Both the position numbers and the translations under genes were made by a program. A stretch of DNA of 63,618 nt, filler included. It is 6 parts of 6 records of this genome, joined end to end, with 100 filler letters (N's around TTAATTAATTAA, not from the genome) between each part and the next. Parts side by side here need not be neighbours in the genome. Positions count along the whole stretch, not along the records: positions 48,717 to 52,589 come from SRR9188677_98; 5 more parts are not named here. One strand, written 5' to 3'. Under the pieces are notes generated by a model. The model was not told the DNA's origin. It saw only the letters and a program-made list of their open reading frames with translations, and searched no databases. Shown here one piece after another: positions 1-63,618 of the stretch (positions are counted from its first letter, which is position 1; every line of letters begins with the position of its first letter).

Positions 1-52
1 CCTGTTTGTTATAAGATGATAAAATTCATCAACATAAGTGTAGCGAAGAGGT

Positions 53-316
53 TTATTTTACCTCTTCATAATCTATATATTCACCTCCATTGAAGTTTTC
101 AGTTCCTTTTCCTTTTTTAGTAGGTACATAATCAACGTCAATTTGTCCTTCTCTTTTATTTTTATGATTAGACGAATGTTGAGTACGTTGTTGTTGCTGA
201 AAGTCTTGCTGTGCTTTATTGATTTGAGAAACCACAAATCCTCTAAAAGCCCATTTTAACAAACTTGGAAAAATGAATATGATAAATAAAATGATGAGGA
301 TGATCTTGATTAACAT
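53..316 (-). CDS. Small membrane protein, DUF4834-like
   Basis: N-terminal TM helix, Q-rich linker and C-terminal GEYIDYEEVK motif typical of Bacteroidota DUF4834 proteins. Confidence 0.65.
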   Translation of the reverse strand: MLIKIILIILFIIFIFPSLLKWAFRGFVVSQINKAQQDFQQQQRTQHSSNHKNKREGQIDVDYVPTKKGKGTENFNGGEYIDYEEVK

Positions 317-582
317 GATATGCTATGATTTACTAAAAAGATAAAATTAAATAAGTATTTCAACTTACCATTTATGTGTACGTCATCTCAATACAAAACA
401 AACTTAATGTATTCTCGCTAATTTGCTGTACTGTATTGGTAAGCTTGATTGACTAAACTTCACAAATTAATAACGTCAAAATTACAAATTAGTTTTTTGT
501 CTCATTATAAAATCTGGAAAGTTTTTACGAATGGTTGTATATTCATGTGAATTAAGAAAAACGTTTACTATAGGTTAAAAAC

Positions 583-616
583 AAAAAACACTTTCGGCAA
601 ACCGAAAGTGTTTTTT
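583..616. terminator. Intrinsic terminator downstream of mraY (bidirectional form)
   Basis: AAAAAACACTTTCGG-caaa-CCGAAAGTGTTTTTT perfect hairpin with A/T tails. Confidence 0.8.
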
Positions 617-637
617 GAGAAACCAGTTCTTTAAATG

Positions 638-1852
638 CTATCGTAATTTCAAAGTTACTACTGATATTACTACTAAAAGAATACAGATAATCCAGAAACG
701 GGTTACCAATTTAGCTTCATGGTAGCCTTTTTTCTGAAAATGATGATGTAATGGTGACATCAGGAAAATCCTTCGTCCTTCACCAAACTTCTTTTTTGTG
801 TATTTAAAATAACTCACTTGCATAATTACAGAGAGTAATTCTATCAAGAAAATACCACAAAGCACAGGAATCAACAATTCTTTTCTGATTACAATGGCCA
901 AAGTAGCGATGATTCCACCTAACATTAAGCTACCAGTATCACCCATAAATACTTGTGCTGGAAATGAATTGTACCATAAAAAGCCAATACAAGCCCCGAC
1001 AAAGGCGGCACAAAAAACAGCTAACTCTCCTGAATTAGGAATAAACATTACATTCAAGTACTGTGAAAATACTTTATTTCCAGAAACGTAAGCTAATACT
1101 GCTAAACCTATTCCGATAATCATTGAAGTTCCTGCGGCTAATCCATCAATGCCATCTGTAATATTAGCTCCGTTCGAAACAGCCGTAATGATGAAAATCA
1201 CTGCAATTACATAAACCACCCAAGTATATTCATCTAATCCTAAAAAGTCTGGAATCAGATAACTATAATCAAATTGGTTGTTTTTCAAGAAAGGTACAGT
1301 TGAAATCAGAGCTTTTGAATCGGTAAATTTTTGTACTTCTCCAATGTTTGAAGCAATCTTAGCTTTTTCGTAAAAACGTACTTTAATCCCATCGTTAAAC
1401 CACATCGTTAAACCCACGATTAAACCTAAACCAATCTGACCAACAATTTTAAATTTACCCGAAAGTCCTTCTTTATTCTTTTTGAATACTTTAATATAAT
1501 CATCAATAAAACCTACAGCACCTAACCAAACTGCTGTTACTAATAATAAGATGATATAAATATTATCAAGCTTAGCAAACAAAAGTGTAGGCACAATTAA
1601 TGAAAGCAAAATGATGAATCCTCCCATTGTTGGAGTTCCCTTTTTTTGCATTTGTCCTTCTAAACCTAAATCTCTGATGGCTTCGCCAATTTGTAATTTC
1701 CTGAGTAAGTTGATAACTGTTTTTCCCCATATCGCCGCAATTCCTAAAGAGGTAATTACCGCTGCAAAAGCACGGAAAGTGATGTATTGAAACAAACCCG
1801 CTCCAGGAAAATTGAAGTGTTTGTCTAAATAATCAAATAAATAATAAAGCAT
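638..1852 (-). CDS. mraY: Phospho-N-acetylmuramoyl-pentapeptide transferase
   Basis: [31 protein letters not shown] and PLHHHF motifs; follows murE. Confidence 0.97.
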
Positions 1853-2002
1853 AATAATTTGGTTAGAATGATGGCGAAAAATTATGAGGACAGACTCAAA
1901 TAGCTTTTAAAAAATAAAAACAGAAGCAAATTTACTAATGTTATTGAGTTTTAAAGCAATATTCAGTTGCTAATCCTTTATCTCTTTTGTTGAAAACTTT
2001 TG

Positions 2003-3463
2003 TTAGTTCGCAAAAGCTTCTTTCAATACTAATCTATCATCAAAATCGTGTTTCACTCCTTGTATGTCCTGATAAGTTTCATGTCCTTTTCCAGCTACTA
2101 AAATAATATCTCCTGCTTGTGCCAAAGTATTTACTGCATAAAAAATGGCTTCTTTTCTATCTTCAATCGTTTTAGTTTTCTTGAAATCAATCGGCGGAAC
2201 TCCTTTTTGCATTTGTGCTAAAATCTCCATTGGGTCTTCCTTTCTTGGATTATCAGAAGTCAAGATTACTTTGTTAGATAAATTACAAGCAATTTTTGCC
2301 ATGATTGGTCGCTTCGTAGCATCTCTGTTTCCTCCACAACCTACTACAGTAATTATTTGTTGGTCATCACCTTTAATTTGCTTGATAGTTTTCAACACAT
2401 TTTCAAGTGCATCTGGTGTATGGGCATAATCTACAATGCCTACTTTTCTGTCTTTAATAGAAACGATTTGTTCAAACCTTCCTGGTGCGGTTTTCAAACC
2501 AGACATTTCAACCAATACTTCGTCTGGGTCTTCGCCTAACAAAGTAGCTGCGCCATAAATTGCCATTAAATTATAAGCATTGAAAGTACCGATAAGCTGG
2601 AAATGTATTTCTCGTCCATCAATTTCCATTTGCAAGCCATAAATACTATCTGAAACAATTCTCCCTTTTACGGTAGCAAGTGTTTCTAAAGAGTACGTTT
2701 TGATACTTGCTTTGGTATTTTGCACCATTACCGAACCACGACGGTCATCTACATTGATTAAAGCAAAAGCTGTTTTGGGTAAAGCATCAAAAAAACCTTT
2801 TTTGGCTTTGATATAATTATCAAACGTTCCGTGGAAATCGAGATGGTCGTGCGTAATATTCGAGAAAATTGCTCCTGCGAAAGTTACTCCTGTAATACGA
2901 TGTTGCACCACTGAATGCGAACTTACTTCCATAAAAGCATGAGTACAGCCAGCTTGTACCATCTCTGCCAAGAGTTTGTTTAAACTTACGGCATCAGGCG
3001 TGGTATGTGTTGAAGGAATTACCTCTTCATCAATCTGATTCTGAACGGTTGAAATCAATCCACAACGATAACCTAACTGACGAAACAAACGGAATAATAA
3101 CATTACGGTTGTCGTCTTTCCATTAGTCCCTGTGATGCCAACTAATTTTAATTTCGCCGAAGGATTACCATAAAATGTAGAAGCTACATAACCCAAAGTT
3201 TCTGAAGCATCTTTTACTTGGATATAAGTAATGTTTTCTGCTTGTACTTCAGGTAAATCTTCACAAAGAATTGATTTCGCTCCCAATCCAATTGCTTTTT
3301 CAATAAAAGTATGTCCATCTACTTGTGTTCCTTTTAAAGCAACAAACATTGACCCTTCTGTCACCACACGAGAATCAATAACAATTGAGGATACTTCTAC
3401 TGACGAATCACCAATGATGGTAATCGTTTGAATATTTTCAAGAAGATTGGACAGGATTTGCAT
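2003..3463 (-). CDS. murE: UDP-MurNAc-tripeptide (meso-DAP) ligase
   Basis: GITGTNGKTT P-loop, MEVSSH, DYAHTPD, DNPR and AGKGHE motifs. Confidence 0.97.
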   Translation of the reverse strand: MQILSNLLENIQTITIIGDSSVEVSSIVIDSRVVTEGSMFVALKGTQVDGHTFIEKAIGLGAKSILCEDLPEVQAENITYIQVKDASETLGYVASTFYGNPSAKLKLVGITGTNGKTTTVMLLFRLFRQLGYRCGLISTVQNQIDEEVIPSTHTTPDAVSLNKLLAEMVQAGCTHAFMEVSSHSVVQHRITGVTFAGAIFSNITHDHLDFHGTFDNYIKAKKGFFDALPKTAFALINVDDRRGSVMVQNTKASIKTYSLETLATVKGRIVSDSIYGLQMEIDGREIHFQLIGTFNAYNLMAIYGAATLLGEDPDEVLVEMSGLKTAPGRFEQIVSIKDRKVGIVDYAHTPDALENVLKTIKQIKGDDQQIITVVGCGGNRDATKRPIMAKIACNLSNKVILTSDNPRKEDPMEILAQMQKGVPPIDFKKTKTIEDRKEAIFYAVNTLAQAGDIILVAGKGHETYQDIQGVKHDFDDRLVLKEAFAN

Positions 3464-3502
3464 AATAAATATTTAAAAGGAATTTTATTTTTAATCAGTA
3501 CG

Positions 3503-3620
3503 AGTTGTGAATTGTGAGTGATGAATTGCGAGTCAAAAATGTTGATGTTCTGTTCTTTTGTAAATTGTTGCTACAATTTAACCTCCTAAATTCTCAACTC
3601 ATCATTCACAATTCACAACT
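3503..3620. repeat. Intergenic inverted repeat built from heptamer-like units
   Basis: AGTTGTGAATTGTGAGTGATGAATTGCGAGT (3503-3533) is a near reverse complement of AATTCTCAACTCATCATTCACAATTCACAACT (3589-3620). Confidence 0.75.
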
Positions 3621-3628
3621 ATTTACTT

Positions 3629-5743
3629 CTAATTCAACACTAAACCAATGGTTCTATTCTTCGCAGCAATTACTCCCGGAGGAATGGATTGGCTCTTCAC
3701 TTTCCCAAAACCTGAGTAACTTACTTTAAAGCCTTTGTTTTCTAAAATATAAATGGCATCTCTCAGAGACATTCCTCTTATATCTGGTACTTTATTTTTA
3801 GGATTACTATGTTCTTCATAATGTACTTTACCGCTTTCAGCTTGCATCACTGCCCAACCTTCATTACTTGGTTTTCTTTCAATACCAAACTCTTCATTGA
3901 TTGCTTTAATGTCTGAAGTATGTGCAATCTGCTTCTGACTTGTAAGCTTTACTCCTCCGTTTGCATCTTTCGCCAATAATTTGTGCATTTGAATATCGCA
4001 AGCATAAATCTTATCAGCAATTTCTTTAAACACTGGTGCAGAAGCATCACTTGCAAAAAGAGCTTCTCTTTTTACACCTCTCGGATTATCAATCGCTACT
4101 ACACAACTGTACTTGGGTGCATCCGCAGGAAAATAACCAATGAATGAAGTATAGTACATTCCTTTACGATACTTGCCATTAATCAGTTTTTGCGAAGTAC
4201 CTGTTTTTCCAGCAATTTTATATAAATCATTTTTGATGTTCGATGCTGTTCCTCTTTCTACCACACCTTCAAGCATTTTTCTTACTTTTTTAAGTGTTTC
4301 TTCTGAACAAATCGGGTTTTCATCTACTTCTTGTTTTAACTTGAAATCATCTTCTACTTTATCCGCTACTCTTGTTTCTTTTACGATGATGGGCTGAATC
4401 CATTTGCCATCATTTGCAATGGCATTATAAAAGGTTAACATTTGAAGGGGCGTCAGTAACATTCCATATCCGATAGAATTCCAAGGTAAACCTGTAATAT
4501 CCCCTTTTTTCGGTGGACTAATTCTTGGAATAGCATCAGGTCTTAATTGAAAATTCAGTCTTTGATCTAAATGAAAATCATGTAATTTTTTATAATACTT
4601 CTTTTCATTTCCTTTTCCAAAATACTTTAACATCAATTTGGCTGTACCAACATTTGAAGAATGTTCAAAAACAGATTGGGCTGTTATTGTTCCATAACCT
4701 GTTGTTTTAGAATCTTCCAGAATCTTATCTCCTATTTTTATTTTTCCATCTCCTGTTTCTACTAGTTCATCATTAGATAGATTCCATTCTTCCATCAAAG
4801 CAACCATCGAAGCTAATTTGAATACAGAACCCGGATCGGTCAACCCTAACACTGCATGATTATAAGTTTCTGCATAATTAGAAGTATCACGCATTCTAGT
4901 AAGGTTGGTCATTGCTTTGATTTCTCCTGTGGCTACTTCCATCACAACTACGCAACCTTTATCGGCACCCGACCTTTTCAAAGCTCTCAATAAAGAACTT
5001 TCTGCAACGTCTTGAATATTCACATTAATAGTGGTGTGAATATCTAAACCGGGAATAGGAATAGCTTCTTCTCCGCCATCTATCGGACGAAAACTTCCTT
5101 GTCCTATCTTTTCAAAAATACCTTTACCCGGAACTCCCGCTAGTTGACTATCAAAACTGTTTTCAATCCCTACTTTTTCTTTGTCTTTTTTATAACCAAT
5201 GGTACGGAAACCCATTTTACCAAAAGGATTATAACGCACATTTACTTTTTCAAAAACTACACCGCCTTTATACTTTCCTTCTTTGAAAATAGGCCATTTC
5301 TTCATCATTTTTACATCTTGAAAGTCAATCAAAGAATTGTTTAAAAGAATGTATCGGTCTTTTTCATGACGAGCCAGATTAATCATAGAGTAATAGTCTT
5401 TCCAATCTTTATCACCATAAAAGTTGGAGAGTTTTTTACAAAGTTCTTCGATTCCATCATCAAAAATCCTTTTGTTTTTATCTGATAAAGAAACGAGCGG
5501 ATCGAAACCTAAACGATATTTAGGCAAAGAAGTAGCCAGCAAACTACCATCGTCTGCATAAATATTCCCACGAACAGCTTCAATCGTTCTTTCACTAACG
5601 TATCTGAGACTAGATGCTTTACGCCATTTTTCACCTTCAATATTTTGCAATTGAACAATACGCCAAATGATACCTCCTGCAAAGCAAAGGATTAGCAAAA
5701 ACACGAGGCGTAGCCTCATTACTATGTCTTTTTTGATGTTCAT
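3629..5743 (-). CDS. ftsI: Class B penicillin-binding protein (FtsI/PBP3) with C-terminal PASTA domain
   Basis: PGSVFK (SxxK), SSN and KTG motifs; N-terminal TM; PASTA-like VPDIRGMSLRDA; directly upstream of murE; start taken at ATG 5743 (MNIKKDI). Confidence 0.9.
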   Translation of the reverse strand: MNIKKDIVMRLRLVFLLILCFAGGIIWRIVQLQNIEGEKWRKASSLRYVSERTIEAVRGNIYADDGSLLATSLPKYRLGFDPLVSLSDKNKRIFDDGIEELCKKLSNFYGDKDWKDYYSMINLARHEKDRYILLNNSLIDFQDVKMMKKWPIFKEGKYKGGVVFEKVNVRYNPFGKMGFRTIGYKKDKEKVGIENSFDSQLAGVPGKGIFEKIGQGSFRPIDGGEEAIPIPGLDIHTTINVNIQDVAESSLLRALKRSGADKGCVVVMEVATGEIKAMTNLTRMRDTSNYAETYNHAVLGLTDPGSVFKLASMVALMEEWNLSNDELVETGDGKIKIGDKILEDSKTTGYGTITAQSVFEHSSNVGTAKLMLKYFGKGNEKKYYKKLHDFHLDQRLNFQLRPDAIPRISPPKKGDITGLPWNSIGYGMLLTPLQMLTFYNAIANDGKWIQPIIVKETRVADKVEDDFKLKQEVDENPICSEETLKKVRKMLEGVVERGTASNIKNDLYKIAGKTGTSQKLINGKYRKGMYYTSFIGYFPADAPKYSCVVAIDNPRGVKREALFASDASAPVFKEIADKIYACDIQMHKLLAKDANGGVKLTSQKQIAHTSDIKAINEEFGIERKPSNEGWAVMQAESGKVHYEEHSNPKNKVPDIRGMSLRDAIYILENKGFKVSYSGFGKVKSQSIPPGVIAAKNRTIGLVLN

Positions 5744-5892
5744 TGATATAAGAAATCTGATAGAGAAACGCTTCAGCACGTATTTTCACGCTACAATATC
5801 CACAAATATACTAAAAATTGGAAATTAGGCTTGAAGAAAGCATGAAGGGGATGAAATGAAAAAAGAGAGCATTATAATGTTAGTCAATGTTT

Positions 5893-7010
5893 CTATGATA
5901 AGCCTAACTTTAGATAAATCGAATAACTATCTTTTTCATCATTAATTTCAAGCGTGTGAGTATTCGGGTAAAGTGTTGATAGACGTTTTTTTACATTGTT
6001 TAAACCTATTCCTCCAAAGGTATTCTTTCTATTGGCTAATACTATATTTGATTTACTATTTTCTACTTTGAATAATAAATGGTTATCAACAACTTTTAAT
6101 TGTATTTTAATAAAACATTTTGATTTCAAATCTCCGATACTGTGTTTAAAAGCATTTTCAACAAAGGTAATAAGCACCATCGGCGGAATATTTCCTTGAA
6201 TTTCTCCTTCTACCTCAAAACTTACTTCCAGTCTTTTGGTATTTCTGATTTTCTCTAATGCTATGAAATTTGTCAAGAAATTCACTTCTCTTTCCAAGCT
6301 TATTGTTTGTTGATTAGATTCATAAAGTACATAATCTAATAAACTTGATAACGATAATATTGCATCACCATTACGTTTATCTTCTGTAATAGTAAGACTA
6401 TAAATATTATTAAGTGTATTTGTTAAGAAATGAGGATTAATTTGTGCTCTTAAATAATCAATTTCTATTTGCTTCTTTTCAGAAACACTTTTAGCTAATG
6501 AACGAGTGAGCTTGATAAAAAAGGCTGGTAAAGCAGTAAGAAAGATTTCAAGCGTACTTCCGTACTTCCAATAACTTCACCTTTTTTATAGAATAACCAA
6601 AAACTTTTTTTGTAGTAAGGTGCTAAAGTAAAATCAAGTCCGGTAATACTATTAAGATTATACCATTTGTTATTAAAAATCAGATATACTCTACAATAAA
6701 AAAGAACACCAACAATCAGCAGAAGAAATAAAACTCCAAAAAAAAGAGTAATGAAGTATCTATTCCTATTATCATCAGTCCAACTTTGTAATATTATATA
6801 AGTGATAACATAAAAATAAATAATATCTGCTATAAAAACATAAGAGATAGTAGTCAATTGATAATAAATGTTAACCGTAGGACCAAGAATTATCCCCCAT
6901 AATCCAATAAAAAGAAATACCCAAAATATAATATGTAACAACACTCTTCTTTTACTAGAAACGCCTTCAATAGGATATACTTTTAGAAACAAATCTGTAA
7001 TTTTTTCCAT
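5893..7010 (-). pseudogene. LytS/YehU-type sensor histidine kinase frameshifted by an 8-bp tandem duplication
   Basis: TM half (ORF 6495..7010) and kinase half (LRAQINPHF...VENAFKH...GIGLNNVKKRL) are in different frames. Removing one copy of CGTACTTC (6553-6560/6561-6568) restores a continuous 369-aa ORF. Confidence 0.85.
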
Positions 7011-7121
7011 TTTAAAAAATAGGTTTACTCTTTAATTGTATTTAATTGTTGGTTCTGTTTATTTCCACTTATTAACCTGCTGAAAACAGCTATTCTTCTG
7101 TTTTCAGCAGGTATTATTATT

Positions 7122-8102
7122 TTATTTCAACACTTCAATCGCTTCAAGTTCAGGTCCTCCACCTCTGTTTCCTGAACCTGCTATGGTATAAACTTTCCCT
7201 TTTACCACAACTGCTCCTGTTCCATGACGACCTTGATTTAAACTTGGATATTTTAACCATACTTTTGCATCAGCATCATAAGCTTCTACTTCGCTGTGTG
7301 CAGGAACTTGCGCAGGGCTTTCGCCACCAATAATCAACACTTTATTCCCTAATGCTATTGCTGAATAGCCCGCTCTTTGTGTTGGAATGTTTAAGTTTTC
7401 GGGCAATGTTTCCCATGTGTTCTGCTTAAAATCATAAACATCTACAGCAGCTTCTGTTAGGTTTAATACTTGGTTAATCTTAGCTGTTGAACGTCTGCCT
7501 CCTGCCAAGTATAATTTATCTTTAATCACGGCTACACTCACGTGGTCTCGAACATGCGGAGCATCAGCAAGCTTACGCCAAGTATTTTTCTGTGGGTCAT
7601 ATTCATCTAACCATGCAACGTGACCGTCCCAATGTCCATCCTGAATACCACAAACCATATAAATCTTATTTTTATACACTACACAACCCGCAGAACCTCT
7701 TAATCTATCGCTAGGAATTTCTGGTCCTTTTCTCCATTCATTCTTTTGAAGATTAAAAATGTAAATATTAGGGATGGGCGTTTCATGCGGATATTGTCCC
7801 GTCAAAGCTCCCATTACATAAACTTCATTTTGAAAAGTAACAGCTTGTAAATGATGTATTTCTAAGGGTGCATCTGCAAGTTTAGTCCAAGTTTTTGTTT
7901 TAATGTCAAATACTTCGGTAGATTTCACCGTTCTTCCACCTAATAAAACTAATTTATCCCCAACAGCAGCTAATGTATTTTCTAATCGCTTAGTACAATT
8001 GTTTTCAGAATAAATTTTCTCCCAAGTTTGGGCATGCAAGTGATTGTCTATCAAAGCAATAAACAACAAAGAAAGCGTTAAAATGTGTCGATTAATTTTC
8101 AT
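7122..8102 (-). CDS. Secreted Kelch-repeat beta-propeller protein
   Basis: Signal peptide (..LHAQ) and about six repeats with GG...Y/W spacing (LGG, VYDFKQNTWETL, IIGG). Confidence 0.85.
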   Translation of the reverse strand: MKINRHILTLSLLFIALIDNHLHAQTWEKIYSENNCTKRLENTLAAVGDKLVLLGGRTVKSTEVFDIKTKTWTKLADAPLEIHHLQAVTFQNEVYVMGALTGQYPHETPIPNIYIFNLQKNEWRKGPEIPSDRLRGSAGCVVYKNKIYMVCGIQDGHWDGHVAWLDEYDPQKNTWRKLADAPHVRDHVSVAVIKDKLYLAGGRRSTAKINQVLNLTEAAVDVYDFKQNTWETLPENLNIPTQRAGYSAIALGNKVLIIGGESPAQVPAHSEVEAYDADAKVWLKYPSLNQGRHGTGAVVVKGKVYTIAGSGNRGGGPELEAIEVLK

Positions 8103-8336
8103 GATAAATTAAATTGTTTAAAAGTATTATTTGCTTCAATTTAATGAGGTTCTTTAATATTTCAAGCCTTTTCTGTCGCTTACATTGGTTAATTATTCAT
8201 CTGTAATTATGGTGTTTAAAAGCTATTGTTCAAAATGTAAAAATATCTAACATCAGCCTTTAATGATTTATTTAGCTTTATTTCCTGTAGGAAAAATGGT
8301 TTCGCCTATAAGAAATGATTTATCATCTATAGGAAA

Positions 8337-8436
8337 NNNNNNNNNNNNNNNNNNNNNNNNNNNNNNNNNNNNNNNNNNNNTTAATTAATTAANNNNNNNN
8401 NNNNNNNNNNNNNNNNNNNNNNNNNNNNNNNNNNNN
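8337..8436. other. Artificial contig spacer
   Basis: N run + TTAATTAATTAA + N run, 100 nt; base composition changes abruptly across it. Confidence 0.98.
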
Positions 8437-8497
8437 CAAGCTGGAGGTCGTTTTCTTGTTCACGCGTGGACACGCGCGCATACCCGTACATCGTCAT
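8437..8497 (-). CDS. Serine recombinase (resolvase/invertase family), N-terminal fragment truncated by the contig end; not in the ORF track
   Basis: Minus strand reads MTMYGYARVSTREQENDLQL..., the catalytic Y-x-R-V-S motif followed by Q...Q; GGGGCG upstream of ATG 8497. Confidence 0.88.
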
Positions 8498-8587
8498 AGT
8501 TCGCCCCATGAGGCGGGATCAAGGGCGCGACCTCCGAGATTAGAGACGCCCAACCCCCACGCGCCTAGGCCCTGTACATTTCGACAC

Positions 8588-8893
8588 ATGACGAAGCTAC
8601 TCACAGCCCTCGCCTTCACCACTTCGGTCGCATTTGCACAACCCGTAGAGCTCAACAGATGCCAAACGGACAACACATTCGCCTACTGGACCCCGAATGC
8701 GTGTGCAACGGGAGACAGGCTCAACGGGACATTCAGAGGGCTCGAAGCCCGAAACTTCACAGAGCACGTGAAGCGAGCAGAGTGCTTGTGGAGAGCCATG
8801 TCTGCTGATCGAAAGCTCCATGGCCCCATCCCGCAAGGCACAGCCCAAAGAGCGATACCCCACCCAGAATGCGACTACCGGCCAGTGAACTAG
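8588..8893 (+). CDS. Phage accessory protein, predicted secreted, four Cys
   Basis: Internal ATG of ORF 8456..8893 gives MTKLLTALAFTTSVAFAQ (signal peptide); convergent with rep. Confidence 0.6.
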   Translation: MTKLLTALAFTTSVAFAQPVELNRCQTDNTFAYWTPNACATGDRLNGTFRGLEARNFTEHVKRAECLWRAMSADRKLHGPIPQGTAQRAIPHPECDYRPVN

Positions 8894-8896
8894 CCA

Positions 8897-9766
8897 TCAG
8901 CAACGCCCCACGGGGTCAGGCTCGCTGTACAGCAGCCAAACAGTGTTGAGCTTATTGCACGTGTGTTGCACTACTACATGGCCCTCTGGCAGATCCCACG
9001 CCATCGAGATTGCATCCGCTAGATCTACGCCGGGAAATTCCATCGTCATCGCAGGCGGAGGCGACAGGCCCCGCGTGCTGTCCCACATGCGCGAGCCGAA
9101 CTCGCCGTTCTCGTGGTCCTTGGTGAGGTACTTCGAGATATAGCCGGCGATCTTGGCCGGACTGCGATAGCGGTTGAAGCGACCACCCTTGCCGCCCACG
9201 TAGCACATGCCGTTGTTCGCGCCCACCACGTCGCGCCACATCGCGGTCCCCACCTTCCAGCTCAGCACCTTCGCGCCCCGAAACTGCATCAGCCGGGGAA
9301 GGCGATCACAGGCCACGTGAACGTGATACGCGCCGCGTTCCTGCCGCTCGAAGCCCCACACCCCACGGAAGCCCGGAAGGGCCTTGCGCATCTTGCGCAG
9401 CCACGCCGCGAAGTGTTTCCGGCATAGGGCGAGGTCACCTTGGTTCGCCCTGTACGTGAGGGTCAGCATTTCATTGAATCCAGCTTCTTTGATCTTCCAG
9501 CGGCAATTGCGTTTGGCTCGCTGGCCGGACTTCCATCGCGCACGCTCAGCCCGTTCCTTGAGCTGTTCCTGTTCCAGGAGCGTGCCCGACTGGTCGACCT
9601 CCTCGACCCAGCAATCAGGGTCATCGACGTCCACCGTGGGGATGTAGAGGTAGCGAGGCTGAATCAGCGTCTCGCGCTGGCCATTGGCGAAATGCTGGGT
9701 GCGCACCTTGACGCCATCCCGAACTTTCTCGCACCAATAGCCCTTGTGCTTTACCATCGCGTTCAT
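8897..9766 (-). CDS. Rolling-circle replication initiator (HUH endonuclease)
   Basis: Motif I LTLTY, motif II ERQERGAYHVHV, motif III YISKYLTKD. Confidence 0.9.
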   Translation of the reverse strand: MNAMVKHKGYWCEKVRDGVKVRTQHFANGQRETLIQPRYLYIPTVDVDDPDCWVEEVDQSGTLLEQEQLKERAERARWKSGQRAKRNCRWKIKEAGFNEMLTLTYRANQGDLALCRKHFAAWLRKMRKALPGFRGVWGFERQERGAYHVHVACDRLPRLMQFRGAKVLSWKVGTAMWRDVVGANNGMCYVGGKGGRFNRYRSPAKIAGYISKYLTKDHENGEFGSRMWDSTRGLSPPPAMTMEFPGVDLADAISMAWDLPEGHVVVQHTCNKLNTVWLLYSEPDPVGRC

Positions 9767-9794
9767 ATCGCAGTCCTTGAATCGTTGCGGTATC

Positions 9795-9950
9795 TGTCCC
9801 GGGTGGCCTGCCAGCTACGCCGGGACTTTCTTTTGGCCCTTCGGGCCTGACTCTCAACCTACCGTTTGCACCTCGACCGCCTGCTGTTTGCATGTGCCGG
9901 TCGTAATGTGTTCTTTTAATAAATTAAGGCCGCGCTGCGCGCGGCCTTGG
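9795..9950. promoter_or_regulatory. Putative phage double-strand origin / intergenic hairpin region
   Basis: Hairpin AAGGCCGCGC-tgc-GCGCGGCCTT (9926-9948) abutting the AT-rich tract GTGTTCTTTTAATAAATT; further hairpins near 9799-9824 and 9835-9847; immediately upstream of rep. Confidence 0.5.
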
Positions 9951-10212
9951 TCCGCACTCCGTGCTGGCCCTGCGGCCTCCTCCGCGCGTGCCTCATCGCA
10001 TCCACAGCCACACACCAACGACAGGAGCCCGCAGCCGCGGGCGTTTGCTTGGCCGGCCAGAGATGAGGCAGGGGCACGTGATGCGAGCAGCACCAGAGAC
10101 GAGACGCCTACGCCACAAGGGCTTCGGCGGTTTTGCTTTGCAGTAGCGCAAGAGCTGGTGCAGGGGCACGTAAACGACATCCCGCAACCGGGCAGGCCCC
10201 AGTACCGCGTGA

Positions 10213-11418
10213 TCACTGGCCACCACCCGTTTGGAACGACCACTTCGAGCCCGGTTGCACGCGCGGCTGCGGCTCAGGGGCCGGTACTGCCGCGATCGAC
10301 GTAGCCGCCCCCGGTGACTTGCCCCCGTTATCGATCAAGACGACAGCCGGAGGCGCAGGAAGGGCCGTTTCCGGGCCATGGCGAGGGGTCTGCGGCTGAT
10401 CGAAGGCCCTGCGCTCACCCTCAGCCGCGAATGCGTAGAACGCGCCGTGGCGCACGAGCGCCTCGCACATCGCTTTGTCGATGGGGTACGGGGTCGCGTC
10501 CTGAGTGAAGCACTTGCACCCCTTCGAAGGCATCGAGACGCAAGCCGCAGCCACAGGGACACGCTTCGGCTCGGTCAGCTTGTCGTAGGCCGGCGCCGTG
10601 TGCATGAAGCCGGCAATGCGAGGGCGATAGGCAGATGCGTACTCCGCAGGCGTCATCACGTGATCGCGCTGGCCACCTGCGCCCGTGACGGGACCACTCT
10701 GCACCTGACCCGTGGCCGCGAGAGCCGCCGTCGGGTTCTTATGGGTGCGATCCCACATCAGCTTGCCGGCGAAAAACATCATCGACAGCGCGACGGGCAC
10801 ACCGACCACAACCATCCAGAACTGGCGCGGAATCTTGCGCTTGCCGGTATGCAGCTCTGCACTGTCGTACCAGTCGTAGACCTCAGTCGGCTGCGAACGC
10901 ATGGTGACCTGGGCCGACTTCCCCGCCCCGTCTTTCTCGCACTGAGTGTTGACCGACGCCCACTGCAACACGCTGGTGACGTTTGACGCCCCGAACGCAC
11001 GCTTCAGATGCTGGTGCCAACCCGGAGAACCAACGATCTTGGTGACGAAGGTGTCGAGGTTGCTGGGATGCGGAGTCAGCAGGAAGAAATCGAACCCACG
11101 GAAACGATGCTCCGCCATCCGACTGACAGGCTGCGGCACAGCCGAACCATTCGGACGCTTCGGCAGATAGTTGTGGCACTCATCACCGAGAAAGATCGTG
11201 CCGTCAGGTTGAGCCCACCAGTCCTTGAACTGACAGGTCTTCCATCCGAATTCCACCATCACATTCGGCTTGATCCGGAGGTAAAGACGCGTGGGGTCAA
11301 CGTCATCCCCAACGATCACACACACAGGCCGCAATTCCTTCAGCTGCAGCTCACGAACATCCTTGAGCGTGAACAGCGATTTGCAAGAGCCGTTCGCACC
11401 AGTGCGCAGATAGATCAT
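10213..11418 (-). CDS. Zot-like pI morphogenesis ATPase
   Basis: Walker A TGANGSCKS, Walker B FLGDECH, HRFRGFDFFLLTP, YDWYDSA, single TM, CKCFTQ. Confidence 0.93.
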   Translation of the reverse strand: MIYLRTGANGSCKSLFTLKDVRELQLKELRPVCVIVGDDVDPTRLYLRIKPNVMVEFGWKTCQFKDWWAQPDGTIFLGDECHNYLPKRPNGSAVPQPVSRMAEHRFRGFDFFLLTPHPSNLDTFVTKIVGSPGWHQHLKRAFGASNVTSVLQWASVNTQCEKDGAGKSAQVTMRSQPTEVYDWYDSAELHTGKRKIPRQFWMVVVGVPVALSMMFFAGKLMWDRTHKNPTAALAATGQVQSGPVTGAGGQRDHVMTPAEYASAYRPRIAGFMHTAPAYDKLTEPKRVPVAAACVSMPSKGCKCFTQDATPYPIDKAMCEALVRHGAFYAFAAEGERRAFDQPQTPRHGPETALPAPPAVVLIDNGGKSPGAATSIAAVPAPEPQPRVQPGSKWSFQTGGGQ

Positions 11419-11717
11419 TACTTCATCACCCAGCGCTTGACCTTGTCACCCGTGACACCAGTCACGACCGCGCGCGCAATGATCGCGCTGGTGACGATGC
11501 TGATGGCCACACCGACCTTCATGTACGAGAGCAGGTGAACCACATCGGCACCCATCCCCTGCAACGCCGAGACTGCCTGCCCCTTGAGGTAGCCGAGGCT
11601 CGCGTTCATGCCGGTGTACGTGGCAACGCCGATGCCCAGACGCAAGAGCACCTGCCCGGCGATCCTTCCGGACACCCATAGCAGACCGCGAAGAAGCAAC
11701 GCAATGATTTGCGGCAT
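11418..11717 (-). CDS. Minor coat protein pVI (DUF2523-like)
   Basis: 99-aa hydrophobic protein between pIII and Zot, translationally coupled to Zot. Confidence 0.85.
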   Translation of the reverse strand: MPQIIALLLRGLLWVSGRIAGQVLLRLGIGVATYTGMNASLGYLKGQAVSALQGMGADVVHLLSYMKVGVAISIVTSAIIARAVVTGVTGDKVKRWVMK

Positions 11718-11719
11718 GA

Positions 11720-13201
11720 CTACCCCCTAGTGACGATGCGGCCAGCCAGCAGGAATGCGAAGGCCACGAGGATTTGCCCGAAGACCGCTAGCGGGTCACA
11801 GAGCACGTTGAATGGCAGGGCCACGCTGTAGCCACGCACCGTGACGGTCTTGTTCAAGCTGCACCCACCGCCGCCGAGCGCATCGGACGTATCGAAGCTA
11901 CCCGCGCCGATGGTGAACTCAGCGTTATGCGGGCTGTCGGTCATCACGTTGTCGGTTTTTTGGCCCTCGGCCGTGACCCACGTTGACGGCTCCCCATCAG
12001 TGCGCAGCACCTCGCAATTGCGCTTGTACTGTTCCTCCGCCATCGCGTTCAGCACAGCATCGTCACTCACTGCCTTGAAACCGCTAGCACATGTACCGCC
12101 GAAGCTCGTATCTGCGCCGTCCCCATCGCACTGCTTGTCCTTGGAATTCTTCGCACAGAAATCCGACTGAGCCTGCGACGAAGACCCGCCACCTGTACCG
12201 GTGCAGGTCGTGCGGGTCTGACCGCCGACAGTCGTAGTCCCAGAGGTCTGACCGCTCGGGCAAGTGCTGTTGCCCGCCGCGTTCGTCGTCACGTTCGTGA
12301 TCGTCGTCGTCGTCGTGCACTGCCCCTGCAGGCATGTAGTCCTGCCCGTCTGCGTTGACGTGGTGGACGAACCGTCCGAGTTGTTCACCGTGGTCGAGCC
12401 ATTGCCCGGCGCGGGCGTACTGGTCTGCGTCCCGCTACCCGTAGGCGCGCAGATACGAGACCCGTTGAACTCCCCCGGTGCCTGACCTGCAGGACAACGA
12501 GCCGGCGCAGGCTGACCCGGAGAAGGCAGCTTGTCCGGATTCAAAGGGTCCTTCACCGGCGCAGGTGACGGCCCATCAGCCGACTCACCATTGCCGGTGC
12601 ACATCGAAGCCCGCCCGCCAGTAGCATAAGCAATGCCCCTGCACGTGTAGCCAGACTGACCAGGAACCTGAGACGTGTAGTCACACACCGCCACTGTCTG
12701 ACAAGAAGCCAGCTGGCCATTTCCCCCAAGACACGCATAGTTGTTGCCCTTAGAGGCAGAGGCCCACTCGATCTCCCCATACATCGCGCCCTTGATACCA
12801 AGGCAAGGATCAGGCGGAGCCTCGCAGGCAGTCTTCGCAGCGTTCTCAACATAGCCTGAAGAGCACTGGCACCCACCCGAAACAGAGGTACTGTTCGCCG
12901 GGCAGATAGCCGCGACAGTCACGAAGGAAAGCACATTTTGAGTCGGGCCGGGGTCGTCGTAGATATAGCGACAGCCGTAGCCCTGCGGTTCCAACGAAGT
13001 CGGGTTGCGGTAATTCTTTGCCGCATCGACCGTATTCATGTGAGCGACGAACGCCGTGCACGCCTCCGCATAGGTCGCCCGCGCTGTCGAATCAGGCGAG
13101 CCGCTCACCTTGTAGCCCGTGCCGGCCGGAATCAACGCATGCGCCGACAACGACACCAGCACCAAGAGGAAGGCAGCGATCAGGCGGTAAAGATGAGCCA
13201 T
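11720..13201 (-). CDS. Adsorption protein pIII-like
   Basis: Start reassigned to ATG 13201 (MAHLYRLIAAFLLVLVSLSAHA signal peptide); Cys-rich domains, G/S/T/P linkers, C-terminal TM anchor; 493 aa. Confidence 0.85.
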   Translation of the reverse strand: MAHLYRLIAAFLLVLVSLSAHALIPAGTGYKVSGSPDSTARATYAEACTAFVAHMNTVDAAKNYRNPTSLEPQGYGCRYIYDDPGPTQNVLSFVTVAAICPANSTSVSGGCQCSSGYVENAAKTACEAPPDPCLGIKGAMYGEIEWASASKGNNYACLGGNGQLASCQTVAVCDYTSQVPGQSGYTCRGIAYATGGRASMCTGNGESADGPSPAPVKDPLNPDKLPSPGQPAPARCPAGQAPGEFNGSRICAPTGSGTQTSTPAPGNGSTTVNNSDGSSTTSTQTGRTTCLQGQCTTTTTITNVTTNAAGNSTCPSGQTSGTTTVGGQTRTTCTGTGGGSSSQAQSDFCAKNSKDKQCDGDGADTSFGGTCASGFKAVSDDAVLNAMAEEQYKRNCEVLRTDGEPSTWVTAEGQKTDNVMTDSPHNAEFTIGAGSFDTSDALGGGGCSLNKTVTVRGYSVALPFNVLCDPLAVFGQILVAFAFLLAGRIVTRG

Positions 13202-13239
13202 AGCGCCCCGCAGATCGCGATGATGGAGAAGATTCCCAT
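13180..13239 (-). CDS. 19-aa hydrophobic micro-ORF (MGIFSIIAICGALWLIFTA) overlapping the pIII start
   Basis: ATG 13239 preceded by AGGA; single TM-length peptide; not in the ORF track. Confidence 0.5.
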   Translation of the reverse strand: MGIFSIIAICGALWLIFTA

Positions 13240-13257
13240 GAGGTCCTGCCTTGTGCG

Positions 13258-13319
13258 AAGCAGCCAGCTCGAAGTAACAGGCTGCTTTGAACAAGGCACC
13301 CGATGCGTCCACCGGGTGC
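13258..13319 (-). terminator. Tandem hairpins after the major coat gene (terminator or mRNA-stabilising)
   Basis: GCACCCG/CGGGTGC stem (13296-13319) and AAGCAGCC/GGCTGCTT stem (13258-13287). Confidence 0.5.
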
Positions 13320-13332
13320 GCTCAGCGGGGAA

Positions 13333-13536
13333 TCAGCTCAGGGCCGAACGCACCCACTTGAAGGCCTTCACAGCGCCGTAGATCAGCAGCACAGCCACGC
13401 CGATCAGGCCCACGGGGGCGGCCTGCGCGCCGATGTCGGTAACGACCGCGGCCACGTCCACAGCAGCAGCGTTTGCGCCACCAGCGAGGGTCAGGACACC
13501 AGCGGCAGCGAGGCCGCGAATCACGTTTGCGTTCAT
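13333..13536 (-). CDS. Major coat protein pVIII
   Basis: 67 aa from ATG 13536: signal peptide ending ANA, acidic N-terminus, TM helix and basic C-terminus KAFKWVRSALS. Confidence 0.9.
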   Translation of the reverse strand: MNANVIRGLAAAGVLTLAGGANAAAVDVAAVVTDIGAQAAPVGLIGVAVLLIYGAVKAFKWVRSALS

Positions 13537-13546
13537 TTCAGTTTTC

Positions 13547-13747
13547 CTACTCAGGTTGATTTCCATCGGAAGTGTTGAGGGTTCGCAGGACCATTCGCAC
13601 GGCCCAGCCAACCACCCATACCGCGCTGATGGCGAGCGCGATTTGTGCGCCTTCTTCCAGCGTGAGCTGCAAGGGAGGCAGAGAAAGTTCGTGCACCACG
13701 GTGACGGTGCACGCGGATGCGCAATCGATGACGGTGGGGTCAGCCAT
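13547..13747 (-). CDS. Minor coat protein (pIX/pVII-like)
   Basis: 66 aa from ATG 13747 (MADPTVIDC...), one TM, directly upstream of pVIII. Confidence 0.7.
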   Translation of the reverse strand: MADPTVIDCASACTVTVVHELSLPPLQLTLEEGAQIALAISAVWVVGWAVRMVLRTLNTSDGNQPE

Positions 13748-13949
13748 GACCCACCAGGTCGATGTAACTGCCGTGGTCCTGGCTCGACGTAACAAGCGCA
13801 GGGACCTTGCTGTGATCGCGTCGACGTGCGCGTTCGATGCGCATGCGGCACTCAGCGTGCTCGGAGGACCACCACACGAATGCGCAGAAGCCCAGTCCGA
13901 GCAGCAAGCCCAGCAGCACAGCAGCCATAACGTGCTCAGTGGCGAACAT
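13740..13949 (-). CDS. Small TM protein (pVII-like)
   Basis: 69 aa with N-terminal TM; TGATG coupling to the SSB stop. Confidence 0.6.
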   Translation of the reverse strand: MFATEHVMAAVLLGLLLGLGFCAFVWWSSEHAECRMRIERARRRDHSKVPALVTSSQDHGSYIDLVGHG

Positions 13950-14257
13950 CAAGCACCCGCAGCGGCAGGTTGCGCACCACGCTTCGGAGGCAGCGGCGTA
14001 AGGCCCACAAGCTTCGCGACGATGCGGCCTTGGTTCTCGCCAAAGGACGCGGCCTCGAGCGCGAATGCGCCGGTGTAGGTACCGGGCTTCGCAACGTCCT
14101 CGAGCTGCTTCGGAATGACGAGCACGCCGACCGCCGCCACGGTGCCGTCATCGTTGATCAACACGCACTGCGCCTCGGGAATCTTGTACGGCTGACCAGA
14201 CTTCTTCGAGGTGCCCTCTTTCGTGTTGACGACGAGGATTTGAAGGATGGATTGCAT
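13949..14257 (-). CDS. Single-stranded DNA-binding protein (pV-like)
   Basis: 102 aa from ATG 14257; GTSKKSGQPY hairpin motif; beta-rich; canonical position before the coat genes. Confidence 0.8.
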   Translation of the reverse strand: MQSILQILVVNTKEGTSKKSGQPYKIPEAQCVLINDDGTVAAVGVLVIPKQLEDVAKPGTYTGAFALEAASFGENQGRIVAKLVGLTPLPPKRGAQPAAAGA

Positions 14258-14342
14258 GGTGTATTGCCCTTGAGAAGACACAGCCAAATCGACTGCCGGA
14301 TGCTCGCGTTGGAAGCGAGCAACGAGCGGGCGACTCAGCCAG

Positions 14343-14798
14343 TTAGGCAAGCTCACGCTCCCGATACGCCCAGGTGCGGGGCATCGTCGAAAACTTGTAA
14401 AGGTCCCGGGTGTCGAATAAAGGACGACGATAGACACCAGCCGCGAAGAACACCGTTACGCGGCTCGACCAATAACCCGAGCTCGACTCCACCAAGGCCG
14501 CACCACGAACCGTTTCGAGGAACAACTCGCAGCCGTAACGCACCTTGAAAACGTGCTGCTGATACGGGTTCAACTTGCCAGCAGCCAGTCGCGTTACCCA
14601 GTCCTGCTGGATGGCCTCATCGGTCAGCTCAGGCGTAACGACAGGCTCGGGTTGAACCAGCTGGGGGGCGTAACGCCCGACACCCGCCGCCTTTTCAGCG
14701 TTACGGCGCGCACGCCAAGCAGCTTGACGTTCCGCATTCGTCATAGCTCGCACGGGAAGAGGAAGCGGGCGGGTGCGGCTGTCTGTTTGGTCGCGCAT
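14343..14798 (-). CDS. Phage hypothetical protein with MTNAERQAAWRARR basic helix
   Basis: First gene of the leftward operon; T-x-AERQ-x-x-x-R-x-R motif common in small phage/plasmid regulators. Confidence 0.5.
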   Translation of the reverse strand: MRDQTDSRTRPLPLPVRAMTNAERQAAWRARRNAEKAAGVGRYAPQLVQPEPVVTPELTDEAIQQDWVTRLAAGKLNPYQQHVFKVRYGCELFLETVRGAALVESSSGYWSSRVTVFFAAGVYRRPLFDTRDLYKFSTMPRTWAYRERELA

Positions 14799-14864
14799 GG
14801 AGGGGCCTCGGTTGAGAGCCGCTGCTTCTGGCAGTAGCCCTTTCGGGCGCGGCTCCTAAAATGA

Positions 14865-14934
14865 GCAATCTGCAACCTATCGCAAACTGCAACACCCCGA
14901 GCCTACACCACCATGTCGCAACTTGCAACACCCC
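14865..14934. promoter_or_regulatory. Three direct repeats GCAANNTGCAAC, candidate repressor operators
   Basis: GCAATCTGCAAC 14865, GCAAACTGCAAC 14882, GCAACTTGCAAC 14918 in the divergent promoter region. Confidence 0.55.
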
Positions 14935-15296
14935 TTACCGTCGCCGAACTCATTGAAGCCGCAGCCAAGGTCGCAGGCAGCCAAGTGAAGCTTGCCGCCC
15001 TGCTAGACACGACCGCACCGACGCTGATACAGATGAAACAGGGAAAGCGCCCGTGTAACTGGCGGGTCCGCGGAAAGCTTCGCGCCGTGCTGGGAGAAGA
15101 CCCGACCAGGGCATTCATCGCTGCGATGGCCGAGGACCTAGAACAGTCCGACAACACAGACGAAAAAAAAGCCGCCGATGGCTTCAGAGCCATGCTGGCA
15201 GCGTTTCCAGAAGAGCATGAAAAAAGCCCCGTCGATCGTGAGATCAACGGGGCCCAATCAAATTGGCGGAACCGGAGGGATTCGAACCCTCGATGA
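14913..15296 (+). CDS. HTH transcriptional repressor (inovirus type); C-terminus overlaps the att/tRNA sequence
   Basis: GSQVKLAALLDTTAPTLIQMKQGKR helix-turn-helix; divergent from structural genes. Confidence 0.8.
   Translation: MSQLATPLTVAELIEAAAKVAGSQVKLAALLDTTAPTLIQMKQGKRPCNWRVRGKLRAVLGEDPTRAFIAAMAEDLEQSDNTDEKKAADGFRAMLAAFPEEHEKSPVDREINGAQSNWRNRRDSNPR
15220..15253 (-). terminator. Intrinsic terminator just downstream of the tRNA 3' end
   Basis: Minus strand GCCCCGTTGATC-tcac-GATCGACGGGGC-TTTTTT. Confidence 0.7.
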
Positions 15297-15302
15297 GGCT
15301 CT
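15264..15302 (-). tRNA. 3' part of tRNA-Ser (att site), truncated by the contig end
   Basis: Reverse complement AGAGCCTCATCGAGGGTTCGAATCCCTCCGGTTCCGCCA: T-loop GGTTCGAATCC, discriminator G, CCA and remnant of a long variable arm; anticodon not visible. Confidence 0.8.
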
Positions 15303-15402
15303 NNNNNNNNNNNNNNNNNNNNNNNNNNNNNNNNNNNNNNNNNNNNTTAATTAATTAANNNNNNNNNNNNNNNNNNNNNNNNNNNNNNNNNNNNNNNNNN
15401 NN
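15303..15402. other. Artificial contig spacer
   Basis: N run + TTAATTAATTAA + N run. Confidence 0.98.
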
Positions 15403-15431
15403 GGTCGCAGGTTCGAATCCTGTCTTCCCGA
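15403..15431 (+). tRNA. 3' part of a tRNA, probably tRNA-Pro, truncated
   Basis: GGTCGCAGGTTCGAATCCTGTCTTCCCGA: T-arm plus acceptor strand ending CCCG-A, typical of tRNA-Pro; anticodon missing. Confidence 0.7.
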
Positions 15432-15434
15432 CGT

Positions 15435-15464
15435 AAAAAGTCCTTCAGCAATGAAGGACTTTTT
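15435..15464 (+). terminator. Intrinsic terminator after the tRNA
   Basis: AAAAAGTCCTTCA-gcaa-TGAAGGACTTTTT. Confidence 0.85.
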
Positions 15465-15552
15465 CATTTTACGGACCCGGACCATCTGTTAATGTAGCAG
15501 AAGGGTCTTGGCTTTTTGCGGTATATTTATTTCATTGTTTCCAACCTTTACC

Positions 15553-16353
15553 ATGCAAACAATCCCTTCTCCAGAGATCAGAACCGTAGCGGTAACCCGC
15601 TATGTGGCGCCATTGCGTGAGGGTGGTTCTTTGCCTGCTATTGCTGAAGCCGATGATTCTTTTTTGTATGTACTGAAATTCAGAGGTGCCGGACAAGGGG
15701 TGAAAGCCCTGATTGCAGAGCTGATCGGGGGCGAAATTGCGAGGGTGCTGGGTTTGAAAGTGCCTGAAATCGTTTTTGCCGAACTGGATACGGCTTTTGG
15801 ACGTACGGAGCCGGACGAAGAGATCCAGGATCTGCTGAAAGCAAGTGTGGGCAAAAACCTGGGACTGCATTATCTCTCCGGTGCCATCACATTTGATCCG
15901 AATGTGACGGTGGTAGATCCATTAACTGCTTCCAAAATTGTGTGGCTGGATGCGTTGCTGATGAATGTAGACAGAACGGCCCGAAATACCAATATGCTGA
16001 TCTGGAAAAAAGAACTATGGCTGATAGATCATGGTGCGGCACTGTATTTTCACCATGCCTGGCAGGAATGGGCCTCTTATGCGGCCAAACCTTTTGTGCA
16101 GGTAAAAGAGCATGTACTGTTAGCGCGGGCTTCGGCTTTGGAAGAAGTGCAGGCGCTGGCAGCAAAACTGCTTACACCGGAACTGGTGAAAGCCATAGTA
16201 GCATTGGTTCCCGATGAGTGGTTATTGCCGGGTGATGAAAATGTTAGTGCCATAGAACGCAGAACTGTGTATGCTGAATTCCTGAATCAAAGAATAGCCT
16301 TATCACAGATTTTTGTAAAAGAAGCAATACATGCCAGAGAATCACTTATTTGA
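15553..16353 (+). CDS. HipA-like (HipA_2) kinase
   Basis: REGGSLP, YVLKFRGAGQG, NVDRT..NTNML and WLIDHG kinase motifs; start at ATG 15553. Confidence 0.85.
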   Translation: MQTIPSPEIRTVAVTRYVAPLREGGSLPAIAEADDSFLYVLKFRGAGQGVKALIAELIGGEIARVLGLKVPEIVFAELDTAFGRTEPDEEIQDLLKASVGKNLGLHYLSGAITFDPNVTVVDPLTASKIVWLDALLMNVDRTARNTNMLIWKKELWLIDHGAALYFHHAWQEWASYAAKPFVQVKEHVLLARASALEEVQALAAKLLTPELVKAIVALVPDEWLLPGDENVSAIERRTVYAEFLNQRIALSQIFVKEAIHARESLI

Positions 16354-16714
16354 GTATGCCATCATACGGATCGTACCCAGAGTGGAGCGCGAAGAGTTCT
16401 TCAATGTGGGTGTGGTACTCTTTTGCAAAAAACTGGATTTCCTGGAAGTGAAATATGTATTGCCCGAAGAAAAGATCAAATTGTTCTGTGAAATGTTGCA
16501 GATGGAAGAGCTGAAAGAATATCTTTCCAGCTTTGAAAAAATCTGTAAGGGAGCCGCCGATGGCGGACCGATTGCTTTGTTGGATAAAGCATCCCGTTTC
16601 AGGTGGCTTACGGCAACAAGAAGTACAGTATTACAAACATCCAAAGTTCATCCGGGTTTGTGCGATGATCCGGCACAGGCATTGCAGCGGCTGTTTGATC
16701 AATTGGTTTTATAA
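16331..16714 (+). CDS. DUF3037 domain protein
   Basis: FEYAIIRIVPRVEREEFFNVGV motif; overlaps the HipA-like gene, its usual partner. Confidence 0.85.
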   Translation: MPENHLFEYAIIRIVPRVEREEFFNVGVVLFCKKLDFLEVKYVLPEEKIKLFCEMLQMEELKEYLSSFEKICKGAADGGPIALLDKASRFRWLTATRSTVLQTSKVHPGLCDDPAQALQRLFDQLVL

Positions 16715-16747
16715 ATAGCGGCCATTGGCTGGCTCAATCGAATAGAG

Positions 16748-17641
16748 ATGCATACTATTTGTTGTATAGGACATATTACCCATGATAAAGTAGTTACCCC
16801 CGGTTCAGTTGTACATATGCCCGGTGGTACTTCTTTTTATTTTTCCAATGCTATACGGCAGATGGACACGCGTTACCAGTTGGTTACAGCGGTTGCTGCC
16901 CCTGAACTGCCTTATGTGACTGCTTTACGGAATGCCGGAATTGAAGTGACGGCATTTCCCAGCCAACAAACTGTTTTTTTTGAGAATATCTACTCGCAGG
17001 ATCAGGATAACAGAACGCAGCGGGTATTGCATAAATCAGATCCTTTTACAGTAGATCAGTTAAAAGAGGTAAAGGCTGAGATCTTTCACCTTGGACCCTT
17101 ACTGGCAGATGATATTCCTGTATCGCTGATCCGTGATCTGGCTTTGCGTGGAAAAGTATCGCTGGATGTTCAGGGGTATCTGCGCGAAGTAAGAGAAGAG
17201 AATGTGTACCCGGTTGATTGGCTCGATAAAAAAGAGGCTTTGCCTTTTATCAGTATTCTCAAAGCCAATGAAACCGAAATGGAGAAACTGACGGGAACAA
17301 GTGATATTAAGGAGGGCATACAGAAATTAACAGACTGGGGTGTTGCAGAAGTGATCATTACTTTGGGAAGCAAAGGTTCGGTGATCTATCATGAAGGAGA
17401 AACTTGTATTATTCCCGCCTTCATACCGGAACAGGTAATTGATGCCACGGGCTGTGGTGATACCTATATGGCGGGTTATCTCTATCGTAGAACAAAAGGT
17501 GATTCGATAAATGACGCAGGGAATTTTGCCGCTGCCATGGCTACCCGTAAAATCGAAGGGTCGGGTCCATTCGAAGGCACAGAAAAAGATGTACAGGATG
17601 TATTACAACAGCGTGCTACAAAACTATTCAGTTTCCAATAA
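16748..17641 (+). CDS. PfkB-family carbohydrate kinase
   Basis: PGG near the N-terminus, ITLGSKGS and DATGCGDTY signature. Confidence 0.9.
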   Translation: MHTICCIGHITHDKVVTPGSVVHMPGGTSFYFSNAIRQMDTRYQLVTAVAAPELPYVTALRNAGIEVTAFPSQQTVFFENIYSQDQDNRTQRVLHKSDPFTVDQLKEVKAEIFHLGPLLADDIPVSLIRDLALRGKVSLDVQGYLREVREENVYPVDWLDKKEALPFISILKANETEMEKLTGTSDIKEGIQKLTDWGVAEVIITLGSKGSVIYHEGETCIIPAFIPEQVIDATGCGDTYMAGYLYRRTKGDSINDAGNFAAAMATRKIEGSGPFEGTEKDVQDVLQQRATKLFSFQ

Positions 17642-17653
17642 TCAAACTTTTAT

Positions 17654-18577
17654 ATGCAAAGGCAACATCCAATAGTTATTTTCTGCCTTGGCTTTTTATT
17701 CTTGCTATTCAGCATTTCTGCTGCTATGGCACAGGCTGCTAAACCCATTACGCAAGTAGTACTATTAGGAACAGGTACTCCCTTTGCTGATCCGGAAAGA
17801 TCCGGTCCTTCTCTGGCCATTGTTGTTAATAATACTTCTTACGTGATAGATTGTGGTCCGGGTGTGGTGCGAAGAGCTTCGGCTGCTGCCTCGAAAGGTA
17901 TTCCGGCACTAAAAGCGGCTGCTTTACGAAAATTATTTATTACACACCTTCATACCGATCATACTGCCGGTTATTCCGATTTTATTTTTACACCCGCCGT
18001 ACTCGATCGGAATGCAGCATTGGATGTGTTTGGTCCGAAAGGAATACAGCAAATGACGGATCATATTCTGCAGGCATATAAAGAAGATATGGATATCCGC
18101 ATCAAGGGACTGGAATATGGTGACCCCGCCGGTTATCGTGTGAATGTGCAGGAGATTAAACCGGGAGTGATATATAGAGATTCCAATATTACTGTGAAAG
18201 CTTTCCGCGTAAACCATGGTTCTTGGGCCGAAGCGTATGGATTTCGTTTCGAAACACCCGATAAAGTGATTGTTGTGTCTGGCGATTGTACCTATAGTGA
18301 AGAGCTGGTAAAGAATGCGCAGGACTGCGATATACTCATCCACGAAGTTTATTCCGAAGAGGGACTGGCGCGACGGGAAAAACGCTGGCAGGATTATCAT
18401 TCCACTTTTCATACTTCTACCAGTCAACTGGCTGAGATTGCCAATCAAGTAAAACCGGGTTTACTCGTTCTTACGCACCAGTTATTGTTTGGAGCAACAG
18501 AAGAAAGCCTGCTTCGCGAGATTCGCTCGCGGTATGCTGGGAAGCTCGTTAGTGGGAAGGACCTGGATATATTCTGA
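17654..18577 (+). CDS. Secreted MBL-fold hydrolase (RNase Z/AtsA-like)
   Basis: Signal peptide; LLGTG, THLHTDH, SGDC, HE and HT motifs. Confidence 0.85.
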   Translation: MQRQHPIVIFCLGFLFLLFSISAAMAQAAKPITQVVLLGTGTPFADPERSGPSLAIVVNNTSYVIDCGPGVVRRASAAASKGIPALKAAALRKLFITHLHTDHTAGYSDFIFTPAVLDRNAALDVFGPKGIQQMTDHILQAYKEDMDIRIKGLEYGDPAGYRVNVQEIKPGVIYRDSNITVKAFRVNHGSWAEAYGFRFETPDKVIVVSGDCTYSEELVKNAQDCDILIHEVYSEEGLARREKRWQDYHSTFHTSTSQLAEIANQVKPGLLVLTHQLLFGATEESLLREIRSRYAGKLVSGKDLDIF

Positions 18578-18582
18578 CAGAT

Positions 18583-19341
18583 CTATAATGCAGTGATCCA
18601 TTTCCTGAAATCAATGGCACTTTCCTGGCTTACAATGATCTCTTCTGAAAGGGGAACCGTTAACTCTACGAGTATTTTAATCTTGTCATAAGACCGATAA
18701 GATTTCACAAAATCAATGTTGATGATAAATTTCCGGTTGGCCCGGTAAAATTTCTTCGGGTCCAGTTCTTCCTCCAGTTCTTTCAGGTTTTTATCTACGA
18801 GAAATTTTTTCCCATCCCTGGTTACAAGGAAACTGATCTTCTGTTCCGTATAAAAATAAGCCACTTCTTCCAGCAGGATACTTTGAAATTCGATCCCTTT
18901 TTTTACTACAATCCTTGATTTCCGGCTGGTATCTTTTTCTGAAATAAATTTCAGCAGGTTTTCGTGGTTATTCAGGAAATGATCTTTTAATGTCCTGTAT
19001 TTGGCGATGGCTTTGGACAGTTCCTGTTCGTTAATGGGTTTTAACAGGTATTCGATGCTGGTCTGTTCAAATGCTTGCACCATGAAATTATCAAACGCAG
19101 TGATAAAAATGATCGGTGCAGAGATTTTTACCCGTTCAAATATGCTGAAGGAAATTCCATCTTTCAGATGAATATCCATAAAAATCAGATCAGGTGTAGG
19201 ATTGGCCAGAAACCAGGCTACGGATTCTTCAACGGTTTCCAGTACGGCAATCACCGAAACAGGTTCTTTGGTTAACTGGATATGGTGAATAAGATTATCT
19301 GATGCTGTTTTTTCATCTTCAATAATTACTGCTTTGATCAT
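18583..19341 (-). CDS. LytTR-family response regulator
   Basis: REC domain (IIEDE, FMDI, TAF, LLKP) plus LytTR domain (FYRANRKFIIN). Confidence 0.92.
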   Translation of the reverse strand: MIKAVIIEDEKTASDNLIHHIQLTKEPVSVIAVLETVEESVAWFLANPTPDLIFMDIHLKDGISFSIFERVKISAPIIFITAFDNFMVQAFEQTSIEYLLKPINEQELSKAIAKYRTLKDHFLNNHENLLKFISEKDTSRKSRIVVKKGIEFQSILLEEVAYFYTEQKISFLVTRDGKKFLVDKNLKELEEELDPKKFYRANRKFIINIDFVKSYRSYDKIKILVELTVPLSEEIIVSQESAIDFRKWITAL

Positions 19342-19347
19342 AACCTA

Positions 19348-20382
19348 TTAGGATTTAAGGATGGGTAATGTTACGGTGAACCAGTCAGGTGTTTGCTGTA
19401 TGCTGATATTTTTATGTACAATCAATGAATATCGCTCGTTCAGGTTCGATAATCCGATTTTAGAGGATTGGATATCAAACTTTTTGAGATGACGGGGATT
19501 TACTACGGTGATAGCTTCTTCGGAAATGCTGATCTCTATGTCAAGATTTTTTTTATCTGAAAAATGATTATGCTTGATGGCATTTTCTATCAGGGTCTGC
19601 AAAGAAAGCGGGGGAATGAGATAGTCTTCCACACTGATATTATCCATCCGGATAACCATACTTAATCCCGTCTGGTAACGGATCTTGAGCAGGTAAAAAT
19701 AATTGCTGGCAAATTCAATCTCCTCTTTCAGTTGAATCAGGTCTTTTTCTTTATTCAAAAGAATATACCGGTACACTTTCGCAAGGGTATCGTTAAACAG
19801 CCTGGCTTTTTCAGGATTCTGGCTGATCAGGTAGGACAAAGTATTCAGAGAATTGAAAATAAAGTGAGGGTCTATTTGGCTTTTCAGTGCATCCAGTTGC
19901 GCCTGTACTTTCAGTTTTTCACTTCTTTCTACCTTTACCAGATCAGACTCCCTTTCCTTGTACAGGTACACAATCTCATAGATACTGCTGATCTGCAGGC
20001 TGATAACGGTGATAATAACCTGGCATCTCAACAGGTCTCCTGAACCAAAAAGGTTGTTTATAAAAAAACGATTCCATATTGTCAGGAGGATAAATGAAAA
20101 CCCCCAGCTTACCACCAGCGGAACGGCAAACCTGAGCGGAATCCGGATGTATAATTCTTTGATGGCGTATAAATAATGCCTGAGGGTCCGGTGTACAAAA
20201 CCACAGCCGTGCCAGATGCAAAAGGATATGCCTGTAAAATACAGGTAATGAAGCGATAAGCTATTCATACTGCCACCTGTAATGAATAAGAAACCCGACA
20301 GATGAAAGATCAATATCCCGGTGAGCGGTATACCAATCCATTTATACAGGGTATCGTTAACAGGTTGCAGGAGCGTATTCAT
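19348..20382 (-). CDS. LytS-type sensor histidine kinase
   Basis: N-terminal TMs; LKSQIDPHFIFNSLN; IENAIKHN; IGLSNL. Confidence 0.92.
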   Translation of the reverse strand: MNTLLQPVNDTLYKWIGIPLTGILIFHLSGFLFITGGSMNSLSLHYLYFTGISFCIWHGCGFVHRTLRHYLYAIKELYIRIPLRFAVPLVVSWGFSFILLTIWNRFFINNLFGSGDLLRCQVIITVISLQISSIYEIVYLYKERESDLVKVERSEKLKVQAQLDALKSQIDPHFIFNSLNTLSYLISQNPEKARLFNDTLAKVYRYILLNKEKDLIQLKEEIEFASNYFYLLKIRYQTGLSMVIRMDNISVEDYLIPPLSLQTLIENAIKHNHFSDKKNLDIEISISEEAITVVNPRHLKKFDIQSSKIGLSNLNERYSLIVHKNISIQQTPDWFTVTLPILKS

Positions 20383-20570
20383 TCACAGTAGTTGGTCATT
20401 ATAAGACAGTACAAAAGCCGGAAGTTCGAATTCATTCACAGCTTTTTTTTACCGTTCACATAATTTCACAAGCTTTTCGTATTTCCCCTTCTGCATGAAT
20501 AGGATTTCCGGAAAATAGAAACCTGTCAGTCCGGTTGTGTTTCTTAAGAAATTGATAATACAGAAAAATG

Positions 20571-20618
20571 TCAGTTCCTGATTTAATAGGTTCAGTTCAA
20601 AAAATTCATGGTTCGGTT
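20571..20618 (+). promoter_or_regulatory. Three TC(A/G)GTT direct repeats at 21-bp period, candidate LytTR boxes upstream of susC
   Basis: TCAGTT 20571, TCAGTT 20592, TCGGTT 20613; divergent LytTR two-component system. Confidence 0.5.
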
Positions 20619-20736
20619 ATTTATTGCCTTGTTCTCCTCCTGCTCAATTTACTTTTCTTGTCTGATTGATTCTGTGCATCCATTAAAAGAAACAGGCGCG
20701 CAGCTTTTTTTAAACATTTTCAAATTATCTATTACA

Positions 20737-23700
20737 ATGAGAAGACTTACAATGCTACTCGTGTGCATGGTACTGGCAGCCAGTCAGTTATTTGCACAAA
20801 ACCGTACCCTGACAGGTAAGGTTACCGATGACAAAGGCATACCTATCGCCAATGCATCTATCGTGGTAAAAGGTACTAGTACCGGTACCAATACAGATGC
20901 GGAAGGTAATTTTACCCTGACCGTGGCAGCTGCTGCCCGATCAATTGTTGTTACTTCACTGAATTTTGCGCAGCAGGAAATCTCTATTGCCGGTAAAACA
21001 AGTATTACCGTTTCGCTGAAACCGGCTACTGCGAGTCTGGATGATGTGGTAGTGATTGCTTATGGTACACAAAGCCGTGTGAGAACAACCGGTTCTACCA
21101 CCCGCCTGAATGGCGCAGAGTTTGCGAACCAGCCCTTAAGTTCCGTAGATGCGATGCTGCAGGGTAAATCTGCAGGTCTGCAATCTGTGGCAGCTTCCGG
21201 ACAGCCGGGTTCTTTAACACAGATCAGGATCCGTGGTATCGGGTCTTTTTCTGCGAGTTCTTCTCCCTTATTTATTATTGATGGAATTCCGGTTGCTACA
21301 GGAGACGGATCGCAGGTACTGACCAGCAGTAACCTTTTGGCGGGGCTGAATCCGAACGATATTGAAGACCTGACTGTATTGAAAGATGCGGCCGCAACTT
21401 CTATCTACGGTTCAAGGGCCGCGAATGGTGTGGTACTGATTACTACCAAAAACGGTAAAGCCGGAAAAGCAAAGTATAATTTTACCACCGAAGTAGGTAG
21501 TAATGATGTGGCTTATTTTCCTGCTATGGCCCAGCCGCTGAACAGAGCGGATTCCAGAGCCTTAACGATAGAAGGGTTGAGAAATATTGGTGCTACCCAG
21601 GCTGACATTGATCTGGTACTGGCTCAATATGGATATAACTCTACCGCTAATTATAACTGGCTTGATCTCGTTCGCAGAAAGGGAATTCAGCAGCAGGCGA
21701 ATGTGTCTGTATCGGGTGGTAGTAATGGAACTACTTTTTATGCGTCGGGTGGCTATTTCCGCCAGCAATCACCGGTAATCGGTTCTGATTTTAAAAGATA
21801 TTCCGGAACGCTGAAAGGTACTTTTAAGGCATCGGAAAAACTGAGTTTTAATGCAGGTGCCAATGTTAGCACATTTAACCAGATCGGCGAATCAGAGGGT
21901 AGCAGTTTCCGTAACCCTATCATTGCGGCACTGGCATTACGTCCTTCGCAGGAAGCCTATAAAGCAGATGGTTCACCTGAGTACTCAAGAACCATTTTTG
22001 AGCAGCTGTATAATCCGCTGGCCATCAATATGTATGATAAAAAGAATAATAATACCAGCAAAGTATTGGCTAATGCAGGATTGCTGTATAAAATTATTCC
22101 ATCGCTGAATTTCAAAGCCAATTATGGTCTTGACTATTCAAACATTGAAGAAACCCAATACAACAACCCTTTCTTTGGTGACTCCAGAGCCCCAATCAAC
22201 GGTTATTTTTCTGCGGCTTACCGTCGGATTTTTAACTATGTATTTTCTACTACTGTTGACTATAACAAAAGATTCTTTGATAATAAACTTGATGTGAACC
22301 TGCTGGTTGGTCATGAGAACCAGAAAACAGTTAACACAAATATTTTCACAAGTGGTACCGGGGTTCCTTTAACAAGCTCTATTACATATCCGAATGTATC
22401 TGTACCTAATTCTACCCAGCCAATTGCACAGACGGATAACAGTATTGAGTCTTATCTGTCAAGGGCTTTATTAACCTACGATAACAGGTTTAACCTGAGT
22501 TTAAGTTTCCGCCGTGATGGTTCTTCCCGTTTTGCAGAAGGCCGTCGTTGGGGTAGTTTCTGGTCTGTAGGTGGATCATGGAATGTTGACCGTGAGAAAT
22601 TCTTTGAATCTGTAACTGCCTTCTCTTACCTGAAACTAAGAGGTTCTTTCGGAACATCCGGTAACAATACATTTGGCGATTATGTGGCACGTCCAACGTA
22701 TACATTCGGTAATACTACCGGTGCCGCCAATGGATTAGGTGCATCAGGTACTTACAATGGCCAGCCAGCCAGTGCGCCGGCAAACGTAGGTAATCCTACC
22801 CTCACATGGGAAAAGAACAAGTCTTTTGAAGTGGGTATTGAAGCGGGTCTTCTTAAAAACAGAATCACATTTGATGCAGGTTACTACTACCGTAAAACCT
22901 ATGACCTGCTGCTCAACGAGCCACTTTCTTCCAGTGTAGGTTTCCAGTCGTTTGGTAACAATATAGGTTCTATGGAGAACAGAGGTTTTGAGTTGACAAT
23001 GAATTTTGTGCCGGTTCAAACCAAAGATTTCCGTTGGGATATCGGTTTCAATGCAGCCTGGAATAAGAACAAGATTCTTTCCCTGTCAGCATCCGGTGCA
23101 GATATTCTGGCTGCCGCCAGTCAGATCAGGAGAGTGGGTAGAGACTTCCAGTCTATTTATGTAAGATCATGGGCAGGTGCAGACCCAGCCACCGGTAACC
23201 CGCTTTGGTATGTAGATGAAACCAAGGCTGCCACTACCAGCAATGTGAACAATGCTTTAAGAGGTATTGTAGGTTCTGCGTCTCCCAAAGGTTTTGGTGG
23301 CGCCAATACTTCTTTGAAGTATAAAAACTTCTCTGTAGCCGCTAATTTCTACTTCCAGTATGGCAACCTCCTGAATGATAACTGGGGTTTTCTTTATACC
23401 AGCGATGGAGCACTGCCTAACCTGAACAAGAACCAGAAACAATTGAGAAGATGGCAGAAGCCAGGCGATATCACCGATATCCCACGTTACGATTTCAATA
23501 ATGCTACCGCTTCTAATGCCAATTCTACCCGTTACTTCTACAAAGGAGATTTCATCCGGTTACGCAGTCTGACTGTATCCTATGAACTGCCGGCAGTATT
23601 GGTGAAAAAATGGGATATCAGCGGTTTGAGTTTTTACGTAAGAGGAAATAATATCTGGACAAAAACTTATGATCCGAATATTGCCATGGATCCCGAGCAG

Positions 23701-23775
23701 CCTATCAATGGGTTAGCCAATAACCAGTTCTTTATTCCTAAATCTTACACCGTAGGTATCAACCTTACTTTCTAA
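20737..23775 (+). CDS. SusC/RagA TonB-dependent receptor
   Basis: Start at ATG 20737 (signal peptide); LKDAAATSIYGSRAANGVVLITTK plug motif; C-terminal F. Confidence 0.95.
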   Translation: MRRLTMLLVCMVLAASQLFAQNRTLTGKVTDDKGIPIANASIVVKGTSTGTNTDAEGNFTLTVAAAARSIVVTSLNFAQQEISIAGKTSITVSLKPATASLDDVVVIAYGTQSRVRTTGSTTRLNGAEFANQPLSSVDAMLQGKSAGLQSVAASGQPGSLTQIRIRGIGSFSASSSPLFIIDGIPVATGDGSQVLTSSNLLAGLNPNDIEDLTVLKDAAATSIYGSRAANGVVLITTKNGKAGKAKYNFTTEVGSNDVAYFPAMAQPLNRADSRALTIEGLRNIGATQADIDLVLAQYGYNSTANYNWLDLVRRKGIQQQANVSVSGGSNGTTFYASGGYFRQQSPVIGSDFKRYSGTLKGTFKASEKLSFNAGANVSTFNQIGESEGSSFRNPIIAALALRPSQEAYKADGSPEYSRTIFEQLYNPLAINMYDKKNNNTSKVLANAGLLYKIIPSLNFKANYGLDYSNIEETQYNNPFFGDSRAPINGYFSAAYRRIFNYVFSTTVDYNKRFFDNKLDVNLLVGHENQKTVNTNIFTSGTGVPLTSSITYPNVSVPNSTQPIAQTDNSIESYLSRALLTYDNRFNLSLSFRRDGSSRFAEGRRWGSFWSVGGSWNVDREKFFESVTAFSYLKLRGSFGTSGNNTFGDYVARPTYTFGNTTGAANGLGASGTYNGQPASAPANVGNPTLTWEKNKSFEVGIEAGLLKNRITFDAGYYYRKTYDLLLNEPLSSSVGFQSFGNNIGSMENRGFELTMNFVPVQTKDFRWDIGFNAAWNKNKILSLSASGADILAAASQIRRVGRDFQSIYVRSWAGADPATGNPLWYVDETKAATTSNVNNALRGIVGSASPKGFGGANTSLKYKNFSVAANFYFQYGNLLNDNWGFLYTSDGALPNLNKNQKQLRRWQKPGDITDIPRYDFNNATASNANSTRYFYKGDFIRLRSLTVSYELPAVLVKKWDISGLSFYVRGNNIWTKTYDPNIAMDPEQPINGLANNQFFIPKSYTVGINLTF

Positions 23776-23782
23776 ACTAAAA

Positions 23783-25210
23783 ATGACAATGAAGATGAAA
23801 AAAATCATTTATATCCTCACTTTTACTGCAGGCAGTTACTTGGTAACCGGCTGTAAGAAAAGTTACCTGGATCTGAAACCTTACGATCAGGTGGCACTAG
23901 ACATCGCCATTACGACAGAAGGTGATATGCAGGCTGCAACCAACGGTATTTATTCGGGTCTACGTAATAATACGCTGTATGGTAGAGATATTCAGTTGCG
24001 TGCTGATTTATTGGCTGATAATATATATATATCAGCTACTAACTCTAACCGGTTCATTGAATATTTCCAGGTGAATTACAATGCGCTTTCTGCAAGTGTA
24101 TCCGGTAACTGGAACAGTTCTTATGCAACTATCCTGCGGGCCAATAATGTGATCAACAGTGCGCTTACAGGTAATGCCAATATTAACCAATACCGTGGTG
24201 AGGCCCTTGCCATGCGCGCTTTGGTATATTTTGACCTGGTGAAACAATATGCGAAACCATATGCTGCTGCAACAGCTGCTACAGATCTGGGTGTGCCATT
24301 GGTGCTGACCTATGATCCAACTGTAAAACCTAAAAGAAATACAGTTCAGGAAGTATATGACCAGATTGAGAAAGACCTGCAGGCCGCCATTCCTTTGTTA
24401 ACAGACAGGGCGCCTTATTCTGCAGGCTATGCCAATAAAAACACTGCCAAAGCTTTATTGGCCAGATTGTACCAGTTCAAAGGCGATTGGACAAAAGCGC
24501 TTACTAATGCACAGGATGTGATCAACAATGGAGGTTACTCGTTAACCACTTTGGCTAATTATGCGGCCTATTGGGCCAATACGAACCTTCGTACAGACAA
24601 GCAGGAAACCATTTTTGAGTTAGGTTTTGATCCCAATGGTAATGCGGGTCTTGAGTCACTTCCTTATTTCTTTTCACAGGTAGGGTATGGAGATGGTTTG
24701 GCTACAGACGAGTTGTTTCAAACTTACAGTCCAACCGATCTCAGAAGGGCATTAATGGTAGATGCAGTTCGTGGCGGAAAGAATGTAAAAGTGATCAACA
24801 AATATCCTAATAACAATAACTACACCATCAAAGTAGTTCGTTTGTCGGAAGTGTATCTGATAGCAGCAGAAGCATCCTATCAAACAGGTAATATTGCCCA
24901 GGCGCTTACTTATGTGAATCAGGTTGCTTCCCGCAGGGATGCTGCTTTTGCAGGATATGCTTCTGCAGGTGCACAGGTGCTGGAAGATATCCTTACAGAA
25001 AGAAGGAAGGAGCTGGCTTTTGAAGGACATCGTTACTGGGACCTCGCCCGTTATAACAGGGATGTGGTACGTGTGAATGTGAATGGTAACTATCCGGGTA
25101 ATGTTCTGTTAACCATTGCCAAGGATAATTTCAGAAGAATATTGCCGATTCCGCAGACTGAGCTGGATGCCAATCCCAACATCAAACCTCAACAGAATTC
25201 AGGGTATTAA
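23783..25210 (+). CDS. SusD/RagB lipoprotein
   Basis: Lipobox VTGC; RLSEVYLIAAEA; ERRKELAFEGHRYWDL; LPIP...QNSGY. Confidence 0.95.
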   Translation: MTMKMKKIIYILTFTAGSYLVTGCKKSYLDLKPYDQVALDIAITTEGDMQAATNGIYSGLRNNTLYGRDIQLRADLLADNIYISATNSNRFIEYFQVNYNALSASVSGNWNSSYATILRANNVINSALTGNANINQYRGEALAMRALVYFDLVKQYAKPYAAATAATDLGVPLVLTYDPTVKPKRNTVQEVYDQIEKDLQAAIPLLTDRAPYSAGYANKNTAKALLARLYQFKGDWTKALTNAQDVINNGGYSLTTLANYAAYWANTNLRTDKQETIFELGFDPNGNAGLESLPYFFSQVGYGDGLATDELFQTYSPTDLRRALMVDAVRGGKNVKVINKYPNNNNYTIKVVRLSEVYLIAAEASYQTGNIAQALTYVNQVASRRDAAFAGYASAGAQVLEDILTERRKELAFEGHRYWDLARYNRDVVRVNVNGNYPGNVLLTIAKDNFRRILPIPQTELDANPNIKPQQNSGY

Positions 25211-25241
25211 TGATTAATTCCCCCAGTGTAGTACAAAACAG

Positions 25242-25273
25242 GAAATGCCACTATCGTAAGATGGTGGCATTTC
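25242..25273. terminator. Terminator hairpin between convergent genes
   Basis: GAAATGCCACTATC-gtaa-GATGGTGGCATTTC. Confidence 0.7.
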
Positions 25274-25319
25274 GCTTTTAGCCCCTAGCGGACTGACTGA
25301 TTGATATTCAGCGAATGAA

Positions 25320-26411
25320 TTAGTTAACTGCTTTACTGAGGTCTATTTCAAGCCGGATAGTAAACATGTTTTCTTCTATGATGATATTCATCTTATAACT
25401 CCCCGGATACATAAGATCAAGCCGTTTGCGCATTTGCTGTAAAGTAGATGTTTCATAATTCAACAGATTTGATGTTTCTACAGGCTTGCTGTTCTTAACC
25501 TGCAGGATAATACGGCTGCCTTCTATACTGATGGACAAACTGGTCCAGTGTTTATCGGTAATATTATCGCTTACCTGTCTGAAATTACTTTCCACAAAAG
25601 GGAAGAGGATATAGGGAACAATCCGCAGCTCTCCGGGATTGCCAGAAAGATCAAACTGCAGTGTTAAACGATCTGTACTGGTTAACCTTTCCAGTTGAAC
25701 AAAATGCTGGATACTGTCAATCTCATGCGAAAGCAGTACAGTTGGTTGGTTACACTCATCTATCAGGTAGGTAAGGATCTGTTGCAGTTTTCCCAGCATT
25801 TCCGGTACTTTATTGGTGCCTGAGAAGGAGTAAGAATGAATCTTTTTTAATAGCAAAGGCAAAAAACTAGGCTGGATCTGACTATCGATAAATTTGAGTT
25901 CCCTGCTGATCTTTTCTGACTTTACGAGATAGAGTTCCTGTTTTTTAATATTCCAGTACTTAAAGAACTTGATTGATACGGCTGTACCCGTAATCATCAA
26001 TACACCATTCAATCCACGTAGCAGATCGGTAAGGGCGATATATTTGAATTCGGCTAATCCATAAAACTTTCTGAGCGGGTTTACCAGCCAGGTATAAAAA
26101 TAACTGGAGAGTGAGGCATCCAGTAACAGGAACAGGCCCAGAAATAAAAAGAAACCCATGTATTTTTCCTGCAACAACAATTTGGGAAGTAACAGGTACA
26201 GCACAGCATAACAGAAGAGCATATCTACCGAAAGGGTGATCAGCATTTCTAGAATCGTGTATTGTAAATGAGCCGCGTACCCAATAGAGCTTGTTCCGCC
26301 ACGCTGGCTATAGATTAACGTAAAGTAGAATATCCAGGCCATCCAGAAAACAAAGTGTCTGAAAAGCCGGAATCGCGGGTTGTTTGAATACACAAACGAG
26401 TGTGTGGTCAT
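25320..26411 (-). CDS. LytS-like membrane protein lacking the catalytic His and N-box (pseudo-histidine kinase)
   Basis: Four TMs, then DSQIQPSFL in place of KxQIxPHF and VESNFRQ in place of VENAFKH. Confidence 0.75.
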   Translation of the reverse strand: MTTHSFVYSNNPRFRLFRHFVFWMAWIFYFTLIYSQRGGTSSIGYAAHLQYTILEMLITLSVDMLFCYAVLYLLLPKLLLQEKYMGFFLFLGLFLLLDASLSSYFYTWLVNPLRKFYGLAEFKYIALTDLLRGLNGVLMITGTAVSIKFFKYWNIKKQELYLVKSEKISRELKFIDSQIQPSFLPLLLKKIHSYSFSGTNKVPEMLGKLQQILTYLIDECNQPTVLLSHEIDSIQHFVQLERLTSTDRLTLQFDLSGNPGELRIVPYILFPFVESNFRQVSDNITDKHWTSLSISIEGSRIILQVKNSKPVETSNLLNYETSTLQQMRKRLDLMYPGSYKMNIIIEENMFTIRLEIDLSKAVN

Positions 26412-26817
26412 AACGGGGGATTATCTCATGTGCAATAAATATTCCAATCGGAAATTAATTATTTATATAGACTTTGATTGAATTTTATTACAAACAACCA
26501 AAGTAGGTACAAACTTCGGTGAACGGCCTGGTTGAAGCTGGTTGAAGCGGGCTGCTGGACAGGAATAGGCTAAACTTTCCTTCCATAGGGAAAAGAAAAA
26601 AGCGGGCAAGAATACCCGCTCGGTATGTTGTTGTTTCCCTAAACTAAAAACTGAATAACAACATGAGAAAATTGTACTGTAAAAGTTCCCTTTTTTCTCT
26701 GTATGTAAAAATTTATGATCCTGAACCCTGAATTTGTCTGTATGAAATCCCTGTTTTGCTTACTGAACAAAACAGGGATATGGCAACAGCAGGTAAAAGT
26801 GTTTTATGAAATCGTTT

Positions 26818-28872
26818 TTACTCAACCGGTAATGACTCTTCAGGCTCTCCAAACACATAGTGGTTAAACCAAAGCCAGTTATGCCAGATGGCCGCCAGTC
26901 TTTCTTTGGGTTTGGTAATGCCATGCCCAAAACCTTTATAAACAACCAGCTTCGAAGGAATATGCCTGTCCTGAAGACCTCTGTATAACTCAAAGGCGTT
27001 AGATATGGGTACCCTTTTATCAAATTCACCATGTTGTATTAAGGTGGGGGTACTGGCTTTGTTGATATTGGTCATGGGTGAGGTTTTCTGATAGATTTCC
27101 ATATCCTCCCAAGGGGTGGCTTTCAGGTACTGGCGGGTAAAGGGGGTGATATCTGTACTGACATAATAAGTGATCCAGTTAGAAATGCCTGCACCCACCG
27201 AAATGGCTTTAAACAGAGTTGTATGGGTGGTAAGAAAAGCAGAAATATAACCTCCCTGGCTCCAACCCATACAACCCATTCTGGACGTATCAATAAATCC
27301 TTTTTTTTGTAATGATTCAATCCCAGTTACTACATCCCACATATCGCCCACGCCGAGATTACGAACATTCAGTGATCTGAATTTTTCGCCATAACCCGCA
27401 CTGCCGCGGTAATTAACCCGTAATACCAATGCGCCTTTTTCAACCCATTGCATCACAGGATACACGCCACCAGGTGTGGGCTCGGGCCGGTCTATACCGG
27501 TAGGGCCACCGTGAATCATTACCAACAAGGGATATTTTTTAGCAGGATCAAAATTGCGCGGCTTTAGTAACACCCCTTCAATACTGGCCCCATCTTTACT
27601 CTTCCATTCAACAATCTCATTTACAGGTGTGTTCCAGTTACTGATCTGTGTATTGGTACTAGTTATTTTTTTCCAGTTGCCTTCCCATGTGCCGTAATAA
27701 ATTTCGTTGAGATCTGTAAAGTTTCTGCCGGCAATGGCAATCAGATCGCTCTTACGGGCAAAACTGATAGTACCGGTATTCTCTAATGGTACAGATAATT
27801 CTTTGCTGATTCCTGTCTGCGGATCCATCCGATAAACAGCAGTCTTCATTTTTTGGGAGGCGCCGAAGTAAATCCCTTTTTCATTCCACGTATAAATGCT
27901 TTTGTTTTCATCGATAGCAGCGCCTATTTCGCGGCTTTTTTTGGTTGACAGATTATAAATAAACAAACGACCATTCCTGAAAAAATTACTGACAGAATCA
28001 TTTACCGAACTCCGGTAAATAAAGGCACTACCATCTGGTGCCCATTCTGTTAATCCATCGCTGCTGGGGTTGCTGATCAATGTTTCGGTTTTTTTTGTTG
28101 AGATATCAACCAATACGATATCGCTGTATAAAGAGGAGTTGATCAGCGGATTGGGTTGTTTGTTAAAGAGAATAGCGTTACCTGTTGGACTCCATGAAAA
28201 ACCAGACACCGTAAAATTTCCATCGGTCAGTTTTTTGGCTACCGGTATTTTATAGCAATCCGGTTTCCGGTTTGTAGAATCTTTGTCTGTGTAACAGGGG
28301 TATAAACCTGCGAGCAGAACAGAATCATAGTTGAAGGGCAATAGCCAGAGATGACTCAACTTGTATTCTTCTCCTTCCACCGCAAATGCGCCGTACCTTT
28401 CTTTCATGGTTTTTTCTTTCCGGCTATCCGGATCTGCTTTTGTATAAGCCAGCTGCCGGCCATTCGGGCTCCACTCATAGCCACCAATGCCATCTTCATC
28501 TTTGGTGATCTGTAACGCTTCGCCACCATCTACGCGTATCAGGTAAAGCTGCGTTTTCTCTCCTCTGTCGGATAAAAAACTGATGAATTGATTATCCGGC
28601 GTAAATGCCGGCGAACTGCTGCTGCCTTTACTGGTGCGGGTTAACTGTAGAGGCGTTCCCCCTTCTTTGGATAACCAGATCTCACTGTCATAACCATTAC
28701 TGGTCCAGTCGGTAGAAGTTAGGGTATAGGCAATGTATTTTCCATTGGGCGAGATCACCGGTGTGCCCACCTGTTTCAGGCTTAACCATTTTTCGAAAGC
28801 GATGGACGCATTTTTTTGGGCATTACTGAGAAAGGAAACCAATCCCAGACAGAAAACCAGGCAGTATTTCAT
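26818..28872 (-). CDS. S9 family (dipeptidyl/acylaminoacyl) peptidase
   Basis: Beta-propeller repeats; HGGP; GWSQGG nucleophile; HGEFDKRV; GHG. Confidence 0.92.
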   Translation of the reverse strand: MKYCLVFCLGLVSFLSNAQKNASIAFEKWLSLKQVGTPVISPNGKYIAYTLTSTDWTSNGYDSEIWLSKEGGTPLQLTRTSKGSSSSPAFTPDNQFISFLSDRGEKTQLYLIRVDGGEALQITKDEDGIGGYEWSPNGRQLAYTKADPDSRKEKTMKERYGAFAVEGEEYKLSHLWLLPFNYDSVLLAGLYPCYTDKDSTNRKPDCYKIPVAKKLTDGNFTVSGFSWSPTGNAILFNKQPNPLINSSLYSDIVLVDISTKKTETLISNPSSDGLTEWAPDGSAFIYRSSVNDSVSNFFRNGRLFIYNLSTKKSREIGAAIDENKSIYTWNEKGIYFGASQKMKTAVYRMDPQTGISKELSVPLENTGTISFARKSDLIAIAGRNFTDLNEIYYGTWEGNWKKITSTNTQISNWNTPVNEIVEWKSKDGASIEGVLLKPRNFDPAKKYPLLVMIHGGPTGIDRPEPTPGGVYPVMQWVEKGALVLRVNYRGSAGYGEKFRSLNVRNLGVGDMWDVVTGIESLQKKGFIDTSRMGCMGWSQGGYISAFLTTHTTLFKAISVGAGISNWITYYVSTDITPFTRQYLKATPWEDMEIYQKTSPMTNINKASTPTLIQHGEFDKRVPISNAFELYRGLQDRHIPSKLVVYKGFGHGITKPKERLAAIWHNWLWFNHYVFGEPEESLPVE

Positions 28873-28989
28873 ATTAGTATTTTTGGTTACCCAATATACA
28901 CAATCAGCCCTGCATCCTATAGTGTTTTCAGCTGCCTGGCTGTTTTTGGAATATATTGAATAAATTGGCTCCTCAAATCATTCCACCAC

Positions 28990-30459
28990 ATGAAAAAATT
29001 GACCGGTTTTCTTACCCTCTTTTCGTTGTTAAGTATTTCTTCCCTTTCTGCTCAGGAAAAACCTGAATGGAAATCGATCTTCACCCGTATTAACCAGGAA
29101 GTATTAACACATTCTAAAGCGTATAGCAGCCTTCAAACAGCTACCAGCACTATCGGCCATCGGTTAACCGGATCGGCCAACGGTAAAAAAGCAGAAGAGT
29201 TTGCTTATAACCTGTTGAAGTCTTATGGTTTTACCAACCTCCGTTACCAGCCTTTTGAAGTAGAGAGCTGGAGCCGGGGAACCATTCGTGTGCAGATGGG
29301 TAGCGATCTTTCTAACCTGCAGGATGTAAAATCTGTATCGCTGGCACATTCGCCGGTTAAAGCAGACGTAAGCCTGGAAGTGGTGGATATGGGTAATGGA
29401 CTGGAAGAAGACTATGCAGCCGCTCCCGACAAAGTAAAGGGGAAAATAGCACTGGTATATCTCGGTGTATTGCCCGGTTCAAAAGCCGGTACCAAATCTT
29501 TACACCGTTCCGAAAAAACAGCGATTGCTACAAAATATGGCGCCAAAGGCATGATCATCATCAATACAGCTACCGGGGGCATTCTTTTAACAGGAACCGC
29601 TTCTGTAACCGGGAAACTGATTCCGATACCGGCAGTCTGTATCGGTAAAGAAGACGGTATGGCATGGAAAGAAAAACTGAAAACAGGGAAATTATTCAGC
29701 CATATCCGTCTCACTAATTTCTCCGGTATGATCAAAGCCCGGAATGTGATTGCCACCATCAAGGGCAAATCATTATCGAAAGAAAAAGTGATTGTTGGCG
29801 GACACCTGGATAGCTGGGATCTGGCCACCGGTGCCATAGACAATGGTATCGGATCTTTCTCTGTATTGGATATGGCCAGAACCTTTATGGCACTGAAACT
29901 GCAACCCGAAAGAACGGTTGAGTTCGTGATGTTTATGGGTGAAGAGCAGGGCCTGCTGGGTTCAAGGGCTTATGTGGAAGCGGCTACGAAAGATAAAAGC
30001 ATTGATCAGATCCGTTATATGCTGAACTATGATATGACCAATGACCCTAAGGGATATTCCACCAGTGCAGAAGAAAGCAAGGAGCTTTTCCAGTCGATCG
30101 GCTCCATTGCCAATGCTTTGGATACTACTTTCAAAAATACCTTCCGCAGCGGAGCCGGATTACATAGCGATCACCAACCCTTCATGTTGCATGGTGTACC
30201 AACTGGTGGTGGCGCGGGTGGCACACTGCCCAACAATTCCGGCCCCTGCTACCATGCAGATTGTGATGGGTTTAACCTGGTAGACGAAATGGGGTTGAAG
30301 AATACGGTACGTTTTAGTGCCATGTTGCTATATGGAATTGCTGATTCGAAAGAGATTAAGGCCAAACATTTTTCTGATGAAGAAACCCGGATCTTTCTGA
30401 TCAAGAATAACCTGAAAGAGCCTTTGCAGATTGCAGGTGACTGGAGATGGAAGGACTAA
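28990..30459 (+). CDS. M28 family peptidase (carboxypeptidase Q-like) with PA domain
   Basis: GGHLDSWD, GAIDNG, GEEQGLLGS, SDH and YH motifs. Confidence 0.9.
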   Translation: MKKLTGFLTLFSLLSISSLSAQEKPEWKSIFTRINQEVLTHSKAYSSLQTATSTIGHRLTGSANGKKAEEFAYNLLKSYGFTNLRYQPFEVESWSRGTIRVQMGSDLSNLQDVKSVSLAHSPVKADVSLEVVDMGNGLEEDYAAAPDKVKGKIALVYLGVLPGSKAGTKSLHRSEKTAIATKYGAKGMIIINTATGGILLTGTASVTGKLIPIPAVCIGKEDGMAWKEKLKTGKLFSHIRLTNFSGMIKARNVIATIKGKSLSKEKVIVGGHLDSWDLATGAIDNGIGSFSVLDMARTFMALKLQPERTVEFVMFMGEEQGLLGSRAYVEAATKDKSIDQIRYMLNYDMTNDPKGYSTSAEESKELFQSIGSIANALDTTFKNTFRSGAGLHSDHQPFMLHGVPTGGGAGGTLPNNSGPCYHADCDGFNLVDEMGLKNTVRFSAMLLYGIADSKEIKAKHFSDEETRIFLIKNNLKEPLQIAGDWRWKD

Positions 30460-30530
30460 TTCAAATAATTATCGCAGACAAAAGAAAAGAGCCGCAGCAT
30501 TAATTCCTGCGGCTCTTTTCTTTTGTCTCT

Positions 30531-31169
30531 TTACCGGATAGTCTTTTTCCTCTTCTCCCATTGTTGCTGAACAACCATGGATAACAATACGGTAAATAGT
30601 GCAGTCATCATTCCACCGCCTACATCCAGTGGAAAATGCTGGGCCAGGTAAATGCGTGAGTATCCCACACATAGTGCGCATACAAAACCAACCGGCACAA
30701 ACCATCTGTATGGAATCAGTAAACAACCCAGCAGGAAAATGGTGAAAGCCGTTCCTGTATGTCCCGAAGGGAAGCTGAAGGCAGTATGCAATTCTACCCC
30801 CCTTACTGTATGGATTGCCGCGATATCAGCGATAGCTGCTGTTGGTCTGGGTGATGCAGGAAAAATTAAATTCTTGCAACCCTGGGTAATGAATGTTGAA
30901 TAGAATATGGCAGCCAGTAACAGCGGAAATTGTTTTCTACGGTATAGCCAGCATAATACGGCTACAGGTACCCAGATGGCACCATCGCCGAGATAGGTCC
31001 AGTAATGAAAAAAAACATCCGCATTGGTGCCCAAATCTGTATTCAGCATCAGAAAGAAAAGATTTTTGCCTACTACCCATGAGTTAACCAGCAAAAAAAG
31101 AGAAGCGATCAGGGTAAGAAGAAAACCGATCAGAAAATTCCGGTTAGGAAAAGGGGAGGAACTGTACAT
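30531..31169 (-). CDS. PAP2-family phosphatase
   Basis: K..PRP, SFPSGH and SRIYLAQHFPLDV motifs. Confidence 0.92.
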   Translation of the reverse strand: MYSSSPFPNRNFLIGFLLTLIASLFLLVNSWVVGKNLFFLMLNTDLGTNADVFFHYWTYLGDGAIWVPVAVLCWLYRRKQFPLLLAAIFYSTFITQGCKNLIFPASPRPTAAIADIAAIHTVRGVELHTAFSFPSGHTGTAFTIFLLGCLLIPYRWFVPVGFVCALCVGYSRIYLAQHFPLDVGGGMMTALFTVLLSMVVQQQWEKRKKTIR

Positions 31170-31277
31170 ACAGCGAATGGTTTTGACAAATTTACTGATT
31201 GCCGCCGGTAAAATACACCAAAAGCCCCGTCTGGATAGACGGGGCCATACTAAAAACCATATAAGTACAAAAAAATA

Positions 31278-32534
31278 TCAGGCGATGCCCGCCAGTTCAA
31301 GACTTCTTTTTTTCAGGTTAATGATATCGAGGTTATCGATGATCGGTTCATTGGTAAGGATCAGTGAACTGCCATTTTCTCTCCACCAGTTACTTTCTTT
31401 CAACTGTTTCACATGTAATACACCGATCAGGTATTTTCTCTCCGCTTCGGCATGCCATTCTTCTATCCATTCAAATTTTTCGCGGGGAATATATTTCCAG
31501 TCATCAAAACTGATATACACTTTCAGGTAGTAGTCGTGGGTCAGTTCATTGGGTGTATGATGGTATAACTTCTTGTATTCATACCGGTAATCATATCGCA
31601 AGGCACTGATATCGCTCAATACAGCCGATGCTGTAGGGAAACTGCCGGCACCTTTTCCATAAAAAAATTGTTTATCAGAAAAGCCACTTTCTATTACTAC
31701 GCCATTGTATTCATTTTTGACAAATGATAAAGGTTCGTTCAGTTTCACAAACTGTGGCAGTACAAAAGCCGCTACTTTACCATTCTTCAATTTCTGCGCC
31801 TGGGCTATCAGTTTGATGTCGAGATTCTTTTCTTTGGCCACTACCGCATCCTGTAACTGGATATTCTGAATGCCGCTGAAGAGAATATTATCCGGATGCT
31901 CCACAATGCCATACGCATGGTTCAGCAGTATGGTCCATTTGTTTACGGCGTCATAGCCTTCCACATCCAGCTTGGGATTGCTTTCGGCAAATCCCAGCTG
32001 CTGTGCCAGCAGCAAGGCTTCCTGGAAATCCAGTCTGTCTTCAAACATTTTGGTCAGGATAAAATTGGTGGAACCATTTACAATGGCTTTGATGGAATGC
32101 AGCAGGTCATTGTCATAATATTCTTCCAGGTTCCTGATCACGGGGATGGATGCACAGGCGGCTGCTTCGCAGAGAAAAGGAAGACCGGTTTCCTGTTGCA
32201 ATGCCAGAATTTCGGGCAGGTGTTCCGCGATCATTTTTTTACTGGCGCTTACCACCGCTTTGCCGTTACGCAGAGCAATCGAAACAATCTCAAACGCCGC
32301 ATTGGCATCATCAATTACTTCTACTACTACATTAATACTTTCATCCTGTAAAATCTCATCCCTTTCGGTTGTGAACAGGGATGCCGGGGCATTCCGCTGT
32401 TTCCCCGGATTTTTGATACATACTTTTTTGATAGTGGCCTGTAAGGAAGGTGTTTGCTGTAATACTTTGTATAAACCTTCGCCTACTACGCCAAACCCGA
32501 ATAATCCGATTGTTAACTGTTTGTGTGTTTCCAT
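31278..32534 (-). CDS. hom: Homoserine dehydrogenase
   Basis: GFGVVG Rossmann motif; NGSTNFIL; GFAESNP.LDVEGYD; GKGAG..PTASAV. Confidence 0.92.
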   Translation of the reverse strand: METHKQLTIGLFGFGVVGEGLYKVLQQTPSLQATIKKVCIKNPGKQRNAPASLFTTERDEILQDESINVVVEVIDDANAAFEIVSIALRNGKAVVSASKKMIAEHLPEILALQQETGLPFLCEAAACASIPVIRNLEEYYDNDLLHSIKAIVNGSTNFILTKMFEDRLDFQEALLLAQQLGFAESNPKLDVEGYDAVNKWTILLNHAYGIVEHPDNILFSGIQNIQLQDAVVAKEKNLDIKLIAQAQKLKNGKVAAFVLPQFVKLNEPLSFVKNEYNGVVIESGFSDKQFFYGKGAGSFPTASAVLSDISALRYDYRYEYKKLYHHTPNELTHDYYLKVYISFDDWKYIPREKFEWIEEWHAEAERKYLIGVLHVKQLKESNWWRENGSSLILTNEPIIDNLDIINLKKRSLELAGIA

Positions 32535-32573
32535 AATGGTGGTGCTGTTTCTACTTTAAATTAGCTATATGTC

Positions 32574-33746
32574 TTATGCCTGTTGTAAAACCTGTTTTGT
32601 GTGCTGAATAGCGATAAATGCCTGTTCCAGATCTGCTAACAGATCTTCTGCCTCTTCCAGTCCGATCGATAAACGTACCAGACTATCCTGTACACCTGCT
32701 GATCTTCTTTTTGCTGCAGGAATAGATTTGTGTGTCATGTTTGCCGGATGTGAGATCAGGCTTTTAATACCTCCCAGGCTTTCTGCCAGTTTGAAGAGTT
32801 TGGTTTTGGTAACCAGTTGTACAGCCGCTTCTTCCGTATCATTCTTTAACGTAAAAGAGATAATCCCACCAAAACCTTTTGCCTGTTTTTTAGCAATGTC
32901 GTGGTTCGGATGTGTTGTTAAACCGGGATAAAATACTTTGTCTACGAGCGGATGTTCTGTCAGGTATTCTGCAATGGTTTGTGCGCTGGCACAATGTTGT
33001 TTTACACGCAGGTGCAGGGTTTCTATTCCACGGATCACCAGCCAGCTGTCGAATGGCCCCAGAATATTACCGCAGGCATTTTGCAGGTACTTGATCTTTG
33101 CGCCAAGCTCAGCATCTTTGGTTACCACCAGACCGGCAATCAGATCGCTATGTCCGCCCAGGTATTTGGTGGCGCTGTGTATCACAATATCGGCGCCCAG
33201 GGCCAGCGGTTGTTGTAATACCGGCGATGCAAATGTATTGTCTACACAGAGTAAACAATTCTGGGCTTTGGCCAGTTTGGCGATGGCTTCAATATCTGAG
33301 ATCTTGAGTGTTGGATTGGTAGGCGTTTCGAGCCAGATCAGTTTGGTTTGCGGGGTAATGGCATCGAGCAGATTGGTTACGTTGGAAGTGTCTACATATT
33401 TCACTTTGATCCCGAACTTCTCATATACATTCGTGAACAGGCGAAAAGCGCCGCCATAAATATCATCCACTGCCAGGATCTCATCGCCTGTTTGCAAGAG
33501 TTTTACGATCGCATCAATGGCTGCCAGTCCGCTCGCGAAAGCGAGACCCACGGTTCCTTTTTCCAGTTGCGCAATCAACTGCTCCAGTGTAGCACGTGTT
33601 GGATTGCCACTGCGGGCATAATCATATCCTTTGTTCACACCAGGTGCCTCCTGTACAAAAGTGGAAGTCTGGTAAATGGGAACCGAAATGGCTCCTGTTA
33701 ATGGGTCTACCGGAATGCTGTGGATCAGTTCTGTGGCTGTACTCAT
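32574..33746 (-). CDS. Cystathionine gamma-synthase/lyase (trans-sulfuration PLP enzyme)
   Basis: PIYQTSTF, YARSGNPT, ETPTNP, DNTF, HSATKYLGGHSD, AESLGG; under a SAM riboswitch. Confidence 0.93.
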   Translation of the reverse strand: MSTATELIHSIPVDPLTGAISVPIYQTSTFVQEAPGVNKGYDYARSGNPTRATLEQLIAQLEKGTVGLAFASGLAAIDAIVKLLQTGDEILAVDDIYGGAFRLFTNVYEKFGIKVKYVDTSNVTNLLDAITPQTKLIWLETPTNPTLKISDIEAIAKLAKAQNCLLCVDNTFASPVLQQPLALGADIVIHSATKYLGGHSDLIAGLVVTKDAELGAKIKYLQNACGNILGPFDSWLVIRGIETLHLRVKQHCASAQTIAEYLTEHPLVDKVFYPGLTTHPNHDIAKKQAKGFGGIISFTLKNDTEEAAVQLVTKTKLFKLAESLGGIKSLISHPANMTHKSIPAAKRRSAGVQDSLVRLSIGLEEAEDLLADLEQAFIAIQHTKQVLQQA

Positions 33747-33894
33747 TGTTAATCAGTTTGCCCCCGGCGCTTGTAATAAGTAGCCGGAGAGGTGTAGAAT
33801 GTTGTAAAAATTCTATTCAACACTTAACAAGAGAAGCGAGCAGGAACTTACCGGATAAACTTTCATCGCAGATTGCCCGTTGGGTAAACTGTAT

Positions 33895-33927
33895 AAAAAA
33901 AGCTCATCCGGTAAGTCAGATGAGCTT
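33895..33927 (-). terminator. Riboswitch expression-platform terminator
   Basis: Minus strand AAGCTCATCTGACTTACCGGATGAGCTTTTTT; its CTGACTTA is complementary to TAAGTCAG at the aptamer 3' end (antiterminator). Confidence 0.8.
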
Positions 33928-33975
33928 GAATATGGTATACCACCTGGGTGGATCAAATACAAACTATTACTCTGA

Positions 33976-34090
33976 CTTATCTTTTCCCGCCTTACGACGG
34001 GATCGGAGTTGGCACCTTCATACAACTGAGTGAGATGTATGGGTTGCCAAGGCTTCATCGGGCCAAATTCCCTCTGCCTTTCTTGATAAG
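33976..34090 (-). ncRNA. SAM-I (S-box) riboswitch
   Basis: Minus strand CTTATCAAGAAAGGCAGAGGGA...GGCCCGATGAAGCCTTGGCAAC...AAGGTGCCAACTCC...AAAGATAAG; upstream of methionine genes. Confidence 0.95.
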
Positions 34091-34208
34091 TATTCTAAAG
34101 AACTGCTGCAAATATAAGGGCAGGGATTTCAGATTTCCAAAATAAAAGTCTACTTATTTTGTAGAAATATGCCTTCTTTTCAATGACAACAAGGGTTTCG
34201 GGGCAAAA

Positions 34209-34793
34209 TTATTTTTTTCTGGGGCCGAAAGTTTTATATACCCCTAACCGTAAACCGGTTACTGCGGCGTTCAGGTCTACCGCTACTTTCCGGCCAAAAT
34301 AAGCGAACCCGATGCCAATGGTGCCTTTTACATCCGTATAACTGTCTGAAGATTGTATGGTGCCGCCCTGATTTTTGTTTTTGTAAAAACGCTGCACATT
34401 GGCAAATTCGATGGCTGCGAGGCCATATCCCTTCCATTTCTTATTCTTTGTGATATCGAGGTAGAGACGTGTAAAAGGGGCCACACCAAAATCATACGAA
34501 TTGTGTATATCGGTACCAGCGCCTGTATACGGAGGCGTTCTCCGATCATGCCAGAAGCCCAATGTGGCTTGTCCGCCAATTACCCAGTTGCGATCAACGG
34601 CCCAGCCCATGGTAGGTACCAGATTTAACCCATAGGTACTGCTTGTGCTACCAAGGGAAAATTCGGGCAGGGTAGTAAAAATATCACCAATCATCAGGTT
34701 GGTCTGGAGGCCAACAATACGGCTTCCTTTTTCCAGTTGTGCCTGGCAATGAATGCATAAGCATACAGCCATGAGTAGAAACAAGTTTTTCAT
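34209..34793 (-). CDS. Probable outer-membrane beta-barrel protein
   Basis: Signal peptide ..AQLEKG; alternating beta-strand pattern (PTMGWAV, FGVAPFTRLY). Confidence 0.6.
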   Translation of the reverse strand: MKNLFLLMAVCLCIHCQAQLEKGSRIVGLQTNLMIGDIFTTLPEFSLGSTSSTYGLNLVPTMGWAVDRNWVIGGQATLGFWHDRRTPPYTGAGTDIHNSYDFGVAPFTRLYLDITKNKKWKGYGLAAIEFANVQRFYKNKNQGGTIQSSDSYTDVKGTIGIGFAYFGRKVAVDLNAAVTGLRLGVYKTFGPRKK

Positions 34794-34919
34794 GAGCAGG
34801 ATTTATATAAAATAAAACAAATATGATGCCAGAACTGTCTTATTTGCTGCATCACCCATATAATTTAAACAAGCAGGCTTTTTGAATGTTAGTACATTTG
34901 ACCCTCATCATCTCCGTTC

Positions 34920-37796
34920 ATGGCTAAGCAAGTAAGCAGGAAAAAACAAACAGAAGAAATTATACCTACCGAAGAAAGAATTGAAGTGTTTGGTGCCCGT
35001 GAGCATAACCTCAAGAACATTGATATTTCCATTCCCAAGAACAAACTGGTGGTTTTTACCGGTGTAAGCGGCAGCGGAAAATCTTCGCTGGCATTTGATA
35101 CCATTTATAACGAAGGACAGCGCCGCTACATGGAAAGTTTCAGCGCGTATGCCCGTCAGTTTATGGGCGATATGGAGCGACCGGATGTAGACAAGATCAC
35201 CGGTTTGTCGCCGGTCATTTCCATCGAACAGAAAACCACCAATAAAAACCCCCGCTCTACCGTAGGTACCGTTACCGAAGTATATGATTTTCTGCGTTTG
35301 CTGTTTGCCCGCATTGGCGAAGCCTATAGTTATAAAACGGGCAAGAAAATGATCAAGTTCAGTGAGGAGGAAATTGTAGAAAATATTTTCGCCAAATTCA
35401 GGAACAAAAAAATCAGTCTGCTGGCACCCCTGATCCGGGGCCGTAAAGGACATTACCGGGAACTCTTTGAAGATATCCGAAAAAAGGGGTTCTTAAAAGT
35501 GAGGGTAGATGGTGAAGTGATGGATCTTACTCCCAAACTGCAGGTTGATCGTTACAAGATCCACGATATTGAAGTGGTGATTGACCGGCTGCAGGTAACG
35601 GATGATATGAAAGTGCGATTGAGCCAGAGCATCCAGCAAACCCTGAAAATGGGAAAAGACCTGATGTTTCTGTTACTGAATGATTCCAATAAAACCGTAC
35701 AGTATTCCAAACAGTTGATGTGTGAGGATACGGGTATCAGCTACGAAGAACCCTCACCCAACGCGTTTTCATTTAATTCACCATATGGTGCCTGCCCTAC
35801 CTGTAAAGGATTGGGTAATGTGTACAGCATCAGTATGGAAGCCATCATCCCAGATCCCAAATTGAGTATCAAGGAAGGCGGTATTGTTCCATTGGGCGAA
35901 CAGCGCGATGCATATATGTACAGAAATGTGGAAGTGCTGGCAAAAAAAAATAAGATCAGTCTGGATAAACCGATCAAAGATTTATCGGCTGCTTCTTTAA
36001 ACATCCTGCTCTATGGCAATGCAGAAGGCAGTTCACTGGAGATCGGTGATATGGAAGAGGATGTGGCCGGCCAGCCTTATGAAGGAGAGTTTGAAGGAAT
36101 TGTACCCATGCTGAAACGCTGGTTCTCGGGTACGAACAGCAGCGAAACTTTGCGCGAGTGGGTAGAAAAGTTTATGGAGCTGAAAACCTGTACCAGCTGC
36201 AATGGAGCCCGATTAAAACAGGAAAGTTGCTGGTTTAAAGTAGATGAAAAAAATATTGCTGAACTCAGTAATCTTAATCTCGATAAACTATATGCCTGGT
36301 TTGAAACGATTGAGAAAAGGTTATCCAAAAAGCAGAATGCCATTGCCAAAGATATCCTGAAAGAGATCCGTGAGCGGGTGCAGTTTCTGCTGGATGTGGG
36401 GCTCACTTATCTTTCTCTCAACCGCCCTTCCCGCAGTTTAAGCGGGGGCGAATCGCAGCGGATCCGTTTGGCTACACAGATCGGTTCGCAGTTACAGGGT
36501 ATTACGTATATTCTCGATGAACCCTCTATTGGGTTACACCAGCGCGATAATCACCAGTTGATACTGGCCTTACAGAACCTCCGCGATATTGGTAACAGCG
36601 TACTGGTAGTAGAGCATGATAAAGATATTATGATGGCCGCCGATCACCTGGTGGATATTGGTCCCAAAGCCGGCATGTATGGCGGACATATTGTAGCCGC
36701 CGGTACCCCCGAACAGGTATTACGCAGCGGATCCGAAACAGCGCTTTACTTAAGCGGAAAGAAAAAAATTGAAATTCCTTTGCAACGTCGCCCGGGTAAT
36801 GGCAAACAACTGGAATTAAAAGGTGCCAAAGGAAACAACCTGAAAAAAGTAGATGTTGTTTTTCCATTGGGTAAACTGATTGTAGTAAGTGGTGTAAGCG
36901 GCAGTGGTAAATCCACCCTCATCAATGAAACGCTGTATCCCATTCTCTCTAAACATTGTTATAATAGCCGGGTAACACCGATGCCTTTCACCAGTATTAA
37001 GGGACTCGAAAATGTTGATAAAGTAATTGAGATAGATCAGTCGCCCATTGGCCGAACTCCCAGAAGTAATCCGGCTACCTATTGTGGATTTTTTACCGAG
37101 ATCCGTACCCTGTTTGCAGCCATACCCGAAGCCAAGATCCGCGGATACAATGCCGGCCGTTTTTCCTTCAATGTAAAAGGAGGCCGCTGCGATGTTTGTG
37201 AAGGCGGTGGTATGCGGGTGATTGAAATGAATTTTTTACCCGATGTATATGTGCACTGCGAAAAATGCAACGGCAAGCGGTATAACCGCGAAACACTGGA
37301 GATCCGCTACAAAGGAAAATCCATCAGCGATGTATTGAATATGTCGGTGGATGAAGCCTGCGAATTTTTCCAGCCCATCAACTACCTGTACCGCAAGATC
37401 AAAGTGTTACAGGATGTAGGGCTGGGTTATATCACTTTAGGACAATCTGCCGTAACCTTAAGCGGGGGCGAAGCACAACGGGTAAAACTGGCCACAGAAC
37501 TGAGTAAAAAAGATACCGGTAAAACTTTTTATATCCTTGACGAGCCCACCACAGGACTGCATTTTCAGGATATACAGCACCTGCTGGATGTACTTAATAA
37601 GCTGGTAGACAGAGGTAATACTGTTCTGGTAATTGAACACAACCTGGATGTAGTAAAAGTAGCTGATCATATCATCGACCTCGGCCCCGAAGGTGGCGAT
37701 GGTGGTGGAACCATCTTATTCGAAGGTATTCCCGAAAAAATGATCCATATCACCAAAAGCCATACGGCGAGGTTTTTGAAGATGGAGATGAAATAA
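34920..37796 (+). CDS. uvrA: Excinuclease ABC subunit A
   Basis: GAREHNLKN, two GVSGSGKS P-loops, LSGGESQRIRLATQIG, Zn fingers. Confidence 0.98.
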   Translation: MAKQVSRKKQTEEIIPTEERIEVFGAREHNLKNIDISIPKNKLVVFTGVSGSGKSSLAFDTIYNEGQRRYMESFSAYARQFMGDMERPDVDKITGLSPVISIEQKTTNKNPRSTVGTVTEVYDFLRLLFARIGEAYSYKTGKKMIKFSEEEIVENIFAKFRNKKISLLAPLIRGRKGHYRELFEDIRKKGFLKVRVDGEVMDLTPKLQVDRYKIHDIEVVIDRLQVTDDMKVRLSQSIQQTLKMGKDLMFLLLNDSNKTVQYSKQLMCEDTGISYEEPSPNAFSFNSPYGACPTCKGLGNVYSISMEAIIPDPKLSIKEGGIVPLGEQRDAYMYRNVEVLAKKNKISLDKPIKDLSAASLNILLYGNAEGSSLEIGDMEEDVAGQPYEGEFEGIVPMLKRWFSGTNSSETLREWVEKFMELKTCTSCNGARLKQESCWFKVDEKNIAELSNLNLDKLYAWFETIEKRLSKKQNAIAKDILKEIRERVQFLLDVGLTYLSLNRPSRSLSGGESQRIRLATQIGSQLQGITYILDEPSIGLHQRDNHQLILALQNLRDIGNSVLVVEHDKDIMMAADHLVDIGPKAGMYGGHIVAAGTPEQVLRSGSETALYLSGKKKIEIPLQRRPGNGKQLELKGAKGNNLKKVDVVFPLGKLIVVSGVSGSGKSTLINETLYPILSKHCYNSRVTPMPFTSIKGLENVDKVIEIDQSPIGRTPRSNPATYCGFFTEIRTLFAAIPEAKIRGYNAGRFSFNVKGGRCDVCEGGGMRVIEMNFLPDVYVHCEKCNGKRYNRETLEIRYKGKSISDVLNMSVDEACEFFQPINYLYRKIKVLQDVGLGYITLGQSAVTLSGGEAQRVKLATELSKKDTGKTFYILDEPTTGLHFQDIQHLLDVLNKLVDRGNTVLVIEHNLDVVKVADHIIDLGPEGGDGGGTILFEGIPEKMIHITKSHTARFLKMEMK

Positions 37797-37821
37797 TGAG
37801 TGAATGAGTGGATGAGTGAAT

Positions 37822-37921
37822 NNNNNNNNNNNNNNNNNNNNNNNNNNNNNNNNNNNNNNNNNNNNTTAATTAATTAANNNNNNNNNNNNNNNNNNNNNNN
37901 NNNNNNNNNNNNNNNNNNNNN
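37822..37921. other. Artificial contig spacer
   Basis: N run + TTAATTAATTAA + N run. Confidence 0.98.
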
Positions 37922-38140
37922 GCCTCGCTTCGCTCAAACAGCGGAATTTCAGAAAATGCTTACGCCCAAACTTTATTTGAAATTATATTATAAATATGCA
38001 CTTAAACACACTTGATTTTCTCTCTTTGTAAACTTCATTTTTCTTTTTCAAAAAAAATAAAAAATATTTCATTTCAACTGAGTATGGAGTATTAGGTATC
38101 GGCTATTTCAAGTATAGAGCAAAATAATACAAATTATTCT

Positions 38141-39250
38141 ATGTTAGATTACAGCCAATATACAGCTAATGAATTCGCTTTTGATGCGAGTTTCAGAAAA
38201 TGGGTTTTGAAAAACACATCAACAGAAAGTACTTTCTGGGAAAATTGGCTTGCTCAACATCCTGAAAAGTATGAAACTATTCAACAAGCGAAAGCAATCA
38301 TTGTTGCGCTTAGAAATGTTCAGGAGGAAATCGGAGAAGAAGAAATCGCAGCAGCAATTGCTAAAATTGTAGATATAGCCGAACAACGTAGCATTAAAAA
38401 AGTAAATTTCTGGCAACATTCATCTTTCCGCAAATTAAGTTTGGCGGCTTCCGTATTGTTAGTGACTTTACTTTCTTATGTTGTTTTTGAAAAATTATCC
38501 GAAAAAGAAACACCAACTTACAGTAATTCAGTAGCCAAAGTCGCACAGAAAACGAAATTCATTGAAATAAAAAACACTTCATCAACAAGCAAATTAATTA
38601 CTTTATCCGACGGAAGTTCTGTGGTTTTGCAAGCCGATAGTAAACTAAGTTATCCTGAAAAATTCACGGGTGATACTCGTGAAGTAGTACTTTCTGGAGA
38701 AGCTTTTTTCGAGATTGCTAAAAATCCTAATAAGCCATTTTTTGTTTATGCCAACGAAGTCGTCGCCAAAGTATTAGGAACAAGTTTTACCATCAAAGCT
38801 TTTGAGGACGACAAACAAGTACAAGTATTTGTAAAAACGGGGAAAGTTTCGGTTTTCTCTCAGAAAAATGTAGCGCTCAAAGAACAGCAAGTAAGCAAAG
38901 TGTTAACGGGTTTATTAGTTTTACCAAATCAGCAAGCAACGTTTATTCGTCCGAAATGGCAATTTAAACGAGCTGAATTGACTGCTCCGCAAATCGTCTC
39001 ACTACCTTCAATTCAAAGTCAGAGTTTTGTTTTTAAGAACAAATCAGTACTTGAAGTGTTTGATATTTTAGAAAATGCCTACGGAATTGAGATTGAGTAC
39101 GACAAAACATTAATGGCTTCATGTGAATTAACAGCAGAATTGGGCGACGAGCCACTTTTAGAAAAAATCAACCTTATCTGTGAAGTGCTAGAAGCCAAAT
39201 ATCAAATGAAAGAAGGAAAAATTGTAATTGAAGGAAAAGGATGTAAGTAA
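38141..39250 (+). CDS. FecR-family anti-sigma factor
   Basis: Single TM; LSDGSSVVL; REVVLSGEAFFEIAKN; KVLGTSF; upstream of a SusC with N-terminal extension. Confidence 0.92.
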   Translation: MLDYSQYTANEFAFDASFRKWVLKNTSTESTFWENWLAQHPEKYETIQQAKAIIVALRNVQEEIGEEEIAAAIAKIVDIAEQRSIKKVNFWQHSSFRKLSLAASVLLVTLLSYVVFEKLSEKETPTYSNSVAKVAQKTKFIEIKNTSSTSKLITLSDGSSVVLQADSKLSYPEKFTGDTREVVLSGEAFFEIAKNPNKPFFVYANEVVAKVLGTSFTIKAFEDDKQVQVFVKTGKVSVFSQKNVALKEQQVSKVLTGLLVLPNQQATFIRPKWQFKRAELTAPQIVSLPSIQSQSFVFKNKSVLEVFDILENAYGIEIEYDKTLMASCELTAELGDEPLLEKINLICEVLEAKYQMKEGKIVIEGKGCK

Positions 39251-39487
39251 TCGTCAAATTTAATAGAATCTATTTAAACAATTTCAAAACATAAACAATC
39301 ATCAAACAGTCATTCAAATCAACGTGAAGTAACAAATCAATCAAATTTCGTGTAAAAAAAAGCCGATGATGCTACCAACATCACCGACTTAAATATCCCT
39401 AAAAGTGCTCAAGCTTTTCAACATCAACTATTCATTTGATGCAGGGATTCTTTTGTGTCAGTCGTTCAAAACTAACAATTCAAAATT

Positions 39488-42400
39488 ATGTCAAAAAATC
39501 GACAATTTAACAAGATTCCGATTAAGATCATGCGAATCAGTTTATTCCAAACCATTATTACCTTTCTGTGTATGTCGTTCGCAAATGCGGGAACTACACA
39601 TGCTCAGGAAATACTTGACCAAAAGGTAAGTATCAACGTTAGTCAGCAAGAAGTTGAAAAGATTCTTGAAAAGATAGAAACCGAGGCGAATATCAAGTTT
39701 ATGTATAGTCCTCAGTTGATTATGGCTAATAGAAAAGTAAGTCTTGTCGTAAAGAAAGAGAAACTTTCAACGGTTTTAGAAGAATTGTTAAAGCCTTTGA
39801 AAATAAATTATGAAGTAGTCGGTAGAAAAATCCTACTCAAAAGATTGAATGCCAAAACCACTTCTAAAATTGATGGAGAAGACAATTTGGGTTTTTTAGA
39901 AAGTAGCATAGAGCAAACCATCAAAGGGAAAATCACGGATGCCGAAAATAATGAAACCATTGCAGGCGTAAGTATTGCTATAAAAGGTACAACGCAAGGT
40001 ACTACAACCGATGCCAATGGAAATTTTTCATTGGTGGTTCCCAACGAAAAAGCAGTATTAGTCATTACTTCGGTTGGATATGACCCACAAGAAATAACAG
40101 TTGGAAATCGCTTTTCAATTAACATCAGTTTAGTGCCTGATAGCAAAAAACTGAATGAAGTAGTTGTGGTAGGTTATGGAACGCAAAAAGTAACCAATGT
40201 TTCTGGAGCAATTGCTACGGTAAAAGGTGCTGATATTGAAAAACTTCGCCCAGTTCGTCCAGAAGATGCACTTCAGGGTAGAGCTTCAGGTGTTACCGTT
40301 ATTTCAAATGGTTCACCAGGTTCAAAACCAACAGTATTGATTAGAGGTATTCCTTCTTTTTCGGGAACAGACCCCGTCGTAATTATTGATGGCGTACCAC
40401 AAACTTTAAATGATTTTAATTCTATCAATTCTGCCGATATTGAATCAATGAACGTATTGAAAGATGCGGCAACTACAGCTATTTACGGTGTAAAAGGTGG
40501 AAATGGTGTGATTGTAGTAACTACAAAAAGTGGTGGAAAGAATCAAAAAGCAGAAATTTCTTACAGTAGTAATTATGGCGTTCAGCAAGTAATGCAAACT
40601 ATTGGCGTATTAAATGCAACAGAATACGGAGCGATTTTGAACGAAGGAAGTTTGGTTGCTGGCGGAGGATTGATTTTTAAAGATTTATCAACTTTGGGTG
40701 TTGGAACAGATTGGCAAAAACAAATTTTCAAAGATGCTCCTTTGCAATCGCACAATGTTTCGGTAAAAGGAGGAAGTGACAAAGTTCAGTACTTTCTTTC
40801 TGGTGGATATTTAGGGCAAGATGGTATTGTTGGCGGTGGTGAAAATTCAAATTTTAACCGTTTGAATTTTACTACAAACCTTACTTTTCAGATTGCTCCC
40901 AAATTAAAATTCTTGGCAAATACCAGTTATGTAAATATTAAAAGTGTAGGTGTCCAAGAAAACTCTTTCAATTCAGTAATTGGAAGTGCCTTGAACTTTG
41001 ACCCAACTGTTTCTGTATTGAATACCGTACCGAATACTGTAGGGAAATATGGCTTTAGTAATTTATTACTTTCAGAGATTTTTAATCCTTTGACAAAACT
41101 GGATAACAACTACAATGAAAGTAACGGAAATAAATTATATGGGAAATTAGAGCTACAATACGAAGTAATCAAAAACTTGACGCTTTCTTCTCGTTTTGGT
41201 TATACCAATTTTAATAACACTTACAAATCGTTTACGCCACTCGTTTTTTATGGTCCTTTGAATGTAGAAAACTCTATGAATGCCGATGGCTCAACCGTTA
41301 CTGGCAGACATAACAGCGTTTACGAATCTAAACGAACCGACAATACTTATACTTTTGAAACTTTCGGTACTTATAATTTCAAAATTAATAATGACCATAA
41401 TTTTGAAACAGTATTAGGGATTTCATTCGCTAAAATAGCTGGCGACGAAATCAATGGTTCAAGACAAGATGTTCCTTTTAATTCATGGACTTTCGCAGAC
41501 CTTACTTCTGCAACAGGTATCAATACTGCTACCAATACCAATGCGCAAACAGTTGGTAATGGACAATATTTTAGAAAAAACCTTTCTTACTTCGGTAGAG
41601 TAAACTATGATTATAAAGACAAATATTTAGTATCGTTTTCTGCTCGTCGTGATGGTTCTTATGCTTTTGGGATTGATAATAAATTTGCCAATTTCTATGC
41701 GGGTTCTTTGGGCTGGGTAATTTCAAATGAAGATTTCTTTAGTGTTGATTTCTTGAATTACTTGAAAATCAGAGGAAGTTATGGATCTATTGGTAACGAA
41801 AACGTTAATCCGCAATATGTAGGTATTATTTCTGGCGGACCAAGTTACGCAGGCGATGCTAACAGTAATGGTTATACTTTTGGCAATACTTTTACGACGG
41901 GTTCTACGGTGGGTTCTTATGCCAATACCACTTTGCGTTGGGAGAAACAGCTACAAAGCAACGTTGGTTTTGATGTTCGTTTTGGTGATAATAAATGGTC
42001 TCTTTCAGCAGATTATTTTGATAAATCGGTTGATGGTTTATTATTTACGCCTTCTATTTCATTGTACTTGGGTGCTGCTGCTGCACCAACTGCGAATATT
42101 GGTTCAACTAAAAGTAGTGGTGTTGATTTGAATCTTGGTTACAATGCTGAAATCTTGAAAGATTTAAAACTGAATACTAACGTTACTTTTACTACTTCTA
42201 AAAATTTAGTAACCGCTACTAATTCAGATGGAACAGCTATTATTCCGGGTGGTTCGTATTTCAACGGACAATCACAAACGGCTACTCGTTTCCAACAAGG
42301 TTTTGCTCCGGGTTATTTCTACGGATTTAAAACCAATGGACTTTTTCAAAATACTTCACAAATCGCCGAAGCTCCAAAACAAACGGGTGCAGTTCCGGGT

Positions 42401-42961
42401 GATATTCGTTTCGTAGATGTCAATGGAGACGGTCAAATTACCGATTTAGATAAAACGCAAATCGGAAACCCTTTCCCTGATTTTACCTTGGGTTGGAACG
42501 TTGGCATTACTTATAAAAATCTTGATGTAAACGTATTTACTTATGCGTCTGTGGGAAATGATATTTACAGAGCTTACGAAAGAAATGCGATTTACTCTAA
42601 CAAATTTAGATCTGTTTTAGGAAGATGGACGGGCGAAGGTTCAACTAACGATGCCAATAATCCACGTTTTTCATTTGTTGATGCTAACAGTAATATCAGG
42701 GTTTCGGACCGCTATGTGGAAGATGGTTCTTTCGTGAAAATCAAAAATGTTCAGATTGGTTATACATTACCATACTCTTTAGTGCCTAAGAAAGTAGTGA
42801 ATAAAATCCGCATTTATGCACAAGTAAAAAATGCTTTCACTTTCACGAAATATTCAGGTTATGACCCAGAAGTACCGGGTGGCGTGTTAGATACAGGCGT
42901 TGACCGTGGTACTTATCCGCAAGCAAGAACTTGGTCTGTTGGTGTGGATGTAAGATTTTAA
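39488..42961 (+). CDS. SusC-like TonB-dependent transducer with N-terminal signalling (STN) domain
   Basis: N-terminal extension; VLKDAATTAIYG..GGNGVIVVTTK; YPQART..C-terminal F. Confidence 0.95.
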   Translation: MSKNRQFNKIPIKIMRISLFQTIITFLCMSFANAGTTHAQEILDQKVSINVSQQEVEKILEKIETEANIKFMYSPQLIMANRKVSLVVKKEKLSTVLEELLKPLKINYEVVGRKILLKRLNAKTTSKIDGEDNLGFLESSIEQTIKGKITDAENNETIAGVSIAIKGTTQGTTTDANGNFSLVVPNEKAVLVITSVGYDPQEITVGNRFSINISLVPDSKKLNEVVVVGYGTQKVTNVSGAIATVKGADIEKLRPVRPEDALQGRASGVTVISNGSPGSKPTVLIRGIPSFSGTDPVVIIDGVPQTLNDFNSINSADIESMNVLKDAATTAIYGVKGGNGVIVVTTKSGGKNQKAEISYSSNYGVQQVMQTIGVLNATEYGAILNEGSLVAGGGLIFKDLSTLGVGTDWQKQIFKDAPLQSHNVSVKGGSDKVQYFLSGGYLGQDGIVGGGENSNFNRLNFTTNLTFQIAPKLKFLANTSYVNIKSVGVQENSFNSVIGSALNFDPTVSVLNTVPNTVGKYGFSNLLLSEIFNPLTKLDNNYNESNGNKLYGKLELQYEVIKNLTLSSRFGYTNFNNTYKSFTPLVFYGPLNVENSMNADGSTVTGRHNSVYESKRTDNTYTFETFGTYNFKINNDHNFETVLGISFAKIAGDEINGSRQDVPFNSWTFADLTSATGINTATNTNAQTVGNGQYFRKNLSYFGRVNYDYKDKYLVSFSARRDGSYAFGIDNKFANFYAGSLGWVISNEDFFSVDFLNYLKIRGSYGSIGNENVNPQYVGIISGGPSYAGDANSNGYTFGNTFTTGSTVGSYANTTLRWEKQLQSNVGFDVRFGDNKWSLSADYFDKSVDGLLFTPSISLYLGAAAAPTANIGSTKSSGVDLNLGYNAEILKDLKLNTNVTFTTSKNLVTATNSDGTAIIPGGSYFNGQSQTATRFQQGFAPGYFYGFKTNGLFQNTSQIAEAPKQTGAVPGDIRFVDVNGDGQITDLDKTQIGNPFPDFTLGWNVGITYKNLDVNVFTYASVGNDIYRAYERNAIYSNKFRSVLGRWTGEGSTNDANNPRFSFVDANSNIRVSDRYVEDGSFVKIKNVQIGYTLPYSLVPKKVVNKIRIYAQVKNAFTFTKYSGYDPEVPGGVLDTGVDRGTYPQARTWSVGVDVRF

Positions 42962-43101
42962 ATTTGGGATTTCAGCTTTCGGATTTCAGTCATCAGTTTT
43001 TTGACTTCTAATTTCGGTTTTCAGTAATTAAAGCTGATAATCTAAGCGTAAATAAAATGTCAGATTCCAAATCCGACAACCGAAATCCGAGGTCCGAAAG
43101 T
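42962..43101. repeat. Intergenic inverted repeat of heptamer-like units between susC and susD
   Basis: ..GGGATTTCAGCTTTCGGATTTCAG.. opposite ..CCAAATCCGACAACCGAAATCCGAGGTCCGAAAG.. Confidence 0.55.
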
Positions 43102-43126
43102 AATTAAATTTTAAGAAAAACTAACA

Positions 43127-44626
43127 ATGAAAAATATAAAAAATACTCTCTGTTTTCTGTTCATTACAATGGTTTTTACTAGCTGTAGTGAATGGGTTGA
43201 CTATAGTCCAAAAGATGATTATAGAGTAACCGACCAAGATTATTTGAAATCTTCTGCTGATTATCAAAGCATGGGTGTAAGTGTTTATACACCAATACAA
43301 TGGTTGAACCAATTAGTGCCAGTGGGGGATATTGCTTCTGATAATGCAGTAGCAGGAGGTGAAAATGCCTCTGACGTACTAGATTTACAGAATATTGATG
43401 ACCTCACACTTACTGCACAAAATGGAACTTTAGCCGAAATCTGGAAGGCTTCTTACGAAGGCATCAATCGTGCGAATTATCTGTATCAATACAAAGACAA
43501 AAATCCAGCAGGCGAAGTAATTGCTTTTCCTGAAAAAGAAGCCATGTATGGCGAAGTAGCATTTTTAAGAGCTTACTATTATTTCACTTTGGTAAAAGTT
43601 TTCGGAAATGTGCCTTTGTTTGTGGATAAAAAGTTGGGAATTGCTGATTCAAGAACAATGAAACAAGCACCTAAAGCAGATGTTTATGCGCAAATTGAAA
43701 AAGATTTGACCAATGCAATCGCCGTTTTACCAAGTACTGACCCTAAAAATGGTAGAATCACCAAATTTGCGGCACAAGCACTTTTAGGAAAAGTTTATTT
43801 GTATCAAAATAAGTTTGATTTAGCCGCAGGAGTATTAAAAAGTGTAATTGATGGACCTTATTCTTTAGTAGCAAATTTTGGAGATATTTTCTTGCAATCT
43901 GGTGAAAATGGTGCTGAAGCTGTCTTTGAAATTCAATATTCAAATCTTTCTCCTTATTACAATTGGGGTGGTGTTACTCGTGGACAAGGAAATTTAGCAG
44001 TTCAGCAATGTGGTATTCGTGGCATCACAGGGAATAGTCCGTATGCAGCAGGTTGGAGTACCAATTTACCAACGCAAGATTTAGCCAATGCTTATCAGGC
44101 TGGTGATAAAAGAAAAGAGGTTACTTGTTTGGACATCGAAGCATATAAAAATGCTAATCCAAATTTAGGCATTACTTATCAAGTAGCTCCTTATAAAAAT
44201 ACTGGTTTGTATAACCAAAAATATCTGCCAAGAAAAGGAGAAACCAGCGGACAAATCGAACTGAATTATTTGAATAATCAACGTATTATCCGTCTTTCGG
44301 ATGTCTATTTGATGTATGCTGAAGCTTTGAATCGTAAAGCTTCTCCAGATGATGTCAATGCGCAATTGTACTTGAATAAAGTTCGTCAAAGAGCCTTCGG
44401 AGACAATGCACATAACATTTCGGCTACCGGAAATACTTTGAAAGAAGCAATCTGGACTGAACGTAGATTAGAATTAGGCATGGAAGGCGACCGCTTTTTC
44501 GACTTGGTTCGTACTGGACAAGCGGCTACGAAAATCAAAAATTTTGTTGTTGGAAAGAACGAAGTATTTCCAATTCCACAAGCTGAAATTGATGTTTCTG
44601 GCTTGGTACAAAATGCTGGTTATTAA
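43127..44626 (+). CDS. SusD/RagB lipoprotein
   Basis: Lipobox FTSC; IRLSDVYLMYAEA; ERRLELGMEGDRFFDL; FPIP..QNAGY. Confidence 0.95.
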   Translation: MKNIKNTLCFLFITMVFTSCSEWVDYSPKDDYRVTDQDYLKSSADYQSMGVSVYTPIQWLNQLVPVGDIASDNAVAGGENASDVLDLQNIDDLTLTAQNGTLAEIWKASYEGINRANYLYQYKDKNPAGEVIAFPEKEAMYGEVAFLRAYYYFTLVKVFGNVPLFVDKKLGIADSRTMKQAPKADVYAQIEKDLTNAIAVLPSTDPKNGRITKFAAQALLGKVYLYQNKFDLAAGVLKSVIDGPYSLVANFGDIFLQSGENGAEAVFEIQYSNLSPYYNWGGVTRGQGNLAVQQCGIRGITGNSPYAAGWSTNLPTQDLANAYQAGDKRKEVTCLDIEAYKNANPNLGITYQVAPYKNTGLYNQKYLPRKGETSGQIELNYLNNQRIIRLSDVYLMYAEALNRKASPDDVNAQLYLNKVRQRAFGDNAHNISATGNTLKEAIWTERRLELGMEGDRFFDLVRTGQAATKIKNFVVGKNEVFPIPQAEIDVSGLVQNAGY

Positions 44627-44656
44627 TTCAGACTCATATTTTCTAAATGAATTTCG

Positions 44657-46738
44657 ATGAAAAATATACATAAATTTTTATCCATGTTAGCCTTTATCGC
44701 TATCATGTCGGCATGTAATGAAAAGCTTTTTGATGATATTTCTTTTCTTGAAACTGCCTCATCACCCGCAAAAATGTCAGCTCTTTTTGACATCACCCAA
44801 GACAATACGGGTTTAGTAACCATCACGCCAAATGGCGAAGGCGTTGCCACTTTCTCTGTAAATTTTGGTGATGGTACCGCTTCGCCCGTAACTGTCGATG
44901 CAGGAAAAAGCATACAACACAAATATGCAGAAGGTATTTATAGCGTAAAATTGGATGGAAAAGGAGTCACTGGAAAAGTATCAGAAAGTACGCAAGAACT
45001 TACAGTCTCTTTTAAAGCACCAGAAAATGTAGAAGTAAATTCTACTATCGACCCAGCAAATCCTTTCAAAGTAAATGTTTCAGCAAAAGCGACAAACGAA
45101 ACTTTGTTTAAAGTGTATTTTGGAGATGTTGCTAATGAAGTACCGATGTCTTTTTTAGAAGGTGCAACCGTTAGCCATACTTATACAGCGGTAGGAAATT
45201 ATGCGATGAAAGTAGTGGCTTTGAGTGGTGGAAAAGCAATAACCGAAGTGAAAAAGACGATAAACATTGTCAGTCCTGTGGTATTACCACTTGACTTTGA
45301 AACGGCTGGACAAACCTATAAATTCAGCAATTTTGAAGGTGGTGATGTTTCTGTAATTGCCAATCCGCAAGTTAGTGGTATTAATACTTCTTCAAAAGTG
45401 GCTAAGATGGTGAAAAATCCGGGACAAACTTATGGTGGAAGTTTAATTACTTTGGGTGCTTCGATGGACTTTTCTGTGAATAAATTCTTCTCAATGAAAG
45501 TGTTTTCTCCAAGAGTAGGTGCAAAAGTTTTATTGAAAGTAGAAAATGCTTCAAATGGTTCACAAAGTTTTGAGAAAGAACTTACTACAAGCAAAGCAAA
45601 TGTTTGGGAAGAATTAATCTTCGATTTCAGTGCTATTAATACAGCTAATTCATATCAAAATATCGTGTTAATTTTTGATAATGGTACTCGTGGTGATGGT
45701 TCAGCTAATTTTACTTTCTTGTTTGATGATATTAAATTGATGAACCCTGTTGTTATTGCGCCAATCAATTTGCCTGTCACTTTTGATGAAGCTAATACGA
45801 ATTATACCGTAACAGATTTCGGAAATAATAGTACTATCGACGGCGTTGACCCAACTAATGCAAGTAATAAAGTAAAAATCACAACCAAGCCTTCTGGTGC
45901 TGAAACTTGGGCTGGAACTACTATCGGAACGCCAACAGGTTTTGCTTCTGCTATTAAGTTGACGGCTTCTAATCCTAAAATGAGTGTGAGAGTATATTCT
46001 CCAGCAGCGGGAATTCCAATCCGATTAAAAATTGAAGACCGTAATAATGCTTCTATCTCTGTTGAAACTGAAGTATTGACTAAATCTGCTAAAGCTTGGG
46101 AAGAATTAACCTTTGATTTTACCAAACAAGTAACAGGTACTTCTGCCCTTAATTTATCGAATACTTATCACAAAGCTTCCTTATTCTTTGATTTTGGAAC
46201 AGCGGGTAATGGTAAAGTTTTTTATTGGGATGATGTAAAAATCGCTACAGCTACTGAAACCAATAATACGCTTACTATTCCATTAACTTTTGAATCTACT
46301 TCTTTGAAATACGACTTCTTGAATTTCGACGGAGGAAATGCAACAGTCATTGCAAATCCGCATTCAAATGGAATCAATACAAGTTCGAAAGTGGCTCAAA
46401 TGATTAAAAATGGCGGTCAAGCTTGGGGTGGTGCTTTTATAACTTTAGAGAAAACGATAGATTTTTCTGTCGGTAAAACTTTTAAAATGAAAGTATATGC
46501 TCCGAAAATAGGCACTAAAGTTTTGTTGAAAGTAGAAAGTCTGACGGATGGTGGTGTCAGTTTTGAAAAAGAATTAAGTACGACAAAAGCCAATGCTTGG
46601 GAAGAACTAACTTTTGATTTCAGCGGAATTGATGTAAGCAAAAGCTATCAAAAAGTAGTCTTGATTTTTGATAATGGTACCAAAGGAGATGGCTCTGCGA
46701 ACTTCACTTATTTATTTGATGACATCATTCTTTATTAA
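44657..46738 (+). CDS. Surface glycan-binding lipoprotein: PKD domains plus three repeated CBM-like modules
   Basis: Lipobox MSAC; FGDG PKD motifs; three modules starting LP(L/V)(D/T)F(E/D) and containing WEEL.FDF...DD(I/V). Confidence 0.75.
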   Translation: MKNIHKFLSMLAFIAIMSACNEKLFDDISFLETASSPAKMSALFDITQDNTGLVTITPNGEGVATFSVNFGDGTASPVTVDAGKSIQHKYAEGIYSVKLDGKGVTGKVSESTQELTVSFKAPENVEVNSTIDPANPFKVNVSAKATNETLFKVYFGDVANEVPMSFLEGATVSHTYTAVGNYAMKVVALSGGKAITEVKKTINIVSPVVLPLDFETAGQTYKFSNFEGGDVSVIANPQVSGINTSSKVAKMVKNPGQTYGGSLITLGASMDFSVNKFFSMKVFSPRVGAKVLLKVENASNGSQSFEKELTTSKANVWEELIFDFSAINTANSYQNIVLIFDNGTRGDGSANFTFLFDDIKLMNPVVIAPINLPVTFDEANTNYTVTDFGNNSTIDGVDPTNASNKVKITTKPSGAETWAGTTIGTPTGFASAIKLTASNPKMSVRVYSPAAGIPIRLKIEDRNNASISVETEVLTKSAKAWEELTFDFTKQVTGTSALNLSNTYHKASLFFDFGTAGNGKVFYWDDVKIATATETNNTLTIPLTFESTSLKYDFLNFDGGNATVIANPHSNGINTSSKVAQMIKNGGQAWGGAFITLEKTIDFSVGKTFKMKVYAPKIGTKVLLKVESLTDGGVSFEKELSTTKANAWEELTFDFSGIDVSKSYQKVVLIFDNGTKGDGSANFTYLFDDIILY

Positions 46739-46756
46739 TCTAACATTCAGATAATC

Positions 46757-48370
46757 ATGATAACTAATAATATAAAATCATTTATACTCATTTTGTGTGC
46801 ATCGGTAATGAGTATTAGTGCTTGTAAACAAGCAGAATATGCTTTTGGAGATATTGTTGCGCCTTCAAATCTTACAATAACGGCTGATGTACAGGGAGTA
46901 GATGCGAACAATCCAAACGGAAATGGTTCTGGAAATGTGGTAATTTCAACCCTTGCCGACAAGGCTTTAACTTATAAAGTTGATTTTGGTGACGGAACTA
47001 CGCAAATGGTTCCTTCAGGAAAAATCACATATAAGTACAGTATTCCTGGTACTAAAGATTATACCATTACGGTAAGTGCTGTCGGAACGGGTGGAGCAGC
47101 TTCTACCTTGAGTAAAAAAGTAAAAGTATTTGTGGCTTTTGAAGTTCCTACGGATATTCTTACGGCTTTGACAAACAATGCTTCAAAAGTTTGGGTGACA
47201 GATAAAGATGCTTCTGGACACGTAGGTGTTGGTCCAGCAGATGCCTTTTCTCCAATTTGGTATGCAGCAGACCCAAATACTCGTCCTGCTTGTTTGTATG
47301 ATGATGAAATTACTTTTACAAAAGATGCCAACAACAACGTAGCAATGACTGTCGATAACAAAGGGCAATCTTCATTAATTGGTGCAGCTACTTCATATTA
47401 TGGTTTGGCTGGTGGCGATGGTTGTTATGATATAAGTACTACGGGTGCTAAAAATTTAATTTTTTCAGGAGCTACTTCTTCATCAACAACTGCAAATTCT
47501 ACTAGAGTACAATTTACAGTACCGGGAAATGGGATTGTAAATTTTGCAACAGGGAGTAATACGTATGAAATATTAGCACTTTCTGCCAACAGCATGACTT
47601 TAAGAACAATCGGTGCAGATGGAAATGCTTGGTTTACCAAATTGAAAGTAAAACAAGCCGAAGAACCCGTAACAGAAAAGAAATTGTTTTGGGCAGAAGA
47701 ATTTGATAAAGACGGTGCGCCTAATCCTGCTGTTTGGGGTTATGATTTAGGCAATGGAGATAATGGTTGGGGAAATGCTGAAAAACAATTTTATACCAAT
47801 CGCACTGAAAACATCCAAGTGAAAGATGGTCTATTGAAAATCACTGCTCAAAAAGAAAATTACAGTGGTTTTGCCTATACTTCGGCAAGAATTCAAACCA
47901 TGAATAAATTCTCTTTTACTTATGGAAGAGTAGATATTCGTGCTAAACTTCCTACAGGCGGAGGCACTTGGCCAGCTTTATGGATGTTAGGAAGTAATAT
48001 ACAAACTGTTGGTTGGCCAGCTTGCGGAGAAATAGATATTATGGAAGCCAAAGGCAACGAACCCAATAAAATTTACGGAACAATGCACCATCCTAATCAT
48101 GCAGGAGGAAATGCCGATAGTGGTAATACAACCATCACAAATGCTTCTACTGAATTTCATGTTTATTCAATAGATTGGTCGGCAAGTACTATCAAAATGT
48201 ATGTTGACAATAAGCTTTTTTACACTTTCACCAACACAAATGCTTTACCATTCAACAAGGATTTCTTTTTTATCATCAACTTCGCAATGGGCGGAACATT
48301 TGGCGGAGCGATTGATCCAAATTTTGTTACCTCAACGTTTGAAGTAGATTATATTAGGGTTTATAAATAG
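46757..48370 (+). CDS. GH16 endo-beta-1,3-glucanase (laminarinase-like) lipoprotein with PKD domain
   Basis: Lipobox ISAC; WPALWMLG; catalytic GEIDIME; FHVYSIDW; VDYIRVY. Confidence 0.92.
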   Translation: MITNNIKSFILILCASVMSISACKQAEYAFGDIVAPSNLTITADVQGVDANNPNGNGSGNVVISTLADKALTYKVDFGDGTTQMVPSGKITYKYSIPGTKDYTITVSAVGTGGAASTLSKKVKVFVAFEVPTDILTALTNNASKVWVTDKDASGHVGVGPADAFSPIWYAADPNTRPACLYDDEITFTKDANNNVAMTVDNKGQSSLIGAATSYYGLAGGDGCYDISTTGAKNLIFSGATSSSTTANSTRVQFTVPGNGIVNFATGSNTYEILALSANSMTLRTIGADGNAWFTKLKVKQAEEPVTEKKLFWAEEFDKDGAPNPAVWGYDLGNGDNGWGNAEKQFYTNRTENIQVKDGLLKITAQKENYSGFAYTSARIQTMNKFSFTYGRVDIRAKLPTGGGTWPALWMLGSNIQTVGWPACGEIDIMEAKGNEPNKIYGTMHHPNHAGGNADSGNTTITNASTEFHVYSIDWSASTIKMYVDNKLFYTFTNTNALPFNKDFFFIINFAMGGTFGGAIDPNFVTSTFEVDYIRVYK

Positions 48371-48420
48371 CCTAGCATTGAATATGGATAAATATTAGTA
48401 ATCCCAAATGTTAAAAGCAT

Positions 48421-48456
48421 AAATAGCGGTCAAAATTAGTTTTTTGACCGCTATTT
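48421..48456 (+). terminator. Intrinsic terminator ending the PUL
   Basis: AAATAGCGGTCAAAA...TTTTGACCGCTATTT followed by T-rich sequence. Confidence 0.75.
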
Positions 48457-48547
48457 ATTTAACGGAATGACAATCTCTTTTGTCTATGTTGGAGATAATT
48501 ACAACGAGGGAGAAAAAAATATGGTTTTGATAATTGGATACATTTAT

Positions 48548-48616
48548 ATCACCCCTTCGGGGTTTTAGAAATAATATCTTGCTCTGTTCTATAATCCTTT
48601 CATCCCTTCGGGATTT
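48548..48616. repeat. Pair of small REP-like hairpins
   Basis: ACCCC-TTCG-GGGT (48551-48563) and ATCCC-TTC-GGGAT (48602-48614) at the contig end. Confidence 0.5.
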
Positions 48617-48716
48617 NNNNNNNNNNNNNNNNNNNNNNNNNNNNNNNNNNNNNNNNNNNNTTAATTAATTAANNNNNNNNNNNNNNNNNNNNNNNNNNNN
48701 NNNNNNNNNNNNNNNN
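48617..48716. other. Artificial contig spacer
   Basis: N run + TTAATTAATTAA + N run. Confidence 0.98.
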
Positions 48717-48767
48717 AACAGCAAACATGCGTATATTTATGAGTTAGCTGTAATTAATTGAAATATT

Positions 48768-49349
48768 ATGCAAGTTGAAAGAGTAAAGATTGGCAATTAT
48801 TTATTTATAATTCATGAGCTTGAAAGCAAAGAAGAGAGAATGCTATTGGAGTCTACCAACAAAGGAACACCACTGGTTGGACAATATTCTTACCAAAAAC
48901 ACCAACCGCATAATCCAACAGGCGAATATCATGTGCACGTTTACAAAAAAAATAATGAAATATTTTCCATTAATAAAAGTGGCAAAGGTCACGATGGCTC
49001 AAGCGGAACAAGAATTCCAAATGATGTATTCAGTGCATTAAGCAGCAAATTTCCTGATTGGACTTGGCCCAAATCCCAAATCGTAGAATCCTTAAATCAT
49101 CAAATAATACTTGATAAAAATATGAAAGAAAATTTAAGACCGGTGCATGTTTCAAGGCATAGTTTAAATACGAAAGAAATTGAACATTTTGATGGTTATT
49201 TTCACACTTTCGCTGACGATCCATTTGTCACTGGAGGTAACGGAGGTTGGTTTGCAAAAACAATTGCCTTGGTGGAAGATGATAGAGGTAACATAAGAAA
49301 AGTAGGAGTAGATTCTTTGCGATTTATGGATGTCGAAGAATTTCTATAA
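48768..49349 (+). CDS. Hypothetical cassette protein with HQPH...YHVHVY...GHDGS motif
   Basis: 193-aa ORF filling cassette 1; family not recognised with confidence. Confidence 0.75.
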   Translation: MQVERVKIGNYLFIIHELESKEERMLLESTNKGTPLVGQYSYQKHQPHNPTGEYHVHVYKKNNEIFSINKSGKGHDGSSGTRIPNDVFSALSSKFPDWTWPKSQIVESLNHQIILDKNMKENLRPVHVSRHSLNTKEIEHFDGYFHTFADDPFVTGGNGGWFAKTIALVEDDRGNIRKVGVDSLRFMDVEEFL

Positions 49350-49350
49350 C

Positions 49351-49556
49351 TACAGCTAACAAAAATATTTGCAAAAGCTGGGCAGACGGAAGCCGTGTTT
49401 CAACTTTTGTTTTTCAATTTGGCTTCATATCGGGCAGGACGTTATTAATTTAGCTATGTGCAAACCATCAACTTTTATTTTTAAATTTAGCTTCAGGTAG
49501 CCGGGCGGACGGAAGTCCATTTCCCAGTCTTCGCAAATACTCGGTCATTATGTGTA
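49351..49556 (+). repeat. attC-like element 1
   Basis: TACAGCTAAC-aaaa-ATATTTGCAAAAGCTGGG ... CCCAGTCTTCGCAAATAC-tcggtc-ATTATGTGTA. Confidence 0.75.
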
Positions 49557-49574
49557 ATTATTTAAAACACTCCA

Positions 49575-50927
49575 ATGCACAAAAAATCCTTAATAATCGG
49601 AATCAATAATTACAAGCACTTTTCCGTGTTAGAAAACTGCATTAATGACGCAGAAGATATGCATGGGTTTCTTCAAGCAAATGGGTTTGAGAGTACATTA
49701 CTATTAGACCCAATACAAGCTGATTTAATAGAAGCAATTAAACAGTTTAAAGACTCCATTTCAGATGATACGGTCTCAATTGTGTTTTTTTCTGGACACG
49801 GGTTACAGGATGAAAAATATAATTTTCTGGTAGCTTCTGACTCTGAAGTAAGATTTATAGAAGACATAAAATATAACTGTATACTCGCTGATGACTTGTT
49901 GATAAAAACCTCAAAAAGAAATCTACATTTAATAATATTTGATGCTTGTAGGAATAATCCATATTATAACGGCAATAAAGGAGGCTCAATTGGTCTATTG
50001 AAGATGGACGCACCAGCGGGAACATTAATTGCTTTCTCAACAAGTCCTAACTCAGCTTCTATCGAAAGGGCTGGTGAAAGAAATGGAGTATACACTAAGT
50101 ACTTATTAAAAAATATGCAGACTCCCAATTTGCCAGCTGAATTGGTATTTAAGAATACAAGAAATGATGTGATGAAGGACACATTAGAAAAGCAAATTCC
50201 GTGGGAGGAATCATCTTTGTTTGGAGATCATTTTTCTTTTATCAAAAATGATGAAGATACTATTGAGAAAATAATCATTGAGCATTTATCAAGCAATAAA
50301 CCATTATTGCTTCCTGAAGTAATGTCTTTTCTAAAAGTTTCAATTTTTGAAACTGAACCCGTCGCAAGACTACTCCTGATTCTAACAGCGATAAAAATTA
50401 GTTTTTCTAATGAAGAAAAGGGTATTACTGCAAGAACCGTTGACCAGGATTACTTTAATGATACTTTATTTAGCCACTATTACCCTCTATTTGAAAAAAG
50501 GTTGACTAGAGAAGACCCTGCTTCAGAAATTTTTGATTTGGAAACTCTTGGCGGATTAACAATAGTGAAAGATGTAAATTTTGGATATAACTGTTTAGAA
50601 CAACCTGATGAATCATTTTCCCAAGCAATGATAAATTATGTAAAATTCAATAATGAAGATGGGATTGTATGTTTTTATCTGTTTGTTAAAGACAATGAAC
50701 ATATTTTAAAACCTGTCATCATCACATTGCACGATAATAAAATTAAACTATACTACTATTCAATTATTACTGGCGAGAAAGTGAATGAATTATCAGATGC
50801 TTACTTTAAGTTACGACTTCCATTTGAAAAAGAAGTACCCCAATGGGATAACCTTACTACAGCTACAATTACAACTGGAGAATGGACTGAAGAAAATTTC
50901 GATAATTTTTTTAGGTCGAAAGAATAA
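49575..50927 (+). CDS. Caspase-family (peptidase C14) protein with unknown C-terminal domain
   Basis: LIIGINNY, CINDA, FFSGHG (catalytic His), IFDACRNNP (catalytic Cys), NGVYT, QIPW. Confidence 0.9.
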   Translation: MHKKSLIIGINNYKHFSVLENCINDAEDMHGFLQANGFESTLLLDPIQADLIEAIKQFKDSISDDTVSIVFFSGHGLQDEKYNFLVASDSEVRFIEDIKYNCILADDLLIKTSKRNLHLIIFDACRNNPYYNGNKGGSIGLLKMDAPAGTLIAFSTSPNSASIERAGERNGVYTKYLLKNMQTPNLPAELVFKNTRNDVMKDTLEKQIPWEESSLFGDHFSFIKNDEDTIEKIIIEHLSSNKPLLLPEVMSFLKVSIFETEPVARLLLILTAIKISFSNEEKGITARTVDQDYFNDTLFSHYYPLFEKRLTREDPASEIFDLETLGGLTIVKDVNFGYNCLEQPDESFSQAMINYVKFNNEDGIVCFYLFVKDNEHILKPVIITLHDNKIKLYYYSIITGEKVNELSDAYFKLRLPFEKEVPQWDNLTTATITTGEWTEENFDNFFRSKE

Positions 50928-50930
50928 AAC

Positions 50931-51129
50931 TACACATAACAAAAGTATTTGCAAAAGCAGGACTAGACGTTGTTATCTTCGGCTGTAGCTCGCTATCAGC
51001 TTCAGTTTCGGCTAGACGTTAGTAATTTGGCTTTTTGTTGTTATCTTAAAATTCAGTTTTTCAATCAGCATTTGTTCCAGGCTGGACGTTAACGTCCCTG
51101 CCTTCGCAAATACTCTAACGTTGTCATTA
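50931..51129 (+). repeat. attC-like element 2
   Basis: TACACATAAC-aaaa-GTATTTGCAAAAGCAGG ... CCTGCCTTCGCAAATAC-tctaac-GTTGTCATTA. Confidence 0.78.
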
Positions 51130-51159
51130 ATTCTAAAAGATGAGACAAGAAACTTGTAA

Positions 51160-51315
51160 CTTCAACTATGTGCAAGCATCCGTAGTAATTCCACCCGACG
51201 TTCATTACTCACCTTTAGTTTTTAACTTCAACGGCATATTTTCAATTAAGCATTTGACAGGGATGGACAATCAATGAATCTCTGCCTTCGCAAATACTCG
51301 AACGTTATAGGGCAT
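51160..51315 (+). repeat. attC-like element 3, 5'-truncated
   Basis: Keeps internal motifs (CTATGTGCAA, GACGTT, TTTTCAATTAAGCATTTG) and right arm CTGCCTTCGCAAATAC-tcgaac-GTTATAGGGCAT but lacks the left arm. Confidence 0.7.
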
Positions 51316-51355
51316 TTTAAAAGATTACACAACGACAATCAAAACGAATTTAAAA

Positions 51356-52552
51356 ATGATAATAAAAAAATGTTCACATTGTGACAATAACATAAGGATA
51401 CATCCTGTAAAATTTCCAGTAATGAATGACCATGGTGGAATTATTGTAGAATGTGAAAAATGCAACAAACTTTCATTTTGTGAAACTATAAATCCAGTTG
51501 AAACGGGAATTTCAAAAGGCGGAAGAAAAATTGACACTTGGGACATAGATATAACATCAAAAGAAGTAGCAATTTCTAAGTATTCAGACATTAAAGAACT
51601 AAAAGAGGGTTTGTTAGTTGTTGGAGACTTAGAAGTGCGTGAATACGAATTTAATTTTAATACGCCTCACATATATCATTGCTCAAATTGTAGAAATGAG
51701 ATTGAGAGTGTAGCAAAAAACGAATTGATTAATGAGAGTCAAAAAATTGTTAAACAATATGACTGTTTAATGAACTATATCTTGGCTAATCATAAACAAG
51801 AATGTGACAATTTAATAGTAGAAGTAAATGCAGAATGTAGTTGCGGAAATGTTTTCGTTTCTTACTGGCATAAAAAATTCGTAGCCGACAATAAGCAAAT
51901 TAGTCCAGAAAAAGACCTTTTCCTCATAGGTACAGATATGCCAATTAACACTTCTTCTATCGATGGAATAATGTCAAAAAATGATTGCAAAAGAATTTTG
52001 GAAAAATTTATTATTCGATGGAATGCAATTTATCCAAGATTACTAATTGTGACTCCATTTGTTGGACATCAATGGTTATCACAGGAAGAAATAATAGAAT
52101 TGTGGGACTGGATAAAGAACTTTCTTGACCCAGAGAAATCTTCTTTAGTTACTAGGACTGCGACTTACAATAAATATAAGAAGGCTTGCGAAGAGAAAGG
52201 CGTGAGTTTAGAATTATTAGAGAAATATGGATTAAACAACTCAATCATACAAGAATTTACAAAGAAGCAGGACTTTCATGCCAAAATATATGTTGGATAT
52301 TCTTCAGAAAACACAGAAATGTTATTAGGCTCTTTTAATCTTATGGAGGGTCCATCAGTTGAAAATATTACTTTCAAATCAACTGACTACAATACTTTCA
52401 AAAATAAATTTGTAACTCCAATGCATATTCCTGTCGTTAATCCTGACAGTATCGAATTACATTGGCTGAGAATTTATCAAAATGAAGATGAATGGTGCGC
52501 TAATTGGATTAAAAGTTTAGACATCTTGACTAAAATCATGACGTATGAATAG
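51356..52552 (+). CDS. Zn-ribbon plus PLD/Nuc-like nuclease domain protein
   Basis: CSHC, CEKC, CSNC and CSCG pairs in the N-terminal half; C-terminal TPF...FHAKIY...GSFNL (HxK...GSxN). Confidence 0.75.
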   Translation: MIIKKCSHCDNNIRIHPVKFPVMNDHGGIIVECEKCNKLSFCETINPVETGISKGGRKIDTWDIDITSKEVAISKYSDIKELKEGLLVVGDLEVREYEFNFNTPHIYHCSNCRNEIESVAKNELINESQKIVKQYDCLMNYILANHKQECDNLIVEVNAECSCGNVFVSYWHKKFVADNKQISPEKDLFLIGTDMPINTSSIDGIMSKNDCKRILEKFIIRWNAIYPRLLIVTPFVGHQWLSQEEIIELWDWIKNFLDPEKSSLVTRTATYNKYKKACEEKGVSLELLEKYGLNNSIIQEFTKKQDFHAKIYVGYSSENTEMLLGSFNLMEGPSVENITFKSTDYNTFKNKFVTPMHIPVVNPDSIELHWLRIYQNEDEWCANWIKSLDILTKIMTYE

Positions 52553-52589
52553 AAAAACTCTCAAACTAGTCGTAGGTTGTTTCCTACGA

Positions 52590-52689
52590 NNNNNNNNNNN
52601 NNNNNNNNNNNNNNNNNNNNNNNNNNNNNNNNNTTAATTAATTAANNNNNNNNNNNNNNNNNNNNNNNNNNNNNNNNNNNNNNNNNNNN
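52590..52689. other. Artificial contig spacer
   Basis: N run + TTAATTAATTAA + N run. Confidence 0.98.
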
Positions 52690-52761
52690 TAAAATCAAGT
52701 TTAAAAATTTTGATTTCATGATAAAAATTGTATTTTTGTTAAACGTGAATTTGTACTTTTT

Positions 52762-53295
52762 GTGGAATTAAGCCCAAAACATATTCTTTTTTGCATTAAA
52801 TGCACATTTTTGATACTTTTCTTCATCAAAACAAATCCAATATCTGCGAGTAAAAATAGTACTAATCTAAGTTTTTTTGTTGATGAACATAGCGTTGTTT
52901 TAAATAACAATTCGATATTATCTTCTAAGGATTTCTCTAAAATGAATGGCTTTTCATGCCAAAACAATAATAACTCATCAAAGCGATACAAGTCATTAAA
53001 AGCCTTACGTAATCATGCTTATTTTTTCTCATTAGAAAACCTCATTTTGGGTTTTGATGATTCTGATTTGGATGATGACGAACAACAACAAGTTCAGAAA
53101 AAAACAAAGACTTCAAAACGTAACAGAACAGCTTGTATCGGTAATATCTTTAGCCCAGCTGATACTTTTATATTTGATATTAATAATCTTCATGAGACGA
53201 AAAGTAATTTCATCTACAAAGATGCTCATTACCTCGACGTCATTATTTTATTCCACTCACCACCCCCAGAATACTCCCTTTTTTTAGTGGCTTAG
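52762..53295 (+). CDS. Hypothetical leader-like protein ending FHSPPPE upstream of the RND operon
   Basis: Hydrophobic N-terminus, acidic/low-complexity middle, C-terminal HSPPP; start uncertain. Confidence 0.5.
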   Translation: MELSPKHILFCIKCTFLILFFIKTNPISASKNSTNLSFFVDEHSVVLNNNSILSSKDFSKMNGFSCQNNNNSSKRYKSLKALRNHAYFFSLENLILGFDDSDLDDDEQQQVQKKTKTSKRNRTACIGNIFSPADTFIFDINNLHETKSNFIYKDAHYLDVIILFHSPPPEYSLFLVA

Positions 53296-53589
53296 TATTC
53301 CAAAAACTTTCTTAAAAATTTGTGTTAATGATTGATAGAGCCTTCGTTTCTTACGAAGATTTATCGCTATGGCTATTCTTTTTTGAAAGATTTTGATCCG
53401 TAAAATCTTAATGTATTGTAAAACTGAAAATTTATTCAGTATCTCAGAAACTCCTAGAAAAGTTTCCTGATAGCGTATTGATTTTTGATAAAAACATCTC
53501 ACTCTTTTTTAGTGAGGAAGACTTTATTGGGTTTTGCCTAAAGCACTCTATTTACCCAAATGTATTTATTCACTTAATTTATTTATGTA

Positions 53590-54708
53590 ATGAAAAAAGT
53601 ATTCATGCTTACATGCTTCAGTGCTGTTTTATTGATGACGGCATGTTCAACAAACAAAGACAGTAAAGAAAAACAAGAAGAATTTCCGACGACTAACCCA
53701 ATCGTCATTGATACAGAGTACAATAATGATTATGTGTCAGACATCAACGCTATCAAGAATGTAGAAATTCGTGCGAGAGTAAAAGGTTATATCGAAAAAA
53801 TTTATGTGGACGAAGGGAAATTTGTAAAGCAAGGACAAATATTATTTAGCATCAGTAGTCAAGAATATAAAGAAGAAATATTGAAGGCAAAAGCATTGCT
53901 AAAAAGTGCTATTGCAGAAGCAAAAGCAGCAGAATTGAATCTGCAAAATGTGAAATTGTTGGTTGATAAAAATGTAGTTTCTAAAACAGAATATGAAATG
54001 GCAAAAGCAAAATTAGATGCTTTGAATGCCAGAATTGAAGAAGCACAGTCGCATGAAACAAGTGCTAAATTAAAATTATCATTTACTGAAATCAAAGCAC
54101 CATTTGATGGTATTGTTGATAGAATTCCGAACAAAATAGGAAGTTTAATCGACGAAGGAACATTACTAACCACGATTTCAGACAACCAAGAAGTATTTGC
54201 TTACTTCAACGTATCTGAAAAAGAATATTTAGAGTTTGCTAAAACCATCAGAGAATCTGCAAAAAGCGAAGTATCTCTAATTTTGGCGAATAACGAAACA
54301 CATAATTATAAAGGAAATATTGAAACGATTGAAGGAGAGTTTGATAAAAATACAGGAAGTATTGCTTTTAGAGCACGTTTTTCAAATCCTGAAAAAATAT
54401 TAAAACATGGTTCAAGCGGTAAAGTAAGAATTAAAAATAATGTAAAAGGTGCGTTAGTGATTCCGCAGAAATCAACTTTTGAAATTCAAGATAAGATTTT
54501 TGTGTATGTGTTGGATAAAGACAATAAAGTACAAACCAGAAGTATAGTGCCAAGGTTGAGAATCCCACATTTGTATGTCATAGAATCAGGCGTTACAACA
54601 AGTGATAGAATTATTTATGAAGGTATTCAGAATGTGAAAGATGGCATGAAAGTCATTCCAGAAATGATTTCGATGACAAAAATTATTGATGATTTAAGAA
54701 ATAAGTAA
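53590..54708 (+). CDS. RND efflux periplasmic adaptor (MFP) lipoprotein
   Basis: Lipobox MTAC; VEIRARVKGYI..VDEG..VKQGQILF; IKAPFDG. Confidence 0.93.
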   Translation: MKKVFMLTCFSAVLLMTACSTNKDSKEKQEEFPTTNPIVIDTEYNNDYVSDINAIKNVEIRARVKGYIEKIYVDEGKFVKQGQILFSISSQEYKEEILKAKALLKSAIAEAKAAELNLQNVKLLVDKNVVSKTEYEMAKAKLDALNARIEEAQSHETSAKLKLSFTEIKAPFDGIVDRIPNKIGSLIDEGTLLTTISDNQEVFAYFNVSEKEYLEFAKTIRESAKSEVSLILANNETHNYKGNIETIEGEFDKNTGSIAFRARFSNPEKILKHGSSGKVRIKNNVKGALVIPQKSTFEIQDKIFVYVLDKDNKVQTRSIVPRLRIPHLYVIESGVTTSDRIIYEGIQNVKDGMKVIPEMISMTKIIDDLRNK

Positions 54709-54793
54709 TCATCATCTTTCAAGCTGTAATCGACATTATCAGTATTGAAATGTTTCGATTAAATATCTTTCATCAATCCAAAGACGCAAAAAT

Positions 54794-57700
54794 ATGTTTA
54801 CAACATTCATCAATAGGCCAGTGCTGTCAATCGTAATTTCCCTGATAATTCTATTATTAGGGCTTTTAGCAATGACACAACTGCCCGTTACACAGTTCCC
54901 AGATATTGCTCCACCAGCAGTAACGGTTACAACAAAATATACAGGTGCCAATGCCGAAGTATGTGCCAAAGCAGTAGTTACTCCGCTAGAGCGTGCCATC
55001 AATGGTGTTCCCGGAATGACTTATATGACATCCGTTTCAGGTAATGACGGAACAAGTATCGTACAAGTATATTTTCAAGTAGGAACAGACCCAGATTTAG
55101 CGGCTGTAAACGTGCAGAACAGGGTTTCAACAGTTTTGGATGAATTACCCGAAGAAGTAATTAAAGCGGGGGTTTCTACCGAAAAAGAAGTAAACAGTAT
55201 GTTGATGTACCTAAACATCATGACGAGTGATACTACTGCGGATGAGAAATTCTTGTACAATTTTACTGACATTAACATTCTTGCAGAATTAAAAAGAATT
55301 GATGGAGTAGGTTTTGCCGACATCATGGGCCAACGTGAATATTCTATGCGTGTGTGGTTAAAACCAGATAGAATGACAGCCTATAATGTTTCGGCAGAAG
55401 ACATCATGAATGCCCTAAGAAGCCAAAACGTTGAAGCTGCACCCGGAAAAATTGGAGAAAGTTCTGGTAGAAAAGCGCAGTCTTTGCAGTATGTATTACG
55501 TTACACAGGTAAATACACAAAAATTGAACAGTATGAAAATGTAATCATCAAGGCTAATCCTAACGGAGAAATTCTTCGTTTAAAAGAGGTTGCAGATATA
55601 GAATTTGGTTCGCTTGATTATGACGTACTTTCTAAAGAAAATGGAAAACCGTCTGCGGCGATTATCTTGAAACAAAGACCGGGTTCGAATGCTAGTCAAG
55701 TAATTGCAAATGTAAAGAAAAGAATGGCTGAGTTGAAAGTAGCAACTTTCCCTCCCGGAATGGACTATAACATCAGTTATGACGTTTCTCGTTTCTTGGA
55801 TGCCTCTATTCACGAAGTAATCAAAACCCTTATTGAAGCCTTTATTTTGGTGGCTTTGGTTGTATTTATTTTCTTACAAGATTTCCGCTCTACTTTGATT
55901 CCTGCATTAGCAGTACCTGTTTCTTTGATTGGTACTTTCTTCTTTATGCAGATTTTTGGTTTTTCTATTAACTTATTAACCCTTTTTGCCTTAGTATTAG
56001 CTATCGGGATTGTAGTAGATAACGCCATTGTGGTTGTGGAAGCCGTTCACGCAAAAATGGAAACAGAACATCTGGATGCCAGAGAAGCAACGATTTCATC
56101 TATGAACGAAATCAGCGGAGCGATTGTAGCGATTACTTTGGTAATGACAGCCGTATTTATTCCTGTAGCATTTTTATCTGGTCCAGTTGGGGTTTTCTAT
56201 CGACAGTTTTCCATTACCATGGCGATTGCCATTGTGATTTCTGGGGTAAATGCCTTAACGTTAACGCCAGCACTTTGTGCCATTATGTTGAAAAACAATC
56301 ATGGAAAACCTAAAAAAGTAACATTAATAAGTAGATTCTTTGATCAGTTCAACAAGAAATATGATGGTTTGTCGGATGGATATAAAGCGTTATTGGGTTC
56401 GATTGCGAATAGAAGAGTAGTTACTTTCTTGATGTTAATTTTCTTTATTGGTGCTACTTGGGGTACAAATATCTTTTTGTCTTCTGGCTTTATTCCAACA
56501 GAAGACCAAGGTACAGTTTATGCTAACGTAACAACTCCATCAGGTTCGACAGTTGAAAGAACAGAAGCCGTAATGGATGAAATTCAGAAAGCAACAACTG
56601 AAATAGAAGCCGTAGAATCAATTTCTACTTTATCAGGTTTTAGTTTGCTAACAGACGGTTCGGGTGCTTCTTTCGGGATGGGGATGATTAACCTAAAGGC
56701 TTGGGAAGAAAGAAAAGAATCGGTAGATGATGTTGTTGAAATTTTGAAAGAAAAAACTAAAAATATCAAAGATGCAAGTATTCAGTTTTTCCCACCGCCA
56801 GCAGTACCGGGTTATGGTAATGCCAGTGGTTTTGAATTAAGAGTACAAGACAGAACAGGTAATGGCGATTTGCAAAAACTTCAAAAAGTAACACAAACTT
56901 TTATTGAAGAATTGAATAAACGACCAGAAATTCAGAATGCTTTTACCAGTTTTGATGCGAGTTTTCCACAATATTTAATCAATGTGGATAACGATAAAGC
57001 AGCGCAAAAAGGCGTTTCTGTGAATAATGCAATGGATAATCTACAGTCTTTGATTGGTAGTTTTTATGCAACAAACTTTATTCGTTTTGGACAAATGTAT
57101 AAAGTAATGATTCAGGCATTGCCAAAATACCGTGCGCAACCAGATGACATTTTAAGAATGTATGTGAAAAATGACAAAGGTGAAATGGTTCCTTATTCTG
57201 CTTTTATCAGAGTAGAACGGGTTTATGGTCCAGAACAGCTTACTCGTTATAATATGTACACTTCGGCGATGATTAACGGCGAACCTGCTCCGGGTTTCAG
57301 TAGTGGTAAAGCCATTGAAGCCATCAAAGAAGTAGCTTTAGAAAAACTTCCTAAAGGATATACTTATGACTGGTCGGGGATGACACGAGATGAAATCTTA
57401 TCAGGCGACCAAGCTATTTATATTTTTATCATTTGTTTAATCTTCGTTTATCTTTTATTAGCTGCCCAATATGAAAGCTTCTTATTACCAATTCCAGTAA
57501 TTCTTTCTTTACCAACGGGTATATTCGGCGCATTTGCTTTACTCTTGGTTTTAGGTTTACAGAACAACATTTATGCACAAGTAGCCCTTGTCATGCTGAT
57601 TGGTCTATTGGGTAAAAATGCCATTTTGATTGTAGAGTTTGCCATTTTAAAACAAAAAGAAGGACGTACTCCACTTGAAGCTGCTATTGAAGGGGCAGTA

Positions 57701-57940
57701 TCAAGATTAAGACCAATCTTAATGACTTCTTTTGCCTTCATTGCAGGATTAATTCCTTTGATGACCGCCTCTGGTGCTGGTGCTATCGGTAACCGGACAA
57801 TTGGTTCGGCAGCAGCAGGCGGTATGCTTTTCGGGACGGTTTTTGGCGTAATAATTATTCCGGGATTGTACGTGATTTTTGCAACAATGGCACTGAAAAA
57901 AACTAAGAAAAATAAGAAAGAAGAATTAATTCTTAATTAG
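54794..57940 (+). CDS. RND efflux permease (HAE1/AcrB family)
   Basis: FINRPV, QFPDIAPP, AIGIVVDNAIVVVE, KNAILIVEFA, RLRPILMTS. Confidence 0.96.
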   Translation: MFTTFINRPVLSIVISLIILLLGLLAMTQLPVTQFPDIAPPAVTVTTKYTGANAEVCAKAVVTPLERAINGVPGMTYMTSVSGNDGTSIVQVYFQVGTDPDLAAVNVQNRVSTVLDELPEEVIKAGVSTEKEVNSMLMYLNIMTSDTTADEKFLYNFTDINILAELKRIDGVGFADIMGQREYSMRVWLKPDRMTAYNVSAEDIMNALRSQNVEAAPGKIGESSGRKAQSLQYVLRYTGKYTKIEQYENVIIKANPNGEILRLKEVADIEFGSLDYDVLSKENGKPSAAIILKQRPGSNASQVIANVKKRMAELKVATFPPGMDYNISYDVSRFLDASIHEVIKTLIEAFILVALVVFIFLQDFRSTLIPALAVPVSLIGTFFFMQIFGFSINLLTLFALVLAIGIVVDNAIVVVEAVHAKMETEHLDAREATISSMNEISGAIVAITLVMTAVFIPVAFLSGPVGVFYRQFSITMAIAIVISGVNALTLTPALCAIMLKNNHGKPKKVTLISRFFDQFNKKYDGLSDGYKALLGSIANRRVVTFLMLIFFIGATWGTNIFLSSGFIPTEDQGTVYANVTTPSGSTVERTEAVMDEIQKATTEIEAVESISTLSGFSLLTDGSGASFGMGMINLKAWEERKESVDDVVEILKEKTKNIKDASIQFFPPPAVPGYGNASGFELRVQDRTGNGDLQKLQKVTQTFIEELNKRPEIQNAFTSFDASFPQYLINVDNDKAAQKGVSVNNAMDNLQSLIGSFYATNFIRFGQMYKVMIQALPKYRAQPDDILRMYVKNDKGEMVPYSAFIRVERVYGPEQLTRYNMYTSAMINGEPAPGFSSGKAIEAIKEVALEKLPKGYTYDWSGMTRDEILSGDQAIYIFIICLIFVYLLLAAQYESFLLPIPVILSLPTGIFGAFALLLVLGLQNNIYAQVALVMLIGLLGKNAILIVEFAILKQKEGRTPLEAAIEGAVSRLRPILMTSFAFIAGLIPLMTASGAGAIGNRTIGSAAAGGMLFGTVFGVIIIPGLYVIFATMALKKTKKNKKEELILN

Positions 57941-57943
57941 AAA

Positions 57944-59389
57944 ATGATGATTAAACTAAAATATTATTTACTCTCTTTTGGGCTTTTCTTGGCGTTGATG
58001 TTTACGAATTGTAAACCCTTGAAAACCTACAAACAGCCTTCGTTGAAAACAATGCCTGAATCCTACAACAGTAAAAAGGATTCAACCAACGATGCGGCAA
58101 TTAATTGGAAAAGCTATTTTACAGATGAAACGCTGATTGCTTTGATTGACACAGCTTTGACCAATAATATTGATTTGTTGATGACTTTGCAAAAAATTGA
58201 AATGGCGCAGCAACAACTCAATTTTGCGAAAGTATTAGGAAAACCATTTGTGAATGCTGGAGTTTCGGTCGGACAAAAAAGATTTGGAAAATATACAATG
58301 GATGGAGTGGGAAACTACGATACCAATTTTTCAAATAATATTACCGACGACCAAAAAATATCAGAACATCTTCCTGATTTTAATATTGGCTTACAAAGTT
58401 CTTGGGAAGTTGATATTTGGGGCAAATTACGCAATAAAAAAATGGCAGCCATTGCTCGTTATTTAGCAAGTGTTGAAGGTAAAAACTGGATTATAACTAA
58501 TTTGATTTCTGAGATTTCAGCAAGTTATTATAGTTTGATTGCTTTGGATAATGAATTAGATATTATCAAAGAAACCAGAAATCTTCAATTGAATGAGTTG
58601 CAAATTATTAAAGCGCAAAAAGAAGCTGGTTATGCCAATGAATTAGCGGTAAAGCAATTTGAATCGAGAATTCTCAATACAAGAAGTTTAGAAGTAGAGA
58701 TTTTACAGTCGATTGTTGAAATTGAAAATAAAATCAATTTTTTGTTAGCGAGGTATCCGCAACCTATTTTTCGTGATAAATTGCAATTTACCAAACCTTT
58801 GCCAACGCAAATCCGAATGGGAATTCCGACACAATTATTGAGAAATCGCCCAGATGTGAAAAAAGCAGAGTATGAAGTAATGGCAGCCAAAGCAGATGTT
58901 GAAGCGGCACGTTTGGCTTTTTATCCTTCATTAAATATCAATGCGAATGTTGGATTTCAAACCTTTAATCCAGCTTATGTTGTTTCTCCACAGTCAATCG
59001 CCTACAACCTTTTAGGTGGTTTGTCGGCTCCAGTAATCAACAGAAAAGGATTAAATGCAGATTTCGGCATGGCGAATGCCATTCAAACAGAAGCTTTGTA
59101 TAATTATCAAAAAAGTATCATTGGTGCTTATACAGAGGTTTATAATGAGATGTCGAACATTAAAAACCTTAATTTAATTCAGGAGTTAAAGAGCCAAGAA
59201 GTAAGTATTTTAACGGAATCTATCGTTACTTCTACCGATTTATTTAAAACTGGTAGAGCCACTTACTTAGAAGTTTTAATCACTCAAACCAATGCTTTAC
59301 AAGCCAGAATCGAATTGATAAACGTGAAAAAACAACAATACGATGCCGTTGTGAATATTTATAAAGCATTAGGCGGAGGTTGGAGATAA
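57944..59389 (+). CDS. Outer-membrane efflux factor (OprM/NodT-type lipoprotein)
   Basis: WEVDIWGKLR, P..LLRNRPDV, YKALGGGWR. Confidence 0.95.
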   Translation: MMIKLKYYLLSFGLFLALMFTNCKPLKTYKQPSLKTMPESYNSKKDSTNDAAINWKSYFTDETLIALIDTALTNNIDLLMTLQKIEMAQQQLNFAKVLGKPFVNAGVSVGQKRFGKYTMDGVGNYDTNFSNNITDDQKISEHLPDFNIGLQSSWEVDIWGKLRNKKMAAIARYLASVEGKNWIITNLISEISASYYSLIALDNELDIIKETRNLQLNELQIIKAQKEAGYANELAVKQFESRILNTRSLEVEILQSIVEIENKINFLLARYPQPIFRDKLQFTKPLPTQIRMGIPTQLLRNRPDVKKAEYEVMAAKADVEAARLAFYPSLNINANVGFQTFNPAYVVSPQSIAYNLLGGLSAPVINRKGLNADFGMANAIQTEALYNYQKSIIGAYTEVYNEMSNIKNLNLIQELKSQEVSILTESIVTSTDLFKTGRATYLEVLITQTNALQARIELINVKKQQYDAVVNIYKALGGGWR

Positions 59390-59551
59390 ATTGTTTTGGG
59401 ATTCTTCACAGAGGAATATTTTCTTAAAAGAAGAATCCCATTTACAACATCGACAAATGTAAGTGAATGGTATTTTTGAGAAAATAGCGAAGGAAATGTT
59501 TCCAAATAATTTCCTTAAATTCGTATCATCAATAAATTAAAATTACCTTTC

Positions 59552-61144
59552 ATGAAAAAAAATACACTTCTAATCAGCATCTTATGTTTATCAGCGACTT
59601 TTTTCCAGACAAATGCTCAGAAAATCGCTGAAAAATATGCTAAAACTATTACGGTAAAAGACCTAAGAAAACACCTGACTTTTATCGCTTCAGATAGTCT
59701 AAAAGGACGAGACACAGGTTCGCCTGAACAAAAAGTAGCCGCAGAATATATCGCCAAACAATTCAGTAATTATGGCTTTAAAGCTCCCGTAAATGGTAAA
59801 TCGCATCTTCAATTGGTAGATTTAGTAAAACGTGGTTGGGGCGATTTTTACTTAAAAACAAAGAATAAAGAATTCAAATACTTATCAGATTTCATAGCCA
59901 ACAGCATTTCGCCAATGCCACAAGAAGAAAACTTTGAAACGGTTTTTGTGGGATACGGGATTGAAGATAAAGCTTTGAACGATTACGAAAGCACAAAAGT
60001 AAACGGTAAAATCGTAGTCGCTTTTGAAGGCGAACCACGTTTGGCCGATGGAAGTTACTTGATTTCAGGCAATACAGAAATGTCGAAATGGAGTAAAGGC
60101 GATGCTTGGAAAGAAAAAATGGCAACGGCTAAAAGTAAAGGAGCAAAGGCTTTATTGTTGATTTCAAAACAAAGTGTTGAGGAATTTGAAAAAGTAATTA
60201 AGCAACGCCAAACGATGCTAAAGCGTTTTGGAAATGCCAGAATTAACTTTGCAGAAGAGAAAGACCCACAAAGTTCAGATTTCGCAGTTTTGACGATTGG
60301 GCAGACCATGGCAGCCGATTTATTCAATACTACTGTTGCTGAATTAAGTATTCTGAAAGAAAAAGCAATTACTAAAAGTGTTGCTAATCAATTGGAGAAA
60401 CAATCTGTAAAGATTAAAATTGAAAGAACTGTTCAGCCTGTTGAAACTTATAACGTATTAGGATATTTAGAAGGAACGGATAAAAAAGATGAATTAGTGA
60501 TTGTTACTTCTCATTATGACCACGTAGGAGTAACCGATGGGAAAATCTATAATGGTGCTGATGATGATGGTTCTGGAACGGTTTCGGTTTTGGAAGTAGC
60601 TCAAGCATTTAGTGAAGCTGCAAAATCTGGAAATAAGCCAAGAAGAAGTATGCTTTTCATGACGGTTACTGGCGAAGAAAAAGGCTTGTTGGGTTCTGAA
60701 TATTATGTAAGACATCCAGTTTTTCCATTAGAAAGTACGGTTTGTGACATTAATATCGACATGGTTGGTAGAACCGACAAAGAACATGAAGGTAAAGGTG
60801 ATTATATTTATGTGATTGGTTCAGATAAACTTTCTTCAGAATTGCACGCTTCTTTGATTGAACAAAATGCAAAGCATAATCCAATTGATTTAGATTTTCG
60901 TTTCAACGACCCAAACGACCCAAATCGCTTCTATTATCGTTCAGACCATTACAATTTTGCCAAAAATAAAATTCCTGTAGCATTTTTCTTCAATGGTGTG
61001 CACGACGATTATCACCAACCGACCGACGATGTTGAGAAAATAGAATTTGATAAAATGGAGAAAAGAGCCAAGTTGGTATTCTATTTAGCTTGGGATATTG
61101 CCAATCGTGATAAGAGAATCGTGGTAGATTCAGATAAAAAATAG
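59552..61144 (+). CDS. M28 family aminopeptidase with PA insert
   Basis: ASDSLKGR, SHYDH, NGADDDGSG, GEEKGLLGS, RSDH, YHQPTD. Confidence 0.92.
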   Translation: MKKNTLLISILCLSATFFQTNAQKIAEKYAKTITVKDLRKHLTFIASDSLKGRDTGSPEQKVAAEYIAKQFSNYGFKAPVNGKSHLQLVDLVKRGWGDFYLKTKNKEFKYLSDFIANSISPMPQEENFETVFVGYGIEDKALNDYESTKVNGKIVVAFEGEPRLADGSYLISGNTEMSKWSKGDAWKEKMATAKSKGAKALLLISKQSVEEFEKVIKQRQTMLKRFGNARINFAEEKDPQSSDFAVLTIGQTMAADLFNTTVAELSILKEKAITKSVANQLEKQSVKIKIERTVQPVETYNVLGYLEGTDKKDELVIVTSHYDHVGVTDGKIYNGADDDGSGTVSVLEVAQAFSEAAKSGNKPRRSMLFMTVTGEEKGLLGSEYYVRHPVFPLESTVCDINIDMVGRTDKEHEGKGDYIYVIGSDKLSSELHASLIEQNAKHNPIDLDFRFNDPNDPNRFYYRSDHYNFAKNKIPVAFFFNGVHDDYHQPTDDVEKIEFDKMEKRAKLVFYLAWDIANRDKRIVVDSDKK

Positions 61145-61240
61145 GCTTCTCTTTCTGTCATTTTACGTTAATCTGATAAATCTAGGCTTCAATTTGTGAA
61201 TAAACATTCCAGATTGAAGCCTAGATTTGTTAATCCATTT

Positions 61241-62269
61241 ATGAAAAAATACTTCTTTTTACTTCTTCCGTTTTTTGCGGCTGTTTCTGATGAACAGACG
61301 GTTACTTATTTCGCTGATACAATTTCCACTGAAAACTTAGAAAAACACTTGAGTTTTTTGGCAAGCGATAGTTTAAGAGGACGTCTGACGGGTTCAAAAG
61401 AACAGAAAATTGCGGCTGTGTATCTGGCAAAGTATTTTCAAGAAAATGGACTGAAAGCAATTGTTGCTCAGAATACTTCTGACTCCTCATTTTTTCAGTC
61501 GTTTTACATCAAAAAATATTTTGGAGGACAACATAGTATTATGTTGAATCCTACCAATAAAATGAGCCGAGCAAAGAATGTAATTGCTACCGAAAACGTA
61601 ATAGGCTTTTTGGAAGGGACTGATAAAAAGGAGGAAGTATTGGTTATTTCTGCACATTACGACCATATTGGCACCAAAAATGGAACTGTATTCAACGGTG
61701 CAGACGACGATGGTTCTGGAACAGTAGCCATGATGGAAATGGCGAGAGTATTTTCGGAAGCTAAAAAGCAAGGTAAAAGCCCAAGAAGAAGTATTTTGTT
61801 TATCGCTTTTGCAGGCGAAGAATATGGACTTTTAGGTTCAGAGTATTATACAGAAAAGCCTGTTATTCCATTAAAAAATACGATTTGTGATTTGAACATT
61901 GATATGATTGGAAGGATAGACGAACTCCATGCCAATCAAAAAAACTATGTTTATTTGATTGGTTCAGACAAAATTTCTCAAGAATTGCATGCTCTGAGCG
62001 AACATAATAATGCGCTTTTTACAAACCTGAAATTAGATTATAGTTATAATTCAGAATCGCACCCACAACAATTATACTATCGCTCAGACCATTATAATTT
62101 TGCTAAAAACAAAATTCCTATCATTTTTTACTTCGATGGCGAACATCCAGATTATCATCAATCTACCGATGATGTCGATAGAATTGATTTTGAATTACTC
62201 AAAAAAAGAACGCAATTGGTGTTTTACACCGCATGGGACATTGCCAATCGAGAAGGAACATTGAATTAA
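61241..62269 (+). CDS. M28 family aminopeptidase (paralog lacking the PA insert)
   Basis: Same motifs as the upstream gene; start at ATG 61241 (MKKYFF). Confidence 0.9.
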   Translation: MKKYFFLLLPFFAAVSDEQTVTYFADTISTENLEKHLSFLASDSLRGRLTGSKEQKIAAVYLAKYFQENGLKAIVAQNTSDSSFFQSFYIKKYFGGQHSIMLNPTNKMSRAKNVIATENVIGFLEGTDKKEEVLVISAHYDHIGTKNGTVFNGADDDGSGTVAMMEMARVFSEAKKQGKSPRRSILFIAFAGEEYGLLGSEYYTEKPVIPLKNTICDLNIDMIGRIDELHANQKNYVYLIGSDKISQELHALSEHNNALFTNLKLDYSYNSESHPQQLYYRSDHYNFAKNKIPIIFYFDGEHPDYHQSTDDVDRIDFELLKKRTQLVFYTAWDIANREGTLN

Positions 62270-62272
62270 TTA

Positions 62273-62839
62273 TTACCCAAGAATTGCTTTTTCGATTACT
62301 TCTGGAAAATGTTTATGTTCTAATACTTGTCCTTTCTTAGCAACATCTTCAGGCGTATCGGTTGGCAAAACTGGATAGGATGCTTGGAAAATGATAGCGC
62401 CTTCGTCGTAATGTTCGTTAACCAAATGAATAGTAATACCCGATTCTGTTTCTTTGTTTTCTACCACAGCTTCATGCACAAAATGCCCGTACATGCCTTT
62501 GCCTCCAAATTTTGGTAAAAGTGCTGGATGAATATTGATAATTTTATTCGGAAAAGCTTCTACAATATTTTTAGGAACAAGCCATAAAAAGCCCGCTAAA
62601 ATTACCCAGTCGATGTGGTTTTCTTTCAGAATATCAACTACTTCACCAGATTTGAATTGTTGACGATTGAACATCACCAAAGGAATATTTAATCGTTCGG
62701 CTCTTTGAATTACACCCGCTTCAGGATTATTACAAAGAAAAAGTTTTACGTTGATTTCTTTTGAATCTGAAAAGTATTCAACGATGCGTTCGGCATTTGA
62801 GCCTGAACCAGAAGCGAAAATGGCAATATTTTTAGACAA
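62273..62839 (-). CDS. purN: Phosphoribosylglycinamide formyltransferase
   Basis: IAIFASGSGSN, LAGF, INIHPALLPKFGG, SGITIH.V...YDEG. Confidence 0.96.
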   Translation of the reverse strand: MSKNIAIFASGSGSNAERIVEYFSDSKEINVKLFLCNNPEAGVIQRAERLNIPLVMFNRQQFKSGEVVDILKENHIDWVILAGFLWLVPKNIVEAFPNKIINIHPALLPKFGGKGMYGHFVHEAVVENKETESGITIHLVNEHYDEGAIIFQASYPVLPTDTPEDVAKKGQVLEHKHFPEVIEKAILG

Positions 62840-62937
62840 AACACATTGGATTTAACAAATTTCAAACAAATTTAAGGATAGAATTACAACCTAGCCCAAC
62901 TTTTAGGTGTCTTTGTTTCAACTTAAATATCTAAATC

Positions 62938-63471
62938 ATGAAAAAGAATATTTATCGTACTGTAGCAGTTGCTCTATTAACAACACTTGTTTGGGCTTGT
63001 GGCGTAACACTTGACCCAACGCCTTTATGCGGATGTTCGCCAGTTCCTAGTCTGAGTGACATCATGGTTGGGAAATGGAATTTTGTCGGTTATGTCAAAG
63101 AAGATAGTTTGGTGATTGAAAAAGAGTTAGTGAAGACAAGCACAGCAAAGTTTCCTGTTGATTTGGAGATAGTTCGTAGTAATACAGCCCAAAATGCCAA
63201 CGATTTAACAATCAATGGAAAATCAGCTGTTAATACCTATAATGGAAGTATGACTCTAGCTACAAGTACTAGTTGGAGGGATTGGACTGGTTTGGCAAGT
63301 GGAAGTTTAGGGCAGACCAAAATGGCAGGTTCACCAACTGAAATGGCTTTTGAATTAAAGTATTTTAATAGCTTACTGGCAAGTGAACAGGTTAAAATTG
63401 AAGATGGAATGAATCTCTTATTAAGAATCAAAATTCCAAATGATGAGATGCTTTTTGTAAGAAAAAGATAA
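62938..63471 (+). CDS. META/HslJ-domain lipoprotein
   Basis: Lipobox VWAC; GKSAVNTY.G; TKMAG...E..YF..L. Confidence 0.75.
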   Translation: MKKNIYRTVAVALLTTLVWACGVTLDPTPLCGCSPVPSLSDIMVGKWNFVGYVKEDSLVIEKELVKTSTAKFPVDLEIVRSNTAQNANDLTINGKSAVNTYNGSMTLATSTSWRDWTGLASGSLGQTKMAGSPTEMAFELKYFNSLLASEQVKIEDGMNLLLRIKIPNDEMLFVRKR

Positions 63472-63515
63472 AATAACAGAGGCGAATGAATTAATTTCAT
63501 TCGCCTCTGTTATTT
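63471..63515. terminator. Bidirectional terminator
   Basis: AAATAACAGAGGCGAATGAA-ttaat-TTCATTCGCCTCTGTTATTT. Confidence 0.8.
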
Positions 63516-63618
63516 TAAAGATGATTCGTAATCATTTTCTGCAAAGCCTTTTCTTCCAAATATCCAGTTGAACGCTTTACTTGCTTTCCATTTTTAAAAA
63601 TGATAAAGGTTGGAATTT
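63515..63618 (-). CDS. Thioredoxin-like protein, C-terminal fragment
   Basis: Minus strand reads ..IPTFIIFKNGKQVKRSTGYLEEKALQKMITNHL*, the cis-Pro PT..FKNG motif. Confidence 0.75.
   Translation of the reverse strand, partial: IPTFIIFKNGKQVKRSTGYLEEKALQKMITNHL

Follow-up and report, generated by a model that had tools for sequence, protein, structure and literature searches.

A probable integron-like cassette array with long attC-like sites in a Chitinophagaceae-type contig, and an Xer-like recombinase linked to related arrays

Our analysis identifies, with good confidence, a 3873-bp contig as a fragment of an integron-like cassette array from a Chitinophagaceae-type (Bacteroidota) genome. 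The same cassette logic, with its exact recombination footprint, is found in a Bacteroidota family in which 88 of the 301 sampled genomes carry an array-linked recombinase without the IntI-specific domain and none carries a canonical integrase. The original prediction for this DNA had proposed an integron-type array with long, atypical attC-like sites, a Bacteroidota host and a recombinase encoded elsewhere. Complementary cassette ends, covarying stems and the recurrence of this site family in arrays from Chitinophagaceae support the type of array and the host. As to the recombinase, no such gene was found in the window (the whole 63,618-nucleotide stretch of DNA that was analysed), and related arrays are linked to an Xer-like enzyme.

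The contig spans positions 48717-52589 of the window, both coordinates being contig ends flanked by artificial N linkers. The window was assembled from six unrelated stretches, with GC between 0.33 and 0.615, and linkers of the form N44-TTAATTAATTAA-N44, so the adjoining sequence is not genomic context. Read 5' to 3', the contig consists of an attI-like end, cassette 1 with its 192-nt site, cassette 2 with its 185-nt site, a stump with a truncated site, cassette 4 and the start of a composite repeat (Table 1). The three co-oriented genes, core triplets and related elements described in the original prediction are all where it had placed them. The genes start 22, 25 and 49 nt past the triplets of the attI-like end, site 1 and site 3, respectively, and the attC-like sites, co-oriented with the genes, begin 0-2 nt past the stop codons (0 nt between the stop of ORF1 and its R'' box, 2 nt for ORF2). 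Contigs of four runs, each from a different study, share these junctions and show no other joint, in a comparison of contigs only in which one run may be the source.

Table 1. Features of the cassette-array contig (positions in the window)
Feature	Position	Strand	Details
attI-like site, right end	48717..48745	+	Last 29 nt kept, 5' part lost at contig end; ends in CGTATATTTATGA followed by crossover triplet GTT (48743-48745)
Cassette 1 gene (ORF1)	48768..49349	+	193 aa
attC-like site 1	49350..49556	+	192 nt from AAC to ATT; R'' box CTACAGCTAAC 49350-49360 (AAC 49358-49360), 4-nt spacer, L'' 49365-49382, L' 49523-49540, 6-nt spacer, R' ATT 49547-49549; interval past ATT is the next cassette's first bases; direct reading, nhmmer and alignment
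Cassette 2 gene (ORF2)	49575..50927	+	450 aa; caspase-family (Peptidase_C14)
attC-like site 2	50930..51129	+	185 nt; R'' box CTACACATAAC 50930-50940 (AAC 50938-50940), L'' 50945-50962, L' 51096-51113, GTT 51120-51122; direct reading and nhmmer
Remnant cassette with 5'-truncated attC-like site (site 3)	51123..51306	+	About 35 nt, then central part, L' 51280-51297, GTT 51304-51306; nhmmer and direct reading
Cassette 4 gene (ORF3)	51356..52552	+	398 aa; putative PLD/HKD nuclease
Composite repeat, left end (CTCAAACTAGTCGTAGGTTGTTTCCTACGA)	52560..52589	+	Repeat of ~258 bp, interrupted by contig end

Direct reading of sites 1 and 2 reveals an imperfect inverted repeat with the layout R''-spacer-L''...L'-spacer-R', and the sites carry three direct GGGCNGGAC-like repeats. 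An nhmmer profile built from 93 sites, all from other genomes, matched the 63.6-kb window only at 49352-49554 (site 1; E 2.6e-27, model positions 2-200), 50933-51125 (site 2; E 5e-27, model positions 3-198) and 51171-51311 (site 3; E 8.5e-11, model positions 59-200 only). The remnant cassette with site 3 lacks an ORF as well as R'' and L'', and in site 1 A replaces G at two places, the first base of the stem and the crossover triplet. The window has exactly three copies of the motif CTTCGCAAATACTC (at 49529, 51102 and 51286, all on the plus strand); when up to two mismatches are allowed, there are four occurrences against 0.49 expected, a number reached in none of 100 shuffles. The sites had been predicted to be longer than classical ones and to retain only the AAC/GTT triplets of the consensus, and this holds both for their lengths and for their boxes. 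None of the two R'' and four R' boxes of the contig fits RYYYAAC/GTTRRRY exactly, only AAC and GTT (once ATT) being kept, and exact fits among 111 related sites number 7 for RYYYAAC and 8 for GTTRRRY. An Rfam search returned no match above the gathering score.

The extreme 5' end of the contig had been taken for the right end of a different site family. We find instead that it does not represent a second attC family and resembles the attI-like site located behind the recombinase in related genomes. The recombinase-proximal consensus CGTATATTTAAGAGTT has its sole window match here, with one mismatch (0.07 matches expected), and a repeat end in G001, the nearest genome compared, shares 93% identity with this segment. 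In 16 of 20 related loci, a conserved attI-like site with GA directly before the GTT at its end lies 86-311 nt past the recombinase stop codon and is followed by variable sequence. At the opposite end of the contig, the composite repeat has 93-100% matches in G001 contigs C27, C19 and C11, and runs X13 and X14 have different upstream sequences joined to it at 52560/52561.

If exchange takes place at the GTT triplet, each cassette should carry its own matching R'' and R' remainder. Cassette 1 starts with GTT+AGCTGTA and ends with TACAGCT+AAC, and cassette 2 starts with ATT+ATGTGTA and ends with TACACAT+AAC, the two ends being complementary at 7/7 positions in both. The ORF3 cassette, whose 3' partner is the different, composite repeat interrupted by the contig end, reaches 3/7, so that two of the three testable cassettes of the contig have full complementarity. 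In related arrays, 58 of 83 adjacent pairs show complementarity between R' of one site and R'' of the next at six or more of the seven positions (32 of them perfect), compared with 8/92 within one site and 83/1188 for non-adjacent pairs. Such a match between the R'' and R' belonging to one cassette is the hallmark of integrons and the trace that exchange at the GTT triplet leaves. The 111 related sites also share a covarying stem of 17 paired positions. Position 6, for example, is GC in 50 sites, CG in 29, TA in 19 and AT in 12, that is, Watson-Crick in 110/111. Other positions are fixed as mismatches: position 11 is a non-Watson-Crick top-strand A.C in 85/111 sites, and sites 1 and 2 of the contig have A.C at the equivalent places. 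Positions 8-12 together hold 149 top-strand A.C cells (G.T on the bottom strand) versus a single top-strand G.T, and position 2 is a top-strand T.G in 63/111 sites. The spacers of the contig sites are unequal (4 vs 6 nt), and the 17-position stem requires no bulge. In the minimum-energy fold of the site 2 bottom strand L' is paired with L''. By folding energy, sites 1 and 2 do not stand out: the bottom and top strands have z-scores of -0.29 and 0.00 in site 1 and of -1.78 and -1.48 in site 2.

Of the 121 pattern matches inspected, 11 had the exact site-end motifs at a distance of 159-160 nt; 10 of these are in contigs labelled as Chitinophagaceae genera or unclassified Bacteroidetes and one is labelled Bosea. 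A structural site finder applied to eight related loci detected 5-24 same-strand sites per locus versus 0-3 in shuffles. The 111 canonical-length sites (among 132 found) fall into two length classes, 123-125 nt (17 sites) and 180-202 nt (94 sites). Site copies number in the dozens in related genomes and often lie at contig ends. Among 83 cassettes there are 19 full-length pairs with at least 85% identity; both neighbours differ in 11 of these pairs, and one side is the same in only 2.

These related arrays lie downstream of, and in the same orientation as, an Xer-like tyrosine recombinase gene. Where more than 3 kb of downstream sequence is available, a same-strand site of canonical length occurs within 5 kb of the recombinase in 14 of 15 loci. 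Co-occurrence of the sites with one tyrosine recombinase clade had been proposed as a check of the prediction, and the check, once run, revealed a linked clade that lacks the IntI insertion. In a tree with one IntI1 and three Xer-like rows, blurred by long branches, the array-linked enzymes appear as a separate clade, distinct from the Xer-like genes that these genomes also carry. The catalytic residues (R, K, H, R, H and Y) do not vary across 15 recombinase sequences, and the enzyme has an extra N-terminal domain of ~60-115 aa. At the IntI-specific additional domain around patch III, VchIntIA has 60 residues (187-246) and the array-linked recombinase about 20 (296-315), and in the alignment with IntI1, 315 aa of IntI1 correspond to 276 aa. 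The enzyme scores 174.8 bits against TIGR02249 (cut-off 265) and 184.7 bits against NF040815 (XerA), and its structure matches include 5hxy and 2a3v, both with E 5e-16. TIGR02249 is above cut-off in 0/301 family genomes and in none of G001-G006. Homologues of the linked recombinase are present in 12 of 25 genomes of the genus to which G001 belongs, and G001 itself has none at E <= 1e-60.

On this basis, one strand of a site may fold, pairing L'' with L' and R'' with R', and the folded single-stranded DNA would be the substrate. The linked Xer-like recombinase would be the enzyme acting on the sites, swapping strands at or beside G/TT. Recombination between two sites would release a cassette as a circle, and recombination of the circle with attI would place it beside the recombinase gene. 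It is an attractive idea, and to our mind one with even chances of being right, that Chitinophagaceae and perhaps wider Bacteroidota harbour a separate integron lineage. In such a lineage an Xer-like recombinase without the IntI insertion would take up and shuffle cassettes via long folded attC sites, and stem mismatches, GGGCNGGAC-like repeats and the N-terminal domain would replace the insertion in site recognition.

The site geometry and the G/TT footprint are those of classical attC, and the contig might therefore belong to an ordinary integron whose canonical integrase is encoded elsewhere in the same genome and whose sites are simply very long. We consider this quite unlikely. The absence of TIGR02249 hits above cut-off from the family genomes and from G001-G006 argues against it, as do the rarity of exact R boxes and the position of the arrays formed by these sites, which begin immediately after the Xer-like recombinase and its attI-like site. 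Even less credible is that the elements are REP-, MITE- or terminator-like repeats spreading alone, the genes between them not being mobile units. The elements are indeed repeated, intergenic and hairpin-bearing, they are numerous and frequent at contig ends, and their fold energies are unremarkable. However, a transposing element leaves direct duplications around itself, whereas the matching flanks here are reverse complements around each gene and not around each element (58/83 vs 8/92). Moreover, gene-plus-site units recur beside different neighbours, and arrays start at a conserved site behind one recombinase clade. As a known element type, a MITE/REP-type repeat is disfavoured by the flanks, which are reverse complements across genes, and by the strict co-orientation of sites with genes, 0-2 nt past their stops.

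A different question is whether the integron-like array is still working. In the source genome it is probably not fully active, because site 1 has two G-to-A changes at key positions, site 3 is truncated and the nearest genome lacks the recombinase. It could even be a fossil, a true array of this system in which the recombinase has been lost, the sites are decaying and the genes are now fixed; we put the chance of this slightly below one half. The changes in site 1, one in the crossover triplet and the other at the first base of the stem, and the 5' truncation of site 3 are consistent with decay, as is the lack of the recombinase in G001, while about half of the genomes of its genus have a homologue. 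In addition, the arrays of G001 itself, as judged by eye, break the complementarity rule, and the junctions of the contig do not vary between runs from four studies. On the other hand, the contig retains an intact site 2 and perfect complementarity in cassettes 1 and 2. No DNA match to the three genes of the contig is present in G001, so cassette content differs between near relatives.

The cargo had been described as defence-like, which stands in part. ORF2 is a caspase-family protease: its caspase domain (residues 3-217) is recognised by Pfam (PF00656, 1.7e-33) and by PADLOC ('caspase', 5.9e-15), and both the His (SGHG) and the Cys (DACR) are there, the C-terminal half being uncharacterised. 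A full-length homologue, 74% identical, is present in G079, where the caspase cassette has the same start (ATTATGTGTAATT) and a different upstream partner and lies behind attI-like sequence. ORF3 is likely a PLD-family nuclease because it combines a CxxC zinc-ribbon-like N-terminal part with one HKD-type motif (FHAKIYVGY...GSFNL). It has a weak PADLOC score for ZacB (8.4e-07, residues 227-329) and no Pfam family above cut-off; atlas searches returned PLD-like clusters at 0.81-0.86, as leads only. ORF1 has no family in Pfam or PADLOC, and its best atlas score, 0.79, is likewise only a lead. No known defence system was recognised among the cassette genes.

Our literature search found no paper describing this system. 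The definition of integrons and the searches for them rest on the extra domain of the integrase, reported as necessary for activity (Messier and Roy 2001, as cited in PMC9668308). For Bacteroidetes, excerpts of the IntegronFinder 2.0 paper (PMC9024848) give no more than In0 elements and one complete integron, that of Salinibacter. If the separate lineage is real, the IntI-specific domain would be dispensable for integron-type recombination, and surveys keyed to this domain would miss a system present in about 3 of 10 genomes of a large soil and freshwater family. Confirmation of the enzyme would revise what counts as essential for single-strand attC recombination and provide a handle on the origin of integrases from Xer-like enzymes. 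It would also open a large unsurveyed environmental cassette pool, represented here by a caspase-family protease and a PLD-like nuclease.

Among known systems, the contig taken alone resembles a CALIN in being an attC-like cluster with no integrase in reach, CALINs being defined by matches to the standard attC model; since the contig is only 3.9 kb long, the missing recombinase says little. In both sequence and fold, the array-linked recombinase is matched best by XerA, XerC and XerD, level with VchIntIA, and the Xer enzymes are of the same length where IntI has its insertion. They use, however, a single short double-stranded dif site on each replicon, have no attI and cassette arrays behind them and lack the N-terminal domain of the array-linked enzyme. 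Xer-dif (pdif-type) modules have dif-like sites of ~28 bp in alternating orientation around the modules; the site lengths of 124-192 nt and the single orientation do not fit this type. The classical attC length is ~57-141 nt. Archaeal integrons (Ghaly et al. 2022) were likewise found by genome mining outside the usual taxa and, in excerpts of that report (PMC9668308), have attI immediately downstream of intI, as in the related loci here, but their IntIs retain the IntI-specific additional domain that the enzymes here lack. The closest parallel is with sedentary chromosomal integrons such as the Vibrio cholerae superintegron (VCR-type attC, VchIntIA, PDB 2a3v). Shared features are co-oriented, mostly single-gene cassettes, the R''-spacer-L''...L'-spacer-R' layout with AAC/GTT, exchange at GTT with an R''/R' remainder of the cassette's own, an attI beside a tyrosine recombinase gene, and highly similar attC sites specific to the host lineage. 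In contrast to these integrons, the recombinase here has no IntI-specific insertion (20 vs 60 residues) and has an extra N-terminal domain, and its gene runs in the same direction as the cassettes, with attI past the gene's 3' end. The sites, too, differ: they are 185-192 nt long (~124 nt in the second class), with three GGGCNGGAC-like direct repeats, longer R boxes that depart from RYYYAAC/GTTRRRY, and a stem with fixed A.C mismatches, apparently in place of bulged bases.

At 48717-52589 lies a real, well-delimited feature, a fragment of an integron-like cassette array that has partly decayed. The window (1-63618) consists of six stretches joined by N44-TTAATTAATTAA-N44 linkers, with a GC content, in order, of 0.333, 0.615, 0.436, 0.359, 0.332 and 0.349, and its assembly looks binned or mixed. 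The feature contig (3873 bp, GC 0.332) coincides with exactly one of these stretches. Therefore, both its outer coordinates are contig ends and, because the window is made of linker-joined stretches, the neighbouring sequences are not its genomic context. Of the genomes compared, the nearest to the window is G001, with 32% of the window's sampled words.

The original prediction of three co-oriented genes, each following a (G/A)TT triplet, is borne out by both sequence reading and the ORF list, with starts 22, 25 and 49 nt 3' of GTT (48743-45), ATT (49547-49) and GTT (51304-06), respectively. The first two genes were also said to end just ahead of AAC boxes; indeed, ORF1 stops 0 nt before CTACAGCTAAC (49350-60) and ORF2 stops 2 nt before CTACACATAAC (50930-40). 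The attC-like layout proposed for the elements between the genes could likewise be read directly, in two full elements and one partial copy.

Genes and attC-like sites of the feature contig (L'' and L', inner boxes of the attC-type layout)
Feature	Position or extent	Strand	Description
ORF1	48768-49349	+	193 aa; no family recognised
Site 1	AAC to triplet 192 nt	+	AAC, 4 nt, L'' 49365-82, L' 49523-40, 6 nt, (G/A)TT
ORF2	49575-50927	+	450 aa; caspase-family protease domain, His and Cys present, C-terminal half uncharacterised
Site 2	AAC to triplet 185 nt	+	AAC, 4 nt, L'' 50945-62, L' 51096-51113, 6 nt, GTT
Site 3	about 51171-51311	+	middle, L' and GTT only
ORF3	51356-52552	+	398 aa; zinc-ribbon-like CxxC pairs, one HKD-type motif

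The window has exactly three copies of the 14-mer CTTCGCAAATACTC, all of them on the + strand, and if up to two mismatches are allowed the count rises to 4, where 0.49 would be expected. When a profile was built from 93 long sites, with those of the window excluded, it matched the window in three places only: 49352-49554 (E 2.6e-27), 50933-51125 (E 5e-27) and 51171-51311 (E 8.5e-11, model positions 59-200). The R boxes in the window conform to the consensus of this site family, and both full sites have A.C at places matching the family's fixed A.C stem positions. Single-strand fold energies were discarded in favour of covariation because site 1 is indistinguishable from shuffles and site 2 is only weakly separated from them. 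Five Rfam matches of the contig to snoRNA and sRNA families are all far below gathering scores and were put down to chance, and inspection by eye revealed no clear Bacteroidota-type -7 promoter motif in the middle part of the sites.

Integron recombination at G|TT yields cassette-specific complementarity: the last bases of an array site are part of the next cassette, and R'' therefore pairs with the 5' end of its own cassette. This footprint is present in the window. Cassette 1 starts with GTT-AGCTGTA and ends with TACAGCT-AAC, cassette 2 starts with ATT-ATGTGTA and ends with TACACAT-AAC, and in each case the 7 nt are perfectly reverse-complementary, while no such match exists between R'' and R' within a site. 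The ORF3 cassette, with a complementarity of 3/7, breaks the rule; downstream it is paired with another kind of repeat, which the contig end interrupts.

A plain pattern scan for the 14-mer in 185,579 species genomes returned 120 stretches, mostly by chance. Among 121 scan matches examined, 108 lack a partner motif, 11 are preceded by the left motif at a distance of exactly 159-160 nt, and two further ones (Terrimonas, Ferruginibacter) represent shorter versions of the element. The 11 paired matches carry the labels Hydrotalea, Flavisolibacter, Ferruginibacter, Chitinophagaceae, unclassified Bacteroidetes MAGs and one Bosea MAG. When aligned, the elements are highly similar in the interior and variable in the 7-10 nt beyond AAC and GTT. 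BLAST searches with one element in five of these genomes gave 2 to 40 matches each, clustered, co-oriented and often at contig ends. We also used a finder based on structure only (AAC, 3-5 nt, a 14-nt arm, its complement with at most 3 mismatches 50-330 nt away, 5-7 nt, GTT), which, when applied to eight related loci, detected 5, 24, 19, 9, 12, 8, 8 and 7 sites on a single strand, compared with 0-3 in shuffles or on the opposite strand. Complementarity at 6/7 positions or better exists between R' of one site and R'' of the next for 58 of the 83 adjacent pairs, 32 of them perfect; this level is reached by 8/92 comparisons within one site and by 83/1188 non-adjacent pairs.

Most of these sites (111/132) fall into two length classes, 17 being 123-125 nt and 94 being 180-202 nt long. 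Their L stem covaries over 17 positions; position 6, for example, is GC in 50, CG in 29, TA in 19 and AT in 12 sites, that is, Watson-Crick in 110/111. Certain places are fixed as non-Watson-Crick on the top strand, namely A.C at position 11 (85/111) and position 8 (31/111), and position 2 is T.G in 63/111; the A.C places would become G.T wobbles on the bottom strand. The R-box consensus of the family is C[AT][GA]C-NNN-Y-AAC and GTT-R-NNN-G[CT]AA, and an exact fit to RYYYAAC or GTTRRRY is found in just 7/111 and 8/111 sites, respectively. The motif GG[CG]N1-3GAC recurs at three fixed places of the long sites on one strand (396 forward and 0 reverse matches). Each long site carries three direct GGGCNGGAC-like repeats, whose places are fixed and which are absent from the opposite strand; these could be accessory binding sites for an extra N-terminal domain of the recombinase.

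To follow individual cassettes, we delimited 83 of them in the related arrays and defined the same cassette by at least 85% identity over at least 90% of the length. Both neighbours differ in 11 of the 19 same-cassette pairs; in 6 more, one neighbour differs and the other side is an array end, and only 2 pairs have one neighbour in common. These comparisons show that cassettes move as units. Separately, cassettes of about 345 bp starting with GTTAACGGCA are present in at least 10 copies in the arrays of one genome (L150, that is G005:C4:175000-194999, for example locus positions 17199-19866; L149:8442-9270); in place of a long ORF they have just a short, hydrophobic reading frame.

No recombinase gene is present in the window. 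In Ferruginibacter (G005:C16:372-379 kb), the gene of a 393-aa tyrosine recombinase is followed, about 310 nt beyond its stop codon and on the same strand, by the start of an array with perfect cassette matches. The top families of this enzyme are XerA (184.7 bits, cut-off 220) and the integron integrase family TIGR02249 (174.8 bits, cut-off 265); XerC and XerD score lower. Its alignment with VchIntIA (2a3v) has two blocks, in which residues 117-295 of the query correspond to 8-186 of the chain and residues 316-389 to 247-320, so that 20 query residues face 60 that include the IntI-specific segment. IntI1 aligns to it over 315 aa against 276 aa with 30.3% identity. Pfam assigns a SAM-like domain to residues 117-195 and a catalytic domain to 213-375, and none to residues 1-116. 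Modelled alone (pLDDT 79.5), this N-terminal domain has two beta hairpins and two helices, and searches gave no convincing fold match (best Foldseek E 0.24, best VIA-align Z 4.4); our guess is that it is an arm-type DNA-binding domain. The model of the whole enzyme (pLDDT 81.9) matches XerA and VchIntIA equally (E about 5e-16).

Of the 301 genomes in the family of G001, 88 have a homologue of the recombinase (E <= 1e-60), as do 12 of the 25 in its genus; G001 has none at this threshold. TIGR02249 is above cut-off in 0/301 family genomes, and among the matches listed it ends at about model position 174-187. Where the gene has more than 3 kb of room downstream (15 loci), 14 loci show a site of canonical length on the same strand within 5 kb, and 15 array-linked enzymes retain the catalytic residues R, K, H, R, H and Y. 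A tree places 19 array-linked enzymes in one clade, separate from the Xer-like genes found in those genomes; long branches attach IntI1 to the Xer-like rows, which makes the position of the clade relative to it unreliable. The original prediction had suggested testing whether such elements form arrays and co-occur with one recombinase clade, and related genomes indeed have co-oriented arrays with gene-by-gene complementarity and a linked clade. The family genomes also contain a second set of IntI/Xer-like recombinases with open frames of about 540-610 aa (for example G036:C264, G088:C1 and G168:C1). Over the first 180 TIGR02249 positions these reach up to 146 bits, more than the array-linked enzymes. 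A Chryseobacterium sp. plasmid (NZ_CP041688.1, L218) was considered as the same system and rejected, its 140-nt palindromes not following the cassette rule. Its recombinase is 34.8% identical, is annotated as 'site-specific tyrosine recombinase/integron integrase' and is followed by co-oriented small unrelated genes, the palindromes and a group II intron reverse transcriptase.

A conserved sequence (...CGTATATT(T)A..GA|GTT) is found 86-311 nt after the recombinase stop in 16 of 20 loci, with variable sequence beyond it; this is an attI-like site. The first 29 nt of the contig (...CGTATATTTATGA|GTT) are the only match to its consensus in the window (1 mismatch, 0.07 expected). They are closest to the attI of the genus-mate G219, whose first cassette also starts with GTTAGCTGTAAT and whose array-linked recombinase has 356 aa. 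The last 30 nt (52560-52589) belong to a composite repeat of about 258 bp, of which they form the left end. This repeat combines a tight hairpin (TCGTAGG..CCTACGA), a second hairpin measuring about 100 nt (AAAGAGCG..CGCTCTTT) and a right end resembling attI. G001 has at least 6 copies with the attI-like right end (L012:8330-8600; L009:4694-4925, 15752-15990), and attI-like ends are repeated within arrays. Both the start (48717-48745) and the end (52560-52589) of the contig lie inside such repeats. The repeats on G001 contig C27 are also composites of the hairpin and attI-like parts, and the arrays there were set aside as rule-obeying candidates, their cassette ends breaking complementarity by eye.

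Four public runs contain at least 85% of the stretch's sampled words. Contigs of four runs in all were compared with it. One run, which may be the source, has the whole stretch within a single contig, and a run of a second study has the same arrangement across two overlapping contigs. Two runs of other studies (one a freshwater metagenome) hold pieces including the site 1-ORF2, ORF2-site 2 and site 3-ORF3 junctions. No alternative joints are listed for the contigs of the four runs. In the two runs with the full stretch, the attI-like end also leads into a second sequence, the one present in G001 contig C11, the break being directly after GTTA. The freshwater run X2 has loose ends at 51304 and 51310 that are compatible with other partners at the GTT of site 3; these may derive from other organisms.

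As for the cargo, two of the three genes can fairly be guessed to be defence-like, as proposed, but no known defence system was recognised; ORF3 gives weak ZacB and PLD-like leads. None of the three proteins had a tblastn match among the loci first collected, and G001 has no DNA match to ORF1-ORF3, only to the 30-nt contig ends. Among the 301 family genomes, ORF2 has one full-length homologue, in G079 (74% identity over residues 1-450). The G079 cassette starts with ATTATGTGTAATT, the same as cassette 2 of the window, has an attI-like sequence upstream rather than an attC-like site, and belongs to low-GC cassettes located amid higher-GC genes. The caspase cassette has A, not G, before TT in these two unrelated upstream contexts (window 49547; L161, that is G079:C24). 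One possibility is that exchange takes place one base left of the classical G|TT; coincidence is another. Caspase-domain genes are also numerous and clustered in some Chitinophagaceae (for example four in G064:C1:907-925 kb and six in G197:C21:17-44 kb), having only the protease domain in common with ORF2.

Literature searches turned up no description of integron-like arrays in Chitinophagaceae, for which CALIN calls may exist in supplementary tables, nor of a Bacteroidota integron-type recombinase without the additional domain. Two papers list Bacteroidota among integron-bearing phyla (Ghaly 2021, PMC8618304; Ghaly 2022, PMC9668308). Neron 2022 (PMC9024848) mentions only In0 elements from earlier work and one complete integron, in Salinibacter ruber, and according to Darracq 2024 (bioRxiv 10.1101/2024.07.02.601686) Bacteroidota were among the clades formerly found without integrons. 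On sequence grounds, the array seems to work like an integron. Compared with integrons, the system falls outside the defining integrase criterion as well as the consensus and length criteria of attC sites.
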